Positions 1 through 45,899 of a stretch of 45,899 bases of DNA are shown piece after piece. A program made the translations under genes and the position numbers. The stretch is from a virus. Taxonomy: Duplodnaviria > Heunggongvirae > Uroviricota > Caudoviricetes. The stretch is from the IMG/VR virus record IMGVR_UViG_2711768067_000020, one strand, 5' to 3'. How positions within the stretch are numbered: position 1 is the first letter of the stretch; each line of letters begins with the position of its first letter. The notes beneath the pieces were generated by a model. That model was not told where the DNA came from and searched no databases. It saw nothing but the letters and a program-made list of their open reading frames with translations.

Positions 1-177
1 AATAAATTTATAAGCGCAGTCCTGAGCAGCCGGATAATGTTCCAGGAATTGCCAGTGAAATTTTGCGCGGGCGCGACATTCATCACCGGCTTCAATGGCA
101 GTGGCTACAGCGACTGCACCTTCTTCCTTTATTGCCTGTTCGTCCGGAATGGCGGCGCAAATAAAGACTTTACTCAT
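1..177 (-). CDS. Early-left operon protein, 3' end cut by window edge (Qin YdfE-like position)
   Basis: ATG at 177 on - strand preceded by GAGGT SD; N-terminus MSKVFICAAIPDEQAIKEEG; frame stays open to window start; lies downstream of ydfD/dicB on the same strand. Confidence 0.45.
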   Translation of the reverse strand, partial: MSKVFICAAIPDEQAIKEEGAVAVATAIEAGDECRARAKFHWQFLEHYPAAQDCAYKFI

Positions 178-269
178 TTTGTTTTACCTCATTACAGATT
201 TAAGGGTGAACAAATCCCTGCCATTGCTGGCATATAAGAATGAAACCGGATATTTATTACGGAACTGTT

Positions 270-461
270 TTAAAGACCTGCCGGGATTTCGTTATTATCC
301 TGGTGAATAACTTTATCGACCGGGTAACAGTTACCGGGAATTTTCTGTTCGGTTGCTGCAGTCACACACTCCTGCATTGTCCTGTGAACACTGACTGCAA
401 TATCAACTGGCTCTCCGGAAACAAGAAAAACTGTCAGAACAAGTGCAAATGCTGTATTCAT
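270..461 (-). CDS. ydfD: YdfD-like small lysis protein
   Basis: Internal ATG of track ORF 270..515 gives 63 aa MNTAFALVLTVFLVSGEPVD... with hydrophobic N-terminus; ATG overlaps dicB stop (ATGA); same size and position as Qin YdfD. Confidence 0.65.
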   Translation of the reverse strand: MNTAFALVLTVFLVSGEPVDIAVSVHRTMQECVTAATEQKIPGNCYPVDKVIHQDNNEIPAGL

Positions 462-646
462 TGCCAGCATCCTTTTTGTATCGGACGTAAACGGGCCAGC
501 ATTGAAAGAATGCATATTTTATTTAATAACTCCCGTTCGTGTTTTCTCTTGTTAATGGCATCTTCAGTAAATACAGGGTTACTGATAGTGACACCAATTT
601 CAAAACAACCTTCAGACGTATTAACGTTTGGTAATAACGTTTCCAT
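458..646 (-). CDS. dicB: DicB-like cell division inhibitor
   Basis: Internal ATG of track ORF 458..751 gives 62 aa METLLPNVNTSEGCFEIGVTISNPVFTEDAINKRKHERELLNKICILSMLARL..., matching DicB as remembered; sits downstream of DicF as in Qin. Confidence 0.8.
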   Translation of the reverse strand: METLLPNVNTSEGCFEIGVTISNPVFTEDAINKRKHERELLNKICILSMLARLRPIQKGCWQ

Positions 647-820
647 TATCGCGTCCTCAACAATGAATTTTGTGATGCGATGCCTGGTGCCTCCAGGTGA
701 CGTTAACCAGTTAACAATTAACGCCGGATACAGAGAATCCACCCATAACACTGTTTTTGGTTTTAACTGTTCCGCGTGCGCTCAGCCGCATTCACCACAT
801 CACAAAATTCACTTTAAAAA

Positions 821-873
821 GGGCGGCAGAGCAGTCACGGAGTAAAACTGATACCGCCAAACGTCACCAGAAA
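821..873 (-). ncRNA. dicF: DicF small RNA (ftsZ-repressing sRNA) with T-run terminator
   Basis: Reverse complement reads UUUCUGGUGACGUUUGGCGGUAUCAGUUUUACUCCGUGACUGCUCUGCCGCCC followed by UUUUU, identical to the 53-nt DicF sequence as I recall it; coordinates +/-2. Confidence 0.8.
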
Positions 874-1214
874 ATTGATAACAGAGGGCGTTGCAGCGGG
901 GTTGTCACTTAAGCGTATGGTCAACCTGACAACCCGGTGTCCTCAACGGGGGAAGGAATAACCCCGCCATACTTACCGCCGCGCCATTTCGCGGATTGCC
1001 ACAACCGGAAGCGCACGGTCGACGAAAATTTAACGACAGGCTATCTATGAACCAGCTACCTCGCCGTGCGCTTTCGCGTTATGGTCTGACTTTTCAGGGA
1101 AATATCCTTTCAGTAAACTGTCAATGCCGGATGCTCACCCGTGTCCGGCGCACGCACTCCACCTCACCCGTGGAGAACTCCTTAATTACTAACCTTAGCT
1201 TTGTTGATTAGCTA

Positions 1215-1433
1215 CTAACGCGGGTATGTAATCATTCTGGCAATGCTTAATGCCGCTGCTTTTTCCAGATTGGTGATATCCTGCTCCAGAGCGGACAGAT
1301 TTTCAGCCTGCTTAGCTCTGGCTTCATTGGCCCATTTCAGATCCTGCGCTGCATTAATTTTCTGGTGCATCCACTCATAAAGTTCATCATCGGTATAGTC
1401 TGGCGCGATGATGACGGGTTCTCGTTTCTGCAT
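1215..1433 (-). CDS. ydfC: YdfC-like early-left operon protein
   Basis: 72-aa ORF (track), same size and position as Qin YdfC upstream of DicF. Confidence 0.55.
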   Translation of the reverse strand: MQKREPVIIAPDYTDDELYEWMHQKINAAQDLKWANEARAKQAENLSALEQDITNLEKAAALSIARMITYPR

Positions 1434-1462
1434 ACTGATTCCTCGCGGTGCTGTTTCGCTTA

Positions 1463-1591
1463 TCAGCCGTTAGATTTTGCCGAGCTGGAAAGCGCCTGTT
1501 TAAACTCACTGAAGCTGAGAGCTTCTTCGCCTTCGGCAAGGCCTTCGAAGTATTCTTCGTAAGCCTTTTCCATGATTGTGTCGAAATCCAT
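1463..1591 (-). CDS. ydfB: YdfB-like small protein
   Basis: 42-aa ORF read by eye on - strand: MDFDTIMEKAYEEYFEGLAEGEEALSFSEFKQALSSSAKSNG; below track size cutoff; coordinates approximate. Confidence 0.5.
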   Translation of the reverse strand: MDFDTIMEKAYEEYFEGLAEGEEALSFSEFKQALSSSAKSNG

Positions 1592-1592
1592 A

Positions 1593-1748
1593 TCACTCAC
1601 CTGAGTTTCTTTCCAGCCAGCGACGGGCACCATTTTCGGTTTTAAACGTTTTGCTTTTGGTATACGTCATCGCGGTGAATGTGCCGTCCTGGTTGGGAAA
1701 CACGCCGTACACCAGAGATTCGTTGTTGCCAAGACCGATAGTATCCAT
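1593..1748 (-). CDS. ydfA: YdfA-like small protein
   Basis: Internal ATG of track ORF 1593..1802 gives 51 aa MDTIGLGNNESLVYGVFPNQDGTFTAMTYTKSKTFKTENGARRWLERNSGE; first gene downstream of the repressor promoter. Confidence 0.55.
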   Translation of the reverse strand: MDTIGLGNNESLVYGVFPNQDGTFTAMTYTKSKTFKTENGARRWLERNSGE

Positions 1749-1949
1749 GTTGACCTCATTTCCCCTTAACGCCGGAGTAGCGGAACTGTTTGCTGAGAAC
1801 ACCGTGCGGTGTCTTGATGAGTGAAATTTAGAATAACCTAAGGCATATGGTCAAGATTTTTATGTAGAAAAACCTAAGTTTTTTGGTGTAAAAAACACAA
1901 GTGTTTGAAAGTTTGTGCTTTTTATTACAGGGTGTGGAGAAAAAAGGGG

Positions 1950-2357
1950 TTATTTGTTTGCGCTTCTTTTGCGAGCTTTAAGTAGTTCTTCAAAAAGTTT
2001 GTTGAAATTTTCAACTCGAGCACGCATCTCTGACAACAGGGCCTTTTGCTCTGAGTCAGGCAGTGCGTCGAACAGTTGAAGTAACTCTTTTTGATCTTCT
2101 GTCAGAATGGCTGGCTGATTATTCGGGATCGGTTCGCCTGGTTGTTTATCTTCATCCCCAAAAAGAAGCCAAGTCGGTGAGCACTGAAGCGCTTGGCTCA
2201 GTGCGAATAATCTTTTCCCCGCCGGCTGTGTTTCATCTCTTTCCCATTGAGAAATTGTTACGTGAGCCACTTTGACCAGCTTACCTAATGCGGCCTGAGA
2301 CAGTTTTAATTTTTTACGCCTATGTAAGAGGCGAGCACCGAAGGTTTCGTTTTTCAT
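1950..2357 (-). CDS. dicA: DicA-like HTH (XRE-family) prophage repressor
   Basis: 135 aa; N-terminal helix-turn-helix LSQAALGKLVKVAHVTISQWERDETQP; divergently oriented to a Cro-like gene; no S24 peptidase domain, as in DicA. Confidence 0.85.
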   Translation of the reverse strand: MKNETFGARLLHRRKKLKLSQAALGKLVKVAHVTISQWERDETQPAGKRLFALSQALQCSPTWLLFGDEDKQPGEPIPNNQPAILTEDQKELLQLFDALPDSEQKALLSEMRARVENFNKLFEELLKARKRSANK

Positions 2358-2433
2358 ATTAGGGAATTCTAATTTTTCTTGACTTAGGTTTCTCTACGAT
2401 CTAGTTTCCTTAGGAAAATCTAAGGAGCTCGAT
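2358..2433. promoter_or_regulatory. Divergent immunity promoter/operator region between dicA and dicC
   Basis: Palindrome CCTTAGG-AAAAT-CTAAGG overlapping the dicC SD; TTGACT...TACGAT promoter-like hexamers; related CCTAAGG half-sites around 1838-1890 upstream of the ydfA operon. Confidence 0.5.
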
Positions 2434-2661
2434 ATGTTGAAAATTGATGCTATAGCGTTTTTTGGCAGCAAAACAAAGCTTGCCAATGCCGCAGGAGTTA
2501 GGTTGGCAAGCATTGCTGCATGGGGGGAACTGGTTCCTGAAGGTCGCGCGATGCGCCTGCAAGAGGCATCCGGCGGGGAACTTCAGTACGACCCCAAAGT
2601 TTATGACGAATATCGTAAGGCAAAGCGGGCGGGGCGGTTGAACAATGAAAATCACCCCTGA
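2434..2661 (+). CDS. dicC: DicC-like Cro-type regulator
   Basis: 75 aa MLKIDAIAFFGSKTKLANAAGVRLASIAAWGELVPEGRAMRLQEASGGELQYDPKVYDEYRK; TAAGGAG SD; matches DicC as remembered. Confidence 0.8.
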   Translation: MLKIDAIAFFGSKTKLANAAGVRLASIAAWGELVPEGRAMRLQEASGGELQYDPKVYDEYRKAKRAGRLNNENHP

Positions 2662-3196
2662 ACAGGTTTGTGAGGCTCTGGATGCCTGGGTATGCCGACC
2701 AGGAATGACACAGGAGCAGGCGACGATATTAATCACGGAAGCATTCTGGGCTCTGAAAGAACGCCCGAACATCGATGTTCAACGCGTCACGTTTGATGAT
2801 GGCGCGGTTGATCAACGGGCGCTGGGCGTTAACCGGGTGAAGATATTCGAACGCTGGAAATCTATCGACACCAGGGATAAGCGGGAAAAATTCACGGCGC
2901 TGATTCCGGCAATTATGGCGGCTATCCGGATCAGTGATTTCAGGTTGTATCGTGAAATTACTGACGGAAAAAGCATTACGTACATGATCGCCGGGTTAAA
3001 CAAAGAATATGGCGATGTGGTGGAGTCAGGGCTACTTTTTGCGGATCCAGCTGTTGTGGAACGTGAGACTGACGAACTTATAGAAAAAGCTATTGCTTTC
3101 AAGCGTGCGTATCGTCAGCAATACCAACATTACTTTGCAGATAAACAAATATCTGTCTGGGGTTCGTATGAGTATCGATGCGCTACGATGGGCTAA
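2645..3196 (+). CDS. Phage early protein of unknown function (occupies cII-like position)
   Basis: 183-aa ORF whose ATG overlaps the dicC stop; no motif I can name. Confidence 0.5.
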   Translation: MKITPEQVCEALDAWVCRPGMTQEQATILITEAFWALKERPNIDVQRVTFDDGAVDQRALGVNRVKIFERWKSIDTRDKREKFTALIPAIMAAIRISDFRLYREITDGKSITYMIAGLNKEYGDVVESGLLFADPAVVERETDELIEKAIAFKRAYRQQYQHYFADKQISVWGSYEYRCATMG

Positions 3197-4208
3197 AAAG
3201 GTGAAAACCGGCAGTTCATCCAGTAAGTCAGTATTGACCTGGCTTGCTGATATGTGCGGTGCCGATTTGTGTGCATACCCGTCTGTATCTGCACTGGCAG
3301 AAGTAACGGAACTGAACAAAAAGACTGTGCAGGACAGCTTACGACACCTGATGGAGATTGGGTTAATTGTTGATACCGGTGAGAGAAAAGGCCGGACAAA
3401 ACAAATTGTGGTGTACCGACTTATCGGTGTTGAAGAAAGTGTTACCGAGGATGAATACACCCAAAAACGGGAGTCTTTAAAGGTAGGTAAAATTGGTACT
3501 GTTAATAAAAACAGAACCGAAAACGGTTATGTTTCAGCACAAAACAGCCCCAAAAACGGAACTCTTTGCTGCATGGAAAATAACCAAAGACACCCAAATT
3601 TTCCATCAAAGACACCCAAAAACGGATCACGGAACCCAAAGGAACCCAAAGATTTAAACCCCACACATAACGCACGCGAGAGTGCTCCGACCAGTGAGCA
3701 GGAAGTTTTGTCGTTACAGGCAGTCCCCCCTGTATTCCTGGATGGCCTGAGCGAACCCATCGGAAAATTTCCGATGACCGATAACTGGTATCCGTCACGG
3801 GATTTTCGACGACGGGCTGCGTTGTGGGGGATGGCTTTGCCGGAGACAGAATTCACACCTGCTGAACTTGCCGCATTCCGGGACTACTGGGCAGCGGAGG
3901 GGAAAGTGTTTACGCAGGTTCAGTGGGAGCAGAAATTCGCCCGTCACGTAAATCACGTCAGGGCGCAGGTTAAACCAGTCAGCAAGGGGGTAAACCATGC
4001 AGCAGCACCAGGTGGAACCGCATCACGGGCAGTTCAGGAAATTCGGGCAGCACGTGAGCAGTGGGAACGTGAAAACGGATTTATCAGCGACGGAAACGGC
4101 CTGGAAGCTGTGGGAGCTCATGGGGGAGGTTTATTCGAACCGCTGGACCCAGAAGAACGGGGCCGCACCTTCGAAGCTCTGGATTGCACAGATTGGCGCG
4201 ATGACTGA
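3168..4208 (+). CDS. Replication initiation protein (O-like; HTH N-terminus, DnaT-like C-terminal segment)
   Basis: Internal ATG of track ORF 3093..4208; MSIDALRWAKKV...; C-terminal region TPAELAAFRDYWAAEGKVFTQVQWEQKFARHV resembles the DnaT/primosomal C-domain found in phage replication initiators. Confidence 0.6.
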   Translation: MSIDALRWAKKVKTGSSSSKSVLTWLADMCGADLCAYPSVSALAEVTELNKKTVQDSLRHLMEIGLIVDTGERKGRTKQIVVYRLIGVEESVTEDEYTQKRESLKVGKIGTVNKNRTENGYVSAQNSPKNGTLCCMENNQRHPNFPSKTPKNGSRNPKEPKDLNPTHNARESAPTSEQEVLSLQAVPPVFLDGLSEPIGKFPMTDNWYPSRDFRRRAALWGMALPETEFTPAELAAFRDYWAAEGKVFTQVQWEQKFARHVNHVRAQVKPVSKGVNHAAAPGGTASRAVQEIRAAREQWERENGFISDGNGLEAVGAHGGGLFEPLDPEERGRTFEALDCTDWRDD

Positions 4209-4662
4209 GCAGCAAATCCGGCAGGTCTGCCGCCAGTGCATGGACTGCTGCCGGGCGGGTGAAACATGGCCTCCGGACCTGGCTGAGTTTGTGGCGCTGA
4301 TTTCGGAAAGCGGGGCCAATCCATTTGGTCTGACGGTGGATGCTGTGATGGAGGAGTACCGCCGCTGGCGCAATGAGTCCTGGCGATACGACGGAAGTGA
4401 TAAGTACCCGTGGTCTCAGCCTGTGCTGTATCACATTTGCCTCGAGATGCGTTCAAAGGGGATTGAACGCCAGATGACCGAAGGGGAGTTAAAACGGCTT
4501 GCAGAACGGCAGCTGACGAAATGGGCAAAGCATGTTAGCAACGGCCTGAGTGTTCCGCCTGTCCGGCGACAACTGGCAGCACCCAAACGTCCTGCGGGAC
4601 CAACGCCAATTGAGTTGCTGAAACAGGAATATGAACGCCGGAAAGCGGCTGGGTTTGTCTGA
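3997..4662 (+). CDS. Replication protein P-like (DnaB helicase loader)
   Basis: C-terminal half aligns by eye with lambda P (EYRRWRNESWRYDGSDKYPWSQPVLYHICLEMRSKG vs lambda YEYCRKRGLYPDAESYPWKSNAHYWLV); AAGGGGG SD before ATG 3997; start could instead be ATG 4201. Confidence 0.6.
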   Translation: MQQHQVEPHHGQFRKFGQHVSSGNVKTDLSATETAWKLWELMGEVYSNRWTQKNGAAPSKLWIAQIGAMTEQQIRQVCRQCMDCCRAGETWPPDLAEFVALISESGANPFGLTVDAVMEEYRRWRNESWRYDGSDKYPWSQPVLYHICLEMRSKGIERQMTEGELKRLAERQLTKWAKHVSNGLSVPPVRRQLAAPKRPAGPTPIELLKQEYERRKAAGFV

Positions 4663-4694
4663 TTTGAGAAGTAATTTTTACCGGGAGGAAATTT

Positions 4695-5441
4695 ATGGAG
4701 ACTGTTTTTGACGCACTGAAAGCGATGGGAAAAGCCACGTCGGTAGAGCTGGCTGCGCGACTTGATATCAGTCGTGAAGAAGTGCTGAACGAGCTGTGGG
4801 AACTGAGAAAGGCTGGCTTCGTTGATAAAAGCGTATACACCTGGCGTGTGGCTTATAACAACGTTCAGCAGGAACAGCCAGCGCCGGCAGAACTGTCGGA
4901 AGAAACCACCACGGCAACAGTCGCTAAAATTTCGGAGTGCGATTTAACTGCGACGGTTGAACAACGCGGACCACAAACGGCTGATGAGCTGGCTACGTTG
5001 TTCGGTACAACATCACGCAAAGTGGCTTCAACGCTGGCAATGGCAATCAGCAAAGGTCGTCTGATTCGTGTAAACCAGAACGGTAAATTTCGTTACTGCA
5101 TGCCGGGCGATAAGTTACCAGCAGAGCCGAAATCCGTGCCGGTAACGGAAAATGATGGTAAAGCCTTTCCTCAGCCAGCAGGTGTTGCGTTACCAGTACA
5201 GGAAGCTGCAACACAGGAAGATATTAAAACAGAAACTGTGGCTGATATTGTGCAATCGTTGCCATCGTTTACTGAAACGCGAGCGGATGACCTGGTTTTA
5301 CCATCGCTGCATATGGCAAACCGCGAATTGCGTCGGGCGAAAAGTCATGTCCAGAAGTGGGAGCGAGTCTGCGCCGCGCTGCGGGAGCTGAACAAGCACC
5401 GAGATATGGTTGCCGGGATTTGTCGGAAGTCCGGGCAATGA
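4695..5441 (+). CDS. Phage protein of unknown function
   Basis: 248-aa ORF with GGAGG SD; N-terminal region winged-helix-like; function not assignable. Confidence 0.5.
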
Positions 5442-6300
5442 GCGGATGGTGCAGGCCTGAAATTATGATACTAACAATGAAGGTAAAATGCATCGGCAGT
5501 CTGATTGGTCGTAGTGAGGCGGCGGTCAGGATGAAAGCCCGGGTTAAGGGAATAAGCCTGATTCTGCGGGGTAATTTTCACCAGTCAACAAAATATCCGT
5601 AGCGCGATAACGGTCAAAAATCATGGCGCTGACACTTTTGTGCCACTGTAGATGACTGTACCTAAGTTCAGGGGAGAAGAACACGTCCGGTGGGATGGTC
5701 GGGCCAGATTTAAAGGGCAGGTCATGGCTCCAGCCAGTACGCTGGCAATGGAGGCTGCCTGGCTGGAAATTGATATGGGAACCACGCCACTCAGGGATTT
5801 ACTGCCGGTCCAGAGAATAAATTCCTGTTACGGTTACACCACTGTGATCTTGCAAGTGCAGGAAAGTAGGTCTACACGGTAACGCGAGTGCGTGTAACTT
5901 TTGATGTTATTTCCGTAGAAACACCGGACAAATTTTCGCTGGCAGGTCATGCTGAAGGTATAAATCTGCAGATTATGGACAATTACGGATATCCGGCAAG
6001 AGCCGGAAAAAGCATGCCGCCTCTAATTCTCAGTGGAAGATGGACTTGATTATACTCATTGCATTGTCAGAAATAGTTATCCATTAAAGGCTGGCTATTC
6101 CAAACAGGATGTTGATTACAAAAATGTAATCAACATGTAAGGTTTATACTCTTCAATATGCGTATAATTTTCCTTATTTTGTTAACTTTAAATAACAAGC
6201 TATGCACGAGGTAAAGTCGGATAAGTTTATCTGGATGTAATATATATTATTTGTAGTGTTTATAACTTTATTTCATGATAACCAATAAAAGGAGTTTTTT

Positions 6301-7059
6301 ATGAGGAACATAATGGCAGGTTTTTTAATATTCCTGTCTTCTGCTGCTTATGCTGATATCAATCTGTATGGTCCTGGTGGCCCGCATACAGCCTTGCTTG
6401 ATGCAGCCAAACTTTATGCCGAAAAAACAGGTATTATAGTGAACGTTCATTACGGCCCACAGAACAAATGGAATGAAGATGCCAAAAAAAATGCAGATAT
6501 CTTGTTTGGCGCATCAGAACAATCTGCTCTGGCTATCATTCGGGACCATAAAGACAGCTTCAGTGAAAAAGATATTCAGCCTCTTTATCTGCGAAAAAGT
6601 ATTTTACTGGTAAAGAAAGGTAATCCTAAAAATATCCGGAGTATTGACGACCTGACCAGACCCGGGATTGGCGTAATTGTTAATGATGGTGGTGGTACCA
6701 GTAATACATCAGGCACTGGCGTCTGGGAAGATATTGCCGGACGTAAAGGGAATATAGAAACTGTCGCCGCAATCCGAAAAAATATTATTTTATATGCGCC
6801 CAATAGCGGAACTGCACGTAAGGCTCTTGAGAATCAGCCTGAAGCAGATGTCTGGATAACCTGGGCTGACTGGGCAGCCAGTAATCCAGAAATTGGTGAT
6901 GTCGTGGAAATAGCGCCAGACTACGTGATATGGCGTGATATGAACATTACAGTACGTCAGGATGCAAATGATGAAACCCGTCGATTTGCAGAATGGCTAC
7001 AAACCGATGAAGCGGCGCCTGCATTCAAAAAATATGGCTGGACCAGGAAAGGCACTTGA
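6301..7059 (+). CDS. paa: Paa/AcfC-like secreted solute-binding-fold protein (adherence-associated family)
   Basis: 252 aa; signal peptide MRNIMAGFLIFLSSAAYA; mature N-terminus ADINLYGPGGPH... typical of the AcfC/PEB3/Paa family; AGGAG SD; AT-rich flanks. Confidence 0.75.
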   Translation: MRNIMAGFLIFLSSAAYADINLYGPGGPHTALLDAAKLYAEKTGIIVNVHYGPQNKWNEDAKKNADILFGASEQSALAIIRDHKDSFSEKDIQPLYLRKSILLVKKGNPKNIRSIDDLTRPGIGVIVNDGGGTSNTSGTGVWEDIAGRKGNIETVAAIRKNIILYAPNSGTARKALENQPEADVWITWADWAASNPEIGDVVEIAPDYVIWRDMNITVRQDANDETRRFAEWLQTDEAAPAFKKYGWTRKGT

Positions 7060-7397
7060 CATCCTCCACGTCCTTCAGAACGTGGATTCTTTTTCCGGAT
7101 GCCGCGCCAGCGGCATGTAGGGGCAGCTCACAAAACGGAAAAAATTGTACGCTAAGCCTCGCCAGGTGAACTGAATTCATTCCGATATGGGAATTCCCAT
7201 ATCGGACGAAAACGGCTTGCTGTAACGGCAGAGTTAAGTAGAATTGCTGCGGGTGCTTGAGGCTATCTGCCTCGGGCATGAACACCAACGGCAGATAGAT
7301 AAAAGCCCCACCCGACTATAAATCGAAGTGAGGCCCCTATATGCTCGTCACATATAGATTGCCTCTTACGGACCGAAAGGTCAAGGAGAAGCAGGCT

Positions 7398-7553
7398 ATG
7401 AAGCAGCAAAAGGCGATGTTAATCGCCCTGATCGTCATCTGTTTAACCGTCATAGTGACGGCACTGGTAACGAGGAAAGACCTCTGCGAGGTACGAATCC
7501 GAACCGGCCAGACGGAGGTCGCTGTCTTCACAGCTTACGAACCTGAGGAGTAA
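7398..7553 (+). CDS. hok: Hok/Gef-family type I toxin (track ORF 7341..7553 is the overlapping mok-like leader frame)
   Basis: 51 aa MKQQKAMLIALIVICLTVIVTALVTRKDLCEVRIRTGQTEVAVFTAYEPEE; one TM helix plus conserved C-terminal region; upstream inverted repeat TCCGATATGGG-AATTC-CCATATCGGA at 7180-7215 consistent with Sok/leader structure. Confidence 0.85.
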   Translation: MKQQKAMLIALIVICLTVIVTALVTRKDLCEVRIRTGQTEVAVFTAYEPEE

Positions 7554-7623
7554 GAGACCAGGCGAGGGAGAAATCCCTCGCCACCTCTGATGTGTCAGGC
7601 ATCCTCAATGCACCCGCACTTAA

Positions 7624-7646
7624 CCCGCTTCGGCGGGTTTATTTTA
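7624..7646 (+). terminator. Rho-independent terminator / hok mRNA 3' stem-loop
   Basis: CCCGCTTCGGCGGG hairpin followed by TTTATTTT. Confidence 0.5.
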
Positions 7647-8011
7647 TCTGTAAATATTTTTATAAAAATAATGCCCACACACAGCATAAAACAAAAAGTA
7701 TCACAGATAAAAAAGGAGCGTAATGTGCAGATTTGTTGTTTTCCATATTTACTCACTTTAACATAATCAAAATTGATATGGTTGTTGTTTTGGTGGTTTC
7801 AAACGAGATGTTATGGTGATCTGGTAAAATTGCATAACATTAAAATTTAATTTATCTAATCGCTTTTAATAATAAGCGTTGTGTTTATCCCAACAATCTG
7901 TTGTTTGACTTTTATTCCATTAATGTAGGGGCTTTACACTGGAACCAGTTTATTTATACTTTATACGCCAGCCTGAACAACTGGCACCTGCTGCGCCAGC
8001 AGAGACAACCG

Positions 8012-8290
8012 ATGGCGCACGATACCAAATTACACAATTCTGATGATTCTGCCGTCTTTGCCAGCAGGTGCGGACGGCGTTTTCATGCATTCAAATCGGA
8101 CTGGTTCCAGCATCCACCATGCACTGAAGAGCAGGCTGAATGGATAATTCAGTGTTACCGCAGGCGCGGATACGAGGTTAAAAAAGCCCTTAGCCTCGAC
8201 TACCGTCACTGGATAATCTCAGTCAGATTGCCTTACTCCGAACGCCCACCGCGTCCGTCCCGTACATTCCAGCAACGCATCTGGAGGTAA
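8012..8290 (+). CDS. Hypothetical small protein (Rem-like position upstream of DUF968 gene)
   Basis: Internal ATG of track ORF 7901..8290 (MAHDTKLHNSDD...); synteny with the Qin rem-ydfU region; no motif. Confidence 0.35.
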   Translation: MAHDTKLHNSDDSAVFASRCGRRFHAFKSDWFQHPPCTEEQAEWIIQCYRRRGYEVKKALSLDYRHWIISVRLPYSERPPRPSRTFQQRIWR

Positions 8291-8291
8291 C

Positions 8292-9341
8292 GTGCGGGTA
8301 TTACTTCGACCTGTTCTGGTACCGGAACTCGGGCTGGTGGTCGTTAAGCCGGGCCGTGAATCCATGCCGGTATTCCACAATACCCGGGTACTGGTGGAGC
8401 CGGAACCGAAAAGCATGCGTAATCTGCCGTCCGGGGTCGTTCCTGCCGTTCGCCAGCCGCTGGTGGAAGACAAAACATTGCTGCCGTTTTTCAGTAACGC
8501 ACGGGTAATTCGTGCTGCTGGTGGTGCTGGTGCATTGTCTGACTGGCTGTTGCGCCATATTAAATCCTGCCAGTGGCCACACGGCGATTATCATCACAGC
8601 GAAACCGTTATTCACCGTTATGGTACCGGCGCAATGGTGTTGTGCTGGCACTGCGACAACCAGCTGCGTGACCAGACATCCGAATCACTCGAGCAACTTG
8701 CTCATCAAAATCTGTCAGCATGGATGATTGACGTCATCGGTCACGCAATAAGCGGTACGCAGGAGCGTGAATTATCTCTGGCTGAATTATCCTGGTGGGC
8801 GGTCCGCAATCAGGTGGCGGACGCGCTACCGGAAGCGGTATTACGTCGTTCGCTGGGGTTGCGTGCGGAAAAAATCCGCTCAATGTACCGTGAAAGCGAC
8901 ATCGTACCGGGAGAGCAGACCGCCACCAGCATACTGAAACAGCGCACAAAAAATCTTGCGCCGCTGCCTCACGCCCACCAGCAACAGAACCCACCACAGG
9001 AAAAGACGGTGGTCAGCATTGCCGTTGATCCTGAGTCTCCGGAATCTTTCATGAAACGACCTAAACGTCGCCGCTGGGTTAACGAGAAATACACACGCTG
9101 GGTGAAGACACAGCCGTGTGCGTGTTGTGGTAAGCCAGCCGACGATCCCCATCACCTGATTGGTCATGGTCAGGGCGGAATGGGGACAAAATCTCACGAT
9201 ATTTTCACGCTACCGCTGTGTCGGGAGCATCACAACGAGCTTCATGCGGATCCTCTGGCGTTCGAAGAAAAGCATGGTTCTCAGGTTGATTTAATTTTTC
9301 GTTTTCTTGATCACGCCTTTGCAACTGGCGTGCTTGGGTAA
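8292..9341 (+). CDS. DUF968-type nin-region protein (YdfU-like) with C-terminal HNH-like Cys/His motif
   Basis: 349 aa (GTG start); C-terminus CACCGKPADDPHHLIGHGQGGMGTKSHDIFTLPLCREHHNELH; same length as Qin YdfU. Confidence 0.6.
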   Translation: MRVLLRPVLVPELGLVVVKPGRESMPVFHNTRVLVEPEPKSMRNLPSGVVPAVRQPLVEDKTLLPFFSNARVIRAAGGAGALSDWLLRHIKSCQWPHGDYHHSETVIHRYGTGAMVLCWHCDNQLRDQTSESLEQLAHQNLSAWMIDVIGHAISGTQERELSLAELSWWAVRNQVADALPEAVLRRSLGLRAEKIRSMYRESDIVPGEQTATSILKQRTKNLAPLPHAHQQQNPPQEKTVVSIAVDPESPESFMKRPKRRRWVNEKYTRWVKTQPCACCGKPADDPHHLIGHGQGGMGTKSHDIFTLPLCREHHNELHADPLAFEEKHGSQVDLIFRFLDHAFATGVLG

Positions 9342-9353
9342 AAGAGGTGAGTG

Positions 9354-18039: not shown

Positions 18040-18549
18040 GTGGCTACGCAGACTGAAGTTGCCAGGCATTTAAGTCTGACCGATCGCCAGCTTCGCAGAT
18101 TGCAGAAATTGCCGGGTGCCCCGATATCGAATAAGCGAGGGCAACTGGATCTGGATGCCTGGCGCGATTTTTACATATCGTATCTGAGGAGAAGTAAAAA
18201 CGATGTGCCTGATGGCGATAGCGAAGACGACTATGAGGAGAAATTGCTTATTGCCAGATGGGAACTGACAGCAGAACAGGCTGTTACACAGCAGTTAAAA
18301 AATGAGGTGTCAAAAGGAAAACTTATTGACACCGGGTTCTGTATTTTTGCCCTCAGTAAGCTGGCAATGGCGTTATCCAGTACGCTTGATTCCATCCCTT
18401 TATCCATGCAGCGACAGTTTCCTGATTTAACACCGCGCCATCTTGACCATCTGAAAACCCTTATTGCTAAGGGGGCAAATCAGTGTGCGCGGGCAGGGGA
18501 TAAATTACCGGATTTACTCGATGAATATATCAGAGCAACAACTGAATAA
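18040..18549 (+). CDS. nu1: Terminase small subunit (Nu1-like)
   Basis: 169 aa, GTG start; aligns with lambda Nu1 (FCIFALSKLAMALSSTLDSIPLSMQRQFPDL). Confidence 0.85.
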   Translation: MATQTEVARHLSLTDRQLRRLQKLPGAPISNKRGQLDLDAWRDFYISYLRRSKNDVPDGDSEDDYEEKLLIARWELTAEQAVTQQLKNEVSKGKLIDTGFCIFALSKLAMALSSTLDSIPLSMQRQFPDLTPRHLDHLKTLIAKGANQCARAGDKLPDLLDEYIRATTE

Positions 18550-20449
18550 TATGATGGCTGCCGTTTCGGTTGCGCTGCAGCCTCTGGTCAGGGTTGTACC
18601 AATGACGGCAGTTGAATGGGCTGATCAAAATTATTATCTGCCTAAAGAATCTTCATATGGTGAGGGAGAATGGAAAACGCTGCCATTCCAGATCGCCATT
18701 ATGAACTGTATGGGTAACGACCAGGTTCGCACGGTTAACCTGATTAAATCTGCCCGTGTTGGCTATACAAAGATGTTGCTGGGGGTGGTCGGGTATTTTA
18801 TTGAGCATAAATCCCGAAACAGTCTGCTTTTTCAGCCCACGGATTCTGCCGCTGAAGATTTTATGAAGTCTCACGTGGAGGCGACGATTCGGAACGTGCC
18901 ATGCCTGAAAGACCTTTCCCCATGGCTGGGTCGTAAACATCGTGACAATACTCTCACGCTGAAACGCTTTTCATCGGGCGTCGGTTTCTGGTGCCTGGGC
19001 GGTGCAGCCGCCAAAAACTACCGTGAAAAATCCGTGGACGTGGTCTGCTATGACGAGCTTTCCTCGTTCGAGCCGGATGTCGAAAAAGAGGGCTCGCCAA
19101 CCCTGCTGGGGGATAAGCGTATTGAGGGCTCTGTATGGCCAAAATCCATTCGCGGCTCGACGCCTAAAATCAAAGGTACCTGCCAGATCGAAAAAGCGGC
19201 CAACGAGTCGGCGCATTTCATGCGTTTCTATGTGCCCTGCCCGCACTGTGGGGAGGCGCAGTATCTGAAATTTGGCGATGAATCCACGCCTTTTGGCCTT
19301 AAATGGGAGAAGGACAGCCCCGAAAGCGTTTTCTACCTCTGTGAACATCATGGCTGCGTGATCCATCAGTCTGAGCTTGACCAGAGTAACGGGCGCTGGA
19401 TCTGTGAAAACACGGGTATGTGGACCCGTGACGGCCTGATGTTTTTCAGCGCCCGGGGGGATGAAATTCCGCCGCCGCGCTCCATCACGTTCCATATCTG
19501 GACGGCGTACAGTCCGTTCACCACCTGGATACAGATAGTCTATGACTGGCTGGATGCACTGAAAGATCCCAACGGCCTGAAAACCTTTGTGAACACCACG
19601 CTGGGCGAGACCTGGGAAGAGGCCGTGGGCGAAAAACTCGATCACCAGGTACTGATGGATAAGGTGGTGCGTTACACGGCGGCGGTGCCTGCCCGGGTGG
19701 TTTATCTGACGGCGGGCATTGACTCGCAGCGAAACCGTTTTGAGATGTATGTCTGGGGATGGGCACCGGGAGAGGAAGCCTTTCTGGTGGATAAAATCAT
19801 CATTATGGGCCGTCCCGATGAGGAAGAGACGCTGTTACGTGTGGATGCGGCGATCAACAAAAAATACTGCCATGCAGACGGAACCGAAATGACCATTTCC
19901 CGTGTCTGCTGGGACACCGGGGGGATCGATGGTGAAATTGTCTATCAGAGGTCAAAAAAACACGGTGTTTTCCGGGTGCTGCCGGTAAAAGGCGCATCTG
20001 TCTATGGCAAGCCGGTGATCACCATGCCGAAAACCCGCAATCAGCGGGGCGTGTATCTGTGTGAAGTGGGGACGGACACCGCAAAAGAAATTCTCTATGC
20101 CCGTATGAAAGCCGATCCCACTCCTGCGGATGAAGCCACGTCGTATGCCATCCGTTTTCCTGATGATCCGGAGATTTTTTCGCAGACAGAGGCGCAGCAA
20201 CTGGTCGCGGAAGAGCTTGTGGAGAAGTGGGAAAAAGGAAAGATGCGTCTGCTGTGGGATAACAAAAAGCGGCGTAACGAAGCGCTGGACTGCCTGGTGT
20301 ATGCCTACGCGGCATTACGTGTGTCCGTGCAACGCTGGCAGCTTGATCTGGCTGTACTGGCAAAATCCCGGGAAGAAGAGACGACCCGGCCAACCCTGAA
20401 AGAACTGGCAGCGAAGCTGTCCGGAGGAGTGAATGGTTACAGTCGCTGA
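18521..20449 (+). CDS. A: Terminase large subunit (lambda A-like)
   Basis: Internal ATG MNISEQQLN...; near-collinear with lambda gpA (TAVEWADQNYYLPKES, KNYREKSVDV, WPKSIRGSTPK). Confidence 0.95.
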   Translation: MNISEQQLNNMMAAVSVALQPLVRVVPMTAVEWADQNYYLPKESSYGEGEWKTLPFQIAIMNCMGNDQVRTVNLIKSARVGYTKMLLGVVGYFIEHKSRNSLLFQPTDSAAEDFMKSHVEATIRNVPCLKDLSPWLGRKHRDNTLTLKRFSSGVGFWCLGGAAAKNYREKSVDVVCYDELSSFEPDVEKEGSPTLLGDKRIEGSVWPKSIRGSTPKIKGTCQIEKAANESAHFMRFYVPCPHCGEAQYLKFGDESTPFGLKWEKDSPESVFYLCEHHGCVIHQSELDQSNGRWICENTGMWTRDGLMFFSARGDEIPPPRSITFHIWTAYSPFTTWIQIVYDWLDALKDPNGLKTFVNTTLGETWEEAVGEKLDHQVLMDKVVRYTAAVPARVVYLTAGIDSQRNRFEMYVWGWAPGEEAFLVDKIIIMGRPDEEETLLRVDAAINKKYCHADGTEMTISRVCWDTGGIDGEIVYQRSKKHGVFRVLPVKGASVYGKPVITMPKTRNQRGVYLCEVGTDTAKEILYARMKADPTPADEATSYAIRFPDDPEIFSQTEAQQLVAEELVEKWEKGKMRLLWDNKKRRNEALDCLVYAYAALRVSVQRWQLDLAVLAKSREEETTRPTLKELAAKLSGGVNGYSR

Positions 20450-20639
20450 ACTACAGGCGCTACGTCAGGCGCGCCTTGATTTATTAACCGGTAAACGGGT
20501 GGTGTCTGTCCAGAAAGATGGTCGCAGAATTGAATATACGGCGGCTTCTCTGGATGAGCTTAACCGGGCGATCAATGATGCGGAGTCGGTACTGGGGACA
20601 ACCCGACGTCGCCGTCGTCCGCTGGGAGTGAGGTTATGA
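20433..20639 (+). CDS. W: Head-tail joining protein W
   Basis: 68 aa, aligns with lambda gpW (LLTGKRVVSVQKDGRRIEYTA). Confidence 0.9.
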   Translation: MVTVAELQALRQARLDLLTGKRVVSVQKDGRRIEYTAASLDELNRAINDAESVLGTTRRRRRPLGVRL

Positions 20640-22228
20640 AACGAACGCCTGTCCTGATTGATGTGAACGGCGTTCCGCTTCGTGAGAGTCTCAGCTACAA
20701 CGGGGGCGGCGCAGGATTTGGCGGGCAAATGGCGGAGTGGTTGCCACCGGCGCAGAGTGCCGATGCAGCCCTGCTGCCTGCGTTGCGTCTGGGGAATGCC
20801 CGGGCAGATGATCTGGTGCGCAATAACGGGATAGCGGCCAATGCGGTGGCCCTGCATAAGGATCATATTGTCGGGCATATGTTTCTGATCAGCTACCGTC
20901 CGAACTGGCGCTGGCTGGGGATGCGGGAGACTGCGGCAAAAAGTTTTGTCGATGAGGTGGAGGCGGCCTGGTCGGAATACGCCGAAGGGATGTCTGGCGA
21001 GATCGACGTGGAAGAGAAACGCACGTTTACGGAATTTATTCGTGAAGGTGTGGGCGTTCATGCGTTTAACGGCGAAATCTTTGTGCAGCCGGTCTGGGAT
21101 ACGGAGAGCACGCAACTGTTTCGTACGCGTTTTAAAGCCGTGAGTCCGAAACGGGTGGACACGCCAGGACACGGTATGGGGAACCGTTTTCTGCGGGCCG
21201 GTGTGGAGGTCGATCGATATGGTCGTGCCGTTGCGTACCATATCTGTGAGGATGATTTTCCGTTCTCTGGGAGTGGACGATGGGAACGGATCCCGCGTGA
21301 ACTTCCCACCGGGCGTCCGGCCATGCTGCATATTTTCGAGCCGGTGGAGGACGGGCAGACCCGTGGGGCCAATCAGTTTTACAGCGTAATGGAACGGCTG
21401 AAGATGCTCGATTCCCTGCAGGCAACACAGCTTCAGTCGGCCATAGTGAAGGCGATGTATGCAGCGACGATTGAAAGTGACCTTGATACCGAAAAGGCCT
21501 TTGAATATATCGCCGGTGCGCCGCAGGGGCAGAAGGATAATCCGCTTATTAATATTCTGGATAAGTTCTCCACCTGGTATGACACGAATAGCGTGACGCT
21601 GGGCGGTGTCAAAATTCCGCACCTTTTCCCCGGTGATGATCTGAAACTTCAGACCGCGCAGGATTCAGACAATGGATTTTCGGCGCTTGAACAGGCGCTG
21701 CTGCGGTATATCGCCGCCGGTCTTGGCGTTTCCTACGAACAGTTGTCCCGTGATTACTCGAAGGTCAGTTATTCAAGTGCCCGCGCATCCGCCAATGAGT
21801 CGTGGCGCTATTTTATGGGGCGGCGAAAATTTATTGCGTCCCGGCTGGCCACGCAGATGTTTTCCTGCTGGCTGGAAGAGGCACTTCTTCGGGGGATTAT
21901 TCGTCCGCCACGGGCACGTTTTGATTTTTATCAGGCGCGATCAGCCTGGTCACGGGCTGAGTGGATTGGAGCCGGAAGAATGGCCATTGACGGGCTCAAG
22001 GAGGTTCAGGAATCAGTGATGCGCATTGAGGCCGGACTGAGCACGTATGAGAAAGAGCTGGCGCTGATGGGCGAGGATTATCAGGACATTTTCCGCCAGC
22101 AGGTCAGGGAATCTGCAGAGCGGGAAAAAGCCGGACTCTCACGTCCGGTGTGGATAGCGCAGGCGTATCAGCAGCAGATAGCGGAGAGTCGCAGGCCGGA
22201 AGAGGAGACAACACCACGTGAGACGTAA
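20636..22228 (+). CDS. B: Portal protein (lambda B-like)
   Basis: 530 aa; position and length as lambda gpB. Confidence 0.9.
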   Translation: MKRTPVLIDVNGVPLRESLSYNGGGAGFGGQMAEWLPPAQSADAALLPALRLGNARADDLVRNNGIAANAVALHKDHIVGHMFLISYRPNWRWLGMRETAAKSFVDEVEAAWSEYAEGMSGEIDVEEKRTFTEFIREGVGVHAFNGEIFVQPVWDTESTQLFRTRFKAVSPKRVDTPGHGMGNRFLRAGVEVDRYGRAVAYHICEDDFPFSGSGRWERIPRELPTGRPAMLHIFEPVEDGQTRGANQFYSVMERLKMLDSLQATQLQSAIVKAMYAATIESDLDTEKAFEYIAGAPQGQKDNPLINILDKFSTWYDTNSVTLGGVKIPHLFPGDDLKLQTAQDSDNGFSALEQALLRYIAAGLGVSYEQLSRDYSKVSYSSARASANESWRYFMGRRKFIASRLATQMFSCWLEEALLRGIIRPPRARFDFYQARSAWSRAEWIGAGRMAIDGLKEVQESVMRIEAGLSTYEKELALMGEDYQDIFRQQVRESAEREKAGLSRPVWIAQAYQQQIAESRRPEEETTPRET

Positions 22229-23723
22229 TCTTTCACACATTATTGCCGCAGCATTCAATGAACCGCTGCTTCTGGAGCCCGCCTATGCGCGGGTTTTCTT
22301 TTGCGCGCTCGGGCGCGAGATGGGGGCAGCAAGTCTTTCGGTACCACAACAGCAGGTACAGCTTGATGCTCCCGGAATGCTGGCTGAAACGGACGAGTAC
22401 ATGGCCGGAGGTAAACGACCGGCCCGTGTTTACCGGGTGGTGAACGGTATTGCGGTACTGCCGGTGACCGGCACGCTGGTGCACCGGCTGGGGGGGATGC
22501 GGCCATTTTCCGGAATGACTGGCTATGACGGCATTGTCGCCTGTCTTCAGCAGGCAATGGCAGATAGCCAGGTGCGGGGCATACTGCTGGACATTGACAG
22601 TCCGGGCGGGCAGGCCGCCGGCGCGTTTGACTGCGCTGACATGATTTACCGCCTCCGTCAGCAGAAGCCGGTCTGGGCACTGTGCAATGACACGGCCTGT
22701 TCTGCAGCCATGCTGCTGGCGTCGGCCTGCTCCCGACGGCTGGTTACCCAGACATCCCGTATCGGCTCCATTGGCGTGATGATGAGCCATGTCAGCTATG
22801 CCGGTCATCTGGCGCAGGCCGGTGTGGATATCACGCTGATTTACTCAGGGGCGCACAAGGTGGATGGCAATCAGTTTGAAGCCTTACCGGCAGAGGTTCG
22901 CCAGGACATGCAGCAGCGCATTGATGCGGCGCGCCGGATGTTTGCCGAAAAAGTGGCGATGTTTACCGGTCTGTCTGTTGATGCCGTCACGGGAACAGAG
23001 GCCGCCGTTTTTGAAGGTCAGTCCGGCATTGAGGCCGGGCTGGCGGATGAATTAGTCAATGCGTCGGATGCCATCAGTGTGATGGCCACGGCGCTGAACA
23101 GTAATGTCAGAGGAGGCACTATGCCGCAATTAACTGCAACGGAAGCCGCCGCGCAGGAGAACCAGCGAGTGATGGGGATCCTGACATGCCAGGAAGCGAA
23201 AGGACGTGAACAGCTTGCCACGATGCTGGCAGGACAACAGGGCATGAGCGTTGCACAGGCCCGGGCGATTCTGGCCGCGGCGGCACCGCAGCAGCCGGTG
23301 GCATCCACGCAGAGTGAAGCCGATCGCATTATGGCGTGTGAAGAAGCGAACGGTCGTGAACAACTGGCGGCAACGCTGGCGGCGATGCCGGAGATGACGG
23401 TGGAAAAAGCCCGCCCGATCCTGGCTGCTTCACCGCAGGCGGATGCCGGACCCTCACTCCGTGATCAGATCATGGCACTGGATGAGGCAAAAGGGGCTGA
23501 GGCGCAGGCTGAACAACTGGCTGCCTGCCCGGGAATGACTGTGGAGAGCGCCCGGGCTGTGCTGGCTGCGGGATCAGGTAAGGCAGAACCGGTCTCTGCA
23601 TCCACAACCGCCCTGTTTGAACGCATCATGGCGAACCATTCACCGGCAGCGGTACAGGGTGGCGTGCCACAGACGTCAGCAGACGGTGATGCGGACGTGA
23701 AAATGCTCATGGCCATGCCATGA
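22218..23723 (+). CDS. C: Head maturation protease C with in-frame Nu3-like scaffold region carrying a triplicated motif
   Basis: 501 aa, GTG start; aligns with lambda gpC (AAFNEPLLLEPAYARVFFCAL, GIAVLPVTGTL, SGMTGYDGI); C-terminal third is Nu3-like. Confidence 0.9.
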   Translation: MRRNLSHIIAAAFNEPLLLEPAYARVFFCALGREMGAASLSVPQQQVQLDAPGMLAETDEYMAGGKRPARVYRVVNGIAVLPVTGTLVHRLGGMRPFSGMTGYDGIVACLQQAMADSQVRGILLDIDSPGGQAAGAFDCADMIYRLRQQKPVWALCNDTACSAAMLLASACSRRLVTQTSRIGSIGVMMSHVSYAGHLAQAGVDITLIYSGAHKVDGNQFEALPAEVRQDMQQRIDAARRMFAEKVAMFTGLSVDAVTGTEAAVFEGQSGIEAGLADELVNASDAISVMATALNSNVRGGTMPQLTATEAAAQENQRVMGILTCQEAKGREQLATMLAGQQGMSVAQARAILAAAAPQQPVASTQSEADRIMACEEANGREQLAATLAAMPEMTVEKARPILAASPQADAGPSLRDQIMALDEAKGAEAQAEQLAACPGMTVESARAVLAAGSGKAEPVSASTTALFERIMANHSPAAVQGGVPQTSADGDADVKMLMAMP

Positions 23724-23759
23724 AGTCAGTGCTGATCATCAACAGGAGGTTTTTACAAT

Positions 23760-24107
23760 ATGGTAACGAAAACCATCACTGAACAGCGTGCGGAAGTACG
23801 TATTTTTGCCGGTAATGATCCGGCTCATACCGCCACAGGCAGCAGCGGGATTTCCTCGGCAACACCGGCACTGACGCCCCTGATGCTGGATGAAGCCAGC
23901 GGGAAACTGGTGGTCTGGGACGGACAGAAAGCCGGTAGTGCAGTTGGCATACTGGTACTGCCGCTTGAAGGCACAGAGACGGTACTGACCTATTACAAGT
24001 CGGGGACCTTTGCGACGGAGGCAATCCGCTGGCCTGAAAGTGTGGATGAACACAAAAAGGCAAATGCCTTTGCCGGCAGTGCCCTGAGTCACGCGGCGCT
24101 GCCGTAA
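23760..24107 (+). CDS. D: Head decoration protein D
   Basis: 115 aa; DPAHTATG, TPLMLDEASGKLVVWDG, YYKSGTF as in lambda gpD. Confidence 0.9.
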   Translation: MVTKTITEQRAEVRIFAGNDPAHTATGSSGISSATPALTPLMLDEASGKLVVWDGQKAGSAVGILVLPLEGTETVLTYYKSGTFATEAIRWPESVDEHKKANAFAGSALSHAALP

Positions 24108-24164
24108 CACGTTATCAGGCCACCGCGGTGGCCTGACTGATTTCTGAATGAAAGGAACTGATTT

Positions 24165-25193
24165 ATGGGATTGTTTACGACCCGCCAGTTACTCGGTTAT
24201 ACCGAACAAAAAGTGAAATTTCGTGCGCTGTTTCTGGAGCTGTTTTTCCGCCGTACGGTGAATTTCCATACCGAAGAGGTGATGCTGGACAAAATTACCG
24301 GAAAAACGCTGGTGGCGGCCTATGTCTCCCCGGTTGTTGAAGGAAAAGTGCTGCGTCATCGTGGTGGTGAAACCCGCGTGTTACGTCCGGGCTACGTCAA
24401 GCCGAAACACGAATTTAATTACCAGCAGGCGGTTGAGCGCCTTCCTGGTGAAGATCCGGCTCAACTGAACGATCCGGCTTACCGCCGTCTGCGTATCATT
24501 ACCGATAACCTCAAACAGGAAGAGCACGCGATTGTCCAGGTGGAAGAAATACAGGCGGTAAATGCTGTGTTGTATGGCAAATATACGATGGAAGGAGACC
24601 AGTTCGAGAAAATTGAGGTCGATTTTGGCAGGTCGACGAAGAATAACATCACTCAGGGTAGTGGTAAGGAGTGGTCAAAACAGGATCGTGACACGTTCGA
24701 TCCTACACATGATCTTGACCTCTACTGCGACCAGGCCAGCGGTCTTGTGAATATTGCCATTATGGACGGTACCGTCTGGCGTCTTCTGAATGGTTTTAAG
24801 CTGTTCCGCGAAAAACTGGATACCCGTCGCGGTTCAAATTCTCAACTCGAAACGGCAGTGAAAGATCTGGGCGCAGTGGTGTCCTTCAAGGGGTATTACG
24901 GCGATCTGGCCATTGTGGTGGCGAAAACGTCTTATATAGCAGAAGACGGTATCGAAAAACGTTATCTGCCGGAGGGCATGCTGGTTCTGGGGAATACTGC
25001 TGCAGATGGGATCCGTTGTTACGGTGCCATTCAGGATGCGCAGGCGTTGTCCGAAGGTGTGGTGGCCTCTTCCCGTTATCCGAAACACTGGCTGACGGTG
25101 GGGGATCCCGCCCGTGAATTTACCATGACGCAGTCCGCGCCGCTGATGGTGTTGCCGGACCCGGATGAGTTTGTGGTGGTACAGGTGAAATAA
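24165..25193 (+). CDS. E: Major capsid protein E
   Basis: 342 aa, collinear with lambda gpE (GYVKPKHEFN, DTRRGSNSQLETAVKDLG, GDPAREFTMTQSAPLMVLPDPDEFVVVQVK). Confidence 0.95.
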   Translation: MGLFTTRQLLGYTEQKVKFRALFLELFFRRTVNFHTEEVMLDKITGKTLVAAYVSPVVEGKVLRHRGGETRVLRPGYVKPKHEFNYQQAVERLPGEDPAQLNDPAYRRLRIITDNLKQEEHAIVQVEEIQAVNAVLYGKYTMEGDQFEKIEVDFGRSTKNNITQGSGKEWSKQDRDTFDPTHDLDLYCDQASGLVNIAIMDGTVWRLLNGFKLFREKLDTRRGSNSQLETAVKDLGAVVSFKGYYGDLAIVVAKTSYIAEDGIEKRYLPEGMLVLGNTAADGIRCYGAIQDAQALSEGVVASSRYPKHWLTVGDPAREFTMTQSAPLMVLPDPDEFVVVQVK

Positions 25194-25198
25194 TCCGT

Positions 25199-25232
25199 GA
25201 GCGGGGGCGAAATGCCCCCGTGTCTTTTTTCA
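25199..25232 (+). terminator. Hairpin plus T-run immediately after the major capsid gene
   Basis: GGGGGCGAAATGCCCCC followed by GTGTCTTTTTT. Confidence 0.45.
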
Positions 25233-25244
25233 CAGGGGGCTGAT

Positions 25245-25619
25245 ATGGCAACGAAAGAGCAAAATCTGAAACGGCTTGATGAACTGGCCCTGATTCTGGG
25301 GCGTGAGCCGGATATATCCGGGAGTGCCGCAGAGATAGCGCAGCGGGTGGCGGAATGGGAAGAGGAAATACAGTCATCCGGCGAGGATGTTCAGGTTGGG
25401 GATACGGTGATCCGGGAGCGGGAAACCGCGGCTCATGATGTTCGTGAGGATACATCCGGTGCGTTAACGCGCATCAGAGTTCTGACCTGCCTCCATCTCT
25501 GTGGCATTGATGGTGAAACAGGGGAATCCGTTGAGATTGCGGATGTTGGTCGGGTGATTCTGATTATGTCCTCAGATGCAAAAACACACGTTGATGGCGG
25601 AATGGCTGTTTATGCGTGA
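25245..25619 (+). CDS. FI: DNA packaging protein FI-like
   Basis: Internal ATG of track ORF 25197..25619 (MATKEQNLKRL...); acidic protein at the lambda FI position. Confidence 0.7.
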   Translation: MATKEQNLKRLDELALILGREPDISGSAAEIAQRVAEWEEEIQSSGEDVQVGDTVIRERETAAHDVREDTSGALTRIRVLTCLHLCGIDGETGESVEIADVGRVILIMSSDAKTHVDGGMAVYA

Positions 25620-25965
25620 TTTTCAGAATGCCTTTGATGCTGCCCTTGCCGGGGTGGACAGTACGATTGTTGAAGTGATGGGGCTCTGTGCACAGTTCAC
25701 CTCGGGGGCACAGTGTGGCGGAGAAGTTCAGGGGGTTTTTGACGATCCGGAGTCGCTGGGATTTGCCGGTAGCGGGGTCCGTATTGAAGGAAGCAGCCCG
25801 TCATTATTTGTGCGGACGGATACGGTTCGTGCTGTGCGGCGTGGTGACACGCTGACCATTAATGGTGAGACGTTCTGGGTGGATCGTGTTTCTCCGGATG
25901 ACGGGGGCAGCTGTTATCTCTGGCTCAACCGTGGGCAACCACCCGCCGTTAACCGGCGACGATAA
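25612..25965 (+). CDS. FII: Head completion protein FII
   Basis: Aligns with lambda gpFII (GVFDDPESLGFAGSGVRIEGSSPSLFVRTD, TLTINGETFWVDRVSPDDGGSCYLWL). Confidence 0.9.
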   Translation: MRDFQNAFDAALAGVDSTIVEVMGLCAQFTSGAQCGGEVQGVFDDPESLGFAGSGVRIEGSSPSLFVRTDTVRAVRRGDTLTINGETFWVDRVSPDDGGSCYLWLNRGQPPAVNRRR

Positions 25966-25980
25966 ACGCAGGGTGAAATT

Positions 25981-26514
25981 ATGGCGATAAAAGGGCTTGA
26001 GCAGGCGATTGATAATCTGAGCCGGGTTCGTAAAAACGCCATTCCGGCGGCTTCTGCAATGACCATTAACCGCGTGGCCACAACGGCGATTAATCAGTCT
26101 TCATCACAGGTTGCCCGGGAAACCAGGGTGAGACGGAAACTGGTTAAGGAACGGTCCAGGCTGAAACGGGCCACGGTCAGAAATCCGAATGCCAGAATTA
26201 TCGTTAACCGCGGTGATCTCCCGGTGATTAAGCTGGGGATCAGGATGCCGGGGCGTCGTCCGGACAGCATACTCAAAGCCGGTCAGCATCGTTATCAGCG
26301 GGCATTTATTCAGCGATTAAAAAATGGTCGCTGGCATGTCATGCAGCGTGTGGTCGGGAAAAACCGTTACCCCATTGATGTGGTGAAAATCCCGATGGCG
26401 GCCCCACTGAAACAGGCGTTTGATGAGAATGTTGACCGTATCCGGCGTGAACGTCTGCCCGGAGAACTGGCATACGCGCTGAAACAACAACTGAGGATTG
26501 CGATAAAACGATGA
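25981..26514 (+). CDS. Z: Tail completion protein Z
   Basis: 177 aa at the lambda Z position. Confidence 0.8.
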   Translation: MAIKGLEQAIDNLSRVRKNAIPAASAMTINRVATTAINQSSSQVARETRVRRKLVKERSRLKRATVRNPNARIIVNRGDLPVIKLGIRMPGRRPDSILKAGQHRYQRAFIQRLKNGRWHVMQRVVGKNRYPIDVVKIPMAAPLKQAFDENVDRIRRERLPGELAYALKQQLRIAIKR

Positions 26515-26906
26515 AACATACTGATATCCGTGCTGCAGTGCTGGATGCACTGGAGCTGCATGAACACGGGGCGACGCTGTTTGATGGTCGCCCCGTTGTT
26601 TTTGACGAAGAGGATTTTCCCGCGGTCGCGGTTTATCTGACGGATGCAGAGTATACCGGTGAAGAGCTGGATGCAGATACCTGGCGGGCCACACTGCATA
26701 TTGAGGTGTTTTTACCAGCACAGGTACCGGATTCGGAGCTGGATTCGTGGATGGAAAGCCGGATTTATCCGGCGATGACTGCGATCCCGGCACTGGCAGA
26801 CCTGATTACCACGATGGTTACGCAGGGCTATGAGTATCGTCGTGATGACGATATGGCGTTATGGAGTTCTGCGGATCTGACTTATTCCATTACATACGAG
26901 ATGTGA
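26511..26906 (+). CDS. U: Tail terminator protein U
   Basis: 131 aa at the lambda U position. Confidence 0.8.
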
Positions 26907-26913
26907 GGACGAT

Positions 26914-27666
26914 ATGTCAACACCAAATCCCCTTGAGCCGGTAAAAGGTGCCGGTACCACCCTGTGGGTTTATAACGGTCAGGGTGACGCCTATGCAAAC
27001 CCGTTGTCAGACGATGACTGGCAGCGACTGGCTAAGGTGAAGGATCTGACGCCGGGCGAGATGACGGCAGAACCCTACGATGATAACTACCTGGATGATG
27101 AAGACGCGGACTGGACCGCGACCGGGCAGGGGCAGAAGTCTGCAGGAGATACCAGTTTTACGCTGGCCTGGAAACCGGGAGAAGAAGGTCAGAAAGGGCT
27201 TATAGGCTGGTTTGAAAGCGGGGATGTGCGGGCCTATAAAATCCGTTTTCCGAACGGCACGGTGGATGTGTTTCGTGGCTGGGTCAGCAGTATCGGTAAG
27301 GCCGTGACGGCGAAAGAAGTGATCACCCGCACGGTGAAAGTGACCAACGTGGGCAAACCTTCTGTAGCGGAAGAACGCAGCAAAATTACGCCGGTCACTG
27401 CGATTAAGGTGACGCCGACATCCGGTACGGTGGCAAAAGGGAAAACAACCACCCTGACGGTTTCTTTTGAGCCGGAAAGTGCAACCGACAAGACGTTCAG
27501 AGCGGTTTCCGCCGATCCGTCGAAAGCCACCATTAGTGTGAAAGATATGACAATTACGGTAAACGGCGTGGCGACAGGTAAGGTGCAGATCCCTGTGGTG
27601 AGCGGAAATGGTCAGTTCGCCGCAGTGGCTGAAGTCACCGTTACTGAAGCGGGCGCTGCAGGGTAA
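26914..27666 (+). CDS. V: Major tail protein V with C-terminal Ig-like (Big_2-type) domain
   Basis: 250 aa; C-terminal [30 protein letters not shown] resembles a Big_2 domain. Confidence 0.85.
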
Positions 27667-27679
27667 ACGGAGGTAATAC

Positions 27680-28111
27680 ATGTTTCTGAAAACAGAACAA
27701 TTTGAATATAACGGTGTGTCCGTCACGCTTTCCGAATTGTCTGCGCTGCAGCGTATTGAGCATCTTGCCCTCCTGAAACGGCGTGCAGAACAGGCAGAAT
27801 CCAGCGGCAACCTGCAGGTAAGCGTGGAAGATCTCGTCAGAACCGGCGCGTTTCTGGTGGCGATGTCCCTGTGGCATAACCATCCGCAGAAAACGGCATC
27901 ACCGTCAATGAATGAGGCTGTGATGCAGATCGAACAGGAGGTGCTCACCACCTGGCCTGCGGATGCCATTGCCCGGGCGGAAGATGTGGTGTTGCGTCTG
28001 TCCGGGATGAGCGGGGCTGTTCATGCGGATACTGACAGCACCGAAGTGGCGAAAAATAACGCGCTGACTGATGATGATTTTTCTGCGGGAAAGTCTTCGA
28101 CGGCGAGCTGA
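27680..28111 (+). CDS. G: Tail assembly chaperone G
   Basis: 143 aa; ends just past the G GGA AAG slippery site. Confidence 0.85.
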   Translation: MFLKTEQFEYNGVSVTLSELSALQRIEHLALLKRRAEQAESSGNLQVSVEDLVRTGAFLVAMSLWHNHPQKTASPSMNEAVMQIEQEVLTTWPADAIARAEDVVLRLSGMSGAVHADTDSTEVAKNNALTDDDFSAGKSSTAS

Positions 28112-28551
28112 ATTTTGCCCTCAGACTGGCGCGTGAGATGGGGAGGCCTGACTGGCGCGCCATGCTTGCCGGGATGACATCCACCGAATATGCCGACTGG
28201 CGACATTTTTACCGTACGCATTATTTTCTCGATACCCAACTGGATATGCATTTTTCCGGGCTGACGTACGCCGTACTCAGCCTGTTTTTTTGCGATCCGG
28301 ATATGCATCCCTCTGATTTCAGTCTGCTTGCCCCCCGGCGTGAGGAAGCGCAGACGGAGATGCCGGATGAGGAAAAAATGCTGATGCAGAAAGCGGCAGG
28401 ACTTGCCGGAGGCGTCCGGTTTGGTGGGGACGGAGGGCGTGAGATTTTATCGTCTGCGGATGTGGCGGATGTCAGCGAGGATGATGTCGCATTAATGATG
28501 GCTTCAGCGGGGATTTCCGGAGGTGTGAGATATGTCCCAGCCGGTTGGTGA
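27680..28551 (+). CDS. G-T: G-T fusion produced by programmed -1 ribosomal frameshift (slip site about 28087-28093)
   Basis: GCG GGA AAG near the 3' end of G contains the lambda G GGA AAG heptamer; the -1 frame continues as GKVFDGELNFALRLAREMGRPDWRAML to 28551. Confidence 0.8.
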
Positions 28552-31111
28552 TCTTGTTATTGACCTGAGTCTGGATGCGGTCCGTTTCGATGAGCAGATG
28601 AGCCGGGTAAGGCGTCATTTTTCCGGACTGGAGACTGACGCCAGAAAAACCGCCGGTGTTGTTGAGCAGAACCTGAGTCGTCAGGCGCTGGCTGCACAAA
28701 AAGCCGGGATTTCCGTCGGGCAGTATAAAGCGGCCATGCGAACCCTGCCCGCACAGTTTACGGATATCGCCACGCAGCTTGCCGGTGGTCAGAATCCCTG
28801 GCTGATCCTGCTGCAACAGGGCGGTCAGGTGAAGGACTCCTTCGGCGGGATGATCCCCATGTTCAGGGGACTTGCCGGTGCGATCACCCTGCCGATGGTC
28901 GGGGTCACCTCGCTGGCGGTGGCGACAGGTGCGCTGGCGTACGCCTGGTACCAGGGGGATTCCACGCTTTCAGCGTTTAATAAAACCCTGGTTCTTTCCG
29001 GTAATCAGTCCGGACTGACTGCCGATCGTATGCTGACTCTCTCAAGAGCCGGGCAGGCAGCAGGGCTGACGTTTAACCAGGCGAGAGAGTCACTGGCAGC
29101 CCTGGTGAATGCCGGTGTGCGTGGTGGTGAACAGTTTGATGCCATCAACCAGAGTGTCGCGCGTTTTGCGTCTGCATCCGGTGTGGAGGTGGATAAAGTC
29201 GCTGAAGCCTTCGGGAAGCTGACCACTGACCCGACGTCGGGACTGATGGCGATGGCGCGCCAGTTCCGTAACGTGACGGCAGAGCAGATTGCGTATGTTG
29301 CACAGCTGCAGCGTTCCGGTGATGAGGCCGGGGCCTTACAGGCGGCGAACGATATCGCCACGAAAGGCTTTGATGAGCAGACCCGTCGCCTGAAAGAAAA
29401 CATGGGGACACTGGAGACCTGGGCGGATAAAACAGGGAAGGCATTCAAATCGATGTGGGATGCCATTCTGGATATCGGTCGTCCTGAGTCCTCAGCGGAT
29501 ATGCTCGCCAGTGCACAGAAGGCATTTGATGAGGCGGATAAAAAATGGCAGTGGTACCAGAGCCGGAGCCAGCGCCGGGGAAAAACCGCCTCTTTTCGTG
29601 CGAACCTTCAGGGTGCATGGGATGACCGGGAAAATGCCCGTCTGGGGCTGGCAGCGGCCACGCTGCAGTCGGATATGGAAAAAGCCGGTGAACTGGCCGC
29701 CAGGGACCGGGCCGAACGGGACGCATCACAGCTGAAGTATACCGGAGAGGCGCAGAAGGCGTATGAGCGTCTGCTGACGCCGCTGGAGAAATATACCGCC
29801 CGTCAGGAAGAACTGAATAAGGCCCTGAAAGACGGGAAAATCCTGCAGGCGGATTACAACACGCTGATGGCGGCGGCGAAAAAGGATTATGAATCGACGC
29901 TGAAAAAGCCGAAGTCGTCAGGAGTCAAAGTGTCAGCCGGTGAGCGTCAGGAAGACCAGGCGCATGCTGCCCTGCTGGCGCTTGAAACCGAGCTCCGGAC
30001 GCTGGAAAAACTCAGCGGTGCGAATGAGAAAATCAGCCAGCAGCGTCGCGATTTATGGAAAGCGGAAAATCAGTATGCGGTCCTGAAAGAGGCAGCCACG
30101 AAACGGCAGTTATCTGAGCAGGAAAAATCCCTGCTGACCCATGAGAAAGAGACGCTGGAGTACAAACGCCAGCTGGCTGAGCTGGGAGACAAAGTTGAAC
30201 ACCAGAAACGGCTGAATGAGCTGGCACAGCAGGCTGCGCGGTTTGAGCAGCAGCAGAGCGCGAAGCAGGCGGCAATCAGTGCCCAGGCGCGGGGCCTCAC
30301 CGACCGTCAGGCGCAGCGGGAGTCGGAAGAGCAGCGCCTTCGTGACGTGTACGGTGATAATCCGGATGCGCTGGCGAAGGCCACATCTGCACTGAAGAAC
30401 ACCTGGTCTGCGGAGGAGCAGCTTCGTGGAAGCTGGATGGCCGGTCTGAAGTCCGGCTGGGGCGAGTGGGCGGAAAGTGCGACGGACAGTTTTTCGCAGG
30501 TTAAAAGCGTGGCCACGCAGACCTTTGACGGTATTGCACAGAATATGGCAGCGATGCTGACCGGCAGCGAACAGAACTGGCGTGGTTTCACCCGTTCTGT
30601 GCTCTCCATGCTGACAGAGATTTTTCTGAAGCAGGCGATGGTGGGGATAGTCGGGAGTATCGGCAGCGCCATTGGCGGTGCTTTCGGTGGTGGTGCGTCT
30701 GCCTCCACGGGGACGGCCATTCAGGCTGCGGCGGCGAACTTCCATTTCGCGACCGGGGGATTTACGGGGACGGGGGGTAAATATGAACCTGCGGGGATTG
30801 TTCATCGCGGGGAGTTTGTCTTCACGAAGGAGGCAACCAGCCGGATTGGCGTCGGCAACCTGTACCGCCTGATGCGGGGCTATGCGGAAGGTGGTTATGT
30901 GGGCGGTGCCGGAAGTCCGGCGCAGATGCGGCGGACGGAAGGCATTAATTTTAATCAGAACAATCACGTGGTGATTCAGAACGACGGCACCAACGGACGG
31001 GCGGGGCCGCAGCTGATGAAGGCGGTGTATGACATGGCCCGCAAGGGGGCGCAGGATGAGATTCAGGCGCAGATGCGTGATGGCGGCGTATTTTCCGGAG
31101 GCAGGCGATGA
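28532..31111 (+). CDS. H: Tail tape measure protein H
   Basis: 859 aa, long coiled-coil, C-terminal Gly-rich segment. Confidence 0.9.
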   Translation: MSQPVGDLVIDLSLDAVRFDEQMSRVRRHFSGLETDARKTAGVVEQNLSRQALAAQKAGISVGQYKAAMRTLPAQFTDIATQLAGGQNPWLILLQQGGQVKDSFGGMIPMFRGLAGAITLPMVGVTSLAVATGALAYAWYQGDSTLSAFNKTLVLSGNQSGLTADRMLTLSRAGQAAGLTFNQARESLAALVNAGVRGGEQFDAINQSVARFASASGVEVDKVAEAFGKLTTDPTSGLMAMARQFRNVTAEQIAYVAQLQRSGDEAGALQAANDIATKGFDEQTRRLKENMGTLETWADKTGKAFKSMWDAILDIGRPESSADMLASAQKAFDEADKKWQWYQSRSQRRGKTASFRANLQGAWDDRENARLGLAAATLQSDMEKAGELAARDRAERDASQLKYTGEAQKAYERLLTPLEKYTARQEELNKALKDGKILQADYNTLMAAAKKDYESTLKKPKSSGVKVSAGERQEDQAHAALLALETELRTLEKLSGANEKISQQRRDLWKAENQYAVLKEAATKRQLSEQEKSLLTHEKETLEYKRQLAELGDKVEHQKRLNELAQQAARFEQQQSAKQAAISAQARGLTDRQAQRESEEQRLRDVYGDNPDALAKATSALKNTWSAEEQLRGSWMAGLKSGWGEWAESATDSFSQVKSVATQTFDGIAQNMAAMLTGSEQNWRGFTRSVLSMLTEIFLKQAMVGIVGSIGSAIGGAFGGGASASTGTAIQAAAANFHFATGGFTGTGGKYEPAGIVHRGEFVFTKEATSRIGVGNLYRLMRGYAEGGYVGGAGSPAQMRRTEGINFNQNNHVVIQNDGTNGRAGPQLMKAVYDMARKGAQDEIQAQMRDGGVFSGGRR

Positions 31112-31437
31112 AAACATTTCGCTGGAAAGTGAAGCCGGATATGGAGGTGAACTCGCAGCCATCGGTGCGTGAAGTGCGTTTTGGTGACGGGTATTCGCAG
31201 CGTATGGCGGCGGGGCTGAATGCTGACCTGAAAACATACCGTGTGACGCTTTCCGTGACCCGGGAGGAGGCCCGACATCTGGAGGCATTCCTGGCAGAGC
31301 ACGGTGGCTGGAAGGCGTTTCTGTGGACACCGCCTTATGCCTGGCGGCAGATAAAGGTGACCTGTGCCGCCTGGTCATCACGGGTTCGCATGCTGCGGGT
31401 TGAATTCAGCGCGGAGTTTAAGCAGGTGGTGAACTGA
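31108..31437 (+). CDS. M: Minor tail protein M
   Basis: 109 aa at the lambda M position. Confidence 0.85.
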   Translation: MKTFRWKVKPDMEVNSQPSVREVRFGDGYSQRMAAGLNADLKTYRVTLSVTREEARHLEAFLAEHGGWKAFLWTPPYAWRQIKVTCAAWSSRVRMLRVEFSAEFKQVVN

Positions 31438-32135
31438 TGCAGGATATTCACGAAGAAAGTCTGAACGAGTCGGTTAAATCAGAGCAGTCACCGCGGGTGG
31501 TACTCTGGGAAATCGACCTGACGGTACAGGGTGGTGAGCGGTATTTTTTCTGCAATGAGCTGAATGAAAAAGGGGAGGCGGTTACCTGGCAGGGGCGGCA
31601 ATATCAGGCATACCCGATTGACGGCAGCGGTTTTGAGATGAACGGGAAGGGCAGCAGTGCCCGCCCGTCACTGACGGTGTCCAATCTGTTCGGTCTGGTC
31701 ACCGGAATGGCGGAGGACCTGCAGAGCCTGGTGGGGGCCACGGTGGTCCGCCGCCGGGTGTATGCCCGTTTTCTGGATGCGGTGAATTTTGTGGCGGGCA
31801 ATCCGGAAGCGGACCCGGAGCAGGAGCTGAGCGACCGCTGGGTGGTGGAGCAGATGTCAGAGCTGACGGCCATGACAGCCTCGTTTGTGCTGGCAACACC
31901 GACGGAGACGGACGGAGCGCTGTTTCCCGGTCGCATCATGCTGGCGAACACCTGTATGTGGGATTACCGGGGAGATGAATGCGGGTATAACGGTCCTGCG
32001 GTGGCGGATGAGTTCGATAAACCCACCACCGATATCCGTAAGGACAGATGCAGCAAGTGCATGCGCGGGTGTGAGATGCGCGGCATGGTGGCTAATTTTG
32101 GCGGTTTCCTTTCCATTAACAAACTTTCGCAGTAA
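31437..32135 (+). CDS. L: Minor tail protein L
   Basis: 232 aa, Cys cluster near C-terminus. Confidence 0.85.
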   Translation: MQDIHEESLNESVKSEQSPRVVLWEIDLTVQGGERYFFCNELNEKGEAVTWQGRQYQAYPIDGSGFEMNGKGSSARPSLTVSNLFGLVTGMAEDLQSLVGATVVRRRVYARFLDAVNFVAGNPEADPEQELSDRWVVEQMSELTAMTASFVLATPTETDGALFPGRIMLANTCMWDYRGDECGYNGPAVADEFDKPTTDIRKDRCSKCMRGCEMRGMVANFGGFLSINKLSQ

Positions 32136-32140
32136 ATCCA

Positions 32141-32884
32141 ATGACACAGACAGAATCAGCGATTCTGGCGCATGCCCGGCGGTGTGTGCCTGCGGAGTCG
32201 TGCGGCTTCGTGGTGAGAACGCCGGAGGGGGAGCGGTATATCCCTTGTGTGAATATCTCTGCAGAGCCGGAGGCGTATTTTCGTATTGCACCGGAAGACT
32301 GGCTGCGGGCAGAGATGCAGGGGGAGATTGTGGCACTGGTCCACAGTCATCCCGGTGGTCTGCCTTGGCTGAGCGAGGCTGACCGGCGGCTGCAGATAAA
32401 AAGCGCACTGCCCTGGTGGCTGGTCTGCCGGGGTGACATTCACAAATTCCGCTGCGTGCCGCACCTGACGGGACGGCGCTTTGAGCACGGGGTGACGGAC
32501 TGTTACACGCTGTTCCGGGATGCCTACCATCTGGCGGGAATTGATATGCCGGGTTTTGAGCGTGAGGATGACTGGTGGCGCAACGGTCAGAACCTTTACC
32601 TGGACAATATGGCGGTCACCGGCTTTTACCGGGTGCCCCTGTCCTCTGCACAGGCGGGCGATATCCTGCTGTGCTGCTTTGGCGCATCGGTGGCCAATCA
32701 TGCCGCCATTTACTGCGGCAACGGTGAACTGCTTCACCATCTGCCTGAACAACTGAGTAAACGGGAGAGGTATTCCGAAAAATGGCAACGACGAACGCAT
32801 TCTGTCTGGCGTCACCGCCACTGGCACGCATCTGCCTTCACGGGGATTTGCAACGATTTGGCCGCCGCCTCAGCCTGTATGTGA
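32141..32884 (+). CDS. K: Tail tip assembly protein K (MPN/JAB plus NlpC/P60-like)
   Basis: HSHPGG JAMM-like motif and downstream Cys/His motif; 3' end overlaps I. Confidence 0.85.
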   Translation: MTQTESAILAHARRCVPAESCGFVVRTPEGERYIPCVNISAEPEAYFRIAPEDWLRAEMQGEIVALVHSHPGGLPWLSEADRRLQIKSALPWWLVCRGDIHKFRCVPHLTGRRFEHGVTDCYTLFRDAYHLAGIDMPGFEREDDWWRNGQNLYLDNMAVTGFYRVPLSSAQAGDILLCCFGASVANHAAIYCGNGELLHHLPEQLSKRERYSEKWQRRTHSVWRHRHWHASAFTGICNDLAAASACM

Positions 32885-33462
32885 ACACGGCAGCGGAAGC
32901 CATCCGTGCCCTGTCGATGCAGATGCCGGGATTCCGCCGTCAGATGAACGAAGGCTGGTACCAGATACGTATTCGCGGTGAGGACACGGCACCGGAGGCG
33001 GTGTACGCCCGTCTTCACGAACCTCTGGGTGAGGGAACGGTCATCCATATTGTGCCGCGACTGGCCGGTGCAGGGAAAGGCGGACTGCAGATTGTGCTGG
33101 GGGCGGCAGCCATCGTGGGCTCTTTCTTCACGGCCGGAGGCTCGATGGCGTTATGGGGTTCAGCCCTGGCAGCCGGTGGTTTTTCTGCCACCACGATGCT
33201 GTTTTCACTGGGTGCCAGCATGATACTGGGCGGTGTGGCTCAGATGCTGGCCCCGAAGGCAAAGACGCCGGAGTACAAAAGTACGGATAACGGTAAACAG
33301 AACACGTATTTTTCGTCACTGGACAACATGATTGCCCAGGGGAACCCGATGCCGGTGCCTTACGGTGAAATGCTGGTTGGCTCCCGGCGAATCTCCCAGG
33401 ACATCAGCACCCGTGATGAAGGTGGTGGCGGGAAGGTGGTGGTTATCGGGCGGCAGGGGTAA
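32782..33462 (+). CDS. I: Tail assembly protein I
   Basis: Aligns with lambda gpI (ARICLHGDLQRFGRR, QNTYFSSLDNMIAQGN). Confidence 0.85.
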   Translation: MATTNAFCLASPPLARICLHGDLQRFGRRLSLYVNTAAEAIRALSMQMPGFRRQMNEGWYQIRIRGEDTAPEAVYARLHEPLGEGTVIHIVPRLAGAGKGGLQIVLGAAAIVGSFFTAGGSMALWGSALAAGGFSATTMLFSLGASMILGGVAQMLAPKAKTPEYKSTDNGKQNTYFSSLDNMIAQGNPMPVPYGEMLVGSRRISQDISTRDEGGGGKVVVIGRQG

Positions 33463-33708
33463 AGCATAAAAAAATCCCGCAGTGTATGGAGGCTGCGGGA
33501 ACAGAAAATGAAGATTAACCACAGGGAGTTTTGTTTTTATTGGCCCGAAAAAACTGTAACGCCCGGGAATGATATCTGCCACGGGGGCGTACAGAAAATG
33601 TGAAGAAATTCAGAAATTTTATTCCGTCATGACACAGGCACCCTCCGGGGTGCCTGTCGTTTTTGGGGCATAAACAGATTCAGACATCAGACAGGAGAGG
33701 GGGACAGA

Positions 33709-36700
33709 GTGGGTAAAGGTGGCGGCAAGGCGCACACGCCGGTTGAGGCAAAGGACAATCTTAAGTCCACGCAGATGATGAGCGTGATTGATGCCATTGG
33801 TGAAGGGCCGATTGAAGGTCCGGTGAAGGGGCTGCAGAGTATCCTGGTGAACAAAACCCCGCTGACGGACACGGACGGTAATCCTGTGATACATGGTGTG
33901 ACAGCGGTCTGGCGCGCCGGGGAGCAGGAGCAGACACCACCTGAAGGCTTTGAGTCCTCCGGGGCGGAAACCGCACTGGGCGTGGAAGTGACGAAAGCAA
34001 AGCCGGTGACGCGCACCATTACGTCCGCGAACATTGACCGCCTGCGGGTCACCTTCGGGGTGCAGTCACTGTTGGAGACCACCTCAAAGGGCGACCGTAA
34101 TCCCTCTTCTGTCCGACTGCTGATTCAGTTGCAGCGTAACGGTAACTGGGTGACGGAAAAGGATGTCACCATTAACGGCAAGACCACCTCGCAGTTTCTG
34201 GCGTCGGTGATTCTGGATAATCTGCCTGAGCGGCCCTTTAACATCCGGATGGTCCGGGAGACAGCGGACAGCACCTCGGACCAGCTGCAGAATAAGACGC
34301 TCTGGTCGTCATACACCGAAATCATCGATGTGAAACAGTGCTACCCGAACACGGCGATTGTGGGGCTGCAGGTGGATGCGGAGCAGTTTGGCGGTCAGCA
34401 GATGACGGTGAACTACCATATCCGAGGTCGCATCATCCAGGTGCCGTCAAACTATGACCCGGAAAAACGCACGTACAGCGGCATCTGGGACGGCAGCCTG
34501 AAACCGGCATACAGCAATAACCCGGCCTGGTGCCTGTGGGACATGCTGACTCACCCGCGCTACGGCATGGGAAAACGCCTGGGGGCGGCGGATGTGGACA
34601 AGTGGGCGCTGTATGCCATTGCGCAGTACTGCGACCAGACGGTCCCGGATGGTTTCGGGGGCACAGAGCCGCGGATGACCTTTAATGCGTACCTGTCACA
34701 ACAGCGTAAGGCGTGGGACGTTCTCAGTGATTTCTGCTCGGCGATGCGCTGTATGCCGGTATGGAACGGCCAGACGCTGACGTTCGTTCAGGACCGCCCG
34801 TCGGATGTGGTGTGGCCGTACACCAACTGCGATGTGGTGGTGGATGATAACGGCGTGGGGTTTCGCTACAGCTTCAGCGCCCTGAAGGACCGCCACACGG
34901 CGGTGGAGGTGAATTACACCGACCCGCAGAACGGCTGGCAGACCTCCACGGAACTGGTGGAAGACCCGGAAGCCATACTGCGCTACGGGCGCAACCTGCT
35001 GAAGATGGATGCGTTCGGCTGCACCAGTCGCGGTCAGGCCCACCGTGCCGGGCTGTGGGTGATAAAGACCGGACTGCTGGAAACGCAGACGGTGGATTTC
35101 ACGCTCGGGTCACAGGGGCTACGTCACACACCCGGTGACATTATTGAAATCTGTGATAACGACTATGCCGGGACCATGACCGGCGGACGTATCCTGTCCA
35201 TCGATGCCGCCAGCCGCACCCTGACACTGGACCGTGAGGTGACCCTGCCGGAGACAGGTGCCGCCACGGTGAACCTGATTAACGGCAGCGGTAAGCCGGT
35301 GAGCGTGGCCATCACTGCACACCCCGCGCCGGACCGGATACAGGTCAGCACCCTGCCTGATGGTGTGGAGACATACGGTGTATGGGGACTCTCCCTGCCG
35401 TCACTGCGTCGTCGCCTGTTCCGCTGTGTCTCCATCCGGGAAAACACGGACGGCACCTTTGCCATCACGGCGGTGCAGCACGTACCGGAAAAAGAAGCCA
35501 TCGTGGATAACGGGGCCAGCTTTGAGCCGCAGTCAGGCACCCTGAACAGCGTTATTCCACCGGCAGTGCAGCACCTGACGGTGGAGGTGAGCGCGGCTGA
35601 CGGTCAGTATCTGGCACAGGCGAAATGGGACACGCCGCGGGTGGTGAAGGGCGTGCGCTTCAGTCTGCGCCTGACCAGTGGAAGCGGTCAGGACAGCCGT
35701 CTGGTGACCACCGCCATCACTGCGGATACAGAGCATCGTTTCAGTGGTCTGCCGCTCGGGGAATACACCCTGACAGTCAGGGCAATTAACAGTTATGGCC
35801 AGCAGGGGGAACCGGCCACCACCACGTTCAGGATTAATGCACCTGCGGTACCCGCCACGATTGAGCTGACACCGGGCTATTTTCAGATAACAGCGGTCCC
35901 GCGTCTTGCGGTGTATGACCCGACGGTACAGTTTGAGTTCTGGTTTTCGGAAAAACGCATCACGAACACGGCACAGGTGGAAAAATCTGCCCGTTATCTG
36001 GGGAGCGGCAGTCAGTGGACTGTCCAGGGAAGCCGGATTAAGCCGGGGACGGATTTCTGGTTTTACGTGCGCAGCGTCAACCTGGTGGGGAAATCTGCGT
36101 TTGTGGAAGTCAGCGGGCAGCCCAGCAATGATGGTGAAGGGTATCTGGAATTTTTCCGGGAAAAAATAGGAAAACTGCATCTGGCTCAGGGGTTGTGGGA
36201 ACTGATAGATAACAGCCAGCTTGCAGATGAGATGGCGGAGATGAAGACCACCATCACCGAAACCCGCAATGAAATCACACAGACGGTCAGTAAAACACTG
36301 GAGAACCAGAGCGCCACCATACAGCAGATACAGCGCGTGCAGAAGGACACAAATGATGACCTGGCTGCGCTGTACATGCTGAAGGTTCAAAAAACGAAAG
36401 ACGGCATTCCCTATGTGGCCGGGATTGGTGCAGGGATTGAGGATACTGATGGCCAGCCACTGAGCAACATACTGCTGCTGGCTGACCGTATCGCGATGAT
36501 AAATCCGGAGAGCGGCAACAGCACTCCGTTATTTGTGGCGCAGGGGAATCAGCTGTTCATGAACGACGTGTTCCTGAAACGACTGTTTGCGGTGAGCATC
36601 ACCTCGTCCGGCAATCCCCCAGCATTTTCCCTGACGCCGGAAGGAAAGCTGACGGCAAGGAACGCGGATATCAGCGGAGCAATTACCGCGAATACCGGCA

Positions 36701-37185
36701 CGCTCAATAATGTCACCATTAACGAGAACTGTGTCATCAGAGGGAAACTGTCTGCAAACCAGATTGAAGGCGACCTGGTGAAGACGGTGGGGAAAGCCTT
36801 TCCCCGGAATAACAGTTATGCCAGCGGGACGGTAACCGTCACAGTTTACGATGACCAGGGCTTCGACCGGCAGATTATCATTCCCCCGGTGCTGTTTCGC
36901 GGGACGAAACACCAGAATTTCAACAGCCCGAATCAGCAGTCGTACTGGTATTCCACCTGTAAGCTGCAGGTGCTGAAGAACGGGGTTGAGATTTTCCATG
37001 AACCGGCAACGGATGTCAGCCGGGTGTTCTCATCGGTGATAGATATGCCGGCAGGGCGGGGTCATGTCACCCTGACGTTTAATGTGTCGTCGGCCGGTGC
37101 GAACAACTGGACGCCGACAACGTACATCAGTGATTTACTGGTTGTGGTCATGAAAAAATCCACGGCAGGGATCAGTATCAGCTGA
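33709..37185 (+). CDS. J: Central tail fibre / host specificity protein J
   Basis: 1158 aa, GTG start; collinear with lambda gpJ through the C-terminal receptor-binding region. Confidence 0.95.
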
Positions 37186-37253
37186 CGGTTTATTAACCCG
37201 GACGGGCACCTCAGGAGGTGCCTTTTTTATTGACTGAAAACAAAGAGGTAATC

Positions 37254-37877
37254 ATGCGGCATTTATACGCAACGATATTATTGTTTACTACCCTGCTGGC
37301 AGGAATTGCCTTTCCTGCACAGGCTGAAAGCGGACACGGTGCATTTTCTGTGGGGTACACACAGGTGCACCCGGACGGTACGCCGGGGCTTTCCGGTACC
37401 GGCATCAGGGCCGGCGATCTGAAAGGGATTAATGTGAAATACCGTTATGAGTTCACGGATCACCTGGGCGGCATTGTCGCGCTGAGTTATGCATCGGTGA
37501 AGAAAAGTGACACGATGAAGACGGGTGAAAATACCTTCCATTATGAAAGCCTGCGCGGTCGTTATGTCAGTCTGATGGCCGGCCCTGTCTGGCAGCTCAG
37601 TGAGCGGGTCAGTCTCTATGGCATGGCCGGGATGGCGTACACCCGCTGGTCTGACAGTGTTCAGGATTACCGACGTGATGAAGTGAAACCGGGGTATGTG
37701 AAGGAGACCACCACCGCCAGTGATGGTCATACTGCGCGTCATCTGTCGCCGGCCTGGAATGCCGGGATTCAGTTCAGTCCCGTAGAGACGGTGGTTATTG
37801 ACCTTGCTTATGAAGGTTCCGGCAGTGGCGACTGGCGCACTGACGGCTTCATCGTGGGTGTCGGCTATAAATTCTGA
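37254..37877 (+). CDS. lom: Lom (Ail/Lom-family outer-membrane beta-barrel protein)
   Basis: Signal peptide MRHLYATILLFTTLLAGIAFPAQA; C-terminus AYEGSGSGDWRTDGFIVGVGYKF identical in pattern to lambda Lom. Confidence 0.9.
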   Translation: MRHLYATILLFTTLLAGIAFPAQAESGHGAFSVGYTQVHPDGTPGLSGTGIRAGDLKGINVKYRYEFTDHLGGIVALSYASVKKSDTMKTGENTFHYESLRGRYVSLMAGPVWQLSERVSLYGMAGMAYTRWSDSVQDYRRDEVKPGYVKETTTASDGHTARHLSPAWNAGIQFSPVETVVIDLAYEGSGSGDWRTDGFIVGVGYKF

Positions 37878-37941
37878 TTAGCCAGGTAACACAGTGTTAT
37901 GACAGCCCGCCGGTTCAGGCGGGCTTTTTTGTGGGGTGAAT

Positions 37942-38871
37942 ATGGCAGTAAAGATTTCAGGTGTGCTGAAAGACGGCACAGGAAAACCAATACAGAACTG
38001 CACCATTCAACTGAAAGCCAGACGTAACAGCACCACGGTGGTGGTGAACACGGTGGCCTCTGAAAATCCGGATGAGGCAGGGCGTTACAGCATGGACGTC
38101 GAGTATGGTCAGTACAGCGTCACTCTGTTGGTGGAGGGATTCCCTCCATCACATGCCGGGACCATCACCGTGTATGAAGATTCTCAACCGGGGACGCTGA
38201 ATGATTTTCTCGGTGCCATGTCGGAGGATGACGTCCGGCCGGAGGCAATGCGTCGTTTTGAACTGATGGTGGAAGAAGCGGCGCGTCACGCAGAGGAGGC
38301 GAAGAAGAATGCCGGAGAGGCGGAGACATCAGCGAGGAATGCCGGCATATCAGCCAGTCAGGCAGAAGAGAGCGCTGCAAATGCTGACACTTCAGCAGGG
38401 GAGGCATCGGAGTCAGCCCGGCAGGCGGCAGAAAGTGCAGCCGCTGCAAAGCAGTCAGAGGAGGCGTCCTCGTCCTCGGCCTCTGCGGCCGCTCAAAAAG
38501 CCAGTGAGTCATCACAAAGTGCAGCAGATGCTGAATTGTCAAGAAAGACGGCAGAAAGTGCAGCCGGTAATGCAGCCAGGGATGCAACGACCGCAACAGA
38601 AAAAGCCCGGGAGTCAGCAGAAAGCGCACAGTCAGCGGAACAAAGCAGGATAGCGGCGGAAGAGGCCGTAAACCGAATCCCCACCGTGGTGGGACCTCCC
38701 GGGCCAAAGGGGGAACAGGGGCCCGCGGGTCCTCAGGGGCCGAAGGGTGATAAGGGAGAGCGCGGTGACACCGGCCCTGTCGGGGCAACCGGCGAACGGG
38801 GACCGGCAGGTGATGCTGGTCCGGCAGGCCCGCAGGGGCCGAAAGGAGGGGCCGTCTGTGCGCGTGAATGA
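37942..38871 (+). pseudogene. stf: Side tail fibre Stf copy 1, truncated within the collagen-like repeats
   Basis: [17 protein letters not shown]-terminus as lambda Stf; about 906 bp near-identical to stf copy 2, then diverges at about 38848 into an 8-codon tail and stop. Confidence 0.7.
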
Positions 38872-39145
38872 ATTGTTCAGCGCGTATGCGATGGCGGGTG
38901 TGTCTTACAGCCGTGTGTCGACTTTCTCCGGAGATTATCTGCAGGTGACCGACAACAAGGGGAAAACGCATGATGTGCTGACCGGAAGTGATGACGGTCG
39001 CCACAGCAACACGTCTCTGGCGTGGGGAGCTGGCGTGCAGTTTAACCCGACCGAATCCGTGGCCATTGATATTGCTTATGAAGGCTCCGGCAGTGGCGAC
39101 TGGCGCACTGACGGTTTCATCGTGGGTGTCGGTTATAAGTTCTGA
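38848..39145 (+). pseudogene. 3' fragment of a second, divergent lom/ail allele
   Basis: Encodes ...AMAGVSYSRVSTFSGDYLQVTDNKGKTHDVLTGSDDGRHSNTSLAWGAGVQFNPTESVAIDIAYEGSGSGDWRTDGFIVGVGYKF; no N-terminal half or signal peptide; followed by the same intergenic sequence that follows lom. Confidence 0.7.
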
Positions 39146-39209
39146 TTAGCCAGGTAACACAGTGTTATGACAGCCCGCCGGTTCAGGCGGGCTTTTTTGT
39201 GGGGTGAAT

Positions 39210-45899: not shown

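Follow-up and report, generated by a model that had tools for sequence, protein, structure and literature searches.

The window analysed here, a stretch of 45,899 nt of caudovirus DNA (IMG/VR record IMGVR_UViG_2711768067_000020), carries an intact copy of the well-studied dicBF cell-division-inhibition operon, an ordinary and already known element. Very probably it represents the dicBF version of a lambdoid prophage's early-left operon, equivalent to that of PL, in which a Qin-like body is joined to a different immunity type of the DicA/DicC family.

Gene content and reading frames of the operon

ORF and alignment checks located all six elements on the minus strand in the Qin order, ydfA-ydfB-ydfC-DicF-dicB-ydfD, with no internal stop codons (Table 1). 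The original prediction of a complete operon in cryptic-prophage order with intact frames was borne out, since no stops or frameshifts were found, dicB included, and the span proposed for it (270-1748) is bounded exactly by the stop codon of ydfD and the start codon of ydfA. Genes and gene order are those of the K-12 dicBF operon of Qin (ydfABC-dicF-dicB-ydfDE under DicA/DicC). Over the stretch that begins 65 nt upstream of ydfA and continues beyond ydfD, nucleotide identity to Qin was 93-100%, with DicF identical and the processing hairpins at 98%.

Membership of the DicB family was indicated by Pfam PF05358 (127.4 bits; cutoff 27) and NCBIfam NF049927 (132.7 bits; cutoff 100). Of the dicB alleles in the IMG/VR sample, that of the window was the most frequent (32 copies versus 20); relative to K-12, 7 of the 62 DicB residues were changed, five of them within the last 16. 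The ydfB product has accession WP_000344964.1, which is common to both annotated records compared. The ydfD frame overlaps the dicB stop codon by 4 nt, and PGAP names its product as a DUF1482 protein only; YdfD would be expected to have lysis activity from its identity to the K-12 protein (59/63). Since DicB differs from K-12 at 7/62 and YdfD at 4/63 residues, the activity of both alleles is assumed.

Beyond ydfD, the region of Escherichia coli DCE7 that is 100% identical to the window has an exonuclease gene that is intact (823 aa), with DUF4224, int and tRNA-Ser coming after it. The exonuclease gene of Qin is truncated by IS2, whereas that of the window appears not to be, judging from the identical DCE7 region. 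Two antisense ORFs on the plus strand, 240-845 (201 aa) and 996-1211 (71 aa), were taken as spurious because the characterised genes sit on the minus strand.

That the frames reflect decayed or chance resemblance and are not genuine genes has next to no probability and is already refuted: only the shortness of the ORFs (42-72 aa) speaks for it, and against it stand 93-100% nucleotide identity over 1.55 kb to experimentally characterised K-12 genes, scores far over the cutoffs of curated models, and the lack of stops and frameshifts.

Table 1. Features of the dicBF operon and its regulatory region in the window.
Feature	Position	Strand	Size and evidence
Exonuclease gene, 5' end (ydfE equivalent), leaves window	1-175	-	ORF start at 175
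Terminator-like hairpin 3' of ydfD	219-232	-	Consensus scan only; fits K-12 transcript ending past ydfD
ydfD (DUF1482; K-12 lysis protein)	270-461	-	63 aa; Pfam PF07358, 88 bits; K-12 identity 59/63
dicB, MinC-dependent division inhibitor	458-646	-	62 aa; K-12 identity 55/62
Structured leader RNA, STnc100-related	660-816	-	157 nt between DicF and dicB; fold, covariation, CM
DicF sRNA, 53-nt form	821-873	-	Rfam RF00039, 76.7 bits (gathering score 48), E 2.6e-15
Long irregular hairpin, ydfC-DicF spacer	999-1084	-	MFE fold of 812-1214(-)
ydfC	1215-1433	-	72 aa; K-12 identity 71/72
ydfB	1463-1591	-	42 aa; K-12 identity 42/42
ydfA (DUF1391), operon gene 1	1593-1748	-	51 aa; Pfam PF07151, 94.8 bits; K-12 identity 50/51
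dicBp-like promoter, TTGACC-18 nt-TAAATT	1825-1854	-	Promoter consensus scan; sigma-70-like
Operator-like repeat CTTAGG-N4-TCTA, over promoter spacer and -10	1829-1842	-	Repeat match
Operator-like repeat CTTAGG-N4-TCTA, upstream of -35	1865-1878	-	Repeat match
DicA-family repressor	1950-2357	-	135 aa; NCBIfam PRK09706, 236 bits (cutoff 101)
Three operator-like repeats between repressor and cro-like genes	2358-2371, 2383-2396, 2409-2422	+	Repeat match
DicC/Cro-like regulator	2434-2661	+	NCBIfam PRK09744, 167.9 bits (cutoff 130); Pfam P22_Cro; 84% to K-12 DicC

DicF and its processing hairpin

The 53-nt sRNA DicF, which had been recognised by eye and expected between 800 and 900, was confirmed within that interval: it scored above the gathering score of its Rfam family and was identical to K-12 at 53/53 positions, with no mismatch on alignment and with flanks likewise identical. 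The RF00039 match itself covers 821-872. Its intrinsic terminator consists of a hairpin (-15.9 kcal/mol) and then UUUUU (U-tract 816-820). Published DicF processing ends map into helices predicted for the window. The ydfC-DicF spacer showed 98.2% identity to K-12, and its MFE fold places the 5' end predicted for the 190-nt DicF species (window 1005-1010) in the 3' arm of the long hairpin, which is probably the RNase III substrate yielding this precursor. RNase III dependence of DicF processing has been demonstrated in K-12, where dicBF is processed by RNase III as well as RNase E (PMC10448788), and a 72-nt form of DicF has been reported (PMC9438474).

A structured leader RNA between DicF and dicB

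Sequence and fold comparison indicates that the DicF-dicB spacer is a structured RNA, supported by covariation and with homology to the sRNA STnc100. Its MFE (-65 kcal/mol, z -5.5) was matched by none of 200 shuffles. Covariation extended over five helices with 31 pairs, in which 97.9% of cells were paired compared with 28-40% when slid, and 12 pairs showed two-sided (compensatory) change; 0 of 500 shuffles did as well. Against Rfam STnc100 (RF02076) the leader scored 34.6 bits, under the gathering score of 47 (E 3e-5 in 2.7 kb), and a leader-only CM detected the window's STnc100 at 50 bits, the best background match being 9 bits.

The leader resembles the STnc100 (RF02076)/PasD sRNAs in its closing helix, the GGUGAAU motif and an invariant CACCnGGAGGCACCnGG hairpin, but it is without the 3' terminator of STnc100 and is fused to the downstream ORF. 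STnc100 is located downstream of Q and tRNAs, near an esterase gene, whereas the leader lies between DicF and dicB. Many phages carry the leader upstream of dicB, kil or terB at a constant spacing, 151-157 nt separating the GGUGAAU motif from the start codon. Window position 802, where RNase III is predicted to generate the 3' end of 72-nt DicF, lies in the closing stem.

We tentatively consider, as possible though on balance doubtful, that the leader is a portable cis-acting cassette of the STnc100/PasD family placed by temperate phages before toxic host-takeover genes (dicB, kil, terB), whose closing stem of ~20 bp would serve as an RNase III site that splits DicF off the dicB mRNA and determines how well DicB is translated or how stable it is. 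No description of such a cassette was found in the searchable literature. A put-like antiterminator RNA was also considered for the leader. The put RNAs of HK022 define the put antiterminator mechanism, and homology of the leader to them was not supported because the leader CM found no match at E <= 0.1 in HK022.

Regulatory switch and immunity type

The promoter, operators and repressor lie outside the span 270-1748, at 1825-2661. Homology to Qin ends ~65 nt upstream of ydfA, and beyond window position 1812 identity was 38%. The putative promoter occupies the position of K-12 dicBp with an unrelated sequence. All five matches to CTTAGG-N4-TCTA in the 45.9-kb window sit in two regulatory regions, while 1.0 would be expected by chance anywhere. 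This pattern replaced TTAGG-N6-CTAA, which had the wrong spacing and gave no relevant match. K-12 carries TTAG-N6-CTAA sites at the same places as the candidate operators of the window; the window repeat and the K-12 TGTTAG..CTAACA-type operators share that core only, and the immunity specificity of Qin was not found.

Both regulators directly upstream of the operon scored as members of the DicA/DicC family, and the operators over the promoter are candidates identified from repeats. The repressor was 61% identical to K-12 DicA and 96.3% identical to the repressor of PPompW prophages, and contained only Pfam HTH_3, with no S24 peptidase (self-cleavage) domain. Because the promoter/operator region is unrelated and the repressor so distant from DicA, the promoter, operators and repressor are, as judged from sequence, a different immunity type within the DicA/DicC family, as in the PPompW prophages of STEC. 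The designation "Qin-type" given earlier therefore holds for the operon body (93-100% identity) and not for the promoter/operator region (38%) or the repressor (61%). Repressor control, also proposed, is consistent with a DicA-family repressor upstream and operator-like repeats over a promoter-like site; in K-12, DicA represses the dicBF operon (PMC10448788).

Surrounding prophage and inducibility

Positions 1-2700 of the window were 100% identical to E. coli DCE7 (NZ_CP090611.1), and relatives with an identical left part carry DUF4224, int and tRNA-Ser. Colinearity of the whole window with DCE7 was ruled out: the right end of the window is an nleH-cif-espJ block, which other genomes have beside ybhB-bioA, and the whole window is neither contained in nor colinear with any record of the genome collection. 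DCE7 had suggested that attL (at serU) and attR (at ydfJ') do not match; this was withdrawn for the window and concerns DCE7 only.

Replication genes (O-like, P-like), RusA and Q were assigned by PHROGs, with ORF lengths equal to those of annotated homologs. The lysis set comprised holin, lysozyme, Rz and Rz1, and the morphogenesis run from terminase to J was present with one full tail fibre, which follows a truncated copy (37942-38847). Full-length genes for replication, Q, lysis, packaging, head and tail were thus all found.

It is quite possible, if somewhat short of an even chance, that the element is a fully functional temperate phage, in which dicBF would be a Kil-type host-takeover module expressed transiently in each lytic cycle. 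The module occurs in phages deposited as isolates (mEp460_ev081, Tritos, HannyBb, PhiR42_1 and the vB_Eco series), its position is analogous to that of lambda kil in the PL operon, and it is accompanied by complete genes for replication, Q, holin, lysozyme, Rz, terminase to J and tail fibre. Counting against full function are the location of int, xis and att beyond the window, the absence of Rem, and the truncated tail-fibre copy, though a full copy follows.

The prophage had also been called inducible, for which we found no support. tblastn with K-12 Rem and the Rem-like protein of DCE7 gave no Rem homolog in any frame of the window (best E 0.4), and no antirepressor families were detected among the 10 early ORFs scanned. 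The single LexA-box match lies inside the O-like replication gene and is at chance level (41/100 shuffles). Neither a RecA-cleavable repressor nor, among the early ORFs scanned, an antirepressor was thus found as an induction route, the repressor having no S24 domain and Rem being absent from the window. To our knowledge, Rem is the only known DicA antirepressor; with no homolog of it, the only route to full induction demonstrated in K-12 is missing here. The window leaves the otherwise 99.9%-identical DCE7 prophage exactly at DCE7 rem, and the syntenic slot (7641-7990) is an AT-rich segment without a gene. This rem-less segment was found in 743 genomes, and is therefore a common and probably viable variant. 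Inducibility of the prophage is unproven because int, xis and att lie beyond the window.

Given a repressor without a cleavage domain and no Rem, derepression would have to proceed by Rem-independent bistable switching, by stress, or through an antirepressor supplied in trans. In K-12, dicBF is expressed independently of Rem in ~1% of cells and in stationary phase, with bistability, and antirepressors acting in trans from other prophages have a precedent in Gifsy (PMC10448788). These observations bear on a further reading, which we regard as rather unlikely: an intact but locked operon in a prophage that is not fully inducible, working only as a module domesticated by the host, whose DicF/DicB output is low or stochastic, e.g., for ManYZ-dependent phage exclusion as in cryptic Qin. 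The missing Rem, the departure from DCE7 exactly at rem, the HTH-only repressor, the lone LexA-box match at chance level and the Rem-independent expression in K-12 would all fit such a module. However, the full length of all lytic modules in the window speaks against decay over a long period, the segment without rem is found in 743 genomes, and trans-acting antirepressors from other prophages are possible, the antirepressor screen having covered early-region ORFs.

Proposed expression of the operon

For an early-left operon in dicBF form, the reading we prefer, expression is expected to follow the course worked out in K-12. Inactivation of the repressor would allow transcription from the promoter into a polycistronic RNA; RNase III would cut the 999-1084 hairpin and RNase E would trim the product to 53-nt DicF, whose 3' end would arise at the terminator or where RNase III cuts the downstream stem. 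DicF would block translation of ftsZ and manX. Read-through transcripts would give DicB, which would redirect MinC to the septum and also inhibit ManYZ, and YdfD, which would cause lysis by inhibiting IspG. The FtsZ-directed block by DicF and DicB and the lysis by YdfD are expected because the alleles are so close to those of K-12 and from published work, in which DicB is tied to MinC and ManYZ (PMC6832061) and YdfD lysis is linked to IspG (PMC8835842). In a working phage, transcription would have to pass both the DicF terminator and the hairpin after ydfD to reach exo, xis and int, which counts against the model.

Relation to known systems and significance

Qin is a 20-kb remnant, whereas the prophage of the window is full length; the two have unrelated promoter/operators, and Rem is absent from the window. 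The functional temperate phage mEp460_ev081 (LR597641) has the layout of the window, int-xis-exo-ydfD-dicB-(DicF)-repressor-cro-ydaT-O-P...hok-(rem)-DUF968-RusA-Q; its dicB leader is 99% identical to that of the window, and an STnc100-like copy lies downstream of Q as well. It differs in its repressor (53% identical), encodes Rem, and is without a ydfABC-like annotation in that form. A 2023 publication reported that it carries dicB, dicF, dicAC and rem (PMC10448788).

The PPompW prophages of STEC (LC5678xx series) are of the same immunity type by their repressor; dicA, dicC, ydfC and dicB are annotated in them, and 77% of the 2.7-kb region was matched at 95.8% identity. They differ in being integrated at ompW, in matching in four pieces with insertions, and in carrying other cargo. 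The Rac-type kil/kilR module (Rac-SA53, Stx phage 75/02) occupies the same early-left position, upstream of a RecE-type exonuclease, and has the same structured leader ~20 nt before the start codon of the division inhibitor; that inhibitor is Kil (73 aa), which is unrelated to DicB, and no DicF lies upstream in 15 of 17 cases.

Most E. coli genomes contain dicBF loci: parts of the 2.7-kb region matched 4766 of 5426 complete genomes, often in multiple copies. The regulation, processing and targets of dicBF and its presence in a functional phage are all in print, and the operon of the window adds nothing new to them; it differs from known cases mainly in repressor type and in the absence of the antirepressor Rem. 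It is of modest value in three respects. First, it offers a clean example of Qin's early-left operon before decay, the exonuclease downstream being full length and the set of lytic genes complete. Second, as a natural Rem-minus variant, it provides a ready comparison with the near-identical Rem-plus DCE7 prophage for the induction of a DicA-type switch. Third, the DicF-dicB spacer is recognised as a structured RNA that is conserved and has STnc100 as a relative; the leader might account for the RNase III processing long known downstream of DicF, and it might tie a prophage sRNA family to the mRNA leaders of division inhibitors. If the cassette reading is true, the free-standing STnc100/PasD "sRNAs" and these mRNA leaders would share an origin.

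The dicBF operon

All six elements of the dicBF operon, predicted in the Qin order with open reading frames, were recovered at 270-1748 by ORF listing, Rfam and K-12 alignment. The strand, left unstated in the original prediction, was minus for every element (ORF listing and Rfam), with transcription running right-to-left in the window. Identities (see table) were obtained by aligning the reverse complement of window 200-1960 with Qin, the cryptic prophage of E. coli K-12 DH1; no stops or frameshifts were found in the operon genes in this alignment. DicF, previously matched to the known sRNA by eye, was 100% identical to that of K-12 and scored 76.7 bits against RF00039 (gathering score 48; E 2.6e-15), and neither a DicF mismatch nor a dicB frameshift, either of which had been considered fatal to the assignment, was present. 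In addition, DicB, YdfA and YdfD passed their Pfam models, and DicB also passed NCBIfam NF049927.

Positions of features in the window (nt and aa, identity to Qin of K-12 DH1)
Feature	Position	Strand	Description
ydfD	270-461	-	nt 97.4%, aa 59/63; overlaps dicB stop
dicB	458-646	-	nt 93.1%, aa 55/62
DicF	821-872	-	nt 100%; Rfam RF00039
ydfC	1215-1433	-	nt 98.6%, aa 71/72
ydfB	1463-1591	-	nt 99.2%, aa 42/42
ydfA	1593-1748	-	nt 97.4%, aa 50/51
Sigma-70-like promoter (predicted)	1854-1825	-	TTGACC, 18 nt, TAAATT; promoter scan
Operator-like repeats, two	1829-1842, 1865-1878		CTTAGG-N4-TCTA; at promoter
DicA-family repressor	1950-2357	-	135 aa, HTH domain only; 5' of operon
Operator-like repeats, three	2358-2422		CTTAGG-N4-TCTA; between divergent regulator genes
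DicC/Cro-like gene	2434-2661		divergent from repressor; 84% identical to K-12 DicC
sok	7251-7400		Rfam 103.9 bits
hokD-like ORF	ends 7553
Q	9725-10546
tRNA-Met(CAT)	10690-10765
tRNA-Arg(TCT)	10866-10942
SASA/NanS-p esterase	12023-13873		616 aa
Tail fibre	37942-40520		one complete and one truncated copy
nleH	40900-41781		type III effector block
cif	42005-42853		type III effector block
DUF1076/NleG-like gene	within 40900-45899		type III effector block
espJ	45246-45899	-	type III effector block

Promoter, operators and repressor

Homology with Qin ended approximately 65 nt 5' of the ydfA start codon, at position 1812, and the next 137 nt were only 38% identical. The repeat CTTAGG-N4-TCTA, with up to one mismatch, occurred five times in the whole 45.9-kb window (chance expectation, 1.0 anywhere), and K-12 carries TTAG-N6-CTAA sites at the equivalent places. 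The repressor scored 236 bits against the NCBI DicA subfamily model (cutoff 101), but was only 61% identical to K-12 DicA; its identity to the repressor of the PPompW prophages of STEC was 96.3%. The unrelated promoter region, the divergent repressor and the DicA/DicC-like gene pair indicate, on sequence grounds, that the control architecture is the same as in Qin and the immunity type different. The identity of the operon as originally predicted stood, and the term "Qin-type" applied to the operon body but not to its control region.

A YdaT-family protein (2645-3196, plus strand) followed the cro-like gene and overlapped its end, a position that presumably matches the reported CII-equivalent of CP-933P-type switches.

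Inducibility and the Rem position

Full derepression in K-12 has been demonstrated only through Rem, an antirepressor whose gene lies between hokD and ydfU (PMC10448788). E. coli DCE7 harbored a homolog at the hokD-ydfU position (72% identical to K-12 Rem), whereas none was detected in any reading frame of the window (best E 0.4). The slot where the 99.9%-identical DCE7 prophage has this homolog, 7641-7990, was instead taken up by 350 nt of AT-rich DNA that lacked an annotated gene or convincing ORF and that 743 complete E. coli genomes also contain, likewise without annotation. By eye, two tiny ORFs with Shine-Dalgarno-like sequences were seen in this segment: MCRFVVFHIYSL at ~7724 and MVVVLVVSNEMLW at ~7779. 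A hok/sok type I toxin-antitoxin locus (7251-7553) occupied the place that corresponds to hokD of Qin.

The inducible state supposed in the original prediction is unproven, because Rem was missing, the repressor had no S24 domain, a LexA-box search of the window gave a single match at chance level, and no antirepressor family was found among the ten early ORFs scanned. Derepression might come about without Rem, by a bistable switch or under stress, or through an antirepressor provided in trans.

A structured leader RNA related to STnc100

The DicF-dicB spacer RNA (660-816, minus strand; hereafter the leader) folded at -65 kcal/mol (z -5.5), which none of 200 shuffles equaled, and matched the Rfam sRNA family STnc100 below threshold (34.6 bits; gathering score 47). 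Homologs with 69-99% identity were present, unannotated, in many phages, directly 5' of dicB, of kil/kilR (Rac-SA53, Stx phage 75/02, 666R9) or of terB (P7). Among 107 IMG/VR copies with full flanks, the next gene 3' was dicB in 52 (start codon mostly +151 from the motif GGUGAAU), kil in 17 (mostly +157), terB in 3 and another ORF in 35; DicF lay 5' of the leader in only 52. The consensus structure, tested on 23 non-redundant sequences, comprised five helices with 31 pairs. Standard pairs were formed in 97.9% of cells, compared with 28-40% when partners were slid by 1-3 columns, and 12 pairs were changed on both sides (1-4 when slid); neither observed value was reached in 500 shuffles.

A covariance model for which just leader sequences were used detected the STnc100 copy of the window (11728-11865) at 50 bits, against 9 bits for the best background match, and both kinds of copy in the functional temperate phage mEp460_ev081 (LR597641). 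The same model found no match in HK022, so that a relationship to put-type antiterminators was unsupported. The full STnc100 copy (11713-11885, plus strand; Rfam 101.5 bits), located 3' of Q and two tRNAs and 5' of the NanS-type esterase gene, is homologous to the leader, and the window thus holds two members of one RNA family. One lies in the early-left and one in the late region, a pairing also seen in mEp460_ev081. A preprint linking STnc100 with PasD mentions neither dicF nor dicB, and no paper describing this leader was found in the literature, which is incompletely searchable.

In K-12, a 190-nt DicF species owes its 5' end to RNase III cleavage, the 53-nt species is produced by RNase E, and the 3' end arises at an intrinsic terminator or by an RNase III cut in read-through RNA, giving a 72-nt form (PMC10448788; PMC9438474). 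Both spacers (ydfC-DicF and DicF-dicB) were 98-99% identical to those of K-12. The predicted 5' end of the 190-nt species (1005-1010) fell within the 3' arm of a long hairpin (999-1084), and the predicted 3' end of the 72-nt form (802) within the ~20-bp stem closing the DicF-dicB spacer. The most economical reading would be that this stem corresponds to the RNase III site long known 3' of DicF; the leader may also tune dicB or kil translation.

Prophage context

Window 1-2700 was 100% identical to DCE7 (NZ_CP090611.1), where an intact 823-aa exonuclease, a DUF4224 protein, integrase and tRNA-Ser follow the operon. The window as a whole is not the DCE7 prophage but a different mosaic: the match covered only 92% of its first 25 kb, with departures at 7641-7990 and 9696-12030, and it terminated in an nleH-cif-espJ block, which other genomes carry ~0.5 kb away from ybhB-bioA. 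The complete window was not contained in any record of the collection searched. The int, xis and att elements lie beyond its limits. The lytic gene set within it was full length, including O-like and P-like replication proteins, RusA, Q, holin, lysozyme, Rz, Rz1 and the terminase-to-J run.

The layout at 9725-13873 was typical of Stx phages but lacked stx, with ~1.1 kb free of toxin genes between tRNA-Arg(TCT) and the esterase gene. The truncated tail-fibre copy (37942-38847) corresponded to residues 1-302 of a 437-aa fibre; the complete copy 3' of it (39210-40520) was 99.3% identical to the fibre of strain 14EC001. Virulence cargo at 6301-7059, 17017-17331 and 40900-45899 consisted of the paa adhesin, a PerC-family regulator and the terminal type III effector block, the last 100% identical to blocks of many aEPEC and STEC genomes, where ybhB-bioA, the lambda att region, is ~0.5 kb away.

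In the DCE7 record (1889200-1936500), the integrase end of the related prophage lay at tRNA-Ser (serU)/mtfA and the other end adjoined a truncated ydfJ, the Qin junction of K-12, with no common att repeat of at least 11 nt. Approximately 0.4 Mb of K-12-equivalent chromosome is expected between these sites, and the record comprises only 4.42 Mb, suggesting recombination between two prophages or assembly collapse. This mismatch concerns DCE7 only and has no bearing on the window.

Relation to published dicBF loci

Many E. coli strains have dicBF loci, and O157 carries multiple copies (PMC5069750). DicB acts through MinC on FtsZ, and on ManYZ (PMC6832061), YdfD is a lysis protein inhibiting IspG (PMC8835842), and the DicA/DicC/Rem switch and RNase III/RNase E processing have been published (PMC10448788). 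A functional phage, mEp460_ev081, carries dicB, dicF, dicAC and rem (PMC10448788), a layout confirmed in its sequence record, and the module is found in several phages that were deposited as isolates. The implication originally proposed, an inducible prophage with DicF, DicB and a lysis protein under repressor control, was therefore not new. Only two points merit follow-up, the absence of Rem and the leader related to STnc100.

Follow-up and report, generated by a model that had tools for sequence, protein, structure and literature searches.

The adjacent paa (adfO) and hok (ckf) genes of a lambdoid Escherichia coli prophage very probably belong to two independent modules

The genes adfO (z2053) and ckf (z2054) were described as a pair from O-island 57 (OI-57), and adfO was reported to be "always present together with ckf" (PMC8565820). 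In EHEC and EPEC typing, the two genes are established together as risk markers of OI-57-type prophages. An adfO mutant showed reduced adherence to HeLa cells (PMC8565820). Paa of porcine EPEC, AcfC of Vibrio cholerae, and PEB3 of Campylobacter jejuni are proteins of about 250 amino acids with an N-terminal signal peptide and the SBP_bac_11 fold; the adfO (paa) product described below shares the size and the fold and has a putative signal peptide. The second gene belongs to the hok family, whose architecture of an mRNA leader, mok, hok, and an antisense Sok RNA is represented by hok/sok of plasmid R1 and by hokC (gef)/mokC/sokC and hokD (relF) of E. coli K-12. Among close relatives, a role has been tested by experiment only for hokW-sokW of Sakai prophage 5 (Sp5, an Stx2 phage), a prophage-borne locus of the same subfamily.

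Here, we analyzed a window of 45,899 nucleotides, a Caudoviricetes record of IMG/VR (IMGVR_UViG_2711768067_000020). A sequence-only reading had proposed a single AT-rich insertion at 5880-7650 that carries paa together with a stabilizing Hok toxin. Our results indicate that this segment, part of the nin-type region of an OI-57/Qin-like (lambdoid) prophage of E. coli, very probably consists of two independent modules that adjoin each other. They also show that the paa-hok pair had been published before, as adfO (paa)-ckf (hok) of E. coli prophages of the O-island-57 type. The two genes occur in the same order in OI-57/prophage CP-933O of E. coli O157:H7 EDL933 and in the O157 "PPompW" prophages. 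The PPompW phage records, in which Paa, gef ("phage maintenance protein"), and rem are annotated, match 88% of positions 5400-8300 with an identity of 97.3%. The published primers (PMC4366395) match exactly, those for adfO at 6375-6392 (+) and 6857-6876 (-), giving a product of 502 bp versus the published 501, and those for ckf at 7341-7361 (+) and 7523-7542 (-), giving 202 bp versus the published 201. An NleG effector gene is found at the right end of the prophage, as reported for OI-57 (PMC8565820), and the window also contains cif and an NleH/OspG-like kinase gene. However, the window is a different mosaic from OI-57 and PPompW, its best complete-genome match covering 92% of the first 25 kb at 98.7% identity. 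Its variable spacer at 7644-7964, which is not part of the paa cargo, is unlike the O103:H2 12009 and O157 versions. As originally read, the segment is located between the replication genes and the DUF968/RusA/Q block (Table 1).

Table 1. Positions of the features discussed, numbered along the window
Feature	Position	Strand	Basis or remarks
DUF1627 phage gene, left flank	4695..5441	+	Pfam DUF1627, 1.7e-96
Truncated phage "DNA-binding protein" gene	5438..5602	+	Homology to L010
Fimbrial-subunit pseudogene	about 5610-6140	+	RefSeq annotation, blastn, tblastn
paa cassette: 26%-GC upstream region, CDS, and terminator-like hairpin	6097..7122	+	blastn, GC
paa (adfO) CDS, 252 aa	6301-7059	+	Pfam, PDB, and RefSeq matches
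Terminator-like hairpin and T-run directly 3' of paa	7065..7096	+	Hairpin 7065-7086
hok cassette, extent by homology	about 7159/7204-7643		
Perfect 26-bp palindrome upstream of the hok promoter	7181..7206	none	
Putative hok promoter, TTGCTG-16 nt-TAGAAT	7217..7244	+	Read from sequence, alignment
Full-length hok mRNA (predicted)	7251..7643	+	Rfam, MFE fold, terminator
Sok-like antisense RNA	7349 to ~7295	-	Homology to annotated K-12 sokC (hokC/sokC alignment)
mok reading frame, 70 aa, N-terminal extension in frame with hok; "ckf" of the STEC literature	7341..7553	+	
Sok promoter (predicted)	7356..7384	-	Sequence reading and alignment
hok toxin CDS, 51 aa	7398..7553	+	Pfam HOK_GEF (PF01848), 2.9e-23, full-length profile match
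hok terminator, stem-loop 7622-7639 and T-run	to 7645	+	
Variable AT-rich spacer, 28% GC	7644..7964	none	hok on one side, 92-aa ORF/DUF968 block on the other
DUF968 gene, right flank	8292..9341	+	Followed by RusA and Q antiterminator
RusA	9351-9728		
Q antiterminator	9725-10546		

The 252-aa protein had been assigned to the Paa/AcfC/PEB3 family, and this assignment was borne out. The SBP_bac_11 profile (Pfam PF13531) matched residues 20 to 247 with an E value of 1.6e-34, spanning profile positions 1-226 of 227. Matches to solved structures had E values of about 1e-82, namely 4.1e-82 for PEB3 (3fir, residues 11-248) and 1.5e-81 for AcfC (4jb7). The protein shares 125 of 238 residues (52.5%) with PEB3 and is 100% identical to the RefSeq "AcfC family adhesin Paa" of O103:H2 12009. 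Its identity is settled by homologues of known structure at 52% identity and by identical proteins in RefSeq. The N terminus, MRNIMAGFLIFLSSAAYA followed by D, is hydrophobic and ends in AYA before the D; judged by eye from the translation, it reads as a Sec signal peptide. Paa, which has the PEB3/AcfC-type periplasmic-binding-protein fold, would be exported via this predicted peptide, and promotion of adherence has been reported for it. We consider it more likely that Paa is an anion- or metabolite-binding secreted protein than a classical adhesin. Plasmid-borne relatives, with 92 to 94% protein identity to the Paa of the window, are named in RefSeq only "substrate-binding domain-containing protein." Regarding expression, a sigma-70 search of 6100-6300 gave no site scoring 9/12 or better; a lone TATAAT at 6163-6168 is not accompanied by a good -35.

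By its homology pattern, paa lies in a cargo block at about 5610-7158 that appears to be composed of a decayed fimbrial-subunit pseudogene and the paa cassette of ~1 kb. The interpretation of paa as imported cargo was upheld, and the position 5880 that had been given as the start of the insertion falls inside the fimbrial pseudogene. The short broken reading frames noted farther upstream do exist, and they correspond to the truncated phage DNA-binding gene and to the same pseudogene. On the left side, blastn homology to the paa-less prophages L008, L009, L093, and L095 ends at 5410/5411 within the DUF1627 gene, ~10 codons before its stop. The DNA-binding gene encodes 54 aa in the window versus 84 aa in the intact L010 version; its stop corresponds to a CAG-to-TAG change at 5600-5602, and homology ceases at 5609. 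Arrival of the cargo block would have removed the 3' half of this gene. The fimbrial pseudogene is devoid of a signal peptide, carries two frameshifts and two in-frame stops, and is labeled "fimbrial protein, frameshifted; internal stop" in the RefSeq annotation of L001 and L002. Its part at 5635-6099 has 84% nucleotide identity (blastn) to an intact subunit gene in a chaperone-usher operon of E. coli L003, where the usher gene, and not paa, comes next. This dead fragment is a hint that paa formerly adjoined a fimbrial gene. An ancestral "fimbrial gene plus paa" locus in other species was rejected, since homology was confined to the CDS in all species compared (E. albertii, Citrobacter, two species of Edwardsiella, Providencia, V. 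cholerae, and Aeromonas); no fimbrial, Hok, DUF968, or DUF1627 homologues were present within 6 kb of the paa-like CDS in these species. The paa cassette itself is a solo gene on IncF plasmids, with 86 to 89% identity and with limits at 6097/6107-7122 as defined by blastn.

Phage "morons" are additional genes that have been inserted between conserved lambdoid genes and that bring a promoter and a terminator of their own. The cargo block resembles them in that a non-phage gene of deviant base composition lies between conserved modules, with a terminator-like hairpin directly downstream, in a slot that holds other accessory genes in relatives. At least five related prophages have the same flanks and other genes in this slot. 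The block differs from "morons" in that a promoter of paa could not be positively identified. Moreover, unlike a clean "moron" insertion, the cargo is a segment replacement that dragged in a fimbrial fragment and has no empty-site counterpart. Such a "moron"-type block would have taken the place of the small nin-type genes that related prophages usually have. Besides two local palindromes, direct and inverted repeats flanking the cargo were limited to short chance-level matches, and within the window the cargo is flanked by neither an IS nor an integrase; transposition of the cargo via flanking repeats was rejected on these grounds.

The single AT-rich insertion at 5880-7650 did not hold as one unit. 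The GC content over this interval is 44.3% versus 51.4% for the window, which ranks only 124 of 883 same-size windows. The AT-richness is due to the paa upstream region (26%) and the paa CDS (43.9%), with a further AT-rich part, the spacer (28%), outside the unit, whereas the hok cassette has a GC content of 52.5%. The segment-wise GC content and the homology breakpoints, which separate the cargo at ~5610-7158 from hok at ~7159/7204-7643, led us to reject one AT-rich island over paa and hok. On the right side of the cargo, homology (blastn) restarts at 7159 in L010, 7204 in L093, 7209 in L009 and L095, 7222 in L008, 7230 in L011, and 7231 in L007, and it ends at 7635-7648.

The Hok toxin with a mok-like frame and a 3' stem-loop, as first read, was confirmed by the profile match and the terminator listed in Table 1 and by an Rfam hit to the hok leader (RF01794; score, 103.9 bits; gathering threshold, 59; E = 9e-24), which covers 7251-7400 and the full model (1-157). 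Judged by its sequence, 7251-7643 is a complete hok/mok/sok type I toxin-antitoxin cassette. From the start of the Rfam model, we infer that the hok mRNA begins at G7251. In alignments, the hok -10 is kept in all relatives, and the -35 region is variable. The predicted MFE fold of 7251-7645 has a free energy of -166.2 kcal/mol (z = -7.4, with 0/100 shuffles equally stable) and pairs the 5' end at 7251-7262 with the 3' part at 7603-7615, as in tac/fbi pairing. The Hok protein is identical to HokD translated from L002, L007, and L008 (RefSeq WP_000813254.1), and the match to the NCBIfam Hok subfamily was under the cutoff (48.5 versus 73 bits). The N terminus of Mok is MLVTYRLPLTDRKVKEKQA versus MLNTCRVPLTDRKVKEKRA in K-12 MokC, whose gene is likewise in frame with hok.

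The search for an antisense Sok promoter opposite the leader was also positive. Alignment to K-12 hokC/sokC places a Sok homologue here; its 5' tail is single stranded, and UUUU follows its hairpin (z = -4.5). The putative promoter consists of a -35 TTGACC (7384-7379), a 17-nt spacer, and a -10 CAATCT (7361-7356), with 6 nt to the start at 7349. A simple sigma-70 scan left this promoter unscored and gave no convincing promoter for paa either; the promoter assignments rest on position and homology. Two weaker Rfam matches were taken as chance: one to rsmX at 7556-7643 (23.5 bits), which falls on the hok 3' structure, and one to sok on the minus strand at 7143-7308 (19.3 bits, E = 0.26), which falls on the palindrome. 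The palindrome is part of a hok-upstream variant, a slightly diverged copy of which is present in the paa-less prophage L010. As homology to some relatives extends no farther upstream than 7231, which lies between the -35 and the -10, a chimeric hok promoter made by the insertion was considered; it was rejected because L010 has the palindrome and the TTGCTG -35 from 7159 on.

Going by family membership, the stable folded hok mRNA would be held translationally closed by the 5'-3' (tac/fbi) pairing, and translation of hok would need the upstream in-frame mok start. A short constitutive antisense Sok RNA would pair with the mok start region and block translation. When the supply of Sok ends, Hok would be made and would damage the inner membrane.

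Next, the boundaries and the distribution of both modules were compared with those of paa-less prophages. The imported nature of the cargo part was supported by this comparison; the hok segment, which had been included in the insertion, is instead ancestral by this comparison, an outcome that had been named beforehand as counting against an insertion. In a survey of 5,426 complete E. coli genomes, the hok cassette was found in 10,919 places in 4,722 genomes. In the same sample, paa was present in 611 genomes, and the full paa-hok arrangement in 555; a paa CDS of at least 99% identity was found in 577 records. The block from hok to DUF968 is common to thousands of paa-less prophages, in which the slot upstream of hok is occupied by AbiH, QueH, ORF6N, methyltransferase, or nin-like genes. 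Conversely, paa occurs without this hok on IncF plasmids and in the chromosome of E. albertii, among aga/PTS genes. By these comparisons, the hok cassette is phage backbone and lies outside the virulence cargo. The adjacency of paa and hok would mirror a cargo exchange site, the slot just upstream of hok, and not a functional partnership. The pairing, which had been regarded as something special and which is published as adfO/ckf of OI-57, is an ordinary one of an imported adhesin-gene cassette with a backbone toxin-antitoxin cassette.

Regarding the role of the hok cassette, we tentatively hold, at somewhat less than even confidence, that it may mainly help the phage, either at induction, through early membrane damage and faster lysis or release, or in superinfection exclusion (abortive infection), rather than serve maintenance. 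The hokW-sokW locus of the Stx2 prophage Sp5 is a working type I toxin-antitoxin system: mitomycin C treatment causes a RecA-dependent decrease of sokW and increase of HokW, lysis begins earlier, and the phage yield halves when the locus is absent (PMC8621323). In addition, hok/sok of R1 has been implicated in phage defense, as cited in the same work (PMC8621323). The hok cassette has ~85.5% nucleotide identity over 7209-7625 to 933W-type Stx phages, and the mok/hok ORF of a 933W-type Stx2 phage is 83% identical over 70 aa to that of the window, with 47 of 51 residues identical in the Hok part as counted from the alignment. However, we only infer that this Stx2-phage ORF (L092) is HokW, and the 933W-type cassette is located in the early-left region near eaA-like genes instead of the nin slot and has a different leader allele. 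The Sok/leader allele of the window also differs from the common hokD-type leader: compared with most prophage hokD loci, it is shorter by 21 nt and has TTGACC rather than TTGCCT as the Sok -35.

It is unlikely that the hok locus is an inactive relic, without effect, like the hok loci of K-12. K-12 hokD, with 98.4% identity to the hok CDS and 3' region of the window, matches only 7384-7640 and thus comes without the leader, the mok start, and sok; K-12 hokC aligns with the window locus through the leader, and its 3' end is cut by IS186. A relic would also fit the Sok -10 hexamer, which is weak. Nevertheless, unlike the K-12 copies, the window locus is complete at both ends, with the promoter, the tac/fbi pairing, mok, hok, the Sok hairpin with its U-tail, and the terminator all intact by sequence. 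Its Hok is identical to the HokD of three related loci, as described above, and the layout of its Sok promoter is the same as that of the annotated K-12 sokC.

Finally, a joint insertion of paa and hok as one AT-rich unit, with the type I toxin as an addiction module stabilizing the cargo or the prophage, is very improbable: chromosomal paa near-obligately adjoins hok (about 555 to 573 of 582 chromosomal copies are in the paa-hok arrangement), as the literature states for adfO and ckf (PMC8565820), the leader allele that adjoins paa is mostly limited to paa-bearing genomes, and hok/sok is the classical post-segregational killing system of plasmids (PMC8621323), but the hok cassette has backbone GC content and homology boundaries of its own, paa-less prophages have it at the same position behind unrelated cargo, the identical leader allele occurs without paa in L093, and the paa cassette occurs without this hok. 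The part of this proposal that concerns one inserted unit is already largely refuted, and we found no specific support for a toxin that stabilizes the cargo. Moreover, a toxin-antitoxin cassette would protect a 1.5-kb neighbor only from deletions that also take sok, and adjacency by itself would give no such coupling.

Counting against two independent modules is a linkage that is tight in one direction, as seen in the share of chromosomal paa copies given above. The leader allele is full length in only 617 genomes, a count that, next to the 611 with paa, is suggestive of exclusive linkage; such linkage was rejected as an absolute, since the paa-less L093 has the same leader/Sok allele (100% over 7296-7392 and 96.4% over 7204-7643). 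Hence, paa and its hok leader allele mostly travel as one haplotype of ~2 kb, which is compatible with co-selection and is not evidence for it. A more far-reaching model, to which we assign a low probability, is that, in lambdoid prophages resembling Qin and OI-57, accessory cargo would be exchanged preferentially at the slot directly upstream of hok, with hok as the right-hand recombination anchor. In this model, allele-specific Sok/leader sequences would let several hok cassettes coexist in a multi-lysogen without cross-neutralization, and the paa-hok haplotype would be kept partly by the benefit of the toxin-antitoxin allele to its carrier prophage.

The importance of these findings lies in little beyond correct annotation. 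They clarify that "ckf" is the mok/hok frame of a hok/sok cassette that reads as complete, is phage backbone, and is present in most E. coli genomes. The forward ckf primer lies on the mok start region, which differs in 6/6 other aligned hok loci, and this divergence of the primer site may explain why the ckf PCR tracks adfO despite nearly ubiquitous hokD-type loci.

In a lambdoid E. coli prophage, the paa (adfO) gene and the hok locus lie in the early-right, nin-type region; replication genes (DnaT-like and lambda-P-like) and a DUF1627 gene flank them on the 5' side, and DUF968, RusA and Q on the 3' side. A sequence-only reading had described 5880-7650 as one AT-rich insertion carrying both genes, with the toxin stabilising the cargo or the prophage. 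With 44.3% GC, this span is just the 124th lowest among 883 windows of the same size, so it is not one AT-rich insertion; the GC content of its segments (see table) and the breakpoints split the cargo from the hok cassette. The breakpoints, obtained by blastn of the window against fetched relatives, were sharp. Backbone homology to paa-less prophages stops at 5410/5411, within the last ten codons of DUF1627, and restarts at 7159 (L010), 7204 (L093), 7209 (L009, L095), 7222 (L008), 7230 (L011) or 7231 (L007), from where it reaches 7635-7648, the hok terminator. In between lies a paa cassette shared with plasmids (6097/6107-7122, 86-89% identity). The span thus described is a cargo block (~5610-7158) beside a backbone cassette; the original observation is real in its parts and wrongly merged into one insertion. 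No empty site was found among the related prophages compared; the 1.55-kb cargo replaces the ~1.7-2.8 kb of small genes that L093 or L010 carry there.

Features of the paa-hok region and of the prophage right end, with GC content (positions in the window)
Feature	Position	Strand	GC	Remarks
Truncated phage "DNA-binding protein" gene	5438-5602			5' half of an 84-aa gene, 54 aa left; CAG to TAG; homology stops at 5609
Fimbrial-subunit pseudogene	~5610-6140		47.6%	directly 5' of paa
paa upstream region			26%	
paa ORF	6301-7059	+	43.9%	252 aa
hok cassette	~7159/7204-7643		52.5%	
Complete hok/mok/sok locus	7251-7643	+		
Sok homologue	7349 to ~7295	-		by alignment to annotated K-12 hokC/mokC/sokC
mok extension	starts 7341			in frame with hok, as in K-12 mokC
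Putative Sok promoter	7384-7379, 7361-7356			TTGACC, 17-nt spacer, CAATCT, 6 nt to start
Hok CDS	7398-7553			Pfam HOK_GEF, 2.9e-23
hok terminator	7622-7639			
Spacer after hok	7644-7964		28%	
OspG/NleH-like kinase gene	40891-41781			
Cif gene	42005-42853			
NleG gene	43721-44347			
AvrPphF-ORF-2-like ORF	45246-45899	-		weak match
Whole window			51.4%	

The paa-less prophages share the hok-to-DUF968 block at up to 97.8% identity, and the hok cassette is found in them without paa and with its own breakpoints. Across 5,426 complete E. coli genomes, the hok cassette was present in 4,722 (10,919 places; median 2, maximum 10 per genome), paa in 611 (at 582 places on chromosomes and 36 on plasmids) and the full paa-hok arrangement in 555. 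The earlier interpretation is thus supported in part: paa stands as cargo, and its placement in the same insertion as hok does not, because the hok block is common to paa-less prophages; for stabilisation of the cargo we found no evidence. By sequence comparison, hok lies outside the cargo, as part of the backbone. The slot just 5' of hok looks like a cargo-exchange hot spot: it is occupied by AbiH and a hypothetical gene on the opposite strand in L007, by DUF977 and QueH in L008, by strings of small nin-type genes in L009, L010 and L095, by ORF6N in L011, and by a methyltransferase and hypothetical genes in L093. SAM methyltransferases, DUF551 and DUF4014 are also seen between the replication genes and hokD among these seven loci, and L011 carries a RelE/ParE toxin-antitoxin pair just 3' of hok. 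On the other side of hok, homology of the DUF968 block returns at 7965-8009, after a variable spacer. This spacer is non-coding and varies even between prophages that are nearly identical elsewhere; in O103:H2 12009, 99.8% identity to the window extends to 7640 and is followed by a different segment containing an extra 86-aa ORF.

The paa/AcfC-like and hok gene calls, the latter with its mok-like frame, were borne out by agreeing Pfam, structure, RefSeq and Rfam matches. The Hok protein is identical to HokD of three related loci, and the leader matches Rfam RF01794 with 103.9 bits (gathering score 59). In the fold of the full-length hok RNA (z = -7.4), the 5' end (7251-7262) pairs with a 3' element (7603-7615), corresponding to the tac/fbi arrangement of the family. 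The check for a Sok-like antisense promoter that the sequence-only reading had proposed also came out positive: opposite the mok/hok leader, a Sok homologue and its putative promoter were placed through the alignment with K-12 hokC/sokC. The predicted Sok RNA folds (z = -4.5) into a hairpin that precedes UUUU, leaving its 5' tail free. K-12 hokD matches the window from 7384 onward only and is incomplete, unlike the window's locus, and K-12 hokC is interrupted by IS186, whereas all sequence elements are intact here. We also observed a perfect 26-bp palindrome at 7181-7206 (TCCGATATGGGAA followed by TTCCCATATCGGA), ~45-70 bp 5' of the hok start, which might act as an operator or block read-through. 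A slightly diverged copy occurs in the paa-less L010, and it is absent from L007 and L093.

By analogy with this family, a stable hok mRNA would be held closed through its 5'-3' pairing, Hok translation would depend on mok, and Sok would pair with the mok start region; an end to Sok synthesis would let Hok be made and permeabilise the inner membrane. The only tested close relative, hokW-sokW of Sp5, gave faster lysis and doubled phage release after induction (PMC8621323), and the mok/hok frame of a 933W-type Stx2 phage is 83% identical to the window's. Prophage addiction or phage exclusion are possible roles as well; none of the three, lysis included, is specific to paa.

Alignment with six further hokD loci of prophages shows the window's leader and Sok to be a distinct allele (7296-7392): the stretch from the first hairpin to the mok hairpin is 21 nt shorter, the mok 5' end differs, and the Sok -35 is TTGACC, not TTGCCT. 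In these three traits it resembles K-12 hokC. The allele is present at full length in 617 genomes, with at least 99% identity in 590 of them. Because this count is close to that of paa-positive genomes, paa and the allele mostly travel together as one young haplotype of ~2 kb. The linkage is not obligatory, since L093, from pangolin isolate S163-2, has the allele at 100% identity (96.4% for the whole cassette) and no paa. Physical closeness (~100-250 bp) is a sufficient explanation for it. With as many as 10 hok places in a genome, cross-talk between them may be prevented by allelic differences in Sok.

The pair itself is already known, having been described as markers of O-island 57 (OI-57; prophage CP-933O of O157:H7 EDL933). 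There, adfO (z2053) "resembles Paa", and a role in adherence is reported from its mutant, which adheres less to HeLa cells (PMC8565820); it is "always present together with ckf (z2054)", the latter being a putative cell-killing factor associated with phages (PMC8565820; also PMC10562709, PMC3133550). Published PCR primers for both genes (PMC4366395, Table 1) match the window exactly, at 6375-6392 and 6857-6876 for adfO and, for ckf, which corresponds to the mok/hok frame, at the mok start (7341-7361, forward) and 7523-7542 (reverse). Since the mok start region under the forward primer is different in each of the six further hok loci aligned, this primer is probably why ckf PCR tracks adfO despite near-ubiquitous hokD-type loci. 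In O157 "PPompW" prophage records the genes are arranged alike, under the annotations Paa, gef and rem. OI-57 carries an NleG effector gene, as does the window's right end, which adds cif and an NleH/OspG-like kinase gene.

The paa product has an SBP_bac_11 solute-binding fold (Pfam 1.6e-34), and its whole mature length is matched by solved PEB3 (C. jejuni; 4e-82, 52.5% identity) and AcfC (V. cholerae; 1.5e-81) structures. The RefSeq "AcfC family adhesin Paa" of E. coli O103:H2 12009 shares 100% identity with it, and the CDS is at least 99% identical in 577 records. Paa has a binding-protein fold of the PEB3/AcfC type and is putatively Sec-exported. With an AT-rich upstream region and a hairpin/T-run at 7065-7096, the transcription unit looks autonomous from its sequence; a sigma-70 promoter scan scored none for paa. 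In E. albertii NBRC 107761, a homologue (87% amino acid identity; L012 6001-6762) is chromosomal, outside any prophage, next to agaS-like, amidohydrolase and PTS EIIC/EIID genes. Searches within 6 kb of the paa relatives in seven species representatives (E. albertii, Citrobacter, two Edwardsiella species, Providencia, Aeromonas and V. cholerae) found no homologue of Hok, DUF968, DUF1627 or fimbrial genes. On IncF plasmids associated with pigs and cattle, paa stands alone among IS and replication genes, with flanks unrelated to the window's.

The short ORFs upstream of paa, previously taken for insertion scars, are indeed broken, and resolve into two identifiable remnants, of a phage DNA-binding gene and of a fimbrial gene. 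The former follows DUF1627 intact in related prophages (84 aa in L010); here it is shortened by the cargo junction at 5609, with the CAG to TAG change. It is likewise truncated in L011, beside different cargo. The fimbrial pseudogene, labelled "frameshifted; internal stop" by RefSeq in identical loci, has two frameshifts, two in-frame stops and no signal peptide, and 5635-6099 is 84% identical in DNA to an intact chaperone-usher operon subunit gene of another E. coli. The plasmid cassettes start at 6097/6107 and so keep just its last ~35-45 bp, suggesting that paa was formerly downstream of a fimbrial gene; an intact locus of this kind was not found among E. coli relatives or the seven representatives. 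A perfect 12-bp inverted repeat at 6109-6136 (ATGTTGATTACA aaaa TGTAATCAACAT) lies at the 3' end of the pseudogene, exactly where the plasmid-shared cassette has its left edge, and may be either a recombination site or a former terminator.

Elsewhere in the prophage, a DicF sRNA lies in the immunity-side region (821-872, minus strand). tRNA-Met and tRNA-Arg(tct) are just 3' of Q, and an STnc100 sRNA match (101.5 bits) precedes a SASA-family esterase gene (12023-13873); together these RNAs occupy 10690-10942 (+) and 11713-11885 (+). Two consecutive ORFs (37936-38871 and 39204-40523) both start with a "prophage tail fibre N-terminal" domain and collagen repeats, and the second alone has the tail-fibre C-terminal domain, suggesting that a tail-fibre gene was duplicated or recombined. 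At the AT-rich right end (40891-45899) lie type III effector-like genes.

What the first reader, a model, noticed from the sequence alone, without database searches (positions are those of the whole stretch)
6112..6170. Perfect 9-bp inverted repeat operator-like site upstream of paa
TTGATTACA-AAAA-TGTAATCAA is a perfect palindrome about 170 bp upstream of the paa start, followed by TATAAT-like hexamers. This looks like a binding site for a dimeric regulator controlling paa, and no regulator gene sits next to it in the window.
Basis: seen in the sequence. Interest (0 to 1): 0.4.

Follow-up and report, generated by a model that had tools for sequence, protein, structure and literature searches.

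The report
HprR/CusR-type activator box upstream of paa
The palindrome upstream of the prophage adhesin gene paa is real, and its conserved core closely matches the DNA box that E. coli's copper-sensing (CusR, PcoR) and oxidant-sensing (HprR) regulators use to switch genes on, so this virulence-associated gene is probably wired to those host signals.

Summary
The palindrome is real and longer than reported. It has perfect 12-nt arms (6109-6120 and 6125-6136) around an AAAA spacer; about 0.015 such repeats are expected per window.

Only the inner part is conserved: ATTACA-AAAA-TGTAAT (6115-6130), a third half-site TGTAAGGTT (6136-6144), and a TATAAT -10 hexamer (6163-6168). All 31 positions are invariant across five diverged E. 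coli paa lineages, against 60% in the 5' UTR. The same layout recurs upstream of a Providencia homologue that is only 67% identical in protein.

This core matches the published CusR/HprR box of the K-12 hiuH promoter at 24 of 25 specified positions. It has the same half-sites as the box upstream of pcoA. It also shares the layout I found at hiuH, cusC, silC, silE, pcoE and pcoA: box, 5 nt, third half-site, then a -10 hexamer 41.5 nt from the box centre. In E. coli paa that distance is 40.5 nt.

paa is therefore most likely activated by HprR, CusR or PcoR in response to oxidants or copper. These regulators are encoded outside the window. The outer arms are specific to this lineage. Binding and induction are untested, and I found no report of this link.

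The parts
6109..6136 (.). Full perfect palindrome: ATGTTGATTACA-AAAA-TGTAATCAACAT (12-nt arms, 4-nt spacer). The outer six bases of each arm are symmetric only in the prophage lineage and, imperfectly (9 perfect pairs), in plasmid L003.
   Evidence: The outer left arm is not conserved: region 6100-6114 has 4 of 15 invariant columns.
6115..6130 (+). Core box ATTACA-AAAA-TGTAAT, the predicted binding site for an HprR/CusR/PcoR-type response-regulator dimer. Its centre (6122.5) lies at about -52.5 from the predicted start site.
   Evidence: 16 of 16 positions are invariant in five E. coli paa lineages. The box is present in L208/L209 and, as CTTACA-AAAA-TGTAAT, in Providencia L010. Half-sites and spacing are the same as the hiuH box CATTACAAAATTGTAATG and the box upstream of pcoA. 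There is one match in the window against 0.04 expected.
6136..6144 (+). Third half-site TGTAAG(GTT), a direct repeat of the right half-site with 11-bp periodicity. It overlaps the position where a -35 hexamer would sit.
   Evidence: 9 of 9 positions invariant. It is identical to TGTAAGGTT at the same offset in the hiuH promoter. Equivalent sites occur at cusC, silC, silE, pcoE and pcoA, and in L209 (TGTCAG) and Providencia (TGTAAT).
6163..6168 (+). -10 hexamer TATAAT of the predicted paa promoter. No recognisable -35 hexamer sits 16-18 nt upstream.
   Evidence: 6 of 6 positions invariant. It lies 40.5 nt from the box centre; the distance is 41.5 nt at hiuH, cusC, silC, silE, pcoE, pcoA and Providencia paa. 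The promoter scan found no -35/-10 pair here.
6175..6175 (+). Predicted transcription start, inferred by placing the -10 hexamer at -12 to -7. Not mapped. It would give a 5' UTR of about 126 nt.
   Evidence: Inference. Searches of published EHEC start-site data gave nothing usable.
6301..7059 (+). paa (adfO), an AcfC-family periplasmic solute-binding-type protein of 252 aa.
   Evidence: RefSeq: AcfC family adhesin Paa; Pfam SBP_bac_11, E = 1.6e-34.
7065..7096 (+). Terminator-like hairpin plus T-run directly after paa. A second GC-rich hairpin follows at 7099-7116.
6100..7122 (+). The paa cassette shared between this prophage and IncF plasmids: box, promoter, gene and terminator. Flanks differ by context on the left. 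On the right, the prophage differs from the plasmids, which share a right flank with each other.
   Evidence: Plasmid homologues at 85-89% nucleotide identity align from 6097-6115 to 7117-7122.
5652..6100 (+). Fimbrial-subunit pseudogene remnant that abuts the cassette. RefSeq extends it to 6140, through the palindrome, only because the first in-frame stop is there.
   Evidence: It is 85% identical to an intact fimbrial gene (L002 3915-4502), and that homology ends near 6100.

Best explanation
The inner part of the palindrome is a binding box for the CusR/HprR/PcoR group of OmpR-family two-component response regulators. Together with a third half-site and a consensus -10 hexamer it forms the gene's own activator-dependent sigma-70 promoter.

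Proposed mechanism: phosphorylated HprR (activated by HOCl or H2O2 through HprS), CusR (copper or silver through CusS), or PcoR where a pco plasmid is present, binds ATTACA-AAAA-TGTAAT and the downstream TGTAAG. From about -52.5 it recruits RNA polymerase to a promoter that has TATAAT but no -35 hexamer, and so switches on paa independently of phage transcription.

Shown here: the sequence match, the shared promoter layout, and selective conservation of exactly these elements. Inferred: the start site, which regulator binds, and inducibility.

The extra symmetry that makes the palindrome 12 nt per arm is specific to this lineage. It is probably not part of the recognition site. It may have arisen by template-switch 'correction' of a quasi-palindrome, because the changes to the left arm all increase complementarity to the right arm. 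That explanation is inference.
For: (1) Match to an experimentally defined box. K-12 hiuH reads ATTACAAAATTGTAAT-GCTGC-TGTAAGGTT. paa reads ATTACAAAAATGTAAT-CAACA-TGTAAGGTT. 24 of 25 specified positions agree, with identical spacing. PMC9302797 gives CATTACAAAATTGTAATG as the CusR and HprR box of hiuH-msrPQ, which is induced by copper through CusSR and by HOCl through HprSR. PMC8249747 states that HprR and CusR recognise the same sequence.

(2) The box upstream of pcoA on a pig E. coli plasmid is ATTACA-CGAT-TGTAAT. The cusC, silC, silE and pcoE boxes have the same geometry with TGACA/TGTCA half-sites.

(3) Shared layout. At hiuH, cusC, silC, silE, pcoE and pcoA the box is followed after 5 nt by a third half-site, and a TAnnnT hexamer lies exactly 41.5 nt from the box centre. 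In paa the distance is 40.5 nt (E. coli lineages) or 41.5 nt (Providencia).

(4) Selective conservation. Box 16/16, third site 9/9 and -10 hexamer 6/6 are invariant, against 73/122 in the UTR and 4/15 in the outer left arm region. The motif and its spacing persist in L208/L209 (86% protein identity, different flanks) and in Providencia (67%), where the rest of the upstream region cannot be aligned.

(5) Pseudomonas CusR, CopR and CzcR bind ATTACATnnATGTAAT by EMSA, DAP-seq and mutagenesis. I read the box that way from the paper's mutant sequence; its text prints ATTCATnnATGTAAT.

(6) The same motif occurs in copper-resistance islands of marine bacteria.

(7) The cassette keeps only about 15 nt upstream of the box in every genomic context.
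Against: No binding or expression data exist for this site, and the start site is predicted rather than mapped.

In the E. coli lineages the box-to-(-10) distance is 1 bp shorter than at all six reference promoters.

Other close paa homologues lack the box, so it is not universal in the family: E. albertii chromosome (87% protein identity), Citrobacter and Salmonella plasmid, and Edwardsiella.

The cognate regulator genes are not adjacent, unlike the known K-12 targets.

A 2026 study of HprR in O157:H7, with ChIP-seq giving 41 peaks, does not mention paa or adfO in its main text. Its peak table is not held in the library.

Whether Providencia encodes an HprR/CusR-type regulator was not checked.
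Confidence: 0.7

Rival explanations
1. The whole 9-12-nt palindrome is an operator for an unidentified dimeric repressor (phage, plasmid or host).
For: The 28-nt symmetry is perfect and far above chance. It lies upstream of paa and is 100% conserved in about 576 E. coli genomes.
Against: That conservation is uninformative, because the whole region is at least 99% identical in those genomes. In diverged lineages the outer left arm is free to vary (GTGC, GTAC, GGGT, TATAC, TCAAC) while the inner box is invariant. No second copy or half-site occurs in the window, including the immunity region. A centre at about -52 is not a position from which repressors usually occlude RNA polymerase.
Confidence: 0.08
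2. The palindrome has no function. It is a by-product of illegitimate recombination at the junction between the fimbrial remnant and the cassette, or of quasi-palindrome correction, in AT-rich DNA.
For: It sits within about 10 nt of the junction at about 6100. The outer arms are lineage-specific. The substitutions in the left arm all increase symmetry relative to plasmid versions.
Against: The junction lies upstream of the whole palindrome, and plasmid copies with other flanks carry the same core. The core, the third half-site and the -10 hexamer are invariant at 31 of 31 positions, against 60% background. They also match six characterised promoters in sequence and spacing. This rival may still explain the outer arms alone.
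Confidence: 0.12
3. The palindrome acts as an RNA hairpin (terminator, processing site or stabiliser) in transcripts reading through from the phage early operon.
For: The hairpin is predicted to be stable: -13.8 kcal/mol on the + strand (z = -2.9) and -16.6 kcal/mol on the - strand (z = -4.2). It lies downstream of the replication genes, roughly where lambda has tR2.
Against: There is no T-run after the stem, and the stem has only 3 G-C pairs. The terminator scan does not report it. No Rfam family matches it. The stem is not maintained in plasmid or Providencia versions, which form only 5-6 bp. It came in with the paa cassette rather than with the phage backbone.
Confidence: 0.04
4. The conserved A-tract acts as a distal UP-element subsite for the RNA polymerase alpha C-terminal domain, without a dedicated regulator.
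For: ACAAAAATGT is A-rich and centred near -53, a preferred alpha-CTD position (established knowledge). The promoter lacks a -35 hexamer.
Against: An UP element would not require conserved flanking TTACA/TGTAA half-sites, a third TGTAA repeat, or a match to regulator boxes whose centres are not A-tracts. The pcoA box has CGAT at its centre and silC has ACAT.
Confidence: 0.05

Closest known systems
CusR/HprR box of the E. coli K-12 hprR-hiuH intergenic region (CATTACAAAATTGTAATG)
   Same: Identical half-sites ATTACA/TGTAAT and 4-nt spacer. The third half-site TGTAAGGTT is identical and lies 5 nt downstream. There is no -35 hexamer, and a TAnnnT hexamer lies about 41 nt from the box centre.
   Different: paa is on a prophage or plasmid and is not next to the regulator genes. 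The box-to-(-10) distance is 40.5 rather than 41.5 nt. The central spacer is AAAA rather than AAAT. The paa site has six extra symmetric bases on each side. The 5' UTR is about 126 nt, against about 25 nt for hiuH.
Box in the pcoA-pcoF intergenic region of the plasmid pco copper-resistance determinant. A review states that PcoRS regulates the pcoF promoter there. That pcoA is PcoRS-regulated is from memory (Rouch and Brown 1997).
   Same: The half-sites are exactly the same (ATTACA-N4-TGTAAT), and a TAnnnT hexamer lies 41.5 nt away. pco was originally found in E. coli from pigs (from memory), and porcine strains are a major reservoir of paa.
   Different: The third half-site at pcoA is weak (TGTTTC). 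The pcoA box is in a divergent promoter region inside a metal-resistance island. PcoR is absent from most paa-positive STEC (from memory, not tested).
CusR boxes at cusC, silC, silE and pcoE (ATGACA-N4-TGTCAT)
   Same: Same 6-4-6 geometry, same third half-site at the same offset, and the same 41.5-nt distance to the -10 hexamer. The L208/L209 paa variants even use TGTCAG as the third site.
   Different: The half-sites are TGACA/TGTCA rather than TTACA/TGTAA.
Pseudomonas CusR/CopR/CzcR palindrome ATTACATnnATGTAAT (PMC11195947)
   Same: 13 of 14 specified positions agree, with the same spacing. Binding and copper or zinc activation through this palindrome were shown by EMSA, DAP-seq and mutagenesis.
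   Different: Different genus and different regulators. The paper prints the box as ATTCATnnATGTAAT; the version used here is my reading from its mutant sequence.
Prophage 'moron' (a self-contained promoter-gene-terminator cassette in a lambdoid prophage)
   Same: A discrete cassette from about 6100 to 7122 with its own predicted promoter and terminator, inserted between the replication genes and the hok/sok-nin region. It has lower GC than its flanks.
   Different: Its promoter appears to be wired to a specific host two-component system rather than being constitutive.

Membership tests
CusR/HprR/PcoR (CopR-type) response-regulator box | Inverted repeat AT(T/G)ACA - 4 nt - TGT(A/C)AT | tested here: met
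   Window 6115-6130 is ATTACA-AAAA-TGTAAT. The half-sites are identical to the hiuH and pcoA boxes, and the geometry is that of the cusC, silC, silE and pcoE boxes.
CusR/HprR/PcoR (CopR-type) response-regulator box | Box centre 41.5 nt upstream of the first base of the -10 hexamer (about -53.5), at a promoter with no usable -35 hexamer | tested here: met
   The distance is 41.5 nt at all six reference promoters and in Providencia paa, and 40.5 nt in the E. coli paa lineages, which is 1 bp off. The scan found no -35/-10 pair. The start site itself is predicted, not mapped.
CusR/HprR/PcoR (CopR-type) response-regulator box | Third half-site in direct repeat, 5 nt downstream of the box, at effector promoters | tested here: met
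   paa has TGTAAG at 6136-6141. The equivalents are hiuH TGTAAG, cusC and silC TGTCAC, silE TGTCAT, pcoE AGTCAC and pcoA TGTTTC. The site is absent in the direction of the regulator genes. I derived this feature here by comparison; it is not a published definition.
CusR/HprR/PcoR (CopR-type) response-regulator box | Purifying selection on the box relative to its surroundings | tested here: met
   31 of 31 positions are invariant in the box, third site and -10 hexamer, against 73/122 in the UTR and 4/15 in the outer left arm region. The motif is kept in L208/L209 and in Providencia.
CusR/HprR/PcoR (CopR-type) response-regulator box | Binding by the phosphorylated regulator, and induction by copper, silver, HOCl or H2O2 | not testable with these tools
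   No data found. Literature searches returned nothing on paa regulation. The HprR ChIP-seq and RNA-seq tables of PMC13064566 are not held.
CusR/HprR/PcoR (CopR-type) response-regulator box | Target lies next to the cognate regulator/kinase genes (the usual arrangement for these 'single-target' regulators in K-12) | tested here: not met
   No CusR, HprR or PcoR homologue is in the window (tblastn, best E = 0.066). The flanks of plasmid and Providencia copies carry none either. silE and pcoE show that adjacency in a divergent arrangement is not obligatory.
Intrinsic (Rho-independent) terminator | G+C-rich stem followed by a T-run | tested here: not met
   The stem has 3 G-C pairs in 12, there is no T-run, and the scan does not report it.
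Lambdoid CI/Cro operator | Several related copies clustered at the immunity region | tested here: not met
   There is a single copy. No half-site with at most 1 mismatch occurs elsewhere in the window.
Prophage moron | Autonomous promoter-gene-terminator unit with sharp boundaries against the phage backbone, found in other contexts | tested here: met
   The boundaries at about 6100 and 7122 are defined by plasmid homologues. A terminator lies at 7065-7086, and GC falls to 0.31-0.33.

The most novel reading that the evidence does not exclude
paa/adfO and its plasmid-borne relatives are direct, previously unrecognised targets of the HprSR and CusSR (and PcoRS) two-component systems. If so, a mobile virulence-associated adhesin or periplasmic binding protein would be switched on by host-derived oxidants (HOCl, H2O2) or by copper in the inflamed or copper-supplemented gut.

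This would enlarge a regulon regarded as nearly single-target in K-12. It could account for part of the reported adherence and colonisation defect of an O157:H7 hprR mutant. It would also suggest that the AcfC/Paa protein has a role in envelope copper or oxidant stress.
Probability: 0.5. Interest if true: 0.65.

Novelty: new member of a known kind. Interest (0 to 1): 0.55.

Why it matters
In the papers I could search I found nothing on how paa/adfO is regulated. It is a widely used virulence marker of porcine EPEC/ETEC and of STEC.

A near-perfect HprR/CusR box in the canonical activating position gives a concrete, cheap hypothesis to test: induction by copper or by neutrophil-type oxidants.

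It connects three separate observations:
- The K-12 HprR/CusR regulon is tiny (PMC8249747).
- hprR is needed for O157:H7 adherence and colonisation (PMC13064566).
- adfO mutants adhere poorly to HeLa cells (Ho et al. 2008, cited in PMC8565820).

It would also be an example of a horizontally moving cassette that carries a docking site for a core-genome sensor system rather than its own regulator. This is relevant to pig production, where copper is used as a feed additive (from memory).

Tried and rejected
**Other copies and a possible regulon**
- Searches of the window and of 5,426 E. coli genomes found no further copies. The genome search can only detect near-identical copies.
- A viral-contig scan for box plus third site returned 48 hits, 44 of them paa prophages, so there is no wider set of phage cassettes with this box.

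**RNA explanations**
- Terminator scan, folding and Rfam gave nothing that survives comparison with homologues.

**Published start sites and regulation**
- Supplements of the EDL933 Cappable-seq paper hold no entry for paa or for its upstream sequence.
- The Sakai dRNA-seq paper has no supplement held.
- Batisson 2003 is not held.
- Text searches for paa, adfO or Z2053 regulation found nothing.

**Other regulator consensus sequences (from memory), rejected on spacing or half-site**
- FNR: TTGAT-N4-ATCAA; here the spacing is N12.
- CRP, and TyrR (TGTAAA-N6-TTTACA, opposite orientation).
- CpxR (GTAAA-N5-GTAAA, 1 nt off), ArcA (TGTTA), RstA, PhoP, PmrA.
- EvgA (2-nt spacer), GacA/UvrY (opposite orientation), IHF (not conserved).
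- Integron attC and XerCD dif.

**Other leads**
- An AggR/Rns-like arrangement (A-N6-TATC, then 22 nt, then TAGTGT at 6221-6259) was noted but not pursued, because the -10 hexamer is poorly conserved.
- The junction-artefact idea was rejected for the core, since the junction lies at about 6100, upstream of the palindrome.
- Copper-related context of distant AcfC homologues: one Acinetobacter plasmid has the gene between copB and a DUF411 gene, another does not, and neither has a box upstream. This is anecdotal.
- The small marine proteins downstream of the same motif have no Pfam match.

Full report
**Observation.**
The perfect symmetry is longer than reported: ATGTTGATTACA (6109-6120) and TGTAATCAACAT (6125-6136) around AAAA.

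In 200 block shuffles of the window, perfect inverted repeats with arms of at least 12 nt and a spacer of at most 12 nt occur 0.015 times per window. Two are observed; the other is at 7181-7206. The 22-nt pattern with up to three mismatches occurs only here, against 0.03 expected. A consensus TATAAT lies at 6163-6168, and paa starts at 6301.

**Context.**
The window is a lambdoid prophage. The gene order is Cro/CI-type regulator, YdaT, replication genes, DUF1627, a fimbrial pseudogene, paa (AcfC-family, Pfam SBP_bac_11), hok/sok, DUF968 and RusA.

RefSeq runs the fimbrial pseudogene to 6140, through the palindrome. Alignment with an intact fimbrial gene (L002, 85% identity) shows that homology ends near 6100. 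The last dozen codons are unrelated.

Plasmid-borne paa homologues (85-89% nucleotide identity) align with the window only from 6097-6115 to 7117-7122, and their left flanks all differ. paa is therefore a discrete cassette of about 1 kb. It starts about 10 nt before the palindrome and ends just after a terminator at 7065-7086. GC drops to 0.31-0.33 over its upstream region.

**What is conserved.**
Among 577 E. coli genomes the upstream region is at least 99% identical in 574, so that conservation says nothing. The diverged copies are informative.

Across the window and four plasmid lineages:
- The box ATTACAAAAATGTAAT (6115-6130) is invariant at 16 of 16 positions.
- TGTAAGGTT (6136-6144) is invariant at 9 of 9.
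- TATAAT is invariant at 6 of 6.
- The 5' UTR is invariant at 73 of 122 positions.
- The region holding the outer left arm (6100-6114) is invariant at 4 of 15.
- The flank outside the cassette is invariant at 1 of 40.

In the plasmid lineages L004-L006 only ATTACA/TGTAAT pair. In L003 nine pairs remain.

Two further lineages have unalignable upstream regions but keep the motif.
- L208/L209 (86% protein identity, divergent alpha/beta-hydrolase gene upstream) have ATTACA-AAAA-TGTAAT-CATAA-TGTCAG and a TATGAT hexamer 40.5 nt from the centre.
- Providencia alcalifaciens (67% protein identity, next to an integrase) has CTTACA-AAAA-TGTAAT-TATTC-TGTAAT and TATACT at 41.5 nt.

In the roughly 274 kb of the 80 homologue loci fetched, a relaxed box pattern occurs only twice. 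One is this Providencia site.

Homologues in E. albertii (chromosome), Citrobacter, a Salmonella plasmid and Edwardsiella have different upstream regions without the box.

**Identification.**
A metagenome scan with the conserved motif returned mostly unrelated AT-rich contigs. It also returned a family from marine samples in which the motif precedes a small secreted protein. These loci sit inside copper-resistance islands: a P-type ATPase with an HMA domain, a cupredoxin, a MerR-type regulator, an RND pump and a CusS-type kinase.

That lead pointed to the 'copper box' regulators.
- PMC11195947 shows by EMSA, DAP-seq and mutagenesis that Pseudomonas CusR, CopR and CzcR bind one palindrome. I read it as ATTACATnnATGTAAT from the paper's mutant sequence; its text prints ATTCATnnATGTAAT. 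The paper quotes E. coli CusR as binding AAAATGACAAnnTTGTCATTTT.
- I then read the E. coli sites directly. K-12 cusC has ATGACA-ATTT-TGTCAT.
- On a pig E. coli IncHI2 plasmid the pcoA-pcoF spacer has ATTACA-CGAT-TGTAAT. silC/silR, silE and pcoE have the TGACA/TGTCA version.
- The K-12 hprR-hiuH spacer has ATTACAAAATTGTAAT-GCTGC-TGTAAGGTT. PMC9302797 names CATTACAAAATTGTAATG as the CusR and HprR box of hiuH-msrPQ, which is induced by copper through CusSR and by HOCl through HprSR.

paa reads ATTACAAAAATGTAAT-CAACA-TGTAAGGTT. That is 24 of 25 specified positions identical to hiuH, at identical spacing.

**Shared layout.**
For the six effector promoters (hiuH, cusC, silC, silE, pcoE, pcoA) the box is followed after 5 nt by a third half-site in direct repeat. 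A TAnnnT hexamer starts exactly 41.5 nt from the box centre: TATCCT, TAAAGT, TAAAGT, TATAAT, TATAAT and TATTGT. In the opposite direction, towards the regulator genes, neither feature is present.

paa has the third half-site. Its hexamer lies at 40.5 nt in the E. coli lineages and 41.5 nt in Providencia. No -35 hexamer is present.

If the hexamer occupies -12 to -7, the start site is about 6175 and the box centre is at -52.5. From memory, the CusR box at cusC is centred at -53.5; the 41.5-nt distance reproduces that value.

**Mechanism.**
The best-supported reading is that paa has its own activator-dependent promoter. The activator would be a phosphorylated response regulator of the CusR/HprR/PcoR group bound at 6115-6141.

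These regulators are 52-60% identical to one another, and none is encoded in the window. hprRS and cusRS are chromosomal, and pcoRS is on plasmids. HprR and CusR are reported to recognise the same sequence with different affinities and to have very few K-12 targets. The TTACA/TGTAA half-sites match the hiuH and pcoA sites rather than the cusC type, but which regulator dominates cannot be decided here.

The sequence match, the layout and the conservation are shown. The start site, binding and inducibility are inferred.

**The outer arms.**
The six extra symmetric bases on each side are not conserved. Relative to the plasmid versions, the left-arm changes all increase complementarity to the right arm. 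That is what template-switch correction of a quasi-palindrome produces (established mutational mechanism; inference here). Selection for tighter binding cannot be excluded.

**Rivals.**
- A repressor operator spanning the full palindrome is disfavoured by the variable outer arm, the absence of other copies and the position.
- A junction scar is excluded for the core, because the junction is upstream of it and other contexts carry the same core.
- An RNA hairpin role is disfavoured. There is no T-run and no Rfam family, and the stem is not maintained in relatives.
- An UP-element reading does not explain the half-sites or the third repeat.

**Novelty and relevance.**
I found no report on paa/adfO regulation, or linking it to copper, HOCl, CusR, HprR or PcoR. 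The library is incomplete.

[quoted passage not shown] It attributes this to ler and hiuH and reports 41 ChIP-seq peaks. paa is not mentioned in the main text, and the tables are not held. An adfO mutant is also reported to adhere poorly to HeLa cells.

The site is best filed as a new, predicted member of a known kind of regulatory site. It sits on a mobile virulence cassette, away from the regulator genes.

**Verdict.**
Confidence in the HprR/CusR/PcoR-box reading is about 0.7. Interest is moderate (0.55), because the prediction is specific, cheap to test and biologically meaningful, but it rests on sequence comparison alone.

Noticed in passing
window 7181-7206: TCCGATATGGGAATTCCCATATCGGA is a perfect 13+13-nt palindrome with no spacer, the longest in the window. 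It lies between the end of the paa cassette (about 7122) and the sok/hokD module. Only a sub-threshold minus-strand Rfam 'sok' match overlaps it (7143-7308, E = 0.17). It is unexplained.
   Followed up: partly
window 5652-6140: This is a fimbrial-subunit pseudogene remnant, 85% identical to an intact gene of a chaperone-usher operon (L002 3915-4502). It is truncated at about 6100 by the paa cassette at a short microhomology (ATTCC vs ATTAC). The RefSeq annotation extends it to 6140 only because that is the first in-frame stop.
   Followed up: yes
window 7099-7116: A second GC-rich hairpin, ATGCCGC-GCCA-GCGGCAT, follows the paa terminator directly. It is shared with the plasmid copies and marks the last conserved bases of the cassette.
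   Followed up: partly
window 7251-7553: A complete hok/sok-type toxin-antitoxin module: Rfam sok at 103.9 bits and hokD at 7398-7553. It lies directly downstream of the paa cassette, consistent with the reported constant linkage of adfO with 'ckf'.
   Followed up: partly
L108, L110, L145, L151, L155, L158, L183, L184, L192, L202 (metagenome contigs): A marine family carries the same box and third half-site. In most members (nine of the ten listed; not L145) a palindrome TTGATCTnnATCAA or a near-palindromic variant, of FNR/CRP type, follows about 25 nt further on. The motif lies upstream of a secreted protein of about 118 aa with a CxCGDCYY motif and no Pfam match. In the two loci whose neighbours I scanned (L155, L158) it lies inside a copper-resistance island. 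L108, L151, L155 and L192 also have TTGATTACA upstream; L108 and L151 have TGTAATCAAC downstream, as in the paa outer arms.
   Followed up: partly
L216 6977-7705 (Acinetobacter junii plasmid pA): An AcfC/Paa-family gene lies between a copB gene and a DUF411 gene. A DUF411 gene also occurs in the sil/pco island. This hints that some family members belong to copper clusters. No box lies upstream, and an IS element intervenes.
   Followed up: partly
L208 about 1317-1333: One plasmid variant has a 5-nt spacer in the box (ATTACA-AAAAA-TGTAAT), an extra A in the homopolymer run. If this is not a sequencing error it would shift the half-sites out of register.
   Followed up: no
L252 (viral contig), downstream of the box: In one prophage copy the sequence diverges immediately before the -10 hexamer (…caatatgtg|aaccgccccggg…). 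This suggests an insertion or rearrangement that separates the box from paa.
   Followed up: no
window 6221-6259: ATAAGTTTATC followed after 22 nt by TAGTGT resembles the AggR/Rns-type promoter arrangement (A-N6-TATC, then 21-22 nt, then the -10 hexamer; from memory). The TATC part is conserved in most plasmid copies (TATG in L003), but the hexamer is not.
   Followed up: no
many AT-rich metagenome loci, e.g. L093, L112, L157, L172: Arrays of GTTACAAAA and TGTAAT repeats occur around promoter-like sequences in unrelated AT-rich organisms. They show that the bare motif is not specific to copper systems outside the Proteobacteria.
   Followed up: no

Follow-up and report, generated by a model that had tools for sequence, protein, structure and literature searches.

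Three tandem scaffold modules in a lambda-type prohead protease/scaffold gene correspond to the Tri boxes of phage 21

A head gene in a viral sequence of 45,899 nucleotides (IMG/VR record IMGVR_UViG_2711768067_000020, Caudoviricetes; the whole stretch is hereafter called the window) raises the question of whether a motif of the lambda Nu3 scaffold is present here in three genuine tandem copies, how old such a triplication is, and what the additional copies may do in head assembly. The gene (22218..23723, plus strand, 1506 nt) encodes 501 aa from a GTG start inside the end of the portal gene and, judging from its domain content and neighborhood, its product is an S49 prohead protease of the lambda C/Nu3 family with a nested scaffold (phage 21 gene 5, the equivalent of lambda C). 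A Peptidase_S49 (SppA-like serine protease) domain was found at aa 146-293 (22653..23096, plus strand; Pfam PF01343, E 5.9e-35; the score of the 501-aa protein is 120.9 bits, with the cut-off at 24.9), and SppA was the sole sequence match of this protein in the PDB (aa 77-290; 3rst and 4kwb, E 2e-16). Ser162 is shared with lambda C and is aligned to the Ser of the SppA 'AASGG' motif, so that the catalytic serine is conserved; its lambda counterpart is Ser166, which we take to be the protease nucleophile. The start of the gene is overlapped by a lambda-type portal ORF (20636-22228), and genes for a D-like decoration protein (23760-24107, 115 aa) and an E-like major capsid protein (24165-25193, 342 aa) follow downstream, an order common to phage 21, lambda, Gifsy-1, and a prophage of Escherichia coli O145. 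The domain and this position bear out the original prediction, in which the gene had been recognized as a C-type protease/scaffold gene. Rfam gave zero matches in 22000-24300, and no support was found for opposite-strand ORFs. The base composition around the gene is unremarkable.

Three matches to one module of ~40 aa (consensus R-x-x-G-I-L-x-x-x-E-A-K-G-R-E-x-L-A-x-x-L-A-x-x-P-G-M-T-V-E-x-A-x-x-I-L-A-A-A-P) were identified by HMM, all on the plus strand: module 1, or R1 (23166..23285; aa 317-356, RVMGILTCQEAKGREQLATMLAGQQGMSVAQARAILAAAA; iE 3.8e-21), module 2, or R2 (23319..23435; aa 368-406, ADRIMACEEANGREQLAATLAAMPEMTVEKARPILAASP; iE 5.4e-21), and module 3, or R3 (23460..23576; aa 415-453, RDQIMALDEAKGAEAQAEQLAACPGMTVESARAVLAAGS; iE 4.2e-19), the last of which carries KGAE and has thus lost the near-invariant Arg of the GRE motif. 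They are separated on the same strand by linker 1 (PQQPVASTQSE, 23286..23318, aa 357-367), which varies in sequence and length among homologues, and by linker 2 (QADAGPSL, 23436..23459, aa 407-414), which falls in variable alignment columns, and they are followed by a C-terminal tail (23577..23720, plus strand, aa 454-501) with an ALFERIM motif and the end LMAMP. The original prediction had described three diverged copies in tandem at 23160-23590, and its peptides are exact and in frame at aa 321-357, 371-406, and 418-452 (nt 23178-23288, 23328-23435, and 23469-23573, all within that interval). When the protein was aligned to itself, the copies proved clearly related, with local BLOSUM62 scores of 94 (R1/R2), 76 (R1/R3), and 97 (R2/R3), compared with a mean of ~25 (sd ~5) for composition-matched shuffles (z = 10-15), and none of 2000 shuffles reached the observed scores. 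In DNA, no more than 56-65% identity is seen between the 35-codon cores of any two copies, and of the 18-21 codons for identical residues between copies only 8, fewer than half, are the same codon. Tandem Repeats Finder reported no repeat in 22900-23800 because the copies are too diverged in DNA. This identity and the few shared codons therefore indicate diverged copies rather than an assembly artefact, as had been predicted, and an assembly or sequencing error can be dismissed altogether considering that the same gene is also present in 19 phage records and in 1,864 complete E. coli genomes.

The triplication is already known, having been annotated for decades in the phage 21 head operon (M81255.1). 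Along its entire length, the gene of the window shows 98.5% DNA identity with coliphage 21 gene 5/6 (M81255.1 and OL657228.1), and the two agree in the length of 501 aa, the nested gene 6 start and RBS, the three annotated repeat segments, and the flanking genes (portal, shp as the D-like gene, and gene 7 as the E-like gene); with ~1.5% point differences only, they are the same thing. In M81255.1, three repeat_regions within gene 6 are named 'Tri1 box', 'Tri box', and 'Tri3 box' and noted as 'function unknown; putative'. Projected onto the window, they lie at 23188-23291, 23328-23438, and 23469-23582, in agreement with the modules obtained independently by HMM, and on this correspondence the three copies are the Tri1, Tri2, and Tri3 boxes of a phage-21-type head gene 5/6. 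The source of the Tri-box names is presumably Smith and Feiss, Gene 1993. Nothing on Tri boxes or on domain mapping of Nu3, and no experiment on what the module does, was found in the literature searched. The complete phage 21 genome of 2022 (OL657228.1) lists a 'capsid protease/scaffolding protein' and a 'scaffolding protein'; it also annotates CII-binding sites within gene 6, which we regard as chance because the window contains 6 occurrences of the pattern where 10 would be expected. DNA of the three-copy gene 6 was detected at a coverage of at least 80% in those 1,864 genomes, about one third of the 5,426 complete ones of E. coli, at up to five places per genome (the search located 2,922 E. 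coli places), and gene 6 of the window is 100% identical to a lambdoid prophage copy in E. coli O145 RM9872. The gene is thus among the commonest E. coli prophage genes, and as a discovery the triplication matters little, being already annotated in a very common gene. What is new here is the census of one, two, three, or four copies across the family, together with the positional orthology of the copies, the purifying selection on each of them, the conservation of the nested start among homologues, the predicted helical form of the modules, and their lack of a match among solved structures and Pfam families.

Since an in-frame internal start is predicted at the boundary between the protease and scaffold parts, the array of modules should be produced twice, once on the protease and once making up almost all of a separate scaffold of 200 aa. 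The Shine-Dalgarno sequence GAGGAGG (23110..23116, plus strand), an RBS in both M81255.1 and OL657228.1, precedes an ATG at 23121, from which a nested in-frame scaffolding protein gene would run (23121..23723, plus strand; phage 21 gene 6, corresponding to lambda Nu3), and CDSs are annotated at the same position (AAA32344.1 and UMO75421.1). An SD-like element with an in-frame ATG occurs at this boundary in 132 of the 137 unique complete homologues. The nested protein has a calculated mass of 20.5 kDa and a pI of 4.6, and it matches phrog_53 (head maturation protease) and, in three stretches, phrog_8399 (head scaffolding protein) in PHROGs, where two head scaffolding families of 131 and 201 positions exist. 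In the PGAP annotation of the E. coli O145 RM9872 prophage, only an 'S49 family peptidase' is listed and the nested gene is absent; it is a scaffold gene missing from the PGAP annotation of E. coli genomes.

Compared with lambda C/Nu3, gene order, S49 domain, module, conserved tail, and boundary SD-ATG are all shared (59% aa identity overall), but lambda has a single module (RIMGILNCEEAHGREEQARVLAETPGMTVKTARRILAAAP), as the original prediction had stated, and a C protein of 439 aa. At the position aligned with the nested start, lambda carries caggagggcgaATG at Met309 (nt 5342), which would give a Nu3 of 131 aa (13.4 kDa), whereas RefSeq lambda nu3 has 201 aa from an upstream ATG at 5132 without SD; the RefSeq start is probably wrong. 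The further prediction that the triplication lengthens the scaffold domain depends on the lambda start and holds with Met309. Counted from the conserved SD-ATG, the scaffold here reaches 200 aa, compared with ~131-137 aa for relatives with one copy and 150 aa for proteins with two, and the full protein exceeds lambda C by 62 aa. The gain is less than the two modules would contribute because it is partly offset by the loss of the 36-aa linker that stands before the module in lambda; the spacing from the start to the first module is 15 aa in three-copy proteins compared with 36-57 aa in one-copy proteins.

The number of copies across the family was examined by scanning C homologues with the module HMM in 163 loci (IMG/VR, one-genome-per-species contigs, and phage records); a first homology search with gp6 had given mostly truncated fragments, and the census was rebuilt from genomic loci. 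One copy was found in 61 unique complete proteins (lambda, Enterobacter, Kluyvera, Erwinia, Vibrio, Pseudomonas-like, Marinobacter, Marinomonas, and Zooshikella), two in 2 (L066 and Buttiauxella, L089), and three in 74 (phage-21-like E. coli/Shigella/E. albertii, Salmonella Gifsy-like, Trabulsiella, and Providencia, with Gifsy-1 itself among the three-copy forms), while one E. coli protein family (P0031, 48 member sequences, without a close match among deposited phages) has four near-identical copies. No complete gene without the module was found in the 163 related loci, and module-less ORFs only run off the contig or stop early at 344 aa. When a profile built from the window's three copies was searched against 1.84 billion cluster representatives, 451 proteins were matched at E <= 1e-3, nearly always 80-100 aa before the C-terminus of proteins of 400-550 aa, with Peptidase_S49 present in 58 of 63 long matches; three distant stand-alone proteins (P0121, P0203, and P0230) have two copies each. 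This distribution identifies the module as the conserved scaffold core of lambda-type S49 prohead protease/scaffold proteins and as the only strongly conserved element of the lambda Nu3 scaffold. One copy, as in lambda, is probably the ancestral state, and unequal recombination probably still generates two- and four-copy variants. Recent rearrangements do occur: in L066, the N-half of R1 is joined to the C-half of R2 at a shared REQLA, and other deletions in R2 were observed in P0018, P0021, P0009, P0011, and P0016.

If the triplication were old, each copy would be expected to resemble the copy at the same position in other lineages. In comparisons with Salmonella/Gifsy-like, Trabulsiella, and Providencia homologues, which have the same three copies, R1 is 71-83% identical to the same-position repeat elsewhere and 51-57% to its own paralogues, with corresponding values of 57-80% and 57-60% for R2 and of 54-66% and 51-60% for R3, so that all three are nearer to their positional orthologues than to their own paralogues. 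In Gifsy-1 STM2605 (a lambda gpC homologue, 498 aa) and related Salmonella prophage proteases, the three modules are orthologous by number (aa 317-356, 364-402, and 410-448 in STM2605), but aa identity in the protease domain is ~70%, the linkers are shorter, and the tail of STM2605 ends in LLMSIPGTSAT. Protease domains are 68-80% identical between the three-copy lineages, and synonymous sites are near saturation (dS >1). Positional orthology thus places the triplication, probably a single event, before the split of phage 21, Gifsy-1, Trabulsiella, and Providencia, in line with the old duplication originally proposed.

Estimates of dN/dS, which are approximate because of synonymous saturation, are 0.08-0.10 for R1, 0.06-0.24 for R2, and 0.28-0.37 for R3, the least constrained copy, compared with 0.11-0.19 for the protease domain, 0.3-0.7 for the linkers (0.3-0.66 for linker 2), and 0.3-0.44 for the tail. 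Linker 1 shows only 30-71% aa identity to three-copy homologues. As these low values indicate, each of the three copies is under purifying selection, and all three have been kept by it. It could be argued that the two extra copies are a neutral spacer, a tolerated duplication without a role of its own, considering that R3 is relaxed relative to R1, that deletion variants with two copies occur naturally (L066, P0018, and P0021), and that the major capsid protein has 341-342 aa in one-, two-, and three-copy lineages alike, so that capsid size is presumably unchanged. However, all three copies have been kept in place across lineages with saturated synonymous sites, the dN/dS of each is well below 1 and below that of the linkers, the three-copy form dominates (the E. 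coli genomes counted above), and the 36-aa linker was lost as the copies were gained, which points to compensation for length and not to drift; we therefore consider a neutral spacer highly unlikely. The unchanged length of the capsid protein and the smaller genome of phage 21 (42.9 kb compared with 48.5 kb for lambda) also show that the triplication is not a capsid-size device, and no capsid phenotype tracks the number of copies.

With regard to structure, an AlphaFold2 model of the 200-aa protein (25-sequence alignment) had a mean pLDDT of 67 and a pTM of 0.27. In the predicted module, a short first helix is separated from a second one by a break at the invariant Gly, and the PGMT loop leads on to a further helix (pLDDT 73-81, and 77-81 in module 1), and one module modelled alone gave a helix-loop-helix with a pLDDT of 78; the two models differ on the break of the first helix. 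Confidence fell below 50 in linker 1 (gp6 residues 58-62), and in the tail one helix was predicted (gp6 residues 161-172, ALFERIMANHS), with low confidence elsewhere. The modules are thus predicted to be three small independent helical units on flexible linkers, and the low pTM argues for no fixed arrangement among them. A Foldseek search of the full gp6 model against the PDB gave no match at E <= 0.001, as would be expected for such beads on a string, and the module had no match to any solved structure or Pfam family in the searches made. Hits to designed toroid repeats, which appeared when a profile of 38 diverse modules was compared with PDB sequences, were summed from sub-threshold stretches only and were discarded as artefacts. 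A weak match to Pfam HHH (PF00633; aa 427-450, 13.0-14.8 bits, E 0.03-0.1) was obtained on R3, and the pattern LAxxPGMTVExAxxIL is itself similar to a helix-hairpin-helix, which could suggest a DNA-binding motif that contacts DNA during packaging. We rejected this possibility as extremely improbable, since the score is far under the gathering cut-off of 24 bits, R1 and R2 have no HHH match at all, the protein is acidic (pI 4.6), and scaffolds are removed before DNA enters the capsid.

Considering these data, the modules are probably attachment handles for the protease and the scaffold, by analogy with other phage scaffolds. Each module would fold alone into a helix or helix-loop-helix unit, with flexible and fast-evolving linkers in between, and could anchor the protease and the scaffold to the inside of the major-capsid shell as it grows, to each other, or to both. 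A single copy, as in lambda, would be a monovalent handle that needs weak dimerisation, whereas three copies would make a trivalent scaffold of higher avidity that bridges neighboring capsid subunits; after completion of the shell, the S49 protease would degrade the array and DNA could enter. The Tri-box identity itself is secure; taken as a whole with it, this multivalent-handle explanation has, in our judgment, slightly better than an even chance of being right.

As for the partner of the handles, we favor the capsid protein, bound in a multivalent manner in the three-copy lineage, although we put this at somewhat short of an even chance. It is favored, on indirect grounds, because Nu3-B, C-Nu3, and Nu3-Nu3 interactions, plus a two-hybrid Nu3-E interaction, are listed for lambda (PMC3224144) and because the coat-binding elements of the P22, phi29, SPP1, and 80alpha scaffolds are helical or helix-turn-helix units (PMC11565965). 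The likeness to the P22 gp8 helix-turn-helix and to the coat-binding ends of phi29, SPP1, and 80alpha, i.e., a small helical hairpin in a largely disordered acidic scaffold, is a functional analogy only (PMC11565965), and no sequence match or significant fold match to the module was found for these domains. Unlike the extreme C-terminal helix-turn-helix of P22, the last module here ends 48 aa, and the first 145 aa, before the C-terminus; moreover, unlike in P22-type scaffolds, there are 1-4 tandem copies, and the scaffold, rather than being recycled, is broken down by a protease linked to it. Scaffolding proteins are far more numerous than a 12-mer portal could bind, which makes it quite improbable that the modules instead bind the portal (gp4, the lambda B equivalent) to nucleate assembly and incorporate the portal. 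In lambda, incorporation of B into procapsids requires Nu3, and C-B contacts have been reported (PMC3224144, Table 2), but Nu3 and E alone form portal-less shells (PMC9295703).

The main rival to capsid binding is self-association, in which scaffold-scaffold and scaffold-protease contacts between modules would build an internal core and the C-terminal tail would contact the capsid; we regard it as rather unlikely. The Nu3-Nu3 and C-Nu3 interactions reported for lambda (PMC3224144) are consistent with it. So is the fact that the module-bearing region is the only part common to C and Nu3, but the AlphaFold2 model has no packing of the modules against one another within a chain (pTM 0.27). Other prohead proteases are encapsidated via their C-terminal ends (HK97 gp4), and all homologues retain the tail motif 'aLfdrfM' and the terminal 'LLxxP', both of which speak for a tail contact, whereas the sequence of the tail changes much more rapidly than that of the modules (aa identity of 29-36% compared with 55-84%). 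Thus, although capsid binding by the modules is the reading that we favor, the conserved tail after the last module (ALFERIM to LMAMP) could be the real capsid-targeting element. This tail is homologous to that of lambda (ALDRLM to LLNTPV). Its conserved ALFERIM (aa 465-471, nt 23610-23630) resembles the first helix of the module; local alignment of the tail with the modules was not significant, yet the tail starts with the same short 'xRIMA' helix start, and a DNA repeat family (D1) connects 23321, 23462, and 23618, the last of which lies in the tail.

The Tri module might even, although this is less likely than not, be the universal unit for capsid binding (or scaffold coupling) of the lambda-type S49 protease/scaffold family, with its copy number of 1-4 acting as a dial by which evolution could set the valency and thereby tune the avidity between scaffold and shell. 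The census, with its deletion and expansion variants, offers an experimental entry to the question of how, in the lambda family, the capsid is held by a scaffold that can be degraded, and, were the dial real, lambda (one copy), L066/Buttiauxella (two), phage 21/Gifsy-1 (three), and P0031 (four) would be a ready-made test series for procapsid nucleation and fidelity. The two-copy L066 otherwise matches the window at 99.7-100% identity in its genes for the portal, the decoration protein, and the capsid protein.

Copy number of the scaffold module was found to vary in both directions. Alleles of the phage-21-type gene with two copies or with internal deletions were identified (L066, a viral contig, and P0018, P0021, P0009, P0011, and P0016, homologous proteins). 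In the L066 allele (L066:3001-4353, IMGVR_UViG_2531839474_000007), R1 and R2 are fused exactly at REQLA; the portal and decoration genes of L066 match those of the window at 100% identity, and the capsid gene at 99.7%. A four-module variant was also detected, represented by P0031 (an E. coli partial S49 peptidase with 48 member sequences) as well as P0097, P0099, and P0100. The modules of this variant are near-identical to one another (QIMALPEAKGREQLAQ(A/M)LA(E/G)QPGMTV(E/D/A)QAK...), which indicates a recent expansion. Among 50,697 phage records, the top match of P0031 was only 61% identical.

The C-terminal tail begins with ALFERIM (window 23610-23630, aa 465-471), which echoes each module's first helix (DRIMA, DQIMA, and ERIMA), and the DNA repeat family D1, linking modules 2 and 3 with the tail motif, has spacings of 141 and 156 nt. 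This motif is kept in all homologues (such as ALDRLM in lambda and AFDQFM in Salmonella) and may represent an extra module that has been truncated or a binding element distinct from the modules. In addition, the module HMM gave a marginal match (E 0.011) to a helix-loop-helix, DEARKMFAEKVARYTGLSVDAVMATE, within the S49 domain of Gifsy-1 STM2605 (aa 236-261), whose counterpart in the window lies at aa ~236-261 (nt ~22923-23000). One possibility hinted at by this match is that a duplication of the protease domain's final helical hairpin gave rise to the scaffold module.

A distant 223-aa protein with two modules and without protease fusion, P0203, is encoded at L164:5001-5672 (GCA_001908235.1, LGHK01000125.1). 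Its neighbors in a small cluster are an integrase, short unknown genes, an unknown 298-aa protein, and a tape-measure gene, and no portal or terminase gene lies between them. The cluster could be a satellite-like element, or a degraded one, using a scaffold-like protein.

With regard to the nested scaffold gene, RefSeq places the start of lambda nu3 at 5132, giving 201 aa (NC_001416 5132..5737; L003:833-1438 in our locus set), and no Shine-Dalgarno sequence is present at this start. A Shine-Dalgarno-ATG combination, caggagggcgaATG, occurs at nt 5342 (Met309 of C), from which a product of 131 aa and 13.4 kDa would be made; the start of phage 21 gene 6 aligns with it, and the same arrangement is kept in 132 of the 137 unique complete homologues. 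The RefSeq start of lambda nu3 is probably wrong. In the prophage of E. coli O145 RM9872 (NZ_CP028379.1), which carries a 100%-identical copy (L165:19098-20603), PGAP called only an 'S49 family peptidase', leaving the nested scaffolding gene unannotated. This prophage also has tccP2, sodC, an espV remnant, three tRNA genes, and an IS3 insertion in the lysis region.

Two 'transcription factor CII' binding sites are annotated within gene 6 in OL657228.1 (window 23126-23139 and 23360-23373, minus strand). The CII pattern ttgynnnnnnttgy occurs 6 times in the window versus 10 ± 3 expected by chance, and these sites were therefore rejected as uninformative pattern matches.

Finally, C genes with 0 mismatches to phage lambda were observed in eight genome contigs (L095, L096, L097, L099, L100, L101, L102, and L121) from assemblies labelled Chromatium weissei, Kitasatospora papulosa, Shewanella canadensis, Pseudomonas spp., Oceanobacillus profundus, Leeuwenhoekiella nanhaiensis, and a Chromatiales MAG. 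They almost certainly represent lambda DNA contamination; three of them have lengths of about 48.4-48.5 kb, two of these being labelled with 1-10x coverage.
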